Positions 1 to 64,000 of a DNA stretch of 64,000 nucleotides are shown one piece after another; positions within the stretch are counted from its first letter, which is position 1; every line of letters starts with the position of its first letter. Location of the stretch: NCBI RefSeq assembly GCF_024700885.2, contig NZ_CP117016.1; one strand, written 5' to 3'. This stretch comes from Escherichia coli (GTDB taxonomy: Bacteria > Pseudomonadota > Gammaproteobacteria > Enterobacterales > Enterobacteriaceae). The position numbers and the translations under genes are program-made. The notes under the pieces are model-generated. The model searched no databases and was not told the origin of the DNA. It saw only the letters and a list, made by a program, of their open reading frames with translations.

Positions 1-187
1 CCTCTGAATTTCATCTTTTGTAAGCAATCAACTTAGCTGAATTTACTTTTCTTTAACAGTTGATTCGTTAGTCACCGATTACGACGGCATTAATGCGCAA
101 ATAAGTCGCTATACTTCGGATTTTTGCCATGCTATTTCTTTACATCTCTAAAACAAAACATAACGAAACGCACTGCCGGACAGACAA

Positions 188-1375
188 ATGAACTTATCCC
201 TACGACGCTCTACCAGCGCCCTTCTTGCCTCGTCGTTGTTATTAACCATCGGACGCGGCGCTACGCTGCCGTTTATGACCATTTACTTGAGTCGCCAGTA
301 CAGCCTGAGTGTCGATCTAATCGGTTATGCGATGACAATTGCGCTCACTATTGGCGTCGTTTTTAGCCTCGGTTTTGGTATCCTGGCGGATAAGTTCGAC
401 AAGAAACGCTATATGTTACTGGCAATTACCGCCTTCGCCAGCGGTTTTATTGCCATTCCTTTAGTGAATAACGTGACGCTGGTGGTGCTCTTTTTTGCCC
501 TTATTAACTGCGCCTATTCCGTTTTTGCTACCGTGTTGAAAGCCTGGTTTGCCGACAATCTTTCCTCCACCAGCAAAACGAAAATCTTCTCAATCAACTA
601 CACCATGCTCAACATTGGCTGGACCATCGGTCCGCCGCTCGGCACGCTGTTGGTGATGCAGAGCATCAATCTGCCCTTTTGGCTGGCAGCTATCTGTTCC
701 GCGTTTCCCATGCTTTTCATTCAAATTTGGGTAAAGCGCAGCGAGAAAATCATCGCCACGGAAACAGGCAGTGTCTGGTCGCCGAAAGTTTTATTACAAG
801 ATAAAGCACTGTTGTGGTTTACCTGCTCTGGTTTTCTGGCTTCTTTTGTTAGCGGCGCATTTGCTTCATGCATTTCACAATATGTGATGGTGATTGCTGA
901 TGGGGATTTTGCCGAAAAGGTGGTCGCGGTTGTTCTTCCGGTGAATGCTGCCATGGTGGTTACGTTGCAATATTCAGTGGGCCGCCGCCTTAACCCGGCT
1001 AACATCCGCGCGCTGATGACAGCAGGCACCCTCTGTTTCGTCATTGGGCTGGTCGGTTTTATTTTTTCCGGCAACAGCCTGCTATTGTGGGGTATGTCAG
1101 CTGCGGTATTTACTGTCGGTGAAATCATTTATGCGCCGGGCGAGTATATGTTGATTGACCATATTGCACCGCCAGGAATGAAAGCCAGCTATTTTTCCGC
1201 CCAGTCTTTAGGCTGGCTTGGTGCCGCGATTAACCCATTAGTGAGTGGCATAGTGCTTACCAGTCTGCCGCCTTTCTCGCTGTTTATCATCTTAGCGTTG
1301 GTGATCATTGCTGCGTGGGTGCTGATGTTAAAAGGAATTCGTGCAAGACCGTGGGGGCAGCCCGCGCTTTGTTGA
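188..1375 (+). CDS. ydeE: MFS transporter YdeE
   Basis: 395-aa ORF, multi-pass hydrophobic; recognised as E. coli YdeE from translation and conserved neighbourhood. Confidence 0.9.
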   Translation: MNLSLRRSTSALLASSLLLTIGRGATLPFMTIYLSRQYSLSVDLIGYAMTIALTIGVVFSLGFGILADKFDKKRYMLLAITAFASGFIAIPLVNNVTLVVLFFALINCAYSVFATVLKAWFADNLSSTSKTKIFSINYTMLNIGWTIGPPLGTLLVMQSINLPFWLAAICSAFPMLFIQIWVKRSEKIIATETGSVWSPKVLLQDKALLWFTCSGFLASFVSGAFASCISQYVMVIADGDFAEKVVAVVLPVNAAMVVTLQYSVGRRLNPANIRALMTAGTLCFVIGLVGFIFSGNSLLLWGMSAAVFTVGEIIYAPGEYMLIDHIAPPGMKASYFSAQSLGWLGAAINPLVSGIVLTSLPPFSLFIILALVIIAAWVLMLKGIRARPWGQPALC

Positions 1376-1501
1376 TTTAAGTCGAACACAATAAAAATTT
1401 AATTCAGCCTTCGTTTAGGTTACCTCTGCTAATATCTTTCTCATTGAGATGAAAATTAAGGTAAGCGAGGAAACACACCACACCATAAACGGAGGCAAAT
1501 A

Positions 1502-1597
1502 ATGCTGGGTAATATGAATGTTTTTATGGCCGTACTGGGAATAATTTTATTTTCTGGTTTTCTGGCCGCGTATTTCAGCCACAAATGGGATGACTAA
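1502..1597 (+). CDS. mgtS: small membrane protein MgtS (31 aa)
   Basis: Hand-translated short ORF MLGNMNVFMAVLGIILFSGFLAAYFSHKWDD, below the ORF-track length cutoff; hairpin plus T-run follows at ~1625-1664. Confidence 0.85.
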   Translation: MLGNMNVFMAVLGIILFSGFLAAYFSHKWDD

Positions 1598-1672
1598 TGA
1601 ACGGAGATAATCCCTCACCTAACCGGCCCCTTGTTACAGTTGTGTACAAGGGGCCTGATTTTTATGACGGCG

Positions 1673-1772
1673 AAAAAAAACCGCCAGTAAACCGGCGGTG
1701 AATGCTTGCATGGATAGATTTGTGTTTTGCTTTTACGCTAACAGGCATTTTCCTGCACTGATAACGGATCGT
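1673..1772 (-). ncRNA. mgrR: sRNA MgrR (PhoP-dependent), boundaries approximate
   Basis: Minus-strand intrinsic terminator (hairpin ccgccggtttactggcgg + T8) at 1673-1698; PhoP-box-like direct repeat GTTTAA-N5-GTTTAA on minus strand at 1804-1821; expected position between mgtS and dgcZ. Confidence 0.6.
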
Positions 1773-1803
1773 TGACACAGTAGCATCAGTTTTCTCAATG
1801 AAT

Positions 1804-1821
1804 GTTAAACGGAGCTTAAAC
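1804..1821 (-). promoter_or_regulatory. PhoP-box-like direct repeat upstream of mgrR
   Basis: Minus-strand sequence gtttaa gctcc gtttaa read directly. Confidence 0.5.
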
Positions 1822-2712
1822 TCGGTTAATCACGTTTTGTTCGTCAATAAACATACAGCGATTTCTTCCGGTTTGCTTACCCTCATACATTGCCCGGTCC
1901 GCTCTTCCAATGACCACATCCAGAGGCTCTTCAGGAAATGCGCGACTCACACCTGCAGTCACGGTAATGTTGATATGCCCTTCAGAATGTGTGATGGCAT
2001 GGTTATCGACTAACTGGCAAATTCTGATACCTGCACGACATGCTTCTTCATCATTAGCCGCTTTGACAATAATGATAAATTCTTCGCCACCGTAGCGATA
2101 AACCGTTTCGTAATCGCGCGTCCAACTGGCTAAGTAAGTTGCCAGGGTGCGTAATACTACATCGCCGATTAAATGCCCGTAGGTATCATTAACCAATTTA
2201 AATCGGTCAATATCCAACAACATTAAATAAAGATTCAGAGGCTCAGCGTTGCGTAACTGATGATCAAAGGATTCATCAAGAACCCGACGACCCGGCAATC
2301 CCGTCAAAACATCCATATTGCTACGGATCGTCAGCAAATAAATTTTGTAATCGGTTAATGCCGCAGTAAAAGAAAGCAACCCTTCCTGAAAGGCGTCGAA
2401 ATGCGCGTCCTGCCAGTGATTTTCAACAATAGCCAGCATTAATTCCCGACCACAGTTATGCATATGTTGATGGGCAGAATCCATTAGCCGAACGTAAGGT
2501 AATTCATCGTTATCGAGTGGTCCCAGATGATCAATCCACCGACCAAACTGGCACAGTCCATAAGAATGGTTATCCGTTATTTCTGGCTTACTGGCATCTC
2601 TCGCGACTACGCTGTGAAACATACTTACCAGCCACTGGTAGTGGGCATCGATAGCCTTATTGAGATTTAACAAGATGGCATCAATTTCCGTTGTCTTCTT
2701 GATCATTGCCAC
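1816..2712 (-). CDS. dgcZ: diguanylate cyclase DgcZ (zinc-sensing)
   Basis: 298-aa ORF containing the GGEEF motif (RYGGEEFIII). Confidence 0.9.
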   Translation of the reverse strand: MAMIKKTTEIDAILLNLNKAIDAHYQWLVSMFHSVVARDASKPEITDNHSYGLCQFGRWIDHLGPLDNDELPYVRLMDSAHQHMHNCGRELMLAIVENHWQDAHFDAFQEGLLSFTAALTDYKIYLLTIRSNMDVLTGLPGRRVLDESFDHQLRNAEPLNLYLMLLDIDRFKLVNDTYGHLIGDVVLRTLATYLASWTRDYETVYRYGGEEFIIIVKAANDEEACRAGIRICQLVDNHAITHSEGHINITVTAGVSRAFPEEPLDVVIGRADRAMYEGKQTGRNRCMFIDEQNVINRV

Positions 2713-2960
2713 TCCTTTTTCACAGTTCCTTGTGCGCGCTATTCTAACGAGAGAAAAGCAAAATTACGTCAATATTTTCATAGAAATCCGAAGTTATGAG
2801 TCATCTCTGAGATAACATTGTGATTTGAAACAAAATCAGCAGATAAAAAAGTGTTTAATTCTGTAAATTAAGCCTGCATTATCGCAATTAAAAGGATGAC
2901 AAATAGCATAACCCAATACCCTAATGGCCCAGTAGTTCAGGCCATCAGGCTAATTTATTT

Positions 2961-3353
2961 TTATTTCTGCAAATGAGTGACCCGAACGACGGCCGGAGCG
3001 CTTTTCTTATCCAGACTTCCGCTAATGTTGATCAGCTGGTCCGGCTGAACTTCTCGTCCATCAAAGACTGCCGCAGGAATAACAACATTAATTTCACCGC
3101 TCTTATCGCGAAAAACGTAACGGTCCTCTCCTTTGTGAGAAATCAAATTACCGCGTAGTGAAACCGAAGCGCCATCGTGCATTTTTTTTGCGAAATCAAC
3201 GGTCATTTTTTTTGCATCATCGGTTCCGCGATAGCCATCTTCTATTGCATGAGGCGGCGGTGGCGCTGCATCCTGTTTTAATCCGCCCTGGTCATCTGCC
3301 AACGCATAAGGCATGACAAGAAAACTTGCTAATACAATGGCCTGAAATTTCAT
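2961..3353 (-). CDS. ydeI: periplasmic OB-fold stress protein YdeI
   Basis: 130-aa ORF with signal peptide; K-12 neighbourhood. Confidence 0.85.
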
Positions 3354-3595
3354 ACTGACTCCTTAATTGCGTTTGGTTTGACTTATTAAGTCTGGTTGCT
3401 ATTTTTATAATTGACAAATAAGAATACTGCCAATTGTTATAAGGCATTTAAAATCAGGCAACTAGCTGTCAAATATTCAGAGAATTTTACTCACTAAAGT
3501 AAGAAGAAGATTAAAGAGTCTTAAACATATTTCAGAACAATCAGATTTATAAATTTGAAAATTATTATAACGGAAGGGTATACAAAAAAAGTAAT

Positions 3596-3673
3596 TTTGC
3601 TGGCGACTGCGAAACGGCATTCGCATTAGCGGTGAAGTTTGCCCTCACCCAGCTGCTGCAATTACTGCTATAA
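3596..3673 (+). pseudogene. ydeJ: possible 3' remnant of ydeJ (CinA/PncC-like)
   Basis: Only ~25 codons (…DCETAFALAVKFALTQLLQLLL*) resembling a PncC-family C-terminus; the 364-bp ydeI–dcp gap cannot hold the full gene; convergent hairpin follows. Confidence 0.35.
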
Positions 3674-3717
3674 CGAGGCTGGTCTGGCGATAAATCCAGG
3701 CCAGCCATTGGTGGTGT

Positions 3718-5763
3718 TTATACGTTCAAGCCACGATGTTGCAGCATCGGCATAATCTGAGGTGCCTTACCGCGCCATTGTCGATACAGGCGTTCCAGAT
3801 CTTCGCTGTTACCTCTGGAAAGAATCGCCTCGCGAAAACGCCGCCCATTTTCACGCGTTAATCCGCCCTGCTCAACAAACCACTGGTAACCATCATCGGC
3901 CAACATTTGCGTCCACAGATAAGCGTAATAACCTGCGGCATATCCGCCACCAAAAATATGGGCGAAATAACTGCTGCGATAGCGTGGCGGTATAGCAGGA
4001 AGATCCATATTTTCCGCCACCAGCGCCCGCAATTCGAAATCATCGACATCCTGCATTGCTTCGTTTTCTTCCAGGCAATGCCAGCGCATATCGAGAAGTG
4101 CGGCGCTAAGCAGTTCGCTCATCTCATACCCTTTATTGAACAGGCTGGCATTACGCATTTTCTGTTGCAGTTCATCAGGCATTGCTGCCCCGCTCTGATA
4201 ATGCCGGGCGTAGCGAGCGAATACCTGCGGATGCGTTGCCCAGTGTTCGTTGATTTGCGACGGAAATTCGACAAAATCACGCGGCGTGTTGGTGCCGGAA
4301 AGCGTGGCATAACGCTGGCGGGCAAAGAGGCCGTGTAGCGTATGACCAAATTCATGGAATAAGGTTATGACATCATCCCAGAGTAACAACGCAGGCTCAC
4401 CGGCAGCGGGTTTCTGATAATTGCAGACGTTATAAATTACCGGATGCGTTTCATTCAGCGTTGATTGCTCAACAAAATTGCCCATCCATGCACCGCCGCT
4501 TTTTGAATCACGGGCGAAGAAATCACCGTAAAATAACGCCAGCCCCACGCCATTATGATCAAAAATTTCCCATACACGAACGTCAGGATGGTAGACAGGA
4601 ATATCAAAACGTTCGACAAACTTAATACCGAAGAGCTGATTCGCAGTCCAGAATACGCCTTCATTCAACACCGTGTTTAATTCGAAATAAGGCTTGAGCT
4701 GCGCTTCATCGAGATCGAATTTCTCACGTCTTACCTGCTCGGCATAAAATGCCCAGTCCCACGGCTGCGCGCTAAACCCGCCCTGCTGCTTATCGATAAC
4801 CGCCTGTATGGAGGCTAATTCATCGCTCGCACGTTGACGCGCCGCTGGAACAATTTCCCGCATAAAGTTGAGTGCTGCTTCTGGCGTTTTTGCCATCTGA
4901 TCGGCGATTTTCCATGCGGCATAATGAGGGAAACCAAGCAGTTTCGCCTGCTGCGCGCGGATCTCCACCAGACGTTGAATGATAGCGCGGGTATCATTGG
5001 CATCATTTTTTTCCGCTCGCGTCCAGCCCGCAGTGAACAGTTTTTCACGCGTCGCACGATCGCGCATTTCGGCAAGCGCCGGTTGTTGGGTGGTATTCAG
5101 CAGCGGAATCAGCCATTTGTTATCCAGACCTTTCTCGCGAGCCGCCTCTGCCGCCAGCGCAATCTCTTGCTCACTTATTCCTGCCAGCTGCGCGATATCG
5201 TTCACAACCAGACCGCCGGATTTATTTGCTGCCAGTAACCGCTGGTTAAACTGGCTGGTCAGGGTCGCAGCTTCTGTATTCAGTACTTTTAATTTTGCTT
5301 TATCAGCTTGCGCAAGTTTGGCTCCGGCAAGGACAAAACGTTGATGAATGACCTCCACCAGGCGGATGGATTCACTATCAAGCCCCAGGGATTCTCGGCG
5401 CTGCCAGACAGCATCTACCCGCGCGAATAATTCACCGTTCAGATAGATATCATTAGCCAGTTCCGCCAGTTCAGCGGAAAACTGTTCATCAAGACGCTGT
5501 AATTCATCATTGGTATGCGCCGCAGTCATCGCAAAAAAGACGCTGGTAACGCGGGTAAGTAATTCTCCGCTTTGTTCCAGTGCCAGAATAGTATTGTTGA
5601 AATCAGGCGTTTGCGGGTTAAGCGCGATGGCAGTAATTTCTGCCCGCTTTTGCAGCATTCCCTCATCGAATGCCGGGCGATAGTGATGATTGGAAATTTG
5701 ATCAAAATGGGGAGCCAGATACGGCAGTGTGCTTTGCACAAGGAAAGGATTCATTGTTGTCAT
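3718..5763 (-). CDS. dcp: dipeptidyl carboxypeptidase II (M3 peptidase)
   Basis: HEFGH zinc motif in translation; start trimmed to MTTMNPF (681 aa) within the 703-aa track ORF. Confidence 0.92.
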   Translation of the reverse strand: MTTMNPFLVQSTLPYLAPHFDQISNHHYRPAFDEGMLQKRAEITAIALNPQTPDFNNTILALEQSGELLTRVTSVFFAMTAAHTNDELQRLDEQFSAELAELANDIYLNGELFARVDAVWQRRESLGLDSESIRLVEVIHQRFVLAGAKLAQADKAKLKVLNTEAATLTSQFNQRLLAANKSGGLVVNDIAQLAGISEQEIALAAEAAREKGLDNKWLIPLLNTTQQPALAEMRDRATREKLFTAGWTRAEKNDANDTRAIIQRLVEIRAQQAKLLGFPHYAAWKIADQMAKTPEAALNFMREIVPAARQRASDELASIQAVIDKQQGGFSAQPWDWAFYAEQVRREKFDLDEAQLKPYFELNTVLNEGVFWTANQLFGIKFVERFDIPVYHPDVRVWEIFDHNGVGLALFYGDFFARDSKSGGAWMGNFVEQSTLNETHPVIYNVCNYQKPAAGEPALLLWDDVITLFHEFGHTLHGLFARQRYATLSGTNTPRDFVEFPSQINEHWATHPQVFARYARHYQSGAAMPDELQQKMRNASLFNKGYEMSELLSAALLDMRWHCLEENEAMQDVDDFELRALVAENMDLPAIPPRYRSSYFAHIFGGGYAAGYYAYLWTQMLADDGYQWFVEQGGLTRENGRRFREAILSRGNSEDLERLYRQWRGKAPQIMPMLQHRGLNV

Positions 5764-5899
5764 TTTCTTCTCCTGAACGCGAGGTGTTCCATAGCGTAGG
5801 CTTACTGATAACGGAGTGCAATCTTGCAAACCAGTATTACCCGCTCTTAAGCATCACGTGCTATGTTATTGACACACAAAAGCGTTGAGGAACAGTGAG

Positions 5900-6646
5900 A
5901 TGATCGTTTTAGTAACTGGAGCAACGGCAGGTTTTGGTGAATGCATTACTCGTCGTTTTATTCAACAAGGGCATAAAGTTATCGCCACTGGCCGTCGCCA
6001 GGAGCGGTTGCAGGAGTTAAAAGACGAACTGGGAGATAATCTGTATATCGCCCAACTGGACGTTCGCAACCGCGCCGCTATTGAAGAGATGCTGGCATCG
6101 CTTCCTGCCGAGTGGTGCAATATTGATATCCTGGTAAATAATGCCGGTCTGGCGTTGGGCATGGAGCCTGCGCATAAAGCCAGCGTTGAAGACTGGGAAA
6201 CGATGATTGATACCAACAACAAAGGCCTGGTATATATGACGCGCGCCGTCTTACCGGGTATGGTTGAACGTAATCATGGTCATATTATTAACATTGGCTC
6301 AACGGCAGGCAGCTGGCCGTATGCCGGTGGTAACGTTTACGGTGCGACGAAAGCGTTTGTTCGTCAGTTTAGCCTGAATCTGCGTACGGACCTGCATGGT
6401 ACGGCGGTGCGCGTCACCGACATCGAACCGGGTCTGGTGGGTGGCACCGAGTTTTCCAATGTCCGCTTTAAAGGCGATGACGGTAAAGCGGAAAAAACCT
6501 ATCAAAATACCGTTGCATTGACGCCAGAAGATGTCAGCGAAGCCGTCTGGTGGGTGTCAACGCTGCCTGCTCACGTCAATATCAATACCCTGGAAATGAT
6601 GCCGGTTACCCAAAGCTATGCCGGACTGAATGTCCACCGTCAGTAA
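5900..6646 (+). CDS. ydfG: NADP-dependent 3-hydroxy acid dehydrogenase (SDR)
   Basis: TGATAGFG cofactor motif and YxxxK; start trimmed to MIVLVTG. Confidence 0.9.
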   Translation: MIVLVTGATAGFGECITRRFIQQGHKVIATGRRQERLQELKDELGDNLYIAQLDVRNRAAIEEMLASLPAEWCNIDILVNNAGLALGMEPAHKASVEDWETMIDTNNKGLVYMTRAVLPGMVERNHGHIINIGSTAGSWPYAGGNVYGATKAFVRQFSLNLRTDLHGTAVRVTDIEPGLVGGTEFSNVRFKGDDGKAEKTYQNTVALTPEDVSEAVWWVSTLPAHVNINTLEMMPVTQSYAGLNVHRQ

Positions 6647-6734
6647 TTTTTATACCCGGCGTAACTGCCGGGTTATTGCTTGTCACAAAAAAGTGGTAGA
6701 CTCATGCAGTTAACTCACTCACAAGCAAGAACGA

Positions 6735-7421
6735 ATGACCGTCGAAACGCAACTTAATCCCACACAGCCTGTCAATCAGCAGATTTATCGTATTCTTCGT
6801 CGCGACATTGTCCATTGCCTGATTGCACCAGGCACACCGTTGTCGGAAAAAGAAGTTTCTGTTCGTTTCAATGTGTCACGCCAGCCGGTTCGTGAAGCCT
6901 TTATTAAACTGGCGGAAAACGGCCTGATTCAAATTCGTCCGCAGCGTGGCAGCTACGTCAACAAAATTTCCATGGCCCAGGTGCGCAACGGCAGTTTTAT
7001 CCGTCAGGCCATTGAGTGCGCGGTGGCGCGTCGGGCGGCGAGCATGATTACCGAAAGCCAGTGCTACCAACTGGAACAAAATCTTCACCAGCAGCGCATT
7101 GCCATTGAGCGCAAGCAACTGGATGATTTTTTTGAACTTGATGACAACTTCCATCAACTCCTGACCCAGATTGCCGACTGTCAACTGGCGTGGGATACCA
7201 TTGAGAACCTGAAAGCGACCGTTGATCGCGTGCGCTATATGAGTTTCGACCACGTTTCTCCACCAGAAATGCTGTTACGCCAGCATCTTGAGATTTTCTC
7301 TGCCCTGCAAAAACGTGATGGCGATGCGGTAGAACGTGCAATGACGCAACATTTGCAGGAAATCAGCGAATCCGTGCGCCAGATCCGTCAGGAAAACAGC
7401 GACTGGTTTAGCGAAGAGTAA
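6735..7421 (+). CDS. ydfH: GntR-family transcriptional regulator
   Basis: 228-aa ORF with N-terminal HTH-like region; neighbourhood. Confidence 0.88.
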
Positions 7422-7597
7422 TTCATTTCCTCTCATCCCATCCGGGGTGAGAGTTTTTCCCTCCGTCATATGGCTCATGCATGCATCAAAAAAGATGTGA
7501 GCTTGATCAAAAACAAAAAATATTTCACTCGACAGGAGTATTTATATTGCGCCCGTTACGTGGGCTTCGACTGTAAATCAGAAAGGAGAAAACACCT

Positions 7598-7801
7598 ATG
7601 ACGACCTACGATCGTAACCGTAACGCAATCACCACTGGCAGCCGTGTTATGGTTAGCGGCACCGGTCACACTGGCAAGATCCTGTCGATTGATACTGAAG
7701 GTCTGACCGCAGAGCAAATCCGCCGCGGAAAAACCGTAGTTGTTGAAGGTTGTGAAGAGAAACTGGCACCTCTGGACCTGATTCGTCTCGGCATGAACTA
7801 A
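7598..7801 (+). CDS. ydfZ: small protein YdfZ
   Basis: 67-aa ORF with good RBS (aggaga); neighbourhood. Confidence 0.85.
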
Positions 7802-7835
7802 GCGTGTGAATGCCGCCGATGGCGGCATTGCTTTT

Positions 7836-9296
7836 TTACTTCACGGAATATTTCGCCACGGTCGCTTTCGCACCATGCGCTAATAAAGACAAGTACGCTT
7901 CCGTCACTTTTGCAGTAAACAAGCTATTGTCTGGCAAATCATCACCAAAGATTGCCTTAATCGCCAGCAATGACTGGACGCGCGCTTTCCCTTCGGCACT
8001 ACTTTGTACAGCCTTCTGAATAACAGGTAACAGTGGGTCACTGATTTCTATCGGATTTCCCTGTTCATCAACACCACCCACATAACGCATCCAACCTGCG
8101 ACGCCCAGCGCCAGCAGATCGAACTTGCTGTCATGCGCCAGATGCCAGCGAACAGAATCCAACATCCGCTGTGGCAATTTCTGGCTGCCATCCATCGCAA
8201 TCTGCCAGGTTCGATGACGTAACGCCGGGTTGCTATAGCGTGCAATTAATCGGTTAGCGTAATCTTGCAAATCAACGCCCTGCACTTTCAGCGTCGGCGC
8301 TTGTTCCTGCAACATCAAGCCATACGCCGCATGACGATAATGTTCATCTTCCATACAGTCATTAATGTGCTGATATCCAGCAAGATAACCCAGATACGCC
8401 AGGAATGAATGACTGCCGTTGAGCATGCGCAACTTCATCTCTTCATAAGGCAGCACATCGCTAACCAGTTCGGCTCCCGCTTTTTCCCATTCCGGACGTC
8501 CGGCAACAAAGTTATCTTCGATTACCCACTGGCGGAAAGGTTCACAGGCAACGCCAGCAGGATCGCGCACACCGGTAAGTTGTTCGATTTTCGCCAGCGT
8601 ATCCTCTGTCACTGCGGGCACAATACGGTCCACCATTGTTGATGGGAAAGTCACGTTATCTTCGATCCATTGTGCCAGTTTTACATCAACGGCTTGCGCG
8701 TAGGAAGTGACAACGTCACGCATAACATGACCGTTTTCTGGCATGTTGTCACATGACATGACGGTAAATGCGGGAAGTCCTGCCGCTTTACGGCGAGCCA
8801 GCGCCTCGACAATCACCCCTGTTGCAGTTTTCGGCTGGTGGGGATTTTGTACGTCGGCAACGACCATCGGGTGATCGAGCATTAACTGTCCGGTCGCCGG
8901 AGAGTGGAAATACCCTTTTTCGGTGATTGTCAGAGAGACAATCGCGATTTGCGGTTCACACATCGCAGCCAACACGGTTTCTAAGCCATCAATCTGTACG
9001 TGCAAGGCTTTTTTAACGACGCCAACGACGCGAGCCGTCCACGCATCGGCCGACATTTCCGCAACGGTATAAAGATTATCTTGCTGTTGTAAATCGGCAA
9101 TTTGCTGTTCGCCGCCGATTAAGTTGACCTCATAATATCCCCATTCACTGAAATGTTCCGTAGCAAGAATATCGGCATACACGCCCTGATGCGCACGGTG
9201 AAATGCACCAAAGCCTAAATGAACAATTCTTGGGGCCAGGTTATTACGATCATAAACAGGGAGTGTCGCTTTTGCTGATAACAAATTATTTCCCAT
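7836..9296 (-). CDS. ydfI: mannitol/mannonate dehydrogenase-family oxidoreductase
   Basis: 486-aa ORF; neighbourhood. Confidence 0.88.
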
Positions 9297-9384
9297 AACA
9301 ATTCCTTAAATATAAATATGGCAAGCTACATGTTTTGTTATATGAATAAAAATCCCCTCTCCGGTAAGAGAAGGGATTGAGGAT

Positions 9385-10752
9385 TTAAAGACTTCTGGAA
9401 GGTTGCGCAGCTCTGACAACACGCGGTTGATCTTCCGCAGCGTCTTCCAGCGCACTTAAATCACGGTCTTTCACTTCTGGCATTTTCAGCGCAGAGATTA
9501 AACCAATCACTGAATATGCCATGATCATAATGGCGATCGGATACCAGGATTCCGTCATGGTGCAGAAAATACCCGCCAGGATAGGACCAAAACCGGAAGC
9601 GATAAGACCACCAATTTCTTTAGAAATCGCCATCCGGGTAAAGCGGTTTTTACAGCCGAACATTTCTGCCATGGTAATGTTTTCCAGAGCAAATAATCCC
9701 AGCACCGCACAGTTATGAATCACAATCAGTGCAACCATAATGGTGCTCGGGGCATAGCTTTTATCTACGATGATAGAAAGCATTGGCCATGCCAGCACAA
9801 TCGCGGAGGTATTCATAATAATATACGGGATCCGGCGACCAATTTTATCGGATAACCAACCAAGGAACGGAATGGTCATAAAGCCGAGAATCGAACTGAT
9901 CATCAATGCATCTGTTGGAATTGCTTTGTTAAACAATAACGTCTGTACTAAATAGCCTGCAAGGAAAGTCTGAATTAAACCGGAGTTACCAGCCTGACCA
10001 AAACGCAGCCCTGTTGCCAGCCAGAAGGATTTGCTCTGGAACATGCTACCAGCAGGTGCAGGTTTTGCTGTCGGTTGGTTGCTGTCGTTAACCTTCTCAA
10101 AGACCGGGCTTTCTTTAAGATTCATACGCAACCAGATAGCAAAGACCATCACGACAACGCTCGCCAGAAACGGTATACGCCATCCCCACGCCAGCAGTTC
10201 TTCTTTACTGAGAATGAAGAACATAAAGGCCCAGATTGCCGTTGCGCTTAAGGTTCCGCAGTTAGTTCCCATAGCCACAAATGAGGAGATAATTCCGCGC
10301 TTACCTTTTGGTGCATATTCCGCCAGCATCGTGCCGGCACCGGAAATTTCCGCGCCTGCCCCCAGCCCCTGAATAATACGCAGCGTCACCAGCAAAATTG
10401 GCGCAAACACACCAATTTGTGCATAGGTCGGCAGCACACCAATTAAGGTGGTACAGATCCCCATCATAGTGATGGTAATAAAGAGCACTTTTTTACGCCC
10501 GATTCTGTCGCCCATTTTGCCGAAAATAAATGCTCCGACAATACGCGCCACATAACCTGCACCGTAGGTTCCCATTGCCAGAATTAACGCCATTGCCGTT
10601 GATGATTCAGGAAAAAATATTTCATGAAACACTAACGCTGCGCCGAGCGAATATAACTGGAAATCCATAAATTCAAGCGCAGTGCCCAGCCATCCCGATA
10701 CTGCTGCTTTCACCAAATCCTTAGTGCTTCTTTCGTGTTTTTCTATTGTCAT
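9385..10752 (-). CDS. ydfJ: MFS transporter YdfJ (intact)
   Basis: 455-aa multi-pass ORF directly adjacent to rspB with no intervening prophage. Confidence 0.85.
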   Translation of the reverse strand: MTIEKHERSTKDLVKAAVSGWLGTALEFMDFQLYSLGAALVFHEIFFPESSTAMALILAMGTYGAGYVARIVGAFIFGKMGDRIGRKKVLFITITMMGICTTLIGVLPTYAQIGVFAPILLVTLRIIQGLGAGAEISGAGTMLAEYAPKGKRGIISSFVAMGTNCGTLSATAIWAFMFFILSKEELLAWGWRIPFLASVVVMVFAIWLRMNLKESPVFEKVNDSNQPTAKPAPAGSMFQSKSFWLATGLRFGQAGNSGLIQTFLAGYLVQTLLFNKAIPTDALMISSILGFMTIPFLGWLSDKIGRRIPYIIMNTSAIVLAWPMLSIIVDKSYAPSTIMVALIVIHNCAVLGLFALENITMAEMFGCKNRFTRMAISKEIGGLIASGFGPILAGIFCTMTESWYPIAIMIMAYSVIGLISALKMPEVKDRDLSALEDAAEDQPRVVRAAQPSRSL

Positions 10753-10809
10753 AATGGTTATCTCTAAAAAAGAGGTAAGATGCGTACTACTTACTCGCCG
10801 TTATTGGTA

Positions 10810-22419: not shown

Positions 22420-23034
22420 ATGACCCATTTTTCACAGCAAGATAATTTTTCTGTTGCGGCGCGCGTGTTGGGCGCGCTGTTTTATTACGCTCCGGAGAGT
22501 GCGGAAGCCGCACCTCTGGTTGCGGTACTCACCAGTGACGGCTGGGAAACTCAGTGGCCTCTACCAGAAGCGTCATTAGCGCCGCTGGTGACGGCTTTTC
22601 AGGCACAGAGTGAAGAGACTCGCGCCCAGGCCTGGCAGCGTTTGTTTGTCGGCCCGTGGGCTCTGCCGTCTCCGCCGTGGGGGTCGGTCTGGCTGGATCG
22701 CGAATCTGTGCTGTTTGGCGATTCAACATTGGCACTTCGTCAATGGATGCGCGAGAAAGGCATTCAGTTCGAAATGCAGCAAAACGAACCGGAAGATCAT
22801 TTTGGTTCACTGCTGTTGATGGCTGCGTGGTTGGCGGAGAATGGTCGCCAGACAGAATGCGAAGAATTGCTGGCATGGCACCTTTTTCCGTGGTCAACAC
22901 GTTTTCTTGACGTTTTTATCGAAAAAGCAGAACACCCTTTCTACCGTGCACTGGGTGAACTGGCTCGCTTAACGCTGGCGCAATGGCAATCACAACTGTT
23001 AATTCCTGTCGCGGTTAAACCACTCTTTCGATAG
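22420..23034 (+). CDS. dmsD: Tat proofreading chaperone DmsD
   Basis: 204-aa ORF from MTHFSQQ; neighbourhood. Confidence 0.88.
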   Translation: MTHFSQQDNFSVAARVLGALFYYAPESAEAAPLVAVLTSDGWETQWPLPEASLAPLVTAFQAQSEETRAQAWQRLFVGPWALPSPPWGSVWLDRESVLFGDSTLALRQWMREKGIQFEMQQNEPEDHFGSLLLMAAWLAENGRQTECEELLAWHLFPWSTRFLDVFIEKAEHPFYRALGELARLTLAQWQSQLLIPVAVKPLFR

Positions 23035-23228
23035 GATCACCGTAATATTGCCGGATGGTGACGATTACGCGCAATTCGGCAATAATAGGTTACAGTGTCA
23101 CGTTTTTTTGTCTCTTAAAGCACGCACTGCTTTTGCGGCTGGCCTCTTTTGCCGCAAAATAGTCGCCCGTGTTTCATTGCCCATTTCTGCTCATGCATCA
23201 TCTACACATCTATCCGGATCTGCGCACT

Positions 23229-24485
23229 ATGTTCCGCCGTCTGCTTATCGCAACAGTCGTCGGTATTCTTGCGGCCTTTGCCGTTGCCGGGTTTCGTCAT
23301 GCGATGCTGCTACTGGAGTGGCTGTTCCTCAATAATGACTCGGGCAGTCTGGTCAATGCAGCTACAAATCTTTCCCCGTGGCGACGGCTGCTAACTCCGG
23401 CGCTCGGCGGACTGGCGGCGGGTTTGTTGCTGATGGGCTGGCAGAAATTTACCCAGCAACGCCCTCATGCGCCGACCGATTACATGGAAGCGTTGCAAAC
23501 CGATGGGCAGTTTGATTACGCAGCAAGCCTGGTTAAATCCCTTGCCTCTCTGCTGGTAGTAACCAGCGGCAGTGCAATTGGTCGCGAAGGTGCGATGATT
23601 CTTTTAGCTGCCCTTGCCGCCTCCTGTTTTGCCCAACGTTTTACGCCTCGCCAGGAGTGGAAATTATGGATCGCCTGTGGAGCTGCGGCGGGAATGGCTG
23701 CGGCCTATCGCGCCCCGCTTGCTGGCAGTTTATTTATAGCCGAAGTGCTGTTTGGCACTATGATGTTGGCCTCTCTCGGCCCGGTGATTATTTCCGCTGT
23801 CGTGGCGTTGCTGGTTAGCAATCTTATTAATCATAGCGACGCGTTACTCTACAGCGTACAACTCTCAGTGACGGTTCAGGCTCGTGACTATGCGCTGATT
23901 ATCAGTACAGGTGTGCTGGCAGGTCTGTGCGGACCACTGTTGTTAACGTTAATGAACGCCTGTCATCGTGGATTTGTAAGTCTCAAACTTGCGCCGCCCT
24001 GGCAACTGGCACTGGGCGGGTTGATCGTGGGTCTGCTTTCCCTGTTCACACCTGCAGTGTGGGGCAACGGCTATAGCACCGTACAATCCTTTTTAACCGC
24101 CCCGCCACTGTTAATGATCATTGCCGGGATCTTCCTCTGTAAACTGTTTGCCGTGCTGGCGAGTAGTGGTTCTGGCGCGCCCGGTGGTGTCTTTACACCG
24201 ACGCTATTTATCGGTCTTGCCATTGGCATGTTGTATGGTCGTAGCCTGGGATTATGGTTCCCTGATGGCGAAGAAATGACGCTTTTACTCGGATTGACCG
24301 GGATGGCGACACTGTTGGCGGCAACCACGCACGCGCCGATTATGTCGACGTTGATGATATGTGAAATGACCGGGGAGTATCAGCTACTCCCCGGTTTATT
24401 GATTGCCTGCGTAATTGCGTCGGTAATTTCGCGGACGTTACACCGTGACTCTATCTACCGCCAGCACACTGCGCAGCATAGCTAA
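23229..24485 (+). CDS. clcB: ClC-type chloride channel
   Basis: GREG and GxFxP selectivity motifs; 418 aa from MFRRLLIAT. Confidence 0.9.
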
Positions 24486-25133
24486 GCGGATGTATTGCCC
24501 CAGTTCACGCTGTTCGGCGCGCGGCAGATAAGGCAGTTCACCAATGAGCGGTGCCGGAAGTTTTTTACCCAGCACATCAATGATTTCCGCATAATGCGCC
24601 AGTCCTGGATTGATTCGGTTAGCCACCCAGCCAATGAGCGGCAGCCCGTCGTTGGCAATCGCCTGAGCTGTTAGTAGTGCATGGTTAATGCAACCTTCCT
24701 GAATACCGACAACCATCAATACCGGCAGTTGTTCCTGCACCACCCATTCAGAGAGCGGACGCAAATCATTCATCAGACTGCGCCAGCCGCCAGTCCCTTC
24801 TACCACCACATGATCGACTTTATCGGTCAGGTTTGCCAGGCCGTTTGAAATGAGGGTGTAATTGATTGGGCAACTGTGCGCCACGCTACTTTCTTCTTCG
24901 CTTAACGCGATAGGATTAACTGCTTCATAAGGCAGTTCGATGGTTGAAACACTCTGCAACACCAGGGCATCTTTATTACGCAGCCCTTCGGGTGTCTCTT
25001 TGCTCCCCTTCGCTACGGGTTTATATCCCGCAACCGTTTTTCCCTGGGAGGCTAACGCTTGTAGCAATGCGCGGGAAACCACCGTTTTCCCTACAGAAGT
25101 GTCTGTACCGGTAATAAAGAAACGCTTCAGCAT
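24438..25133 (-). CDS. ynfK: dethiobiotin synthetase paralogue
   Basis: P-loop GTDTSVGKT; 231 aa. Confidence 0.88.
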
Positions 25134-25257
25134 CACTAACTCCACCGTTATGCTTCACAAATATAAACCAGGAAAATAATTAACCTTGAAAGTCTAAGTT
25201 ATGCTTTCCTGGCCCAAATTGAGATAGCGCAAATTTTGGTAGAACAGTTAAAAAATG

Positions 25258-26478
25258 TTAACCCTGCAACAGACGAATCAACAAAGAACCGTTATACATC
25301 GCGTCTTTTACCAGCGCAGCCCCTGCCATCGTGCCCTGGTTAGAAAACTGAGTACTCTCAACGCTAATGTGCTGACTATACGCAGGAAGGGCCTGCTGAC
25401 GGATGCTATCTGAGATGACCGGGAAGAGGATATCTGCCGCTTTACTTAACGGTGAGCCAATCAGTATTTTTTGTGGGTTAAATAAATTCACCATGATGGC
25501 AAGAATGCGCCCTACATGCGCGCCCACCCCGGTAATGATGTCTTTTGCCAGCAGATCGCCGCGCAATGCCGCCTGACACAATGAGTCCACGGTTAACGGC
25601 TGTCCATGTAACATCGAGCTCATGGATTGATTGAGACGCAGCTGTGCCAGCTCAAGAATACTGTCCACACTGGCGATGGTTTCGAGGCAACCGTGATTCC
25701 CGCAATAACAGCGTTTCCCATACGGGTCGACCTGTGTGTGGCCTATTTCCACGAGGCTACTGCTGCCTGCGTGTAGCAGATGACCATCGGTAATGACGCC
25801 CGCCCCCACGTTGTGATCGATAACCACCTGAATCACATCGCGCGCCCCGCGTGAGGCACCAAACAAGGCCTCTGCCATCGTCCATGCGCTGATATCATGC
25901 TGAATATAAACCGGTACGCCGGTATGCTGCTCCAGCGCCTCGCCGAGCGGCATCTCTTTTACATCCTCGTAGAACGGCATGCGATGTACGATGCCATTTT
26001 CCGTATCAATAATTCCCGGCAAGGTTATGGCAATCGAAGTTAGACGCTCAAGTTTTTTCTGGTGGCGGATAAAAAACTGATCGATATGGGAAATGATACG
26101 ATCCAGCAATGGTGAGTCATCTTTTAACGCCAGTTCCTGCGCCTCCTCCACCACCAGTTTGCTGCTCAGATCGCGCAGAGCAAGGAAAATCTCCCCGCGA
26201 CTAATGCGCAGAGAAAGATAGTGCCAGGCTTCAGTTTCAACCACCAGCCCCACCGCCGGACGGCCACGGTTCCCCGCTTCTTTGATTTCCAGCTCTTGCA
26301 CCAGGTGTGCTTCGAGCATCTCACGGACAATTTTGGTGATACTGGCAGGAGCCAGTTGCGCCAGACGGGAAAGATCGATACGCGAGACTGGACCAAGCTG
26401 ATCAATCAGGCGATAAACCGCGCCCGCGTTGGTCTGCTTTATTTGATCAATGTGTCCAGGCTGGTTTTCAGCAACCAC
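25258..26478 (-). CDS. mlc: ROK-family global repressor Mlc
   Basis: 406-aa ORF; recognised sequence. Confidence 0.92.
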   Translation of the reverse strand: MVAENQPGHIDQIKQTNAGAVYRLIDQLGPVSRIDLSRLAQLAPASITKIVREMLEAHLVQELEIKEAGNRGRPAVGLVVETEAWHYLSLRISRGEIFLALRDLSSKLVVEEAQELALKDDSPLLDRIISHIDQFFIRHQKKLERLTSIAITLPGIIDTENGIVHRMPFYEDVKEMPLGEALEQHTGVPVYIQHDISAWTMAEALFGASRGARDVIQVVIDHNVGAGVITDGHLLHAGSSSLVEIGHTQVDPYGKRCYCGNHGCLETIASVDSILELAQLRLNQSMSSMLHGQPLTVDSLCQAALRGDLLAKDIITGVGAHVGRILAIMVNLFNPQKILIGSPLSKAADILFPVISDSIRQQALPAYSQHISVESTQFSNQGTMAGAALVKDAMYNGSLLIRLLQG

Positions 26479-26612
26479 CGCATACTCCCTATATTTTCGC
26501 GCTCCGAAATAATCTGTAGGCTATGGTGAAGCACTTCAATACGTGTCGTCAAATTTTTACTTAGGCATGTGATTAACAGCACATTTTTCGGGCTTTTTCG
26601 CTGAAATTTCCC

Positions 26613-27506
26613 TCACCTGAGAGCATTCAGCAGATGAATACGAAAGTTACGCGCAGCCGGACTTTGTTCATGATGTTTCGGCCAGACCAACCACATTTCA
26701 GAAACCGCATCCTCTTCAGCAATCGGCACCCAGCGCATTTCGTTGAGCTGAACACGTTTAAATGACGCAGGCAAAATTGAAACACCCAGACCGGCGGAAA
26801 CCAGACCGATGATGGTCATTGCCTCACCCACCTCCTGAGTGATGACGGGCGTCAAATGGTAACGTCGCATCAGCCCGAGAATATCGTCATACAGCCCTGT
26901 CCCGACGTGCGGATCAAAAAAGACAAAGGGTTCTTTCGCCAGTTCAGCCAGCGTTACACTCGGGTTATTTGCCAGGGGATGATCGTGCGGGATCATCGCC
27001 ATAAGCGGTTCATGGACGATGACTGCGTGTTCAAGCGTCTCCGGTAACGCTGTGTTACGCAGCAATCCCATATCCAGCGTTCCTTCAATGAGCGGAGCGA
27101 TTTGCTCGCGAGTGTTCATTTCGCGGGTTTGTAAATGGACATCGGGATAATCACGGCGAAACAGCGATAACGTATCGGACACTGCCCGAATAAAAGGAGC
27201 GGACGAAGTAAAACCAATGCGCAACTCCCCCGCTTCGCCCTGATGCAGCCTTTCAGCGCGAGCGGCAGCATCATCCACCATAGACAAGATTTGCCGACTA
27301 TCTACAAGAAACTGTTTTCCTGCTGCCGTCAGCAATACACTGCGATTGGTCCGTGCCAGCAGTCGGGCACCAATTTGTTGCTCCAGCGCCTGAATCTGCT
27401 GACTTAGCGGCGGTTGCGAAATATTCAGGCGGGCAGCGGCGCGCCCGAAATGCAGCTCTTCTGCAACAGCAACAAAGTAACGCAGATGACGAAGTTCAAT
27501 ATTCAT
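26613..27506 (-). CDS. ynfL: LysR-family transcriptional regulator
   Basis: 297 aa with N-terminal HTH; divergent from ynfM. Confidence 0.88.
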   Translation of the reverse strand: MNIELRHLRYFVAVAEELHFGRAAARLNISQPPLSQQIQALEQQIGARLLARTNRSVLLTAAGKQFLVDSRQILSMVDDAAARAERLHQGEAGELRIGFTSSAPFIRAVSDTLSLFRRDYPDVHLQTREMNTREQIAPLIEGTLDMGLLRNTALPETLEHAVIVHEPLMAMIPHDHPLANNPSVTLAELAKEPFVFFDPHVGTGLYDDILGLMRRYHLTPVITQEVGEAMTIIGLVSAGLGVSILPASFKRVQLNEMRWVPIAEEDAVSEMWLVWPKHHEQSPAARNFRIHLLNALR

Positions 27507-27612
27507 ATTTAAAACATCTTATTTGAGATTATTAATATATTAGACAGAACAATTCGATTTTCCTAATCTATTCATAAGCCTGATCCACAGGCATATTTAG
27601 CAAGGATTTCAA

Positions 27613-28866
27613 GTGAGCCGTACTACAACTGTTGATGGCGCTCCGGCAAGCGACACTGACAAGCAAAGCATTTCTCAGCCAAATCAATTTATTAAACGCG
27701 GTACGCCGCAATTTATGCGCGTCACCCTGGCGCTGTTCTCTGCCGGACTGGCAACCTTCGCACTTCTCTATTGTGTGCAACCTATCCTTCCGGTGCTTTC
27801 GCAGGAGTTTGGCTTAACGCCCGCGAACAGTAGTATTTCACTGTCCATTTCCACGGCGATGTTGGCTATCGGTTTGCTGTTTACTGGCCCGTTATCCGAT
27901 GCCATTGGTCGCAAACCAGTGATGGTAACGGCGCTACTGTTGGCCTCCATTTGTACGTTACTTTCGACAATGATGACCAGCTGGCACGGCATTTTGATTA
28001 TGCGCGCCTTGATTGGGCTTTCGTTAAGTGGCGTAGCAGCTGTCGGCATGACTTATCTTAGCGAGGAAATCCACCCCAGTTTCGTGGCCTTTTCTATGGG
28101 GTTGTATATCAGCGGCAACTCTATTGGCGGCATGAGCGGACGCTTAATTAGCGGTGTCTTCACGGACTTTTTCAACTGGCGAATTGCGCTGGCGGCAATC
28201 GGTTGTTTCGCGCTGGCCTCGGCGTTAATGTTCTGGAAAATCCTCCCGGAATCACGCCATTTTCGTCCGACTTCGCTGCGACCTAAGACGTTGTTTATCA
28301 ACTTTCGTCTGCACTGGCGTGACCGGGGATTACCGTTATTGTTCGCAGAAGGCTTTTTGCTGATGGGGTCGTTCGTCACGCTGTTTAATTACATCGGCTA
28401 TCGGTTGATGCTTTCCCCCTGGCATGTCAGTCAGGCCGTGGTTGGCTTATTATCGCTGGCTTATTTGACCGGTACATGGAGCTCACCCAAAGCCGGAACC
28501 ATGACCACCCGCTATGGGCGCGGTCCGGTGATGTTGTTTTCGACGGGGGTTATGCTGTTTGGTTTACTGATGACCTTATTTAGCTCGCTGTGGCTGATCT
28601 TTGCCGGAATGTTACTCTTCTCAGCCGGATTCTTCGCAGCCCACTCAGTAGCCAGCAGCTGGATCGGCCCCCGCGCAAAACGCGCTAAAGGCCAGGCCTC
28701 CTCGCTGTATCTGTTCAGTTACTATCTGGGGTCGAGTATTGCCGGGACGCTGGGTGGTGTTTTCTGGCATAACTATGGCTGGAACGGCGTCGGCGCATTT
28801 ATTGCTCTGATGCTGGTCATTGCTCTGCTGGTCGGGACGAGTTTGCATCGTCGTCTGCACGCCTGA
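27613..28866 (+). CDS. ynfM: MFS transporter
   Basis: 417-aa multi-pass ORF. Confidence 0.88.
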   Translation: MSRTTTVDGAPASDTDKQSISQPNQFIKRGTPQFMRVTLALFSAGLATFALLYCVQPILPVLSQEFGLTPANSSISLSISTAMLAIGLLFTGPLSDAIGRKPVMVTALLLASICTLLSTMMTSWHGILIMRALIGLSLSGVAAVGMTYLSEEIHPSFVAFSMGLYISGNSIGGMSGRLISGVFTDFFNWRIALAAIGCFALASALMFWKILPESRHFRPTSLRPKTLFINFRLHWRDRGLPLLFAEGFLLMGSFVTLFNYIGYRLMLSPWHVSQAVVGLLSLAYLTGTWSSPKAGTMTTRYGRGPVMLFSTGVMLFGLLMTLFSSLWLIFAGMLLFSAGFFAAHSVASSWIGPRAKRAKGQASSLYLFSYYLGSSIAGTLGGVFWHNYGWNGVGAFIALMLVIALLVGTSLHRRLHA

Positions 28867-29289
28867 AAAATAAGTCCGGACTGCGGTAAATACCCATCCG
28901 GACTTATTGCCTGCTCAAACCAACGTTAATAGCCATCCTAAAATAGACGAAGCGCCAGCCAATTCCCGCAGCGCATCTAGCGTCATCAGGACTATAAGTA
29001 CCCAAATAAACGGATTCATTTTGCTGTGTGTCATTTATTACTGATGCGCAGTTATTCTACCGCTTTGTAAGTAGTAAAATAGTTAACCTGATCAAGACTA
29101 CTATTATTGGTAGCTAAATTTCCCTTAAGTCACAATACGTTATTATCAACGCTGTAATTTATTCAGCGTTTGTACATATCGTTACACGCTGAAACCAACC
29201 ACTCACGGAAGTCTGCCATTCCCAGGGATATAGTTATTTCAACGGCCCCGCAGTGGGGTTAAATGAAAAAACAAATTGAGGGTATGACA

Positions 29290-29598
29290 ATGAAAAAAGT
29301 ATTAGCTCTGGTTGTTGCCGCTGCTATGGGTCTGTCTTCTGCCGCCTTTGCTGCAGAGACTGCGACCACACCTGCTCCGACTGCGACGACCACCAAAGCA
29401 GCGCCGGCGAAAACCACACATCATAAAAAACAGCATAAAGCAGCACCTGCCCAGAAAGCGCAGGCGGCTAAAAAGCATCATAAGAATGCGAAAACTGAAC
29501 AGAAAGCCCCTGAACAAAAAGCGCAGGCAGCGAAGAAACACGCCAAGAAACACAGCCATCAGCAACCGGAAAAACCTGCTGCACAACCCGCAGCGTAA
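29290..29598 (+). CDS. asr: acid shock protein
   Basis: Signal peptide plus Ala/Lys/His-rich repeats; start trimmed to MKKVLALV. Confidence 0.9.
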
Positions 29599-29690
29599 GT
29601 TTTCAACAGTAATACTGGCGCGCCCCCTCGCGCCTGAAAATTACGGTGCTAAGCGGGTAACGTTTAGCACCGCCTTTAGCGGAGGGTAGT

Positions 29691-29774
29691 ATGGTGGGCC
29701 GTTATCGCTTTGAGTTCATTCTTATCATCCTTATTTTATGCGCACTGATTGCCACCCGTTTTTATCTTTCCTGA
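29691..29774 (+). CDS. ydgU: small membrane protein YdgU (27 aa)
   Basis: Hand-translated MVGRYRFEFILIILILCALIATRFYLS with RBS ggaggg; below ORF-track cutoff. Confidence 0.7.
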   Translation: MVGRYRFEFILIILILCALIATRFYLS

Positions 29775-29873
29775 TCGTAGTTATCTGATTTTACTCCCAC
29801 TTTCATCCCGTCCCGTCTATAGTATTTATGAGGGTTTGCTTTTAATAATCATAATTACCCACCAGAGTGTGAT

Positions 29874-30695
29874 ATGCGTACAACCATTGCTGTAGTGTTG
29901 GGTGCAATTAGTTTGACGTCTGCTTTTGTGTTTGCAGATAAACCAGACGTTGCCAAATCGGCAAACGATGAGGTCAGCACCCTGTTTTTTGGTCATGATG
30001 ATCGTGTGCCAGTGAATGACACGACCCAATCACCGTGGGATGCGGTTGGCCAACTGGAAACGGCCAGCGGCAATTTATGTACGGCGACGCTGATTGCACC
30101 CAATCTGGCATTAACGGCAGGACACTGTTTATTGACGCCGCCAAAGGGTAAAGCCGATAAAGCGGTAGCGCTGCGTTTCGTGTCAAATAAAGGTCTTTGG
30201 CGCTATGAGATCCACGACATAGAAGGCCGCGTTGATCCGACACTGGGAAAGCGGTTAAAAGCAGATGGGGATGGTTGGATTGTTCCTCCCGCAGCTGCAC
30301 CATGGGACTTCGGCTTGATTGTGCTGCGTAATCCCCCTTCTGGCATTACACCATTGCCGTTATTTGAGGGAGATAAAGCCGCGCTTACCGCCGCATTAAA
30401 AGCGGCAGGTCGTAAAGTGACTCAGGCGGGATACCCTGAAGATCATCTCGATACGTTGTACAGTCATCAAAACTGTGAAGTGACTGGCTGGGCGCAAACG
30501 TCGGTGATGTCGCATCAGTGCGATACCTTGCCGGGTGACAGCGGTTCGCCTCTGATGTTGCATACCGATGACGGCTGGCAATTAATTGGGGTGCAAAGTT
30601 CGGCTCCTGCCGCGAAAGATCGCTGGCGCGCCGATAACCGGGCCATTTCTGTTACCGGTTTTCGCGACAAGCTGGATCAACTGTCGCAAAAATAA
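29874..30695 (+). CDS. ydgD: trypsin-like serine protease
   Basis: TAGHC and GDSGSP catalytic motifs; signal peptide. Confidence 0.9.
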
Positions 30696-30733
30696 TGTTC
30701 AAACGCTGCCCGACAGCGCGGGCAGCGTGTTCA

Positions 30734-31063
30734 TCAGGCAAGTTTCACCATGATCATTCCAGCCAACAGCAAGACCAGGCCAATCCAGCCTTTACGATTT
30801 AACCGTTGACCAAACAAGATCCAACCTGCGGCTAACGTGGCGGCAATACCAAACCCGCCCCACAATGCATAAGCGACAGACAAGTCGATCCCTTTAACGG
30901 CCTGAGAAAGCGCACTAAAGGCAGCCAGCACCGCCGCCAGGGAGAGCAAGCCAAATATTTTGCGACGAAAGCCGTCAGAAAATTTCAAAAAGACGTTAGC
31001 AACGATTTCCAGCACGATTGCCAATGCCAGCCAGGCGGCGTGAACCCATTCAAACTGCGCCAT
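30734..31063 (-). CDS. mdtI: SMR-family spermidine exporter subunit
   Basis: 109-aa four-helix hydrophobic ORF. Confidence 0.9.
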
Positions 31064-31415
31064 GGTTCACCTCCAGTTCAGGTTTACGCGCTTTACGGGT
31101 ACCTGATTTGATCAATACAATCCCGGCCACCAGGGTGGTTAACCCGGCAATTTTCATCAGCGATAAACTTTCGTCGAATAACAAAACGCTAAACAAGGTA
31201 ATAAATAAAATACCGATACCTTCCCACAGCGCATAAGCTACGCCTAAGGCGATCTTTTTAACGGCGAAAGAGAGAAATATATACGACAGAGAAATCATCA
31301 CCAGCATTAAAATAAAGCCGCCATTTCCCTCACTGACGCTCGCCCATTTCATAGACAGCGTACCGGTAATTTCTGTAGCAATAGCCAGACCTAATAAAAT
31401 CCAATAAATATACAT
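31050..31415 (-). CDS. mdtJ: SMR-family spermidine exporter subunit
   Basis: 121-aa hydrophobic ORF overlapping mdtI. Confidence 0.9.
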
Positions 31416-31826
31416 TGTCCTTCTCCTGCAAGAGAATTATTTTAATTTTCGCTTAATTCAGCGAAACCAAAGTAAAGTGGTCAAGCCCCGCGCATAGCGC
31501 AAGCTTAAGCAGAAGAAAGGACTAAAGCGCGTTGCGCCAGTGCTGCTCACCTACGAGCAAGATAGTGGATGAGGTACGAAGATGGGTAAATGTAGAAAAT
31601 AACGTCCTGAACAAATTGTCCATAATATTACAATTATCCGCAGTGTTGCTTCTCGTCATCGCGGATGATAATTGTCCTCGGTAGTTGAACACGCCTGATT
31701 TGTATCATAGCTTAAGAATTAACTCAAAATATTTTCACTTCTTTACCTGAGCGGTTTGATTTTCGTTATGATGACGGAGCGAAAAAGACATTATTATTAG
31801 CCAAGGAAGAAAAAACGGGGACAAGC

Positions 31827-31991
31827 ATGGCAAAGCCGATCATCACGCTCAATGGCCTAAAAATCGTCATTATGTTGGGAATGCTGGTCATTATTCTCTG
31901 CGGTATCCGTTTTGCCGCCGAGATCATCGTGCCGTTTATTCTCGCATTATTTATTGCTGTTATATATAACTTATTTCGCATAACACATTGA
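31827..31991 (+). pseudogene. tqsA: tqsA 5' fragment (45 native codons fused to 9 island-derived codons)
   Basis: [45 protein letters not shown] then IYNLFRITH*; the reading frame continues at 47218. Confidence 0.85.
31955..31963. repeat. attL core (tgctgttat)
   Basis: Identical 9-mer at both junctions of the interrupted tqsA frame. Confidence 0.7.
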
Positions 31992-32036
31992 TTTAATTAA
32001 ATAATTAACACCGCAAAAAGTGCCAAAAATCGCAAA

Positions 32037-32100
32037 ATGACTACACCAGTGACTACACCGTTCGGTGCACTGTATGAAACAACGTGGAACAAATAGACAC
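32037..32100 (+). repeat. left-end arm repeat (tgactacacc x2 then aacaacgtggaacaa)
   Basis: Near-identical to 47067-47135 in the same orientation. Confidence 0.7.
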
Positions 32101-32179
32101 AAGAAATATACAGGCGGATCATCTTTCCAGGGGGAAGCACACCAATTCATGAGGGGCGTTAATGTCGATATGGGGATCC

Positions 32180-32580
32180 CCACCTACCGGAATTTTTTTC
32201 CGGTTAAACGTTAATCAGGCTGGTGGGCTTTACCTGTTCGGTAGGTGTTATGATTATCGTAATACCTTTCCCCCAATGGGGTAAAAGCATCAACCGTAAC
32301 GAAAGTCGTTATGGTTGCCACTGATACCCCAAATTTGGGTATCACGAGTAAGCCCCAAAATCTGGGTGTTACTCTTACTACCCAAACTACGGGTAGTTTC
32401 CGTAGTTTCATGGTCGAGTTGCAGATCTGCAACTCCCCCATTAACCACAGGCGAATTTCCGCCTTCGGTCATTCCTTAATCATCTGCGTAATCATAATGA
32501 TTATTCAGCAAGCGCAATTTTGCGCTTTGCTTAAAGTTCAGCGAGTTACCGCGCCGACTTCCTCAAATTGAGGTTTCCGA
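32180..32580. other. palindrome-dense non-coding region (candidate packaging site or structured RNA)
   Basis: Inverted repeats read directly: cacctaccg/cggtaggtg, gatacccc-aaat-ttgggtatc, ctaccc/gggtag, ttgcagatctgcaa, gcgcaattttgcgc, cctcaaattgagg. Confidence 0.4.
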
Positions 32581-32689
32581 AAATATCAGCGGGTTAGCGA
32601 TTAAGCTGACCATTAATTAAACTGCGAAAATGTCGTAGTTGTGAGGGGTGTAGCCAACCCATTTTTGGGCCGTCGGGAATATCAACCAG

Positions 32690-32971
32690 TTACCGCCGCA
32701 ACCGCTCCGGCTTCTTCCAGTGGTACGTTATTTTCTCCTTCTCCCGATACATCTCCACGCGGCGACGGTAGGCCAGCAACTCAAGAACTCTGGTTCGTAT
32801 GTTGCGCATATCCACGCCATTAAGTTCTATACCATCACGGCGCATCACCTCAGCAACAACACGCGCATAGTTTTCGGCTGTCACGCTGTCCGGCTGCGTG
32901 GCCTGTTCGTCAGCCTGCTGGCTGATTCCGGCAACGCGGCGGATTAATCCCGTTATTTCGGCTTCTGTCAT
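32690..32971 (-). CDS. hypothetical protein (last gene of head/packaging operon)
   Basis: 93-aa ORF 13 bp downstream of terL on the same strand. Confidence 0.5.
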   Translation of the reverse strand: MTEAEITGLIRRVAGISQQADEQATQPDSVTAENYARVVAEVMRRDGIELNGVDMRNIRTRVLELLAYRRRVEMYREKEKITYHWKKPERLRR

Positions 32972-32984
32972 GCTGCTGACCTCA

Positions 32985-34646
32985 TTACACCCCGCTAAAT
33001 TCTTCCAGTTTCTGGCGGTGGCTGTCGCTTATATCAAAAGCAAAATCCTCATGCTCTGCCTGGAATGTACCAAACGCCATCAGCGCCGCCACGCTCGGGT
33101 CTATCTTGTTCGGTGATTTTTTCTTGTTCGGCTTGATATTGGCGTTCGCGTCACTCTGCATCACGACGTTACTCATCGACCAGGACAACACCGGATCGCC
33201 ACGATGCACAATCACCCTGCGGTTAACAAAAACTTCGAACGATTTCGCCGCCGGACTGAATCTGAGGTAGGTTTGCGGGAACGGCTCCACCTCAAAACCT
33301 GCCCCCTGTAATTGCGTTCTGAGATGCGTGGCGTTCCACGTATCAAAGCCCACCAGCCTGATATTAAATTTCTCCGCGTCCTGCATGATGTCATCTCTGA
33401 TCCGGTCGTAATCAATGCAGTCGCCAGGCGTTGTGCGTATCCAGCCTGCTTTAGCCCACTGACGATAGATGGCGCGGTTTTTATTGGCGGGGTTCTGTAG
33501 CTGAAATTCCGGCAGATAGTGACGGGAAACCAGCATAATGGTTTTACCGACCGGAAAGGCATAGCACACGCTGGAAATATCGCTGGTTGATGATAAGTCC
33601 AGCCCCGCGTAACACTCCTGGCCGTGTAAATCTTCCTCCGTGAACGTTCCGGCACACTCAGCCCATGCGCCGTTACCCATCCACGGGGTAGCCCCCTGGC
33701 ACCAGATATTAAATCGCTTTGTCATCATCTCCACCCACTGCGACGGAATACCCCGCGCTTTCTGGATGGTTGAGGCCAGTTTTTCACGATCGACGGAAAC
33801 ATCAATATTAGGGTTCGCCTTTATCCACATCGCCGGATCATCAACCTCGTTTTCGTCGTCCAGTTCGTAAATCAGTACAAAAATTGAATCGTTAACCTCT
33901 TCGCCGTCCAGGATCTGGCAGCAATAATCATAGTGCTGCTTACAGGCTGAAACGACGTTGCTGCCTGATGTGGTAATGGCAAATAACAGCCCTTCGGGAC
34001 GTGCGCCCATCCCCAGCTCAAGCGCGGAATAAACGCCGTTATCGGGGTGCAAGTGGTATTCGTCCACGATGGAAAGGCTGGGGTTTGTTCCCTCGATGGT
34101 TGCCGCTTTTGCTGCCAGCGGCTTTAACAGGCTGTTGCTTTTCGGGTGTATCACCTTATGCGCCTGAATATTCACCCGCCTGCGTAACGGTCGGGATAAA
34201 AGGCACATCTGACGCGCATCATCAAAGACGATCCGCGCCTGGTCACGGCTCACCGCTGCGGTGTAGATATCCTGCTGACCGTTCTCCATAATCAGAAACC
34301 AGTTAGCCAGAATCGCGGCGGTCGTGGATTTCGCATTTTTGCGCGGCACTTCGATAAAGGCGCTCGTGTATTTGCGCCGTCCGGTGGCCTTAACCTTAAA
34401 GCCGAGGATGCACGCAAAGGCGAACTGCTGCCACGGCTCCAGCTCAATGGGTCTGCCACGCATCGGTCCTTTTACGTGCGGGCACACCCTGGAAAAGGCA
34501 ATAAACCGCTCCACAACCTCACGATCGAACGTGTAAAGGGGGCTTTTAAGGTCCGAAAAGTACCGTTTAACGGCCTGTTTCAGCCGTTTACAGGCCGGAA
34601 TTTTGCCCGTTTTTACGTCTTCTGCGTACTTATTCCAGGCGGTCAA
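32985..34646 (-). CDS. terminase large subunit
   Basis: 553-aa ORF with an N-terminal ATPase-like region and a C-terminal nuclease-like acidic region typical of TerL; overlaps terS by 17 nt. Confidence 0.85.
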   Translation of the reverse strand: MTAWNKYAEDVKTGKIPACKRLKQAVKRYFSDLKSPLYTFDREVVERFIAFSRVCPHVKGPMRGRPIELEPWQQFAFACILGFKVKATGRRKYTSAFIEVPRKNAKSTTAAILANWFLIMENGQQDIYTAAVSRDQARIVFDDARQMCLLSRPLRRRVNIQAHKVIHPKSNSLLKPLAAKAATIEGTNPSLSIVDEYHLHPDNGVYSALELGMGARPEGLLFAITTSGSNVVSACKQHYDYCCQILDGEEVNDSIFVLIYELDDENEVDDPAMWIKANPNIDVSVDREKLASTIQKARGIPSQWVEMMTKRFNIWCQGATPWMGNGAWAECAGTFTEEDLHGQECYAGLDLSSTSDISSVCYAFPVGKTIMLVSRHYLPEFQLQNPANKNRAIYRQWAKAGWIRTTPGDCIDYDRIRDDIMQDAEKFNIRLVGFDTWNATHLRTQLQGAGFEVEPFPQTYLRFSPAAKSFEVFVNRRVIVHRGDPVLSWSMSNVVMQSDANANIKPNKKKSPNKIDPSVAALMAFGTFQAEHEDFAFDISDSHRQKLEEFSGV

Positions 34647-34986
34647 GCTCGTCCTCTTCTTCTGTTTCCGGTGGGTTTTTACGGCGGCTTATCGGGTCAA
34701 AACCGAGCAAGGAGGCCATTTTTATCATCACCCTTTCAGCGTCTGATTTCGCGCTTAATGCGGGGTTTCTGCTCTCGCCGCCCTGACTGTTAACAATGCT
34801 GAACCCGCGCGCCGCAAGGTCTGCGACGGCTTTCCGGTAAATGGAGTAGTTGACACAATACAGTTCCAGATTGCTCCAGTCGGCGGGGGTCAGGTCTCCC
34901 CGTTCCGCAAGCTGCCGCGATTTTTCCCGCCACTGCTTCACGGCGATGTCATCCAGGTAGGCGGGGGCTTTCGGTGGTCTTGCCAT
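34630..34986 (-). CDS. terminase small subunit (P27-family-like)
   Basis: 118-aa ORF with the W…LTxAD…YC…NPA pattern typical of P27-type TerS; directly upstream of terL. Confidence 0.65.
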   Translation of the reverse strand: MARPPKAPAYLDDIAVKQWREKSRQLAERGDLTPADWSNLELYCVNYSIYRKAVADLAARGFSIVNSQGGESRNPALSAKSDAERVMIKMASLLGFDPISRRKNPPETEEEDELDRLE

Positions 34987-35108
34987 GCTTATTTTTCGTC
35001 AGATTATTTTTCAAAAAATTCCCGTGCATAAAAATTTGAGGAGGCGTTCGGTGCCCGGCGGGGTCGGGTTTGTCCTGAAAACGCCCCCCACCCCGTCATA
35101 CAGCCTCA

Positions 35109-35291
35109 TCAGCGATTGCGGAAACATTCCATAACCTCGCGGTCACGGTCGGTTAATCGCTTCGCTGTGATGCGTTCTGCGCGTCCTGACGCTTTATCTT
35201 TATGCCCTGTTTCCTGTGTCTTCCATGCGTCACGCTGCCTTATAAGTCCACGGATAAGGCGGTTTTGTTCCCGCTCATTCATCAGCGTCAT
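35109..35291 (-). CDS. possible small ORF between HNH and terS
   Basis: ~60 codons (MTLMNEREQNRLIRGL…) within the tail of a longer track ORF; could instead be non-coding cos-region DNA. Confidence 0.25.
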   Translation of the reverse strand: MTLMNEREQNRLIRGLIRQRDAWKTQETGHKDKASGRAERITAKRLTDRDREVMECFRNR

Positions 35292-35715
35292 ACATCCAGT
35301 TATTGCGGTTAGCGGCCCGTTCTTCCTCTTCACGAAATCCACCTGCGGCACGCTTGCTTTTTGTTGCCGGATCAAGCCATTTCGTTTTCTGGTTATGACA
35401 CGCCTGGCACAATGGTTGATGGTTCCATTCGGGCCAGAAGAGAACATCATCACCGCCATTAATCGGGATAATGTGATCCACCACCACGGCGGGCGTATAT
35501 ATCCCCTTCTCAAGGCATCGCACGCATAACGGGTTTTTACTCAGATACATGGCGCGGTATTTGTCCCACTGTCTGGAATATCCACGCGCGCGGCGGTGTC
35601 CTCGTCTGGCATCCTCTGCACGCCATGCCGCCCGCCTGTGCTCCTCACACTTGCCGGATTTAACGCGCCTGTTACAGCCTGGTTCTGTGCATCGTCTTAA
35701 TGGTTGCCACGGCAT
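35275..35715 (-). CDS. HNH endonuclease (terminase-associated)
   Basis: CxxC…HxxP…N…H…CxxCH arrangement in a 146-aa ORF next to terS. Confidence 0.8.
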   Translation of the reverse strand: MPWQPLRRCTEPGCNRRVKSGKCEEHRRAAWRAEDARRGHRRARGYSRQWDKYRAMYLSKNPLCVRCLEKGIYTPAVVVDHIIPINGGDDVLFWPEWNHQPLCQACHNQKTKWLDPATKSKRAAGGFREEEERAANRNNWMYDADE

Positions 35716-36011
35716 CAGTACACCCCCACATCACGGTAAGCCGTCCAGAGTGCGCCTATCGTCATGGGTACGCGTGTTTTTGCGTTATCCGCGACAATCT
35801 GGCGATTTTCATACAGGTGAGCGATAAACATCATGCAGCCAATCTTTATGGCTGGCGTGAACTCCAGCCCGTCATCAAAGCGCCTGCCTATGTGTATCTG
35901 GCACGCCTCAAGCGATGCGGCAATGTATCCGCTGATTAACTGGTCTTCATCGTCGCCATCGATGCGGCAATGGAGTTTCACTTCTTCCAGGGTGATAAGT
36001 TCTTCTGTCAT
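35715..36011 (-). CDS. gp6-like head-tail connector / head completion protein
   Basis: 98-aa ORF with N-terminus …TLEEVKLHCRIDGDDEDQLI… characteristic of this family. Confidence 0.6.
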   Translation of the reverse strand: MTEELITLEEVKLHCRIDGDDEDQLISGYIAASLEACQIHIGRRFDDGLEFTPAIKIGCMMFIAHLYENRQIVADNAKTRVPMTIGALWTAYRDVGVY

Positions 36012-36346
36012 TTTTCCGCGCCCTCACGACAAAGAATTTCAAGGCGTGTCCTGGCGGCATCCGGCAGCGGCTGCCCGATGATATTCAGTACACGCCCCGC
36101 CAGCGGCCCCGTACTGACCTTTATCCGGCTGGTGGCGTTGATGTCCTTCCGGTACCGTATCCAGATCCTTACGGTACCAATCGCCAGCTCTGCGCCCGAT
36201 GAAATGGCCTCCTTGCTGCTGACCATGTTCACGCTTGCCCAGAGTGTGTGACCGTCCTCCCACGTTTCGAGTATTTCGCCGGTTATATCCCTGGTCTGTT
36301 TCAGGGTCTGAATCGTTATCCTGTCACGCAGTCGCCCTATGTTCAT
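36008..36346 (-). CDS. head closure / head-tail adaptor protein
   Basis: ~112 aa from the internal Met of the track ORF; position between portal and gp6-like gene. Confidence 0.5.
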   Translation of the reverse strand: MNIGRLRDRITIQTLKQTRDITGEILETWEDGHTLWASVNMVSSKEAISSGAELAIGTVRIWIRYRKDINATSRIKVSTGPLAGRVLNIIGQPLPDAARTRLEILCREGAEK

Positions 36347-37554
36347 TCCGGTTTTTCTCCCTCGCTGATTTTTACTTCCTGTTTCCATGCCTGGCTGAAC
36401 TCATCACCACCATCACGCGGTGACAGACCTTCACGTTCGCGGGCTTCGTTCGGACACATAACGCCGGATTTGATGCCGCGCTCATAGGTGGCAAAGCGTT
36501 CGCCAGGTGTGGCCCGTAACAGGTCCGCGCTGTCAAACTCCACCTGATACCGGATACCAGGTACAGGCGAGGCCACCAGCAGGGCGTTTTTTATCTGCTG
36601 CTCAAAGTTCGCCAGCCACGGGCGCATCGTCATGGTGAGAAATGCGCGGCTTGCCTCGCTGAAATTGCTGTAGGTGCTGTTGCTGTATTCCTGCAAAAAA
36701 ATCGGCGAGACGTTGAACATTCGGGCGATGTCTTCAATGGTGAAGCGACGGGAGGCCAGCCATTCAGCATCCTGATTACTCATGCCCAGCTGCTGATAGC
36801 TCATACCCCCTTCAAGGATGGGCGTTTTTCCGGCGTTTCTGGCCCCTTTGTAGCGTTCCAGTGCGGCTAATGCCTGTTTGCCCTTCACGCCGTCCAGCCA
36901 TTCGCCTGACGTGATAACCCCTGCCGCCATCATGCCATCACGCATCACGCTCGCGCCGTGGCGTTGTTGGGCCAGCCCAAGCCCCAGCGATTCGCGGCAG
37001 ATGGTTACAGGTGAGCACCCCATAAAGCCGTCATCCGTGGAGTAACGAAGGTGAAGTACTTCCCACGGTAAATAGTTGCGGGTGTTTCCGGTGTAGGCGT
37101 CAGTGATGCAGTAGCGCCAGTTGTGTTCGCCTGTCTGCTCCACGTTCACCGACTGCGGCGGGTAAGGATGTAAAGCCGCCGGAAAACCATCACGCCCCCA
37201 CTGAATCACCGCATAAGCATTACCGTTTAACAGGCAGTGGCGGATCATCATTCGCTTAAACTGGTAGGGGGTTTGCCATGCGTTCGGGCGCTCGTTGAGG
37301 ATGTGATCGACCGGATGAGAATCAAGCCACTCGCGGGCCTCCTTCCCCTTCTCATTGCGTACCAGGTACAGGTAACACGGCATGGTAGCCACCGCCTCAG
37401 AGATGACCGTCACGGCGTTCATGACGGCGGGCAGTGATTCCGCTGTCCCCGATGATACGTACTCACCCGCCCCCGTGTTCGATGTGCCAGCCAGCGCCAT
37501 AAATTCATCCAGCGTCATGCTGCGCTGCTCTTTTTTTCTTCTGAAAGGCCACAT
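36343..37554 (-). CDS. portal protein (HK97 family)
   Basis: 403-aa ORF; size and position next to the prohead protease. Confidence 0.85.
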   Translation of the reverse strand: MWPFRRKKEQRSMTLDEFMALAGTSNTGAGEYVSSGTAESLPAVMNAVTVISEAVATMPCYLYLVRNEKGKEAREWLDSHPVDHILNERPNAWQTPYQFKRMMIRHCLLNGNAYAVIQWGRDGFPAALHPYPPQSVNVEQTGEHNWRYCITDAYTGNTRNYLPWEVLHLRYSTDDGFMGCSPVTICRESLGLGLAQQRHGASVMRDGMMAAGVITSGEWLDGVKGKQALAALERYKGARNAGKTPILEGGMSYQQLGMSNQDAEWLASRRFTIEDIARMFNVSPIFLQEYSNSTYSNFSEASRAFLTMTMRPWLANFEQQIKNALLVASPVPGIRYQVEFDSADLLRATPGERFATYERGIKSGVMCPNEAREREGLSPRDGGDEFSQAWKQEVKISEGEKPE

Positions 37555-37555
37555 A

Positions 37556-38128
37556 TCACACCCCCGCTAAATCCACCCACCAGCGGCGATTATCCGCACG
37601 CGGCATTTTTTCGGGGTGCTGCTCATACAGGGAACGGCGGGCCAGCTCCACGCCGGAATCGGGGTAAGCCGGTACCGATGTAACGGTAATTTCGTACAGT
37701 TCCGCCACCAGCACGGTGCGCACGCATGGATCTGTTGTGGTATCCCATACATCCTTACGGGAGCGAAAGCCAAAGCTCATCCCCGAGATGTCCCCACGCT
37801 TAACCAGTTCGATAACGTCGCGCCCTGTACTGGTATCCGGTGGGGTCAGTTCAAAGCGTAACCCTGTTTCGTCCTCTTCCAGTTTCAGCGTGCCGGAACG
37901 GGTGCGCCCCAGTAACATGCTGTGGTCATGCTCATACAGGCCGCGAACGTCATTACCCGCCGCAAGCCACTCAGTAAACGCCCCCCGCTGGAATTTTTCG
38001 TAAAACTCCCCCCATAGCAGTTCTGAAAGCTTATCCCAGCGAACAACGTAGCCCGTCAGCGTACCGGCTCCGCTGGTAGTGATTTCCGATGACCGGATTT
38101 CCATACTCTTCATAATTTTTTCACCCAT
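37556..38128 (-). CDS. prohead maturation protease (HK97 family)
   Basis: 190-aa ORF with the GMSFGF region characteristic of HK97 prohead proteases. Confidence 0.85.
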   Translation of the reverse strand: MGEKIMKSMEIRSSEITTSGAGTLTGYVVRWDKLSELLWGEFYEKFQRGAFTEWLAAGNDVRGLYEHDHSMLLGRTRSGTLKLEEDETGLRFELTPPDTSTGRDVIELVKRGDISGMSFGFRSRKDVWDTTTDPCVRTVLVAELYEITVTSVPAYPDSGVELARRSLYEQHPEKMPRADNRRWWVDLAGV

Positions 38129-38167
38129 AAAACACTAAAGGGGCTTTTAAGCCCCTTCTGTATGCTG

Positions 38168-39325
38168 TTAATCGTCGTCCTGTGGCAGTTCCAGAATCTT
38201 GATCGCGTTCGAATCCACCACGCCACCGCCTAAATATTTCTGCGTGAAAATTTTGATGAAGCCCGGCTCTGTGAGGTTGTCCGGTCTGGTGCGAACACCT
38301 GTTTCGTGATCAACAATGTAGTAACCGCGTTTGAAGTCACCCAGGGCAATAACGTTATCCGGCATAAACTCCAGATATTCGACCGGAAGGCCCAGTAACG
38401 TATCAGGATCACCCGCCTGTAAACGGTCGCGCCAGATGTAATCACCGTTCGCGTTCTTCACCTTCTGAAGTTTTGCCGCCGTCGTGGAGTTAACCACCCA
38501 GACCGCGTTTTTGCGGTATTTTTTACGTAATGCAAATTTCAGGTCGATCAGCGGGTCCGCAGATGTCCACGCCAGAGATTCGGAAGGTTTAATTACCTGC
38601 AACGTACCAAAATCACGCTCTTTGTCGTTCTTCTCTGCACGGGGTACGGATAAAAAGCCTTTTGCTTTTTTGTCACCGTCGCCCACAACCAGATCGCTTT
38701 CTTCGGTTTCCGTGAAGTTGTCGCCAATCTCGCCCGTCAGCCATGAAAGGATGTCCACATCGGAAAAATCCACGATTTCCTGCGTGGTGCGCGGGTACGC
38801 ATAGACCGGATACAGCTTAATGCTCACCTCGTTAATCTGCGGGGTGCTGGTCTGTTCGCGTGCCTTACCCTCTTCACCGTGGTTAACGGTCGCACCGCCA
38901 GCGGAAACAAGCTGCTTAAACTCGTTGCTGCTGATTTTCTTCACGGTACAGATGCGGCGCATGGTGGATTCATCCGTCAGCATTCGCATGATTTCGGTGT
39001 TCAGTTCGGGGATAACGGTATAACCACCATCAGCGGGAACGCCTGTACTTAATGCGCGGGTTTCACCTGTCAGAATGTAGTGACGTAGTTCGGCTGGGTC
39101 AGTGGTCTGACTGCTTTTACCTGGCTTGCTGCGCTCTTCGTCTGCAATGGCTTCAAGGCGGGAAATGTCTTTATCGAGGGATTCAGCTTTAGCGCGTAAT
39201 TCGTCAAATTTTGCGCCCTCAGCATCGTTAAGACTGCGGTTTTCTTTTTCCGCGTTCTCCAGCATGTCGCGCATCTGATTTTTAATGGCGGTTTTCTGCT
39301 GGCGTAATTCGATTATTCTCGGCAT
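38168..39325 (-). CDS. major capsid protein (HK97 fold) with N-terminal delta domain
   Basis: 385-aa ORF; N-terminal ~100 aa charged and coiled-coil-like, then a capsid-like region. Confidence 0.85.
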   Translation of the reverse strand: MPRIIELRQQKTAIKNQMRDMLENAEKENRSLNDAEGAKFDELRAKAESLDKDISRLEAIADEERSKPGKSSQTTDPAELRHYILTGETRALSTGVPADGGYTVIPELNTEIMRMLTDESTMRRICTVKKISSNEFKQLVSAGGATVNHGEEGKAREQTSTPQINEVSIKLYPVYAYPRTTQEIVDFSDVDILSWLTGEIGDNFTETEESDLVVGDGDKKAKGFLSVPRAEKNDKERDFGTLQVIKPSESLAWTSADPLIDLKFALRKKYRKNAVWVVNSTTAAKLQKVKNANGDYIWRDRLQAGDPDTLLGLPVEYLEFMPDNVIALGDFKRGYYIVDHETGVRTRPDNLTEPGFIKIFTQKYLGGGVVDSNAIKILELPQDDD

Positions 39326-39362
39326 AAAAAAAGTCCTGGGGTTAAGTAAGGAACTCCAGGAC
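39326..39362 (-). terminator. terminator-like hairpin + U7 immediately 5' of the capsid start codon
   Basis: Minus strand reads gtcctggag…ccaggac then ttttttt then ATG; the AGGA Shine-Dalgarno lies inside the 3' stem arm. Confidence 0.5.
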
Positions 39363-39582
39363 GCGGCAAAAACTCAACCGTTTTTCATAAGGAAATCAGC
39401 AATCGCACCGATCGTTTTCCCGCCTGGTAATGAATATTGGCGAGAACATTAACAGGCGGAAAAGTGGCCCCAGCGTCCTGGCACCACGGGCGAGAATAAT
39501 CATGATTCAGTTCGGGTAAAATATGCCGATCCGCTCAGTGAACAACGTGGAACAACCACGAACAAATAATTTACAAAACATG

Positions 39583-39605
39583 ACAAAAAGCCGGATTGCT
39601 CCGGC
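39583..39605 (-). terminator. intrinsic terminator after the replication-module genes
   Basis: Hairpin gccggagcaatccggc followed by a T-run on the minus strand, just below the 93-aa ORF stop. Confidence 0.55.
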
Positions 39606-39612
39606 TGTGTGA

Positions 39613-39894
39613 TTATCTGTCCTGGTAATTTCGCCATATTTCATTACCAGCACCATCCATACCCATTTCGGCATAAGTGCGATCGACCGCCTTTTTCAGG
39701 TCTCCGTAGTTATCCGGCGGCTCCGGTGGCCTCTGTGCCTTCCTGGAACATTCCAGCCGTCGCATCGTGATGTGATGCCGTTCCTTGTCTGTCTCCACCA
39801 GTTGCATGACTTCACCCCATCGCGCCGACGCTCTCCGGTAAAAGCCTTTCGCCTCCAGTTCTTCCGCTATGCGGTCATGTACCATCGTCCCCAC
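39613..39894 (-). CDS. hypothetical protein
   Basis: 93-aa ORF, operonic with ssb. Confidence 0.5.
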   Translation of the reverse strand: MGTMVHDRIAEELEAKGFYRRASARWGEVMQLVETDKERHHITMRRLECSRKAQRPPEPPDNYGDLKKAVDRTYAEMGMDGAGNEIWRNYQDR

Positions 39895-39897
39895 CCC

Positions 39898-40308
39898 TCA
39901 GAACGGAATATCATCACCGTAAGGGTCATCGCCTCCCGCTGGTGGCTGATTACCCTGTGTGCCTGTGGTCTTGCGTCGGCTCCCACCAGGACGTGCCGCA
40001 CGGGCACTGATTACGCTGTCTGCAATAACCTGATAACCCTGCCGCGTTTCCCCGTTCTGTCCGGTCCACTGGCTGACCTGCATCGTGCCGGATACGCTGG
40101 CAACGTCGCCTTTTTGATGTTTAGCCAGGAAGTCGGCCTGCTTACCAAATGCGATGACCGATAGCCATAACGTCGCCTGTCCATCCTGTGCCTGGCTGCA
40201 TGGCAGCGATACCGCCATACGCGCCAGCGTCATCGGTGTACCCTTGCTGGTCTGTTTTACCTGCGGGTCGTCCACCAGCCGCCCGTAAGCTGCTATCTGT
40301 GCTGTCAT
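39898..40308 (-). CDS. ssb: single-stranded DNA-binding protein
   Basis: 136 aa ending in the acidic DDIPF tail; Gly/Pro-rich linker. Confidence 0.85.
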   Translation of the reverse strand: MTAQIAAYGRLVDDPQVKQTSKGTPMTLARMAVSLPCSQAQDGQATLWLSVIAFGKQADFLAKHQKGDVASVSGTMQVSQWTGQNGETRQGYQVIADSVISARAARPGGSRRKTTGTQGNQPPAGGDDPYGDDIPF

Positions 40309-40583
40309 GATTCCACCTCTCCGGTTTTAACGTTGATGGTTGTTACCTGTTCCGCTTCGGCAATCTCCCGCTCTGTCAGCGTGGCAAAATTTGCCGCCGT
40401 CGTGGTCATGAATGCGCTTATCAGTTTGGGATGTGCTTTCGCGTATCCTTCCCCCGCGTGGCGGTCTATCGTTCTGATTGCCACCTTTAAAGCGTGCTCT
40501 GTCATGTCTAACGCGCGATATTTCGGTTCTGTTCTGTCTCTGCGTTTTTTGAGTGATTTATTAAATTTCCCTGAAGTGTGCAT
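40305..40583 (-). CDS. hypothetical protein
   Basis: 92-aa ORF overlapping the ssb start by 4 nt. Confidence 0.5.
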   Translation of the reverse strand: MHTSGKFNKSLKKRRDRTEPKYRALDMTEHALKVAIRTIDRHAGEGYAKAHPKLISAFMTTTAANFATLTEREIAEAEQVTTINVKTGEVES

Positions 40584-40599
40584 ATTTATTTTTACCCCC

Positions 40600-40865
40600 T
40601 CGTTTAAAAAGTTTTGAGTTGTGCCTCCCCTTGTCTACCTTATCTACCTTAGTGGCCCTCATACCAGTAATGGCGCGGCTTTCAGCGGGGTAGAGTGCTT
40701 TTATCCACTATCTACCCCGTGTCTACCTCCCTGTCTGATTCAGGTAAAATCAGGTAGAGAGGGTAGATAGTGGGTAGACAGTAAAAAAAGGTTATCTACC
40801 TAACTTAATGCACTGAATTAAATGTATTTTTCTTTACTCAGGTAGACAGGGTAGACAGCAATTAC
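40600..40865. repeat. iteron-rich candidate replication origin
   Basis: At least 12 copies of a 7-9-bp unit (ggtagaca / tctacc) in both orientations, immediately 3' of the primase gene. Confidence 0.7.
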
Positions 40866-40871
40866 AAAAAA

Positions 40872-42626
40872 TTATAAAAACGCGTCGCACTCGTCTGTTG
40901 TTATTGCGTTAGTCTGCGTTACTCCCTTAACTTTCCGCGTAATATATTCATGTCCGTAAACTTTCGCGGCTGGCTTCATAGCCTTGCCAAAGTCATTTAC
41001 GTTTAGCGGTTTGCTCCTGCCTGCGTACGCCATAAACGCCAGATAGACGCGGTAAAGGCTGTTTCTGGTCGTGTACTTCACTGAATCGCCACCGCCGCCC
41101 ATCATCAGGCCGCGTGCTTCCTCCAGAAAATTCAGGAACTGGCAAAACTCAATAACCGGATCCGTCTGTTGCTTTATTGCCAGAGCTTCATCACCGTCAC
41201 GCTGTTCCAGTAGTAAAGCCCGTGCCTTCTCAGGGTCGGTAAAGTTCGCCAGCAATCGGCGGATAATGACAGGGATTTCAGCCGCGATCTTTTCCGGTAG
41301 CTCCCTGTCTTTTTCGGCCTCACTGACGATATTGTCGAAACGGAAAATCACGCGACGACGTGCCACACCTCCGGCCCGTTCGGTGAATATCATCGGGTTA
41401 TTGTTGGTCGCCAGCACCACCGCCCTGATTACCGCCGTGAAACGCTTTTCGTATTTCGGGTTAATTTCCACGGGGTCACCGCCCGTGATTTTCTTGATGC
41501 CCGTTCCTTCGCCTGTATATTTCGGCTGGTCAGCCAGGACGATAAGACGACTCCCGACAACCTGCGCACGTCCACCAGCATCATCAAGCGATGTCATTTC
41601 AGCGCTTACCGTGTTCTGTTTCCCTGCCAGAAGGCTGGCTATGTGTGTGAATGTACTTTTACCGCTCCCGCCGTCTCCGGTGGCCTCAATAAACATCTGC
41701 CAGTCGTACCGGTTCGCCATAATCATGTACAGCGCGGCACATATACGCATCATCTTGCGCGGGTCTTTTCCGGCTGCGTGCTCAAGCCATTTATGAAAGT
41801 TTGGCGCGTTATCGCGGATGTTCTCCCCTGGTGCTGGTGGCGTGTACTCAATGCCGTTGTGCGTGGTGATCCAGTTCTCCGGCGTGTGCGGGGAAAATTC
41901 CCCCGTTTTCAGGTCAAGCGCACCATTGGCGAACGGCAACAAATCGCCGGACGGCTCGCCCATTGGTTCGGCAATAACTTTTAACGCTTCCACGGCGTTA
42001 TTGATTACGCGCTTGCTGAAAGTGGCCCTGTGCTCTGAATAGATCGCCACCATTTCGCGGCTAAGTTCCATTGTGCTGACCGGACACCATACCCCGCCGC
42101 GCCATACGTGAACGATTTCACTTTCAGGATGTACGCAAACGCCATCAAAGCGATCGGCAAGCAGTTGCGCGCGCTCACTGTCCGCCATCTGCGAAAGTTG
42201 CGCCTTTTGCTTTACCGGAAGCTCAATGACCAGACCATCAGAAAGATTCTGGCGCTCACGGGCCAGATATTCGCGCCAGTTCTCCACCTTCTGACCGTGC
42301 ATACCATCAGGGTAAAAATTTGCATCCTGTACGCCTGCCGCCGCCAGCTTCTGACCAATCGCCTTTATCATTACTGGCGCAAGATATCCGGCCCTGAATA
42401 TGCGCACGGATTTTCTGCCTTCCGGCACAATTTGCAGCTTATCCAGTTCGGATAACTGCTGCTCCCCAAGCCACACAGGAGGCTCATTATCTCCGGCCAT
42501 ACGCGCGTCATGTTCCTGCCATTGTTTTGCGTGTGACCAGGCATCACTACCCGCAAAAATAATGACTTCTGTTTCTTTGTGTTTTATGCCGCGTGACTGC
42601 TGTTTTACGTTCGGTGCCAGTTTCAT
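40872..42626 (-). CDS. replication protein: primase/helicase (P4-alpha / D5-like)
   Basis: 584-aa ORF with Walker A GDGGSGKST. Confidence 0.8.
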   Translation of the reverse strand: MKLAPNVKQQSRGIKHKETEVIIFAGSDAWSHAKQWQEHDARMAGDNEPPVWLGEQQLSELDKLQIVPEGRKSVRIFRAGYLAPVMIKAIGQKLAAAGVQDANFYPDGMHGQKVENWREYLARERQNLSDGLVIELPVKQKAQLSQMADSERAQLLADRFDGVCVHPESEIVHVWRGGVWCPVSTMELSREMVAIYSEHRATFSKRVINNAVEALKVIAEPMGEPSGDLLPFANGALDLKTGEFSPHTPENWITTHNGIEYTPPAPGENIRDNAPNFHKWLEHAAGKDPRKMMRICAALYMIMANRYDWQMFIEATGDGGSGKSTFTHIASLLAGKQNTVSAEMTSLDDAGGRAQVVGSRLIVLADQPKYTGEGTGIKKITGGDPVEINPKYEKRFTAVIRAVVLATNNNPMIFTERAGGVARRRVIFRFDNIVSEAEKDRELPEKIAAEIPVIIRRLLANFTDPEKARALLLEQRDGDEALAIKQQTDPVIEFCQFLNFLEEARGLMMGGGGDSVKYTTRNSLYRVYLAFMAYAGRSKPLNVNDFGKAMKPAAKVYGHEYITRKVKGVTQTNAITTDECDAFL

Positions 42627-42922
42627 TTTTTACCCCTGAATCCGTTAATCATGGTTTTCAGCTTCTGGATGTTTGCCCGTGCCCTGGCGTTGCTGGTGGA
42701 CACGTTATGCGGCGCGGTCTGTACCAGAGAAAAATCACGCCGGAACTGATAAACAGGCATCACGCAATCATATTCGTAACCTTCACGGCGGTAGGTTACG
42801 CGCCGTTCTTCCACGCCCTTAATCATTACCGTGCCGCCGTACTGGTCGCGGTAAATATCGCCGCGCGTAAATTTAGGGTGAGTGTTGCCACTGGCAGTTA
42901 AGCCAGAATATTTAAGTTTCAT
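42623..42922 (-). CDS. hypothetical protein
   Basis: 99-aa ORF; stop overlaps primase start (ATGA). Confidence 0.55.
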   Translation of the reverse strand: MKLKYSGLTASGNTHPKFTRGDIYRDQYGGTVMIKGVEERRVTYRREGYEYDCVMPVYQFRRDFSLVQTAPHNVSTSNARARANIQKLKTMINGFRGKK

Positions 42923-42927
42923 TATTT

Positions 42928-43161
42928 TTATTCTCCGGTGTGCTGTTCTTTATATCTGTCGTGCAATAGATCTATTTCTTGCAGTTCCATTATTACAGGC
43001 TCAAGAAGCGTTATTAATGCCGTGGCAATTCTTGATTTTTGTTTGTCGCGTTCATTGTCGCCAAGTGTTTCAAGCCATATGCGCAATATTTCCAGCATGT
43101 TTTCACTGTGAGAAAGTGCAAGAAATGCGCGGTCTATTGTTTCGTGGTAAATATCACGCAT
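42928..43161 (-). CDS. hypothetical protein
   Basis: 77-aa ORF in a tightly packed same-strand operon. Confidence 0.5.
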   Translation of the reverse strand: MRDIYHETIDRAFLALSHSENMLEILRIWLETLGDNERDKQKSRIATALITLLEPVIMELQEIDLLHDRYKEQHTGE

Positions 43162-43387
43162 GGCTTACATCCTCAGGAAATTTTCTTCTATAACGCGCCT
43201 CTGCCACATATTCCGCATAATCGGCGGCGATATTCAGTACATCAAGCCCCGTTGATTTATATTCTCTCGTGGAAAGTAAGAAAAAAGCCGCTCTAATAAG
43301 TTCTGGCATTGACGAAAGCGCATCAGCCGCATCATCAGGAACGCCGGAAAATTCCTGTTTCAGGGAATTAAAACGATCATCACGCAT
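43154..43387 (-). CDS. hypothetical protein
   Basis: 77-aa ORF with 8-nt overlap to the next gene. Confidence 0.5.
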   Translation of the reverse strand: MRDDRFNSLKQEFSGVPDDAADALSSMPELIRAAFFLLSTREYKSTGLDVLNIAADYAEYVAEARYRRKFPEDVSHA

Positions 43388-43745
43388 GTTTACCCCCCTG
43401 AATGACCTGATAACCGCAACTGGTCAGCAACTCGATAAATTCCGGCAGTGTGCCGAAACAGCAATCATCACGCAGCCGTTCACAGGATACCTCGACGCCG
43501 TTTTCGTAGTGACTCACCATACATCCGGTAAAATGCAGATCATCATCGTGATGGCTCGTTGACGGCTTAATCAGTCGCGCACGTTCCGCCAGTTCCAGCA
43601 ATGCTTCAACGCTTCCGGCAATTGCACCATCCGGCAGGTGATAATTACGCACTATGCGCCCGTTCTCCACATTGACCAGCAACTGCCCGGTAAATTTCTC
43701 ATCAAACTGAATGCTGTTAAGGTCAGAAATTGACAGATTATGCAT
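43380..43745 (-). CDS. hypothetical protein
   Basis: ~121 aa from MHNLSISDL; Cys-containing. Confidence 0.5.
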   Translation of the reverse strand: MHNLSISDLNSIQFDEKFTGQLLVNVENGRIVRNYHLPDGAIAGSVEALLELAERARLIKPSTSHHDDDLHFTGCMVSHYENGVEVSCERLRDDCCFGTLPEFIELLTSCGYQVIQGGKHA

Positions 43746-43962
43746 GGTGCACCTCCTGCACATCAGCCATGATAATTTTTCCGGCCTTATCCAGTGCCTG
43801 ATCGGCTTTTAGCTGCACAAATGCTAAATAATGGAAGATGCATTCTGATTCTCTGGCTGCGTGTTTATGCGCCCTGTCAGCAATAACAGAAATATCAATA
43901 AGCGCGTGCATCAGCGTAGTGAGCGCGGCGGCGGCTGCGTCCGGTGTGGTTTTATTGCACAT
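43738..43962 (-). CDS. hypothetical protein
   Basis: ~74 aa from an internal Met of the 92-aa track ORF; start uncertain. Confidence 0.4.
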   Translation of the reverse strand: MCNKTTPDAAAAALTTLMHALIDISVIADRAHKHAARESECIFHYLAFVQLKADQALDKAGKIIMADVQEVHHA

Positions 43963-44182
43963 GTACCCCTCCGCATTTTTTTTCGTTAGAAATAAGCGTT
44001 CTTCTTTCCTGTTCATCGCTCAGGAATACGCAGACCTCACCGCTAAGGCGTTTAAGTAAGCCGATGATTGCCCCTGATTCGCTGTCGGTCATCATGCCAG
44101 GGTAATCCTCTGCCAGTGCGCAAATAACTTCGATTTGGTGGGCGCGTTCTGCTGCCTGTTGTAGTGTGATTTCCTGGCTCAT
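43952..44182 (-). CDS. hypothetical protein
   Basis: 76-aa ORF. Confidence 0.5.
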   Translation of the reverse strand: MSQEITLQQAAERAHQIEVICALAEDYPGMMTDSESGAIIGLLKRLSGEVCVFLSDEQERRTLISNEKKCGGVHVQ

Positions 44183-44379
44183 AAGCCTACCCCCTGACGA
44201 ATACGGGCAGCAAATACCATCACGCAGCCAGCCGGAGATTGCTGGCGTGCTTCCTGTTCGCTGGTGGCCTCAATGGTAATCACGCGCGGTTGTGCCGTGC
44301 TCAGGGCGATAAAACGCCAGATGTATTTATTCAGGTTGTGCGAGTCCCGCCCTTGCGGGTGTGTGGTATGATTTCTCAT
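44179..44379 (-). CDS. hypothetical protein (possible first gene of early operon)
   Basis: 66 codons from the last Met of the long track ORF; GAGGT RBS 4 nt upstream; stop overlaps the next start. Confidence 0.35.
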   Translation of the reverse strand: MRNHTTHPQGRDSHNLNKYIWRFIALSTAQPRVITIEATSEQEARQQSPAGCVMVFAARIRQGVGL

Positions 44380-44475
44380 AGCTACCTCGATACTTTCGCT
44401 ATCGTTGGTGGTTAGAAGCCCGGTTAGTGTTAGCGCACTGCCGGGTTTCGTCGTTTCTGCACCTTGCGCCAACAA

Positions 44476-44549
44476 GGTGTTGAACACCAATTTAAACCCA
44501 GGTGTTAAACACGTCAAGTGTTGAACACTTATTTTTTTTCCTGCATACT
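44476..44549. promoter_or_regulatory. divergent control region with three 13-bp palindromic operators and a sigma70-like promoter
   Basis: ggtgttgaacacc (44476-44488), ggtgttaaacacg (44501-44513), agtgttgaacact (44517-44529); ttgaac -35 and catact -10 with 17-bp spacer. Confidence 0.6.
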
Positions 44550-44578
44550 GCATTTGTTTTTTATGAGGGGTACACCAC

Positions 44579-44758
44579 ATGGCGACAAAAGCGGTAAACG
44601 CAAAATCACAAACCGTTGCGGCAAGGGTTCCGCATGAAGTTATGAACAATGTTGAGGCGGTAAAAATGCCTGGCGAAAGTACGGGGCAATTTGTTACTGC
44701 GGCATTAAAACGAGAAGTTGAATATCGCCAGCGGCGCAAGGCCAAAGAACCAGAGTAA
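44579..44758 (+). CDS. small DNA-binding protein, probable ribbon-helix-helix regulator
   Basis: Hand-translated 59-aa ORF MATKAVNAKSQTVAARVPHEVMNNVEAVKMPGESTGQFVTAALKREVEYRQRRKAKEPE; gagggg RBS 8 nt upstream. Confidence 0.55.
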   Translation: MATKAVNAKSQTVAARVPHEVMNNVEAVKMPGESTGQFVTAALKREVEYRQRRKAKEPE

Positions 44759-45084
44759 TCACCATCAGCGCCGTGGTGTAAGGTATTACGGCGCATTGCT
44801 ATGCAGGACAACACAATGACCGATAAAGAATTGACCAAAACATTATCACCGGCACGGAAAAGACGGCGCAGAAAGATAGAGCATGAATCAGAAAGATTCG
44901 CGCCATGTGCTTTTGCCCTTGAGCAATTCCTTAAAGAGTACAGGGAAAAGCGCTCATTGCAGGTATGGCAACGAACTGAACCAGACTGATTGCATTGCCC
45001 ACCAGCCTGATAACGGCTATCATCCCCGTGCTTATGTTTGGGATCACACACACAAACGGCGCAGCGGGTTATCTGTTCAGAAAG

Positions 45085-45112
45085 GCGGCTCCATTTCGGG
45101 GCCGCTTTTTTT
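45085..45112 (+). terminator. intrinsic terminator
   Basis: Hairpin gcggctcc…ggggccgc followed by T7. Confidence 0.6.
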
Positions 45113-45258
45113 ATACCTGAAAAACCCCAATTTTGTTGTTTTTCAGTTTCACCAGGGCGAACGAATCCCCGCCCACGTTCTGGCGTATATTCAATCTTCA
45201 TGGTTATAGCTCTGTGTTCAGATGATTGATGTGTGGCGGCTGCGTGCCGCCAGCGTGA

Positions 45259-45528
45259 TTAATGAACTGCCTTGCAGCTATCCTTCCAGGCCAGAACCTC
45301 GGATAAAGACCAGCCAACGGAACGACCGCCAAGTTTACGACGTGATGGGAATTGTCCGGCCTTTTCCAGGCGGTAGCGACACGTACGGCTAAGGCCGGTT
45401 AGTTTTTCGCATTCTTTTTCACGTATAAACCGATCAGTGCTTAACACTATTGCCCCCCTTTCGTTTCTTAAAGAGTCATCAGGTGTCTTATTGTGTCGTA
45501 TTGTTCCCGCTAGAGTGATGAATGGCAA
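45259..45528 (-). CDS. alpA: AlpA-family transcriptional regulator / excisionase-like
   Basis: C-terminal …LTGLSRTCRYRLEKAGQFPSRRKLGGRSVGW… HTH typical of AlpA; true start probably internal. Confidence 0.7.
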   Translation of the reverse strand: MPFITLAGTIRHNKTPDDSLRNERGAIVLSTDRFIREKECEKLTGLSRTCRYRLEKAGQFPSRRKLGGRSVGWSLSEVLAWKDSCKAVH

Positions 45529-45720
45529 ATACTGAGGATGTATGATTTACAGAAAATGAAACAGTAAGAATAAAATTTTTTAAATTCATGTTAATACAAA
45601 GGCATAAAATATTGTTCCATGCCTTTTTTCTCGCTCTTTAAAGAGTGATTCGCTAGTGTACAAAAAACCAGTAACGCATTAAAAATCAGCTACTTATAAA
45701 TCCGTACGCTTTTTCGCCTC

Positions 45721-45760
45721 TTGTTCGTAGTTGTTCCACATTGTTGCTCATTGTTGCACG
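45721..45760. repeat. internal copy of ACAACGTGnAACAA motif (reverse orientation) upstream of alpA
   Basis: Reverse complement reads acaacgtgcaacaatgagcaacaatgtggaacaactacgaacaa. Confidence 0.55.
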
Positions 45761-45812
45761 TTGTATCTGTTCGCATATCCAGTATGCGCATACTGAAAAA
45801 ACACGAAAAAAA

Positions 45813-47042
45813 TTATTTTCTTCTGGCTACGGGTAGCGTGGTTACGTTTTCATGTGTTCCCGCCAGTATCCCTAACCGCTCCGTCCACATATCCAGCGCA
45901 TTGCGTTTCGCATCCAGATAACGGGAATGATTATAAACTCGCTGCATTCCTGGCATCTGGTGGCCTGTAAGCTGCTCCACGACATGCGGATCAACGCCTA
46001 AATCGTTCAGCATGGTTGTAAAGGTGCGCCGGATGTCATGCAGTGACCAGTGAGGGTGATTAAGCCTCCTGTACGCTAATCTTCCATACTGCGATACGCT
46101 GGCCTCCTGTTTCACTTCCCCCAGCAATAAGCCCGTGTGCCTGTTCTGCTCCACCAGCTGCGTGACGAACGGCAGGATCGCTTCCGGTATGGGCCGGAAT
46201 ATTGCGACCTTCGTTTTGCTGTGCTCCTTCGGAACGGTCCATAGCATTTCCGTAAAATCCCACTCCCCGATCTCCGATAACCTCAGTTCTACCGTTCTGG
46301 CTCCGAAGACAATCAGGAGGCGGATTAACGCGACGTAGTAAGGGGAGAATATTTTTTTGTCCAGTGCCTGCAATAATTCGCCAAGTTCTTTGTTACTTAA
46401 GACACGTTCGCTTATATCCGGTTTTTTCCCAACGTCCGCAACGTTCAGATCGTCCAGAACGTTGCTGATTGCATAGCGCCGCCTACGGCAGAACTTAAGC
46501 GCCTGTTTGCACGCCTGTAGCACGAATCCGGCAGTAACAGGCGTTCGCTTTGCCACCTGGTCAAAACAGGCCAGCCAGTGCCGTAGCTCGCATTTATCCA
46601 GCGGCATAGCACCAATCTGCTGTATTACGTGATTATTAAGTCGCCTTTTCAGGGCGATATAATCCACGCGGTTTTCCTTTACGTAATACTCAAGCCAGTA
46701 GGTGAGCGCATCGCCAACCGTTACGGGCTTTAACGCTTCCTGTACGGTGTAATTCATCTCATGACGTGGATTTTTCCCCTCAGCCAGCCATGTGCGACAC
46801 TGTGCGGCTTTTTCCCTGGCTGCTTTCAGGCTCAGATCAGGATAACTTCCCAGCTTAATGCGTTCGGGTCGTGTCTCCCTTCCCGTTCCGGCCCTGTATG
46901 TGAAATACCAGGTCAATTTCCCTGATGTTAAATATTTCACGCTCAGGTTTCCGCCATCACTATAAAACGTGTTTTTCTCCGCTGGCTTACCATGAAGTTT
47001 CCTTAGCAAGGTATCGCTCAGTTTGTTCATTGCTCTGCTCAC
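45813..47042 (-). CDS. int: tyrosine recombinase / integrase
   Basis: 409 aa with C-terminal catalytic region (HDIRRT…RVYNHSRY); adjacent to attR. Confidence 0.9.
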   Translation of the reverse strand: MSRAMNKLSDTLLRKLHGKPAEKNTFYSDGGNLSVKYLTSGKLTWYFTYRAGTGRETRPERIKLGSYPDLSLKAAREKAAQCRTWLAEGKNPRHEMNYTVQEALKPVTVGDALTYWLEYYVKENRVDYIALKRRLNNHVIQQIGAMPLDKCELRHWLACFDQVAKRTPVTAGFVLQACKQALKFCRRRRYAISNVLDDLNVADVGKKPDISERVLSNKELGELLQALDKKIFSPYYVALIRLLIVFGARTVELRLSEIGEWDFTEMLWTVPKEHSKTKVAIFRPIPEAILPFVTQLVEQNRHTGLLLGEVKQEASVSQYGRLAYRRLNHPHWSLHDIRRTFTTMLNDLGVDPHVVEQLTGHQMPGMQRVYNHSRYLDAKRNALDMWTERLGILAGTHENVTTLPVARRK

Positions 47043-47066
47043 GTTTTACCCCCTCTTTACGAAAAA

Positions 47067-47135
47067 GTGACTACACCAGTGACTACACCGATCGTTGCAC
47101 AAAGGGCTACAACGTGAAACAAGCTGGAACAAGGA
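47067..47135 (+). repeat. right-end arm repeat (gtgactacacc x2 then acaacgtgaaacaa)
   Basis: Matches 32037-32100; lies between int and attR. Confidence 0.7.
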
Positions 47136-47217
47136 AAATCACAAATCTATTGATAATCAAAAACATAATGCACAGCCTGAAACATTATGAAACAGCAAAA
47201 AACACTAAATGATAAAA

Positions 47218-47226
47218 TGCTGTTAT
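47218..47226. repeat. attR core (tgctgttat)
   Basis: Direct repeat of 31955-31963. Confidence 0.7.
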
Positions 47227-48124
47227 TCTTAACCCGCTGGTGCAACACATGGTCCGCTGGCGTGTGCCGCGTGTACTGGCAGTGTCGATTTTGATGACCA
47301 TCATCGTGATGGCGATGGTGTTGCTGTTAGCTTATCTGGGTTCCGCACTCAACGAGTTGACGCGGACGTTACCGCAATATCGCAACTCTATTATGACGCC
47401 GCTGCAAGCTCTTGAACCGTTGTTGCAACGCGTAGGGATTGACGTCTCAGTTGACCAACTGGCGCATTACATTGATCCGAACGCGGCGATGACGTTGCTC
47501 ACCAACTTATTGACGCAGTTATCTAATGCCATGTCATCAATCTTTTTATTGCTGCTGACGGTGCTGTTTATGCTGCTCGAAGTGCCACAATTGCCCGGAA
47601 AATTTCAGCAAATGATGGCGCGTCCGGTTGAAGGGATGGCGGCGATTCAGCGTGCGATTGACAGTGTGTCTCATTATCTGGTGCTGAAAACAGCCATCAG
47701 CATCATCACCGGCCTGGTCGCCTGGGCGATGCTCGCCGCACTCGATGTTCGCTTCGCTTTTGTCTGGGGATTGCTGGCCTTTGCGCTTAATTACATCCCG
47801 AATATTGGTTCAGTTCTCGCGGCAATCCCCCCTATTGCTCAGGTACTGGTGTTTAATGGCTTCTACGAAGCGTTGCTGGTGCTGGCGGGATATCTGCTGA
47901 TTAATCTGGTCTTCGGCAATATTCTGGAGCCACGCATCATGGGGCGTGGGCTGGGGCTTTCCACATTGGTGGTATTTTTGTCGTTGATTTTTTGGGGATG
48001 GTTGTTAGGACCGGTGGGTATGCTGCTTTCCGTGCCGTTGACAATTATTGTCAAAATTGCGCTTGAACAAACAGCGGGAGGTCAAAGCATCGCCGTTCTG
48101 TTAAGCGATCTCAATAAAGAGTGA
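47218..48124 (+). pseudogene. tqsA: tqsA 3' portion, separated from its start and promoter
   Basis: In-frame continuation …[16 protein letters not shown]…; track ORF 47240-48124 (GTG start) covers the C-terminal 294 aa. Confidence 0.85.
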
Positions 48125-48148
48125 CGGCCTCCGCAGAGGCCGTCAGGG

Positions 48149-49540
<1,392 letters not shown>

Positions 49541-49547
49541 TTACCCC

Positions 49548-51143
<1,596 letters not shown>

Positions 51144-51603
51144 TCATGTACGAGCTAAATGTTACTCCGTTAAAATAAATTAGTAACAAACGCCCTATAA
51201 CGTACTGAAAATTATGCCTGTGATCTAGCGCCAAAAATCAGTATTTCGGCGTGAACTCGCAAAATATTAACGATTCAGCCGTGATAGTGGGATAAACACC
51301 TTAGAACGGCGGATAAAGACTGATAATTGTCTTCGGCGGTCGGGTAAAACGAGACATCGCCCCGGCACGAATCACTACTTAACATTAAATTAACTTATAC
51401 AATTCAGTTGCTTCAGTAGTAATGATGCTGATACGGCTGTTTTTTAAGCATAGACGGTCATTTGAGCAGGATTAAAATTGGCTTAAGGAATGTGATATGA
51501 AAAATGACGCAGACAGTTACACCGTTTAAATGCAATAATCAGCCACGTTTCTCGTTAATAACAATACCAGTACCTGGTTTGCGCAAGGCGAAGGATTATT
51601 TTT

Positions 51604-52548
51604 ATGAAGCTTAAGAACACCCTCCTGGCGTCGGCACTGCTTTCTGCTACGGCATTCTCCGTTAACGCAGCAACAGAACTGACACCGGAGCAAGCGGCAG
51701 CGGTTAAACCTTTTGACCGTGTAGTGGTTACCGGTCGTTTTAATGCTATTGGCGAAGCGGTGAAAGCCGTTTCTCGTCGCGCAGATAAAGAAGGTGCCGC
51801 CTCTTTTTATGTTGTCGACACTTCTGATTTTGGTAACAGCGGTAACTGGCGTGTGGTCGCTGACCTCTATAAAGCCGATGCTGAAAAAGCAGAAGAAACA
51901 AGTAATCGCGTAATTAACGGTGTTGTCGAACTGCCGAAAGATCAGGCCGTTCTGATTGAACCGTTTGACACGGTCACCGTCCAGGGCTTCTATCGTAGCC
52001 AGCCAGAAGTCAATGATGCCATCACCAAAGCGGCAAAAGCGAAAGGTGCCTACTCTTTCTACATCGTTCGTCAAATCGATGCCAACCAGGGCGGCAACCA
52101 GCGTATTACTGCATTCATCTATAAAAAAGATGCTAAGAAACGTATCGTCCAGAGCCCGGATGTGATCCCGGCAGATTCCGAAGCAGGACGTGCAGCTCTG
52201 GCTGCCGGTGGCGAAGCTGCGAAGAAAGTTGAGATCCCGGGTGTTGCGACTACCGCATCACCAAGTTCTGAAGTCGGTCGCTTCTTTGAAACCCAGTCAT
52301 CAAAAGGCGGGCGTTACACCGTCACGCTCCCGGATGGCACTAAAGTCGAAGAACTGAACAAAGCGACCGCAGCGATGATGGTCCCGTTCGACAGCATCAA
52401 ATTCTCTGGCAACTACGGCAACATGACTGAAGTCTCCTATCAGGTTGCGAAACGTGCCGCGAAGAAAGGTGCTAAGTATTACCACATCACCCGCCAGTGG
52501 CAGGAACGTGGTAATAACCTGACCGTCAGCGCAGATCTGTATAAATAA
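51604..52548 (+). CDS. ydgH: periplasmic DUF1471-repeat protein
   Basis: 314-aa ORF with signal peptide and internal repeats. Confidence 0.88.
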   Translation: MKLKNTLLASALLSATAFSVNAATELTPEQAAAVKPFDRVVVTGRFNAIGEAVKAVSRRADKEGAASFYVVDTSDFGNSGNWRVVADLYKADAEKAEETSNRVINGVVELPKDQAVLIEPFDTVTVQGFYRSQPEVNDAITKAAKAKGAYSFYIVRQIDANQGGNQRITAFIYKKDAKKRIVQSPDVIPADSEAGRAALAAGGEAAKKVEIPGVATTASPSSEVGRFFETQSSKGGRYTVTLPDGTKVEELNKATAAMMVPFDSIKFSGNYGNMTEVSYQVAKRAAKKGAKYYHITRQWQERGNNLTVSADLYK

Positions 52549-52733
52549 CTATTCAGTTACTCCTATAAGGCGGCTTGATGCCGCCTTTCGCATTTTTAGT
52601 CACAAATTTCCCCGCGACCATTGCATGCAGACACATCTCTTCGTAAAATCCCGCGCTTCAGTGGCAAACTCCATTTTTATGCGTTTTGCCCTAATATTTA
52701 TTCTTCTTATCACGTTTTAATCACTGGATATCG

Positions 52734-54116
52734 ATGGAAAAGAAACTGGGACTGAGCGCACTCACCGCGCTGGTATTAAGCTCAATGCTGGGCGCGGGTG
52801 TTTTCAGTCTGCCGCAAAATATGGCGGCAGTTGCCAGCCCGGCAGCACTGCTCATCGGCTGGGGCATTACTGGCGCTGGCATTTTATTGCTGGCCTTTGC
52901 CATGCTGATCCTCACGCGCATTCGTCCCGAACTTGACGGCGGTATCTTTACCTATGCCCGCGAAGGGTTTGGCGAGCTAATCGGCTTTTGTTCCGCATGG
53001 GGATACTGGCTGTGCGCAGTCATCGCCAACGTCTCCTATCTGGTGATCGTTTTTTCCGCGTTAAGCTTTTTTACGGACACGCCGGAATTGCGCCTGTTTG
53101 GCGATGGTAATACCTGGCAATCGATCCTCGGTGCATCGGCTTTATTGTGGATTGTTCACTTTTTGATCCTGCGCGGAGTGCAAACCGCTGCCAGCATTAA
53201 CCTGGTGGCGACACTGGCAAAATTGTTGCCGCTGGGTCTGTTTGTTGTGCTGGCGATGATGATGTTCAAACTGGATACCTTCAAGCTCGACTTCACCGGA
53301 CTTGCACTTGGCGTACCCGTTTGGGAACAGGTGAAAAACACCATGCTGATCACCCTGTGGGTTTTCATTGGTGTGGAAGGTGCCGTGGTTGTTTCTGCGC
53401 GTGCGCGTAATAAACGTGATGTTGGCAAAGCGACACTGCTGGCGGTTCTCTCCGCTCTGGGCGTTTACTTGCTGGTAACGCTGCTTTCGCTGGGCGTGGT
53501 GGCACGTCCTGAACTGGCTGAAATTCGTAACCCGTCAATGGCCGGTCTGATGGTGGAAATGATGGGACCGTGGGGCGAAATCATCATCGCTGCCGGTTTG
53601 ATCGTTTCCGTTTGCGGCGCGTACTTAAGCTGGACCATCATGGCGGCAGAAGTTCCGTTCCTGGCTGCCACTCATAAAGCATTCCCGCGCATTTTTGCGC
53701 GCCAGAACGCACAAGCTGCGCCATCCGCCTCACTGTGGTTGACCAACATCTGCGTGCAAATTTGTCTGGTACTCATCTGGCTGACCGGTTCCGATTACAA
53801 CACGTTGCTGACCATCGCCTCAGAAATGATTCTGGTGCCCTATTTCCTGGTCGGCGCGTTCTTGCTGAAAATCGCAACCCGTCCACTGCATAAAGCGGTA
53901 GGTGTCGGTGCCTGCATTTATGGCTTATGGTTATTGTACGCCTCTGGTCCAATGCACTTGCTGTTATCCGTTGTTCTGTATGCGCCGGGGCTGCTGGTTT
54001 TCCTGTATGCGCGTAAAACGCATACACATGATAACGTACTGAACCGCCAGGAAATGGTGCTAATTGGCATGCTGTTAATTGCCTCAGTTCCGGCGACCTG
54101 GATGCTGGTGGGATAA
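52734..54116 (+). CDS. ydgI: amino-acid antiporter (arginine:ornithine-like)
   Basis: 460-aa multi-pass ORF. Confidence 0.88.
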   Translation: MEKKLGLSALTALVLSSMLGAGVFSLPQNMAAVASPAALLIGWGITGAGILLLAFAMLILTRIRPELDGGIFTYAREGFGELIGFCSAWGYWLCAVIANVSYLVIVFSALSFFTDTPELRLFGDGNTWQSILGASALLWIVHFLILRGVQTAASINLVATLAKLLPLGLFVVLAMMMFKLDTFKLDFTGLALGVPVWEQVKNTMLITLWVFIGVEGAVVVSARARNKRDVGKATLLAVLSALGVYLLVTLLSLGVVARPELAEIRNPSMAGLMVEMMGPWGEIIIAAGLIVSVCGAYLSWTIMAAEVPFLAATHKAFPRIFARQNAQAAPSASLWLTNICVQICLVLIWLTGSDYNTLLTIASEMILVPYFLVGAFLLKIATRPLHKAVGVGACIYGLWLLYASGPMHLLLSVVLYAPGLLVFLYARKTHTHDNVLNRQEMVLIGMLLIASVPATWMLVG

Positions 54117-54152
54117 CGTTCATCCCATCGTTGGATAGCAAAGGAGATAACG

Positions 54153-54875
54153 ATGGGTAAAGCCCAGCCCTTGCCAATATTAATTACTGGCGGAGGTCGT
54201 CGCATCGGCCTCGCACTCGCCTGGCATTTCATTAATCAAAAGCAACCGGTGATTGTCAGCTATCGGACGCACTATCCAGCCATTGATGGACTGATTAAGG
54301 CAGGTGCGCAGTGTATTCAGGCTGATTTTTCGACCAACGACGGTGTGATGGCGTTTGCCGATGAAGTACTAAAAAGCACCCATGGTCTGCGTGCTATTTT
54401 GCATAACGCCAGCGCGTGGATGGCGGAAAAACCGGGAGCGCCACTGACCGACGTACTGGCTTGCATGATGCAGATCCACGTTAATACCCCATACCTGCTC
54501 AACCATGCGCTGGAAAGATTACTGCGTGGGCACGGACACGCCGCCAGTGATATCATTCACTTTACCGATTATGTGGTGGAGCGCGGTAGCGACAAACATA
54601 TTGCCTATGCTGCAAGCAAGGCGGCACTGGATAATATGACCCGCTCGTTTGCCCGCAAGCTGGCACCGGAAGTGAAAGTGAATTCTATTGCGCCATCGCT
54701 GATCCTGTTTAATGAGCATGATGATGCCGAATATCGACAACAGGCGCTGAATAAATCACTGATGAAAACCGCGCCTGGCGAGAAAGAAGTGATCGACCTG
54801 GTCGATTACTTACTTACCAGCTGCTTTGTCACCGGACGCAGTTTCCCTCTTGATGGCGGTCGTCATCTGCGTTAA
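54153..54875 (+). CDS. folM: dihydromonapterin reductase (SDR)
   Basis: 240-aa ORF; recognised sequence. Confidence 0.9.
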   Translation: MGKAQPLPILITGGGRRIGLALAWHFINQKQPVIVSYRTHYPAIDGLIKAGAQCIQADFSTNDGVMAFADEVLKSTHGLRAILHNASAWMAEKPGAPLTDVLACMMQIHVNTPYLLNHALERLLRGHGHAASDIIHFTDYVVERGSDKHIAYAASKAALDNMTRSFARKLAPEVKVNSIAPSLILFNEHDDAEYRQQALNKSLMKTAPGEKEVIDLVDYLLTSCFVTGRSFPLDGGRHLR

Positions 54876-55207
54876 TGCAGCTTAATCCAGCATATAATCA
54901 ACACCCATGCGCTTATCCCCCAGCATGCAACAGAACCAACAAAAGCGGCGGGCAAGCGCATCATTCCGGTGAAATACCACAGCGACGCCAGGTAAACAAA
55001 ATAGGGAATAATCGACCACATGCTAAAAATGATGGTTGCGCGTAAGGCTTCAATGCCGCGTTCGCTGGCAACAATATAATGCGCGATGAGCGCAAAGGTC
55101 GGGAAAAGTGGAATCAGCCCGGCGATATAATAATTTTTCGTTTTTGCTAAAACACCAATCAACAGCACTACCAGCGCACCGAGCGCGGCTTTGATTACCA
55201 GCCCCAT
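54872..55207 (-). CDS. ydgC: GlpM-family inner membrane protein
   Basis: 111-aa hydrophobic ORF. Confidence 0.85.
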   Translation of the reverse strand: MGLVIKAALGALVVLLIGVLAKTKNYYIAGLIPLFPTFALIAHYIVASERGIEALRATIIFSMWSIIPYFVYLASLWYFTGMMRLPAAFVGSVACWGISAWVLIICWIKLH

Positions 55208-55335
55208 CTTTTTACCTTAACACCTCCATAACAAGTCATCAGTAGAATACCTGATGAAAGCTTGTTTAGAAACGATTGATAGTAAGTAAAAACAGCGCGG
55301 TGTATTGTGACGTTTTTATATCTACCGTGAATGTT

Positions 55336-56055
55336 ATGAACACTATCGTATTTGTGGAAGATGATGCGGAAGTCGGTTCACTGATTGCCGCGTACCTGGC
55401 AAAACATGATATGCAGGTTACCGTAGAGCCGCGCGGCGACCAGGCCGAAGAAACCATTTTGCGAGAAAATCCGGATTTGGTGTTACTCGATATCATGCTA
55501 CCAGGCAAGGACGGCATGACCATTTGTCGTGATTTACGCGCAAAGTGGTCCGGACCGATTGTTCTTCTAACCTCTCTCGATAGCGATATGAACCACATCC
55601 TGGCACTGGAAATGGGTGCCTGCGACTATATTCTCAAAACGACGCCCCCTGCTGTTTTGTTAGCGCGTTTACGTTTGCATTTGCGTCAGAATGAGCAAGC
55701 CACACTGAGCAAAGGTCTTCAGGAAACGTCTCTGACTCCCTACAAAGCCCTGCATTTCGGCACGTTGACCATCGATCCTATCAACCGCGTAGTCACCCTG
55801 GCTAACACTGAAATCTCGCTCTCGACAGCTGATTTCGAATTATTGTGGGAATTAGCTACCCATGCTGGGCAAATCATGGACCGCGATGCATTGCTGAAAA
55901 ATTTACGTGGCGTCAGTTATGACGGACTGGATCGTAGCGTGGACGTGGCTATTTCGCGGTTAAGAAAAAAACTGCTCGATAACGCCGCAGAACCTTATCG
56001 CATTAAAACTGTGCGTAACAAAGGCTATCTTTTTGCGCCTCATGCATGGGAATAA
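55336..56055 (+). CDS. rstA: two-component response regulator RstA
   Basis: 239 aa from MNTIVFVEDD; receiver plus winged-helix domains. Confidence 0.9.
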   Translation: MNTIVFVEDDAEVGSLIAAYLAKHDMQVTVEPRGDQAEETILRENPDLVLLDIMLPGKDGMTICRDLRAKWSGPIVLLTSLDSDMNHILALEMGACDYILKTTPPAVLLARLRLHLRQNEQATLSKGLQETSLTPYKALHFGTLTIDPINRVVTLANTEISLSTADFELLWELATHAGQIMDRDALLKNLRGVSYDGLDRSVDVAISRLRKKLLDNAAEPYRIKTVRNKGYLFAPHAWE

Positions 56056-56058
56056 GCG

Positions 56059-57360
56059 ATGAAAAAACTGTTTATCCAGTTTTACCTGTTATTGTTTGTC
56101 TGCTTCCTTGTGATGTCTCTGCTGGTCGGGCTGGTGTACAAATTTACCGCCGAACGCGCGGGCAAACAGTCGCTGGATGATTTGATGAACAGTTCGCTGT
56201 ATCTGATGCGTAGCGAATTGCGTGAGATCCCCCCACACGACTGGGGTAAGACGCTGAAAGAGATGGATTTAAATCTCTCTTTCGATCTGCGTGTCGAGCC
56301 ACTGAGTAAATACCATCTGGATGATATTTCCATGCACCGGCTGCGTGGCGGCGAAATTGTCGCTCTGGACGATCAGTACACCTTTTTGCAACGTATCCCG
56401 CGCAGCCACTACGTGCTGGCAGTTGGTCCTGTTCCTTATCTTTATTACCTCCATCAGATGCGATTACTGGATATCGCCCTGATCGCTTTTATTGCCATTT
56501 CCCTCGCCTTTCCGGTGTTTATCTGGATGCGTCCGCACTGGCAGGATATGTTAAAACTGGAAGCAGCGGCGCAACGATTTGGCGATGGGCATCTCAGTGA
56601 GCGTATCCACTTTGATGAGGGTTCGAGCTTTGAACGACTTGGCGTCGCATTTAACCAGATGGCGGACAATATCAACGCCTTGATTGCCAGCAAAAAACAG
56701 CTTATCGACGGAATCGCTCACGAACTGCGAACGCCGTTAGTGCGCTTGCGTTATCGACTGGAGATGAGTGATAACCTGAGCGCCGCCGAATCCCAGGCAT
56801 TGAATCGCGATATCAGTCAACTTGAAGCTTTAATTGAAGAGCTACTGACTTATGCCCGACTCGATCGCCCACAAAACGAGCTTCATCTTAGCGAACCAGA
56901 CCTGCCGTTGTGGCTGTCAACGCATCTGGCAGACATTCAGGCAGTAACACCCGATAAAACGGTACGGATTAAAACGCTCGCGCAAGGCCATTATGCGGCG
57001 TTGGATATGCGCTTAATGGAGCGTGTGCTGGATAATTTGCTCAATAACGCCCTGCGCTACTGCCATTCAACGGTTGAAACCAGCCTGCTACTGTCGGGGA
57101 ATAGAGCGACATTAATTGTTGAGGATGATGGCCCAGGGATTGCCCCAGAAAACCGCGAACATATCTTTGAACCTTTTGTTCGCCTCGATCCCAGCCGGGA
57201 TCGCTCAACCGGCGGCTGCGGGCTGGGGTTGGCGATTGTCCACTCTATAGCACTGGCAATGGGCGGTACGGTTAATTGTGACACCAGCGAACTGGGTGGT
57301 GCCCGCTTCTCGTTTAGTTGGCAGTTATGGCATAACATCCCGCAATTTACCTCTGCCTGA
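56059..57360 (+). CDS. rstB: sensor histidine kinase RstB
   Basis: H-box HELRTP and ATPase motifs. Confidence 0.9.
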   Translation: MKKLFIQFYLLLFVCFLVMSLLVGLVYKFTAERAGKQSLDDLMNSSLYLMRSELREIPPHDWGKTLKEMDLNLSFDLRVEPLSKYHLDDISMHRLRGGEIVALDDQYTFLQRIPRSHYVLAVGPVPYLYYLHQMRLLDIALIAFIAISLAFPVFIWMRPHWQDMLKLEAAAQRFGDGHLSERIHFDEGSSFERLGVAFNQMADNINALIASKKQLIDGIAHELRTPLVRLRYRLEMSDNLSAAESQALNRDISQLEALIEELLTYARLDRPQNELHLSEPDLPLWLSTHLADIQAVTPDKTVRIKTLAQGHYAALDMRLMERVLDNLLNNALRYCHSTVETSLLLSGNRATLIVEDDGPGIAPENREHIFEPFVRLDPSRDRSTGGCGLGLAIVHSIALAMGGTVNCDTSELGGARFSFSWQLWHNIPQFTSA

Positions 57361-57402
57361 CACTACGCGCACGGTGGTCAAGTCACCACCATTGTGCTAT
57401 AA

Positions 57403-59765
<2,363 letters not shown>

Positions 59766-59878
59766 GGCCTGCTCCTCACCTGATTAATTTTTTCTTTCTG
59801 TTTTGCTTTCGTTAAGCAACTTTTAGCTCACTCATTATTTACTATTTGATAACAAATGTTTGGTCTTTCGTGCCATGT

Positions 59879-59903
59879 AAAAAAACCGCCCCGAAGGGCG
59901 GCT
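59879..59903 (-). terminator. intrinsic terminator downstream of fumA
   Basis: Hairpin ccgcccttcggggcgg followed by T7 on the minus strand. Confidence 0.6.
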
Positions 59904-59907
59904 CTGT

Positions 59908-61554
59908 TTATTTCACACAGCGGGTGCACTGTGTGAGTTGTATCTGCTGGAAGAAGTCATTTCCTTTATCATCCACAAGGATAAACGCCGGGAAATCTTC
60001 CACTTCAATTTTCCAGATGGCTTCCATTCCCAGTTCCGGATATTCAACACATTCCAGGCTCTTAATGCTTCCCTGCGCCAATACAGCTGCCGGACCACCG
60101 ATACTACCGAGGTAGAAACCGCCGTGTTTTTTACAAGCATCCGTCACCTGCTGGCTGCGGTTGCCTTTCGCCAGCATGATCATACTTCCGCCCTGCGCTT
60201 GCAGTTGATCGACATAAGAATCCATCCGTCCGGCGGTCGTTGGGCCAAGAGAACCGGAGGCATAACCTTCCGGCGTTTTGGCCGGACCCGCATAGTAAAT
60301 CGGATGATCTTTGATGTACTGCGGCAGCCCTTCACCGTTATCCATCCGCTCTTTCAGTTTGGCGTGAGCAATATCACGACCGACGATAATCGTGCCGTTA
60401 AGCGATAAGCGTGTAGAAACGGGGTACTGCGACAACTGTGCGAGGATCTCTTTCATCGGACGGTTAAGGTCAACGCGCACCGCTTCGCCTTCTCCCGTTT
60501 TGCGCAGCTCTTCCGGAATATATTTGCCTGGATTATGTTCCAGTTTTTCGATCCAGATCCCCTGACGGTTGATCTTCGCTTTGATATTACGGTCAGCGGA
60601 ACAGGAGACGCCCATTCCGACCGGGCAGGATGCGCCGTGACGTGGCAGGCGAATCACGCGGATGTCGTGAGCGAAGTATTTACCACCAAACTGCGCACCC
60701 AGACCAAGATTTTGCGCTTCGATCAGCAATTCTTTTTCCAGTTCCACATCGCGGAACGCCTGACCGTGCTCATTCCCTTCCGTTGGCAATTCATCATAGT
60801 ATTTAGCGGAAGCCAGTTTCACCGTTTTAAGGTTCGTTTCCGCAGAAGTTCCACCAATCACAAATGCAATATGATAGGGAGGACAGGCCGCCGTACCCAG
60901 CGTGCGCATCTTCTCAACCAGGTAATTTTTCAGTTTCCCCGGCGTTAGTAACGCTTTGGTTTCCTGATAGAGATACGTCTTGTTTGCCGAACCGCCACCT
61001 TTGGCGATACAGAGGAATTTGTACTCGTCGCCATCAACGGCATAAAGATCGATCTGCGCTGGTAGATTGGTGCCGGTATTCACCTCTTTATACATATCCA
61101 GCGGCGCGTTTTGCGAGTAGCGCAGATTATCTTCGATATAAGTGTTATAGACACCGCGTGCCAGCGCCGCTTCATCACCGCCACCGGTCCATACACGCTG
61201 CCCTTTTTTACCAACAATAATCGCGGTGCCGGTATCCTGACAGGTTGGCAGAACGCCTTTCGCCGCGATGTCGGAGTTGCGCAGGAATTGCAGCGCCACA
61301 TATTTATCATTTTCGCTGGCTTCCGGGTCACGCAGAATGTCGGCCACCTGTTGTTGGTGAGCCGGACGCAGCATAAATGACGCATCATGAAACGCCTGAC
61401 GCGCCAACAAAGTTAACGCTTCGGGTGCGACTTTCAAAATCTCCTGCCCTTCAAATTCAGATACGCTAACGTGTTCGCTGGTTAGCAGGTAATACTCAGT
61501 ATCATCTTTTTTGAGTGGAAAAGGAGCCTGATAATGAAAGGGTTTGTTTGACAT
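59908..61554 (-). CDS. fumA: fumarate hydratase class I (Fe-S)
   Basis: 548-aa ORF; recognised sequence. Confidence 0.93.
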
Positions 61555-61752
61555 TGTTCTCTCACTTACTGCCTGGTTTGGTTATGCTCTGGGCGGGTGT
61601 TCCGTTGCCCTGTTAAAAGCGAGTAACAATATCCTACACACTTTTTTAACAAAAACTGAGACTAGTACGACTTTTTGCGGCTCCAGGTTACTTCCCGTAG
61701 GATTCTTGCTTTAATAGCGGGATTAATTTCCACATTAAAACAGGGATTGATC

Positions 61753-62928
61753 ATGCAAAAACTCATTAACTCAGTGCAAAACTATGCCTGGGGCAGCAAA
61801 ACGGCGTTGACTGAACTTTATGGTATGGAAAATCCGTCCAGCCAGCCGATGGCCGAGCTGTGGATGGGCGCACATCCGAAAAGCAGTTCACGGGTGCAGA
61901 ATGCCGCCGGAGATATCGTTTCACTGCGTGATGTGATTGAGAGTGATAAATCGACTCTGCTCGGAGAGGCCGTTGCCAAACGCTTTGGCGAACTGCCTTT
62001 CCTGTTCAAAGTATTATGCGCAGCACAGCCGCTCTCCATTCAGGTTCATCCAAACAAACGCAATTCTGAAATCGGTTTTGCCAAAGAAAATGCCGCAGGT
62101 ATTCCGATGGATGCCGCCGAGCGTAACTATAAAGATCCTAACCACAAGCCGGAGCTGGTTTTTGCGCTGACGCCTTTCCTTGCGATGAACGCGTTTCGTG
62201 AATTTTCCGAGATTGTCTCCCTACTCCAGCCAGTCGCAGGTGCACATCCGGCGATTGCTCACTTTTTACAACAGCCTGATGCCGAACGTTTAAGCGAACT
62301 GTTCGCCAGCCTGCTGAATATGCAGGGGGAAGAAAAATCCCGCGCGCTGGCGATTTTAAAATCGGCGCTCGACAGTCAGCAGGGTGAACCGTGGCAAACG
62401 ATTCGTTTAATTTCTGAATTTTACCCGGATGACAGCGGTCTGTTCTCCCCGCTGTTGCTGAATGTGGTGAAATTGAATCCTGGCGAAGCGATGTTCCTGT
62501 TCGCTGAAACGCCGCACGCTTACCTGCAAGGCGTAGCGCTGGAAGTGATGGCGAACTCCGATAATGTGCTGCGTGCGGGTCTGACGCCTAAATATATTGA
62601 TATTCCGGAACTGGTTGCCAATGTGAAGTTCGAAGCCAAACCGGCTAACCAGTTGTTGACCCAGCCGGTGAAACAAGGTGCAGAACTGGACTTCCCGATT
62701 CCTGTTGATGATTTTGCCTTCTCGCTGCATGACCTTAGTGATAAAGAAACCACCATCAGCCAGCAGAGTGCCGCCATTTTGTTCTGCGTCGAAGGCGATG
62801 CAACGCTGTGGAAAGGTTCTCAGCAGTTACAGCTTAAACCGGGTGAATCAGCGTTTATTGCCGCCAACGAATCACCGGTGACTGTCAAAGGCCACGGCCG
62901 TTTAGCGCGTGTTTACAACAAGCTGTAA
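61753..62928 (+). CDS. manA: mannose-6-phosphate isomerase
   Basis: 391 aa from MQKLINSVQNYAWGSK. Confidence 0.93.
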   Translation: MQKLINSVQNYAWGSKTALTELYGMENPSSQPMAELWMGAHPKSSSRVQNAAGDIVSLRDVIESDKSTLLGEAVAKRFGELPFLFKVLCAAQPLSIQVHPNKRNSEIGFAKENAAGIPMDAAERNYKDPNHKPELVFALTPFLAMNAFREFSEIVSLLQPVAGAHPAIAHFLQQPDAERLSELFASLLNMQGEEKSRALAILKSALDSQQGEPWQTIRLISEFYPDDSGLFSPLLLNVVKLNPGEAMFLFAETPHAYLQGVALEVMANSDNVLRAGLTPKYIDIPELVANVKFEAKPANQLLTQPVKQGAELDFPIPVDDFAFSLHDLSDKETTISQQSAAILFCVEGDATLWKGSQQLQLKPGESAFIAANESPVTVKGHGRLARVYNKL

Positions 62929-63028
62929 GAGCTTACTGAAAAAATTAACATCTCTTGCTAAGCTTATTAAAGGCTTATAACACCTTCAGGCGGCCAGTCC
63001 GCCTGATTTCATTTTATGGATAATCATT

Positions 63029-64000
63029 ATGAATAAATCGCTGGTAGCGGTAGGCGTCATTGTTGCGCTAGGCGTAGTCTGGACAGGCGGCGCATGGTAT
63101 ACAGGCAAGAAGATTGAAACCCATCTCGAAGACATGGTCGCGCAGGCGAACGCGCAACTCAAACTGACCGCTCCTGAATCCAACCTGGAAGTCAGTTATC
63201 AAAACTATCATCGCGGCGTATTCAGCAGCCAGTTGCAACTGTTGGTGAAACCCATTGCCGGGAAAGAAAATCCGTGGATTAAAAGCGGTCAGAGCGTCAT
63301 CTTCAACGAATCGGTTGATCATGGTCCCTTCCCCCTTGCCCAGCTAAAAAAACTGAACCTGATCCCGTCGATGGCATCAATTCAAACCACGCTGGTTAAT
63401 AACGAAGTTAGCAAGCCACTGTTTGATATGGCAAAAGGTGAAACGCCTTTTGAGATTAACTCCCGCATTGGTTACAGCGGAGATTCCAGTTCCGATATTT
63501 CGCTCAAGCCGCTGAATTACGAGCAAAAGGATGAAAAAGTCGCCTTTAGCGGCGGCGAGTTCCAGTTAAATGCGGACAGAGACGGCAAAGCTATCTCCCT
63601 TTCCGGGGAGGCGCAAAGTGGTCGGATAGACGCAGTTAACGAATACAACCAGAAAGTGCAGTTGACCTTTAATAATCTGAAAACCGACGGTTCCAGCACG
63701 CTGGCAAGTTTTGGTGAGCGCGTAGGAAACCAAAAACTGTCACTGGAAAAAATGACCATTTCAGTGGAAGGCAAAGAACTGGCACTGCTGGAAGGCATGG
63801 AGATCAGCGGTAAATCGGATCTGGTCAATGACGGTAAAACGATCAATAGCCAACTGGATTACTCGCTAAACAGCCTGAAGGTACAGAATCAGGATCTGGG
63901 CAGTGGCAAGCTGACTCTAAAAGTCGGCCAAATTGATGGCGAAGCCTGGCATCAGTTTAGCCAGCAATATAACGCGCAAACTCAGGCGCTGCTGGCACAG
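63029..64000 (+). CDS. ydgA: DUF945 protein YdgA (partial, runs off window end)
   Basis: Starts MNKSLVAVGVIVALGV; truncated at the window edge. Confidence 0.8.
   Translation, partial: MNKSLVAVGVIVALGVVWTGGAWYTGKKIETHLEDMVAQANAQLKLTAPESNLEVSYQNYHRGVFSSQLQLLVKPIAGKENPWIKSGQSVIFNESVDHGPFPLAQLKKLNLIPSMASIQTTLVNNEVSKPLFDMAKGETPFEINSRIGYSGDSSSDISLKPLNYEQKDEKVAFSGGEFQLNADRDGKAISLSGEAQSGRIDAVNEYNQKVQLTFNNLKTDGSSTLASFGERVGNQKLSLEKMTISVEGKELALLEGMEISGKSDLVNDGKTINSQLDYSLNSLKVQNQDLGSGKLTLKVGQIDGEAWHQFSQQYNAQTQALLAQ

Follow-up and report, generated by a model that had tools for sequence, protein, structure and literature searches.

A putative small plus-strand operon lying antisense within a P4 eta-like reading frame of a Gram-negative PICI of Escherichia coli

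The primary source for the nested eta/kil genes of P4, situated downstream of vis, is said to be the study of Forti et al. in the Journal of Bacteriology of 1999. The P4 eta gene contains an internal constitutive promoter, and full-length Eta is made only from an upstream late promoter, coupled to the alpA homologue, its translation preventing termination (PMC10111431). In Gram-negative PICIs, the gene order comprises an integration zone, a "Bro" zone, a replication zone and a late zone (PMC10111431). AlpA acts as an activator in PICIs (PMC6092414, PMC11773190), and the PICI repressor is an open question (Fillol-Salom et al. 2018, PMC6092414). The principle behind eta/kil and the existence of a Bro zone in PICIs are established already; for the silencing of Gram-negative PICIs, the locus described here is a concrete and widespread candidate. 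The interval under study, positions 44759–45112, belongs to a 64,000-nt stretch of E. coli DNA (GCF_024700885.2, NZ_CP117016.1), which is referred to below as the window. The reading favoured here, with a probability of roughly 0.55, is that this segment is doubly used, a small plus-strand operon being embedded antisense in a P4 eta-like frame of a Gram-negative PICI.

Island setting and relation to P4

A P4-related satellite island occupies 40.8–47 kb of the window, and the interval 44759–45112 lies within its regulatory zone. The sequence is identical in E. coli FORC_069, where a tyrosine integrase (45813–47042, minus strand) and a primase (40872–42626, minus strand) are annotated by PGAP, together with an AlpA-type regulator, a YlcI/YnfO-family protein, SSB, a PerC-family regulator, a phage capsid gene, Icd-like proteins and a number of small hypothetical genes. 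The alpA gene, a homologue of P4 vis encoding an AlpA-type regulator, was located at 45259–45447 of the minus strand (Pfam Phage_AlpA, E-value = 5 × 10−17; phrog_2790). The element, a member of the Sakai prophage Sp7 type, is inserted in tqsA; in O157:H7 Sakai, an island of this kind carries the label "prophage Sp7, untypable". In the FORC_069 locus (PGAP) and in Sakai Sp7, the genes were found in the PICI layout: int is followed by alpA and then by a primase, captured genes for capsid and packaging are present, and the orientation is the same throughout. By its sequence, the element is classified as a P4-related, capsid-encoding Gram-negative PICI of the Sakai Sp7 type, in which the cassette described below lies in the second ("Bro") zone, between int/alpA and the replication zone.

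Matches to the locus were present in approximately 1,200–1,300 of 5,426 complete E. coli genomes, the O157:H7 Sp7 island included. The comparison set consisted of 136 related E. coli loci fetched with the plus-strand 57-aa peptide described below; because of this mode of retrieval, broken copies may be under-sampled, and since modules are common to many loci, locus counts do not represent independent events. Breakpoints of mosaicism in the related loci were clustered on the left at 44671–44761 and on the right at 45007, 45039 and 45111, which marks 44761–45007 as a module that is itself conserved while its partners vary.

In the P4 record, a 199-codon ORF (8168–8767, minus strand), the ATG of which overlaps the stop codon of vis (ORF88), includes the isrK/seqA-like and C4 (CI RNA) elements along its course, its last part being the 65-aa Kil. 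P4 vis and the alpA gene of the window share phrog_2790, and the Kil part of Eta and the Icd-like protein of the window share phrog_1743. As in P4, a long ORF comes after the vis/alpA homologue, its final ~65 codons constituting a separately translatable Kil/Icd-like gene, and this long ORF crosses regulatory elements and an internal promoter-like site (44517–44489 in the window, of predicted activity). In contrast to P4, the frame in the window has 340 codons instead of 199, starts 55 nt after alpA instead of at an ATGA overlap, and crosses an antisense two-gene cassette with promoters and a terminator, which is absent from P4. No match to C4/CI RNA or isrK was obtained in the window, even at permissive thresholds, while C4 and isrK matches were located inside the long ORF of four cassette-bearing relatives (loci L137, L021, L033 and L007). 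Similarly, Pfam revealed no Phage_ASH domain in the long ORF of the window, whereas this domain is present in P4 Eta and in the long ORF of L137. Comparison of P4 Eta with the long ORF of the window by BLASTP gave only E-value = 0.69, and a tblastn search with the Icd-like protein did not find P4. Since the CI RNA and Phage_ASH are lacking in the window, the analogy with P4 is based on the layout and on the Kil and vis families, which are linked by shared PHROG profiles.

The plus-strand cassette

The interval is preceded on the plus strand by a small gene of 59 aa belonging to the YlcI/YnfO family (44579–44758; NCBIfam NF041551, E-value = 2 × 10−16; phrog_949), whose stop codon is at 44756–44758. 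The AF2 monomer model of its product showed an extended N-terminus and two helices (pLDDT 84), and a fold search with Foldseek gave no significant match. From this model, an RHH-like beta-alpha-alpha topology appears plausible. The gene, a putative repressor gene, would be the first cistron of a plus-strand operon. At least four types of the upstream gene were distinguished among the relatives, including the 59-aa YlcI/YnfO type, a 101-aa extended type and two Arc-like types, one alternative type matching Pfam Arc only weakly (E-value = 0.038); in the related loci all of them stop exactly 57 nt before the ATG of the 57-aa ORF.

Three palindromic operator-like sites, GGTGTTGAACACC, GTGTTAAACAC and AGTGTTGAACACT, which are copies of the pattern GTGTT-N-AACAC, are situated at 44476–44529. 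These 13-bp sites were picked up by a scripted search, having been missed by a search for long-arm repeats. They are overlapped by a minus-strand promoter-like site (TTGACG 44517–44512, TAAATT 44494–44489) and by a weaker plus-strand one (TTGAAC 44521–44526, CATACT 44544–44549). The palindromes vary with the type of the upstream gene, TGGTAATTACCA being found twice in one other type and AGGTGGCCACCT in another. Such co-variation fits a specificity-determining repressor, and the presence of three operator-like sites overlapping divergent promoter-like sites suggests a switch repressor.

Between the two cistrons, a conserved stem-loop of 11 bp without a U-run lies at 44768–44794 (plus strand). 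Across 21 variants, its positions were paired in 92% of cells, against at most 59% when the partner was slid. At 8 of the 11 pairs, one-sided changes keep G·U pairing on the plus-strand RNA, the same changes being A·C mismatches on the minus-strand RNA. A shuffle control was not significant, and selection on this stem-loop as plus-strand RNA is suggestive only.

The second cistron is an ORF of 57 aa (44816–44989, plus strand) matching phrog_21027 (E-value = 1.6 × 10−15); the match begins at residue 1 of the protein and covers positions 1–46 of the 65 of the profile. The ORF is preceded by a Shine–Dalgarno sequence, AGGA at 44805–44808, with a 7-nt spacer to the ATG at 44816. In 21 upstream variants, the AGG core, 8–11 nt upstream, and the ATG were invariant, and the intervening spacer varied freely. 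An alternative start at ATG 44801 would give a 62-aa version; this ATG is absent from some relatives and hence does not represent a conserved start. The 57-aa protein has a basic N-terminus (ARKRRRRK), which is probably disordered, followed by a helix with the conserved core ERFAPCAFALEQFLKEY, the form common among homologues being ERFAPCAFALE(K/Q)FLKEY. The AF2 model shows a low-confidence basic N-terminus and a single long helix at residues 24–54 (pLDDT 72).

The 36 homologues of this protein had identities of 64–98%, originated exclusively from E. coli/Shigella and differed by in-frame indels. The ORF was intact in 135 of the 136 loci and stopped 7 codons early in the remaining one. Rare frameshifted copies of the gene also exist (P0036, P0041), and in a divergent homologue, P0040, it is the C-terminus that is basic, the stretch at the N-terminus being absent. 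No match to the protein was found in Pfam, NCBIfam, PADLOC or PDB, including any toxin or defence family, and phrog_21027 itself is a family with no assigned function. A search for distant homologues among 1.8 billion representatives yielded only nine clusters, one of them spurious; no relative was detected in 50,697 GenBank phage records, in a set of one genome per species covering 100,044 species, or among viral contigs searched with the P0027 query. The family is narrow and fast-evolving; it occurs in islands of E. coli/Shigella and is frequent among E. coli genomes. As to its function, the view tentatively favoured is that of a small regulator that would bind nucleic acid or a partner and be co-expressed with the repressor. 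It should be noted that the sequence-only reading had seen no convincing gene in this interval and no Shine–Dalgarno sequence for the 57-aa ORF. Both statements are contradicted by the conserved phrog_21027 gene with its AGGA and by the 340-codon minus-strand ORF that covers the region. The weakly translated partner that it had also envisaged is borne out as far as a co-oriented, conserved partner ORF is concerned; since this ORF is conserved and has a ribosome-binding site, its translation is not obviously weak.

Directly 3' of the stop codon of the 57-aa ORF, a consensus scan revealed a promoter-like site (44995–45023, plus strand) composed of TTGCCC at 44995–45000, a 17-nt spacer and TATCAT at 45018–45023. 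Across 14 distinct spacer-plus-hexamer classes, TTGCCCACCAG was nearly invariant, and the spacer was always 17 nt long, despite its hypervariable distal part (positions 13–23; about 10 positions). In the −10 hexamer, A2, T3 and T6 were invariant (14/14), while positions 4–5 and the bases that follow varied. This pattern of conservation is that expected of a working −35/−10 pair, plausibly of the sigma-70 type.

An intrinsic terminator is predicted on the plus strand at 45085–45112, before alpA/int. It is made up of an 8-bp GC-rich stem (45085–45092/45098–45105), the loop ATTTC and a T-run at 45106–45112 (U7); the energy of the hairpin is about −15 kcal/mol, and that of the fold of 45030–45117 is −30.4 kcal/mol (z = −4.0). 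A simple consensus terminator scan did not list this site, and the evidence consists of its folding and its conservation as a class. An intrinsic terminator was present in 132 of the 136 loci, 58–89 nt after the promoter-like site; the hairpins of the relatives comprised 20 unique versions of four types, all with the T-run on the plus strand only. Terminator stability showed no strand bias (mean −13.3 kcal/mol on both strands), strand specificity being limited to the T-run and to G·U pairs (10 in plus-strand folds vs. 2 in minus-strand folds).

The promoter-like site and the terminator delimit a candidate short RNA of ~83 nt (45030–45112, plus strand; 50–85 nt in relatives), which is antisense to codons ~30–58 of the eta-like ORF. 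It is plausible that such an RNA of 50–85 nt is made from its own promoter after the 57-aa ORF. No credible Rfam family was found in 44759–45112 (whole window at gathering thresholds, the region at E-values up to 10). The identification of the short RNA with Esr41 (RF02676) was rejected, as no Rfam match was obtained and Esr41 is encoded on another island, SpLE1. In lists of EHEC sRNAs, including the supplement of Tree 2014, no entry was found near the Sakai Sp7 locus or for ECs1575–1577, which is a weak negative, as coordinate versions may differ. The extent of the interval and the strong terminator at 45085–45112 given by the sequence-only reading were confirmed, the former by the upstream stop codon and the latter by the hairpin with U7. 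With respect to its proposal of a long 3' UTR or an sRNA, an sRNA-like unit with its own conserved promoter after the ORF is plausible, more so than a 350-nt 3' UTR.

The minus-strand frame and putative coding on the two strands

The whole of 44759–45112 is spanned on the minus strand by a stop-free, eta-like ORF of 340 codons found in the ORF list (45201–44179). Its start is ATG 45201, which is preceded by CAGAG and follows the alpA stop codon by 55 nt. From there the frame crosses, in antisense, first the terminator and the 57-aa gene and then the RHH-like gene and the operator/promoter region, and its terminal part is the Icd/Kil-like gene of 66 aa with its own GAGG ribosome-binding site (44179–44379, minus strand; NF033153, E-value = 2 × 10−18; phrog_1743; PGAP WP_015674632.1). 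This frame, which links alpA to the Icd/Kil-like gene, is the dominant feature of the DNA here and had escaped the sequence-only reading. Between the ATG of kil and the stop codon of alpA (44380–45258), the eta-like frame contained no stop codons, and the other five frames contained 7–21. The probability of finding no stop in dinucleotide shuffles was 0.024 for the operator/promoter (switch) segment and 0.037 for the 3' segment 44987–45200. Under synonymous resampling, the probability of an antisense frame without stops was 0.25–0.31 for the RHH-like gene and 0.83–0.90 for the 57-aa gene, so that in the latter the amino acid composition alone leaves the antisense frame stop-free almost for free.

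In 105 of the 136 loci, the minus frame was continuous from the shadow of the 57-aa gene into the Kil/Icd-like gene. In another 29, it was interrupted and relayed by a second ORF overlapping its end, and two loci were not continuously open, one because kil was not located and the other because a stop interrupted the frame; a separate count of ORF overlaps likewise gave a gap in two loci. Among the 29 clusters of intervening sequences, 19 were purely continuous. The eta reading arose from a search for antisense-frame stops in relatives, which found none.

The start of the eta-like frame and its first ~16 residues (M..Y.PE.GRGFVRP) were shared by 45 loci, between which some of the changes were silent. 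A different architecture has its start, M(A/T/V)H(K/N)TKATGGGRQW, at the complement of the plus-strand terminator. No family match to residues 1–250 was found in Pfam, NCBIfam or PHROG, and beyond the start the peptide was not conserved where the DNA varies (HGDDSRYQ, HIQNTRLL, PKHHSDLL). The minus frame appears to be constrained mainly to stay stop-free, its peptide not being conserved over most of its length, and it offers a clean test case of selection that keeps a frame open without conserving the peptide.

Within the 57-aa gene, 46 unique DNA versions with at least 170 substitutions were available for comparison. Among these versions, approximately 9.7 changes creating a stop in the plus frame would be expected under neutrality, and one was seen; in the minus frame inside the gene, approximately 5.4 were expected and none was seen. 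Selection acts against stops in both overlapping frames.

The possibility was considered that the 340-codon minus ORF is an ordinary protein gene of a Bro-network/Eta-like kind, in which the sequence matters, and that the plus-strand 57-aa ORF is merely its untranslated shadow. The frame is annotated as ECs_1576 in Sakai, where neither of the small plus-strand genes is called, and as an "Icd-like pseudogene" by PGAP; its start in some relatives resembles a Bro-N domain, as judged by eye, and its N-terminal peptide MKIEYTPERGRGFVRP is conserved. Third-position changes were also silent more often in the minus frame (45/54) than in the plus frame (36/50); however, the two frames have their third codon positions in common, so that this test cannot separate them, and the higher silence of the minus frame results from Lys-, Glu- and Arg-rich plus codons facing four-fold-degenerate minus codons. 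The pN/pS values were 0.43 (plus) and 0.50 (minus) for the whole ORF, 0.50 and 0.52 for its N-terminal part, and 0.35 and 0.53 for the helical core, the only part with a clear difference between the frames. Two common four-fold transversions in the core are silent in the plus frame (Pro, Ala) and correspond to His/Gln and Asn/Lys in the minus frame. These values, the selection against plus-frame stops, the maintenance of plus-specific signals (AGG and ATG, the G·U-maintained hairpin, T-runs and promoter) and a minus peptide that has no family over residues 1–250 and varies with the DNA make an ordinary minus-strand gene unlikely. The plus frame is read here as a real but fast-evolving small protein, and the minus frame as mainly kept open. 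For annotation, the locus is a trap, as gene callers give the long antisense frame or the small genes, and rarely both.

The plus strand might also be non-coding, functioning as a long 3' UTR and/or as an antisense sRNA against the late transcript, with the 57-aa product absent or irrelevant. This would agree with the conservation of three plus-strand signals (hairpin, internal promoter and terminator) and with a narrow, fast-evolving protein family whose pN/pS is about 0.4–0.5. Such an explanation is nevertheless improbable, as the Shine–Dalgarno core and ATG are kept, the ORF is intact in all loci of the set but one, indels preserve the frame, and the helical core is conserved, with silent changes specific to the plus frame.

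Proposed double use of the segment and comparison with known systems

The mechanism that we infer for the double use of the segment, comprising transcription, translation, the Rho effect, antisense action and the role of the 57-aa protein, would proceed as follows. A plus-strand operon would start from the operator-rich switch and include a swappable repressor-like gene, the stem-loop, the Shine–Dalgarno sequence and the 57-aa protein; the sigma-70-type promoter would then make the RNA of 50–85 nt, and the plus-strand-only terminator would stop everything before alpA/int. In the quiescent state, the switch would drive the plus-strand operon to 45112, possibly along with the short RNA. The plus-strand RNAs, which would be fully complementary to the alpA late transcript, may oppose it during quiescence. 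Following helper-dependent activation of alpA, ribosomes would load at 45201 on AlpA-dependent late transcripts and, by analogy with P4 eta/kil, would keep translating along the open frame, over the cassette and the switch and on into kil. Since ribosomes would cover the late RNA, Rho could not terminate it according to this proposal, and the replication genes would be reached by late transcription irrespective of events at the internal promoter. Protection of late transcripts from Rho termination by eta-like translation is suggested by the P4 precedent, with indirect support from the frame being kept stop-free in 105 loci and relayed in 29 and from the lack of stop-creating changes in it within the 57-aa gene.

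A bolder interpretation, in which the overlapped segment is the switch of this class of Gram-negative PICIs, is advanced tentatively and regarded as rather doubtful. The convergent cassette would block eta-like translation by antisense pairing, upon which Rho would terminate; conversely, where AlpA-driven transcription and eta-like translation win, the cassette would be silenced. If this were true, the segment would provide Gram-negative PICIs with their "missing repressor" module and would be an instance of DNA selected for translation on both strands, on one of them regardless of the peptide.

The sequence-only reading had suggested a toxin/antitoxin-like pairing of the RHH-like gene with the 57-aa ORF, which in its explicit form would be a type II system stabilising the island. 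A pair of small genes in the same orientation, the DNA-binding one leading, would suit such a system, as would the point at which the conserved module starts, within the C-terminal tail of the upstream protein (breakpoints 44719–44729), a tail that could bind a partner. This suggestion found little in its favour and is considered very unlikely: no toxin, defence or PDB family was matched by the 57-aa protein, its model is one amphipathic helix with a basic tail, the three operators over divergent promoters point to a switch repressor, and the pairing of one 57-aa gene with at least four different upstream genes is unlike that of cognate toxin–antitoxin pairs. Just as poor a candidate is an arginine-rich RNA-binding regulator resembling lambda N, acting on the stem-loop at 44768–44794 and altering plus-strand termination or translation, because, although ARKRRRRK lies in a disordered N-terminus, a terminator lies downstream and a conserved RNA hairpin stands directly upstream, after the repressor-like gene (in lambda, nutR comes after cro), there is no sequence relationship to N proteins, P0040 carries its basic stretch at the C-terminus and not at the N-terminus, and transcription continuing past the terminator would lead nowhere but into alpA and int, in antisense.

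The double-use reading may be compared with antisense RNAs of temperate phages and with the PICI Bro zone. Lambda OOP RNA and P22 sar RNA are short antisense RNAs, each transcribed within an immunity region from a promoter of its own. As in those cases, a promoter after a small regulatory gene would give a candidate RNA of 50–85 nt that stops at an intrinsic terminator and whose sequence complements that of a convergent transcript. In contrast to OOP and sar, to which it has no sequence or Rfam relationship, the RNA in the window is a predicted one, and its target would be the 5' part of an eta-like frame (the start region in some relatives).

The locus resembles the PICI Bro zone (Mageeney et al. 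2023, PMC10111431) in position, mosaicism, swapping of domains and modules, and the presence of P4-like immunity RNAs in some members. The portions of PMC10111431 and PMC6092414 that deal with this zone treat it as essentially unidirectional, whereas the cassette of the window lies on the opposite strand; a divergent repressor-like gene, a 57-aa gene and a promoter/terminator unit are not described in those portions. What is new with respect to PMC10111431, PMC6092414 and PMC11773190 is a two-gene cassette equipped with a promoter and a terminator, lying antisense inside an eta-like frame, with selection on both strands.

Context of the eta-like frame

The alpA gene and the 340-codon eta-like ORF on the minus strand (44179-45201) share a reading frame, and the alpA TAA (45259-45261) together with 19 sense codons, and nothing else, separates alpA from the eta-like start at 45201. 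A GC hairpin without a U-run (45232-45248) was located within these 19 codons. Other architectures have an eta-like frame that overlaps the 3' end of alpA or starts no more than ~20 nt from it. The annotation of O157:H7 Sakai lists the eta-like frame as ECs_1576, a hypothetical protein of 247 aa (7731-8474 in the Sakai island locus, NC_002695.2 1596731-1597474). The stop of ECs_1576 lies 26 nt short of the Kil-like ECs_1577, but when the ECs_1577 frame is extended upstream, the two overlap by 74 nt. The strand opposite ECs_1576 carries an Arc-like gene and an identical 57-aa ORF, both unannotated.

The insertion site of the island is the 5' end of tqsA, which encodes an AI-2 transporter (47240-48124, plus strand; 8631-9725 in the related island locus L001). 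This gene was flagged by PGAP as incomplete, with the N-terminus missing, and the island/tqsA junction is bridged by a short hypothetical ORF.

Operator-like palindromes and the 57-aa ORF

Three palindromes of 11-13 bp (GGTGTTGAACACC, GTGTTAAACAC and AGTGTTGAACACT; 44476-44529) overlap the divergent promoter-like sites. They differ in related islands with other types of upstream gene, which suggests that repressor/operator specificities are swappable.

In two rare database proteins, P0036 and P0041, a frameshift fuses the 57-aa ORF to the +1 frame, in which a 108-aa ORF is located (44883-45209). These fusions show that a few genomes contain broken copies of the 57-aa gene.

Rfam matches and P4-type immunity RNAs

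In the Rfam search of the whole window, the gathering threshold was reached only by the full-length Hfq-binding RNA STnc560 (RF01407, 1591-1804, minus strand, 281.9 bits). A weak SymR-like match on the plus strand (44380-44452; 33 bits, E = 3e-4, gathering score of 61 not reached) starts exactly at the transcription start predicted from an extended -10 (TGnTATGAT; TGGTATGAT) at 44364-44372 on the same strand, inside the kil/Icd-like gene. A candidate RNA from 44380, with a U-rich run after its second hairpin (44418-44449), would run antisense to the 5' leader and ribosome-binding site of kil; alternatively, the match could reflect the leader structure of the minus-strand transcript.

P4-type CI RNA (Rfam C4, 72-79 bits), together with isrK/seqA-like elements, was found within the long eta-like ORF of four related islands (L137, 1703-1891; L021, 1825-2010; L033, 1342-2005; L007, 1518-1722; all minus strand) that also contain the plus-strand cassette. 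The Rfam search found neither in the island of the window. Thus, judging from this distribution, the RNA and protein immunity layers seem to have been combined or lost island by island.

Follow-up and report, generated by a model that had tools for sequence, protein, structure and literature searches.

The two ends of a 15,263-bp element inserted in the Escherichia coli tqsA gene carry, just inside its boundaries, similar direct repeats of about 70 bp. Judging from comparative sequence analysis, these blocks are probably the two arms of the attP site of a capsid-forming PICI (cfPICI), each holding a pair of integrase (Int) arm-type sites followed by a phased array that would be coated by AlpA. 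The analysis, conducted on a 64,000-nt stretch of E. coli DNA (the window), demonstrated the repeat itself, the boundaries of the element, the attP junction, a conserved geometry and a co-variation between motifs and proteins.

End repeats and attachment site of the tqsA element

As indicated by a repeat search (repeat family D2), the blocks at positions 32034–32109 and 47064–47139 of the window align without gaps at 76% identity. When the two 300-bp end regions were compared, the best diagonal of 76 nt contained 58 matches out of 76, as compared to 35.3 ± 1.5 matches (maximum 42) in 2000 shuffles of these regions; the longest exact word common to both blocks, TGACTACACCAGTGACTACACCG, is 23 nt long, as compared to at most 14 nt in the shuffles. 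The near-identical direct repeats of ~70 bp that a preliminary description had noticed inside both ends are hence real, and the doubt voiced there, that a careful alignment might reveal a similarity no better than chance, could be dismissed.

Each block consists of a doubled motif (TGACTACACC twice, with a 12-bp period; in full, the 22-bp TGACTACACCagTGACTACACC) and of an array of AACAA-type units spaced by 10 bp. Exact copies of TGACTACACC number four in the 64-kb window, two in tandem at each end, all on the + strand. On the far arm, i.e., the one away from int, the doubled motif (TGACTACACC-ag-TGACTACACC), a proposed Int arm-type pair, occupies positions 32038–32059 (+), while the array AACAA/AACAA/CACAA, made of proposed AlpA sites, occupies positions 32078–32102 (+). 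On the int-side arm, the same doubled motif is found at 47068–47089 (+), 26–47 nt upstream of the int start codon, and the array, as read from the sequence, comprises CACAA/TACAA/AACAA/AACAA (47098–47132, +). With the first base of the doubled motif as the reference, unit starts fall at +40/+50/+60 on each arm, the int side having one more at +30. Because this register is the same on the two arms, doubled motif and array appear to form one module of fixed internal geometry.

The preliminary description had placed both blocks correctly, but the gap of ~10 bp that it gave within them needs to be amended, since the ACAACGTGnAACAA motif starts 19 bp past the doubled motif. Its distances of 74 and 83 bp from the cores hold when taken from the outer edges of the 70-bp blocks, whereas the doubled motifs themselves lie 74 bp from the core at attL and 128 bp at attR (~89 and ~143 bp, respectively, centre to centre). 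The view that the arms lack the usual asymmetric arrangement found no support: they are asymmetric in their distance from the core, and a plan of this kind has been published for HE-PICIs (PMC10111431) and for mv4.

The longest word common to the two junctions is TGCTGTTAT, found at 31955–31963 (+; attL core, the left boundary of the element, inside tqsA) and at 47218–47226 (+; attR core, the right boundary). Joining the outer flanks yielded a 198-nt sequence, 100% identical to the intact tqsA of many E. coli genomes. Out of 5426 complete E. coli genomes, 5171 have this rebuilt empty site uninterrupted and about 250 have tqsA split there; at least 80% of the element is present in 159 genomes. 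The predicted attP junction, in the order int-side arm–TGCTGTTAT–far arm, was found in a circular metagenomic viral contig (L014, with a 119-nt terminal overlap), where it is identical to the attP rebuilt from the window at 297 of 307 positions; the blocks are therefore the two arms of attP. In the rebuilt attP the four TGACTACACC half-sites span 255 bp, and a repeat that lies on both sides of the core, differs from it in sequence and is contained within ~250 bp is what one would expect of arm-type sites.

Scans of the element with Rfam (E-value mode) and for tRNAs returned nothing at the arms, which means that the blocks belong neither to a known RNA gene nor to a tRNA-derived att site. Cos or pac sites and replication iterons were also considered and discarded: the likely cos is the HNH–terS gap (~35000–35270) and the origin would be expected after the primase gene, neither of which is at the element ends.

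Two candidate IHF sites lie between the cores and the doubled motifs. The one near attL, AATCAATGTGTTA (31981–31993, −), is an exact WATCAANNNNTTR match, 26 bp from the core, in a place comparable to that of H' in lambda; at the equivalent position (+26 to +29) in elements of three other site types, the match is exact in L027 and has one mismatch in L028 and L030, and it may be bound by IHF. The int-side site, AATCAAAAACATA (47155–47167, +), has one mismatch to the consensus and is a weaker candidate; an IHF-like site occurs at −60 to −63 from the core in the window, L027, L028 and L030. Three further 10-bp-phased AAACA units (47180, 47190 and 47200; 47180–47204, +), read from the sequence and presumably functional, adjoin the attR core. 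At that place, elements with another AlpA allele (allele B, described below) carry CGAACA twice.

The int gene (45813–47042, −) encodes a P4-type tyrosine integrase (PHROG 1; Pfam Phage_integrase) with an N-terminal arm-binding domain. Residues 4–91 match Pfam Arm-DNA-bind_3 (E = 1.1e-17) and the N-terminus matches PDB 3jtz, a CP4-like integrase N-domain (E = 1.5e-5). The start codon is probably GTG 47042, the alternative being ATG 47030: the GTG has a strong ribosome-binding site (GAGGGGG) and gives an N-terminus, VSRAMNKLSD, that matches the MSRALNKLSD of relatives. The adjacent alpA gene (45259–45447, −; 62 aa, GTG start, ribosome-binding site GGGGGG) encodes an AlpA-family excisionase/regulator (PHROG 2790 and 66) that matches PDB 8c3t, an "AlpA family phage regulatory protein" (E = 2e-6), a structure for which our literature search found no relevant paper.

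The element as a whole is, by its gene content, a cfPICI. We take the features of this class to be int, alpA and a primase gene, in addition to its own HK97-type capsid, protease, portal, connectors and terminase, with no tail genes and a length of ~15 kb; PHROG assignments and length place the element within this description. Its genes, all on the − strand between the repeats, are ordered as follows: tyrosine integrase, AlpA-type "excisionase and transcriptional regulator", small ORFs, primase, SSB, major head protein (HK97-type), prohead protease, portal, head closure/adaptor proteins, HNH endonuclease, and small and large terminase (all from PHROG). Tail genes were not found among the element ORFs scanned.

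The two pieces of tqsA, which encodes an AI-2 transporter, lie at 31827–31991 and 47240–48124, the split falling after about codon 46. In-frame stops precede the attR core, so the element gives tqsA no replacement coding end, and for this reason the gene is probably inactivated by the insertion.

Elsewhere in the element, the two arms of a perfect 18-nt inverted repeat (pair I8, ATCAGGCTGGTGGGCTTT / AAAGCCCACCAGCCTGAT; 32214–32231 and 33345–33362) are separated by 1113 nt, and the repeat encloses the small ORFs located past the terminase gene together with the 3' part of this gene. The SymR antitoxin RNA family of Rfam gave a sub-threshold match at 44380–44452 (+), with a score of 33 bits (gathering score 61; E = 0.005); the matching stretch is antisense to a 340-aa ORF that matches a repressor family over its C-terminal part. 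Either this is a chance match, or a small antisense RNA may be encoded here, comparable to the immunity RNAs that have been reported for PICI "Bro zones".

The doubled motif in related elements

Our comparison covered about 20 related elements, whose integrases are 41–100% identical. A blastn search with int and its arm led to E. coli relatives at other integration sites, of which six, occupying four sites, were taken: one at phoQ/roxA (91% nucleotide identity), one at smrA/abgR (81%), three at clpS/cspD (76%) and one, L030, at thiM/rcnR (70%). The cores of these four sites differ (AAATATGTCC, TCACGATATT, ATAACTATCAT and ATACGGGTATTTCT). The doubled motif, co-oriented on both arms and followed by phased units, is present in all seven E. 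coli elements, window included, across five integration sites, meaning that the comparison of arms between sites suggested in the preliminary description finds both components and their orientation retained.

The start-to-start spacing of the doubled motifs in attP is 233, 233, 233, 232 and 232 bp for the five E. coli site types (window included). The packaged Klebsiella cfPICI vB_KppS-Ant, inserted at the fis site and encoding an Int 50% identical, has TGTTTATACA doubled on both arms, again 233 bp apart. The co-oriented two-arm plan thus occurs in eight of eight checkable elements (the seven from E. coli and this packaged satellite), with a spacing of 232–233 bp across six sites: tqsA, phoQ/roxA, smrA/abgR, clpS/cspD, thiM/rcnR and fis. 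In L030, whose Int N-domain is 60–67% identical to the others, TGACCACACA replaces T(G/A)ACTACACC at all four half-sites; the two arms of this element are ~90% identical to each other over ~70 bp, spacer included.

A scan of one genome per species contributed 11 further integrases, with 41–57% identity. Upstream of int, at a distance of 20–45 nt, all 11 distant relatives have a doubled motif with a 12-bp period, followed by A/C-rich phased units. The sequence of the doubled motif is AGACTACACC in Serratia, TGACTACAC(C/A) in Phytobacter, Raoultella and Kosakonia, T(G/A)CCCCAC in Xenorhabdus mauleonii, TTGCAATACACA in X. innexi and X. hominickii, GCTACACA in Tolumonas, and ATGTACCCCCAT, in two to four copies, in Shewanella and Ferrimonas. 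At least seven variants occur across the 19 Int relatives and, where both arms are visible, the four half-sites change together, a correlation that has genetic linkage as its caveat.

With up to four mismatches allowed, no second doubled copy was found within the flanks searched at the 11 distant loci, which display the int-side copy only; consequently, the presence on both arms applies to the E. coli elements, L014 and vB_KppS-Ant. When the diverged arms were aligned, conservation peaked exactly on the doubled motif and on the phased units. The repeat is, on the evidence of these comparisons, functionally constrained. An IMG/VR scan with the Int alignment retrieved only relatives of at least 75% identity, most of them ending at the int start, and no new motif types.

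Some loci showed additional features. Upstream of int, L117 (Shewanella electrodiphila) has four tandem ATGTACCCCCAT units, not two. In L115 (S. decolorationis), an additional doubled motif of degenerate sequence (ATATGTACAACAATATGTACCCCA) lies past the fis terminator, outside the element, suggesting a tandem neighbour or a remnant. In two IMG/VR contigs (L006 and L026; positions 366–387), TGACTACACC is doubled directly after a fis-type terminator and is followed by GCGAAC-type phased units; these are probably the far arms of fis-site PICIs with the same arm specificity.

The recombination module (arms, int and alpA) is common to classical PICIs with lambda-like capsid/decoration genes (L027–L029) and to cfPICIs (the window and L030–L032). 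The replication genes of these same elements vary, comprising a primase, a RepA helicase or DUF927, which points to modular exchange around a conserved att/int unit.

Phased arrays, AlpA and the assignment of the two motifs

The pattern AACAA-N5-AACAA occurs eight times in the window, against 0.35 expected, and seven of the eight occurrences are inside the element, on both arms and at two internal intergenic sites, the latter being absent from the preliminary description. The eighth (61544) overlaps the start codon of a 548-aa ORF, presumably FumA as recognized from its N-terminus, and was taken as a chance match.

One internal array, AACAAcgtggAACAAccacgAACAA (39541–39565, +), lies ~215 bp upstream of the capsid gene start (39325, −), just past a terminator-like hairpin; a similar one is found in L032, and none in L027, L030 and L031. 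The other (45721–45765, −) is made of five 10-bp-phased units (TACAA and four AACAA on the − strand) between the int stop and alpA. It recurs at the same place in L027 and L028, while elements with AlpA allele B carry there a phased CGA-type array. A second 10-bp-phased set, gggAACAAtacgACACAAtaagACACC (45480–45510, −), is located 35–60 nt upstream of the alpA start, where L028 has four ACACAA-type units; the set could represent an operator of lower affinity within the leader or promoter of alpA.

Among the close relatives, we found only three combinations of Int type and AlpA type. The window, L027 and L028 share a ACTACACC-type doubled motif (Int N-domains are 74–100% identical among the ACTACACC elements), AlpA allele A (at least 90% identical among them) and GGAACAA-type units. 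L029, L031 and L032 have the ACTACACC-type motif and the same Int N-domain group, but AlpA allele B (~60% identical to A) and CGAACAA units. L030 has the TGACCACACA motif and the outlier Int N-domain, together with AlpA allele B (84–88%) and CGAACAA units. In other words, with the same doubled motif and a different AlpA allele the phased units differ (GGAACAA versus CGAACAA), whereas with the same AlpA allele and a different Int the units are kept and the doubled motif changes.

The association between units and AlpA extended to all loci possessing both an arm and alpA. Allele A accompanied G(G/A/C)xACAA-type units on 46 arms and allele B accompanied CGAACAA-rich arrays on 14, without exception in 60 arms that are, however, not phylogenetically independent. 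The unit flavour (GG or CG before AACAA) shifts with the AlpA recognition-helix variant, RTCRYR or RTTRY. In Phytobacter, Raoultella and Kosakonia, the doubled motif of the window is kept, while a B-like AlpA helix (RTTRY) accompanies (C/T)GAAC-type units. Out of 23 element ORFs, AlpA is the only one that partitions like the phased units. The alpA gene adjoins int and the helical-turn direct repeats adjoin the Int arm site, as would be expected of an excisionase array; the arrays are on both arms in seven of seven E. coli elements, rather than on one arm as in lambda and KplE1.

The Int N-domain also has residues that change in parallel with the doubled motif, e.g., LSV to LEI and FTY to FRY in L030. 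By our own assignment, these residues would fall in a region aligning to the beta-strands of the lambda Int arm-binding domain. Given the swap pattern, the tracking of alleles and the co-variation of the Int N-domain, we assign the doubled motif to Int, which is quite likely its ligand, and the phased arrays to AlpA, a pairing that we favour with more reserve. These protein–motif pairings, as well as every regulatory consequence, are inferred from sequence. The role anticipated in the preliminary description, that of arm-type sites for the integrase and/or the excisionase AlpA, is thus supported by the comparative evidence, with a partition between the two proteins. Our literature search found no published AlpA binding site or footprint for PICIs.

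The co-variation is in part a matter of shared ancestry, because attP, int and alpA form one linked module. Judging from the comparisons, linkage cannot explain the concerted change of four separated half-sites or the invariant spacing. The same two facts make it extremely improbable that the similarity of the arms is a functionless leftover of duplication or gene conversion between the element ends. Homogenization between arms does occur, as the nearly identical arms of L030 attest, but a neutral leftover is already contradicted by the comparative data: the 232–233 bp spacing is invariant at six sites with Int divergence down to 50% identity, every relative, down to 41% identity, has the motif ahead of int, and the conservation peaks of diverged arms coincide with motif and units.

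A functional reading with exchanged roles would have the AACAA units as the Int arm-type sites (like P'1–P'3 of lambda) and the doubled TGACTACACC bound by AlpA or another element protein. Lambda-type arm sites can in fact be tandem arrays spaced by about one helical turn. The study on HE-PICIs, for its part, left AlpA or another protein as a possible ligand of their doubled motif (PMC10111431). Such an exchange seems nonetheless improbable, as it is the AlpA allele that the unit flavour follows among elements with the same doubled motif and similar Int N-domains, as only an outlier Int N-domain is accompanied by a change in the doubled motif, and as arrays at two internal intergenic sites with no core nearby would suit a regulator better than an integrase. 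We also consider unlikely, though still deserving attention, that the doubled motif is the Int site while the arrays represent intrinsically curved DNA or are bound by a host nucleoid protein or by some other regulator from the satellite or a helper phage (e.g., a CII-like activator reading 10-bp-spaced repeats). A-rich units phased at 10 bp could produce static curvature, and TTGTT-N5-TTGTT resembles the lambda CII sites TTGC-N6-TTGC; moreover, alpA expression in PICIs depends, through some factor, on a helper phage, and in EcCICFT073 AlpA had no effect on the int promoter, which also counts against the AlpA reading. On the other hand, the GG versus CG flavour tracks the AlpA helix on 60 arms and in Phytobacter, Raoultella and Kosakonia, AlpA is alone among the element ORFs in partitioning this way, and a host factor would not need element-specific variants. 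We thus retain Int as the putative reader of the doubled motif and AlpA as that of the arrays.

Known attachment sites and a possible mechanism

HE-PICIs carry their doubled motif, tgTGTATTGCantgTGTATTGCa, twice in the same orientation, 81 ± 2 bp from the attP centre on one side and 132 ± 2 bp on the other; the arm domains of Int, or else AlpA, were proposed as its binders, and other PICIs were reported to lack it (PMC10111431, NAR Genom Bioinform 2023). The window shares with those elements the 12-bp tandem doubling, the co-oriented copies at unequal distances, the integrase clade and the adjacent alpA. The plan is therefore the same, but sequence and position are not: the window has TGACTACACC at ~89 and ~143 bp, instead of TGTATTGC at the above distances, and its total spacing (233 bp start to start) is 20 bp larger. 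We saw the published motif, reverse-complemented, upstream of int in the Xenorhabdus relatives L118 and L119 only. Although that motif was described as unique, analogous doubled motifs of other sequence are found here across the clade, each with a phased array after it.

The attP of phage lambda contains the Int arm-type sites P1, P2 and P'1–P'3, the Xis sites X1, X1.5 and X2, and IHF sites. As in lambda, the integrase of the element studied here is two-headed, its N-terminal domain being arm-binding; the arm sites flank the core on either side within ~240 bp, with IHF-type sites in between. On the int side, the order of Int arm site, excisionase array and core parallels the P2–X1–X2 order. 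The arm sites are two plus three in lambda and two plus two in the window, the integrase of which belongs to the P4 family. A further difference, which counts against the AlpA reading, is that the excisionase sites of lambda and KplE1 are on one arm, whereas the putative excisionase array of the window is on both arms and its motif is employed again in intergenic regions inside the element.

In P4 and KplE1, the int promoter overlaps an att arm, and Int together with the excisionase lowers int expression (PMC2951348). The two systems, P4 with Int/Vis and KplE1 with IntS/TorI, resemble the window in that int abuts the att site, so that arm and excisionase sites fall in the region upstream of int; in addition, Vis is an AlpA homologue. 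The TorI sites of KplE1 are on one arm only, unlike the arrays of the window. As for Vis, the P4 authors (Piazzolla et al., as cited in PMC2951348) suggest that it binds the int mRNA. A scan for consensus sigma-70 promoters found none in the int-side arm of the window and only a chance-level match in the far arm; int autoregulation in this element is thus a conjecture based on analogy.

Two pairs of adjacent direct-repeat arm sites, one pair per arm end, have been described for the mv4 attP (bioRxiv 10.1101/2023.11.06.565760). Unlike the window, mv4 has a Tn916-family integrase, a Gram-positive host and 11-bp sites, with no AlpA-type arrays described. In ICEMlSymR7A, IntS recognizes 10-bp arm motifs with the consensus TGKTGGTATC, distributed over five arm sites (PMC11963761). 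In our own comparison, TGGTGTAGTC, the reverse complement of the window motif, agrees with this consensus at 7 of 10 positions. The winged-helix excisionase RdfS binds attP upstream of intS as well as its own promoter, and has been modelled as a filament in which each DNA turn accommodates one protein, as in BldC-type filaments (PMC11963761). IntS is of the P4-family type, like the Int of the window; five arm sites, the position of rdfS far from intS and the nature of the element, conjugative rather than a phage satellite, set ICEMlSymR7A apart.

These comparisons suggest the following mechanism. Integration would have separated the two attP arms, each being the same composite module. The N-terminal arm-binding domains of the P4-type Int would bind the adjacent 10-bp TGACTACACC pair, four half-sites thus serving an Int tetramer. 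The AACAA-type units, three or four in number and spaced at one per helical turn, begin 19 bp beyond this pair and would be coated head to tail by the small excisionase/activator AlpA, and bending at the IHF-type sites between core and arms would bring the arm-bound Int within reach of the core. Because the int-side module immediately precedes the int start codon, expression of int might be regulated by Int and probably also by AlpA, as in P4 and KplE1. Finally, since similar phased units are found upstream of alpA and of the capsid gene, AlpA may read one DNA code for both excision and transcriptional activation; a precedent is EcCICFT073, where AlpA activates its own promoter.

Irrespective of these details, the attP described here consists of arm modules within the established scheme of heterobivalent integrases, and overturns nothing in it. 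It adds modestly, in two respects, to the literature that we reached: a doubled motif at constant spacing seems to be the rule throughout the clade, and the putative AlpA-linked arrays, set in one register on the two arms, are found again at internal regulatory regions. A generalization that we advance only tentatively, and would not yet bet on, is that the attP of P4-type/PICI integrases is a duplicated module (two Int arm sites plus a fixed-register site for an AlpA filament) with a rigid 233-bp spacing, and that AlpA reads the arms, its own promoter and the promoter of the capsid operon.

The analysis provides a testable map of the recombination site for a common E. coli satellite, with a candidate binding place for AlpA, which acts as the master activator in PICIs of Gram-negative bacteria. 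Though described as unique to helper-embedded PICIs, the "doubled motif" seems to be a design common to the whole clade, its sequence tracking the integrase. Were the clade-wide reading true, one small protein would couple satellite induction, excision and late transcription, and the rule that the motif follows the Int N-domain while the spacing is fixed would make attP sites predictable and retargetable.
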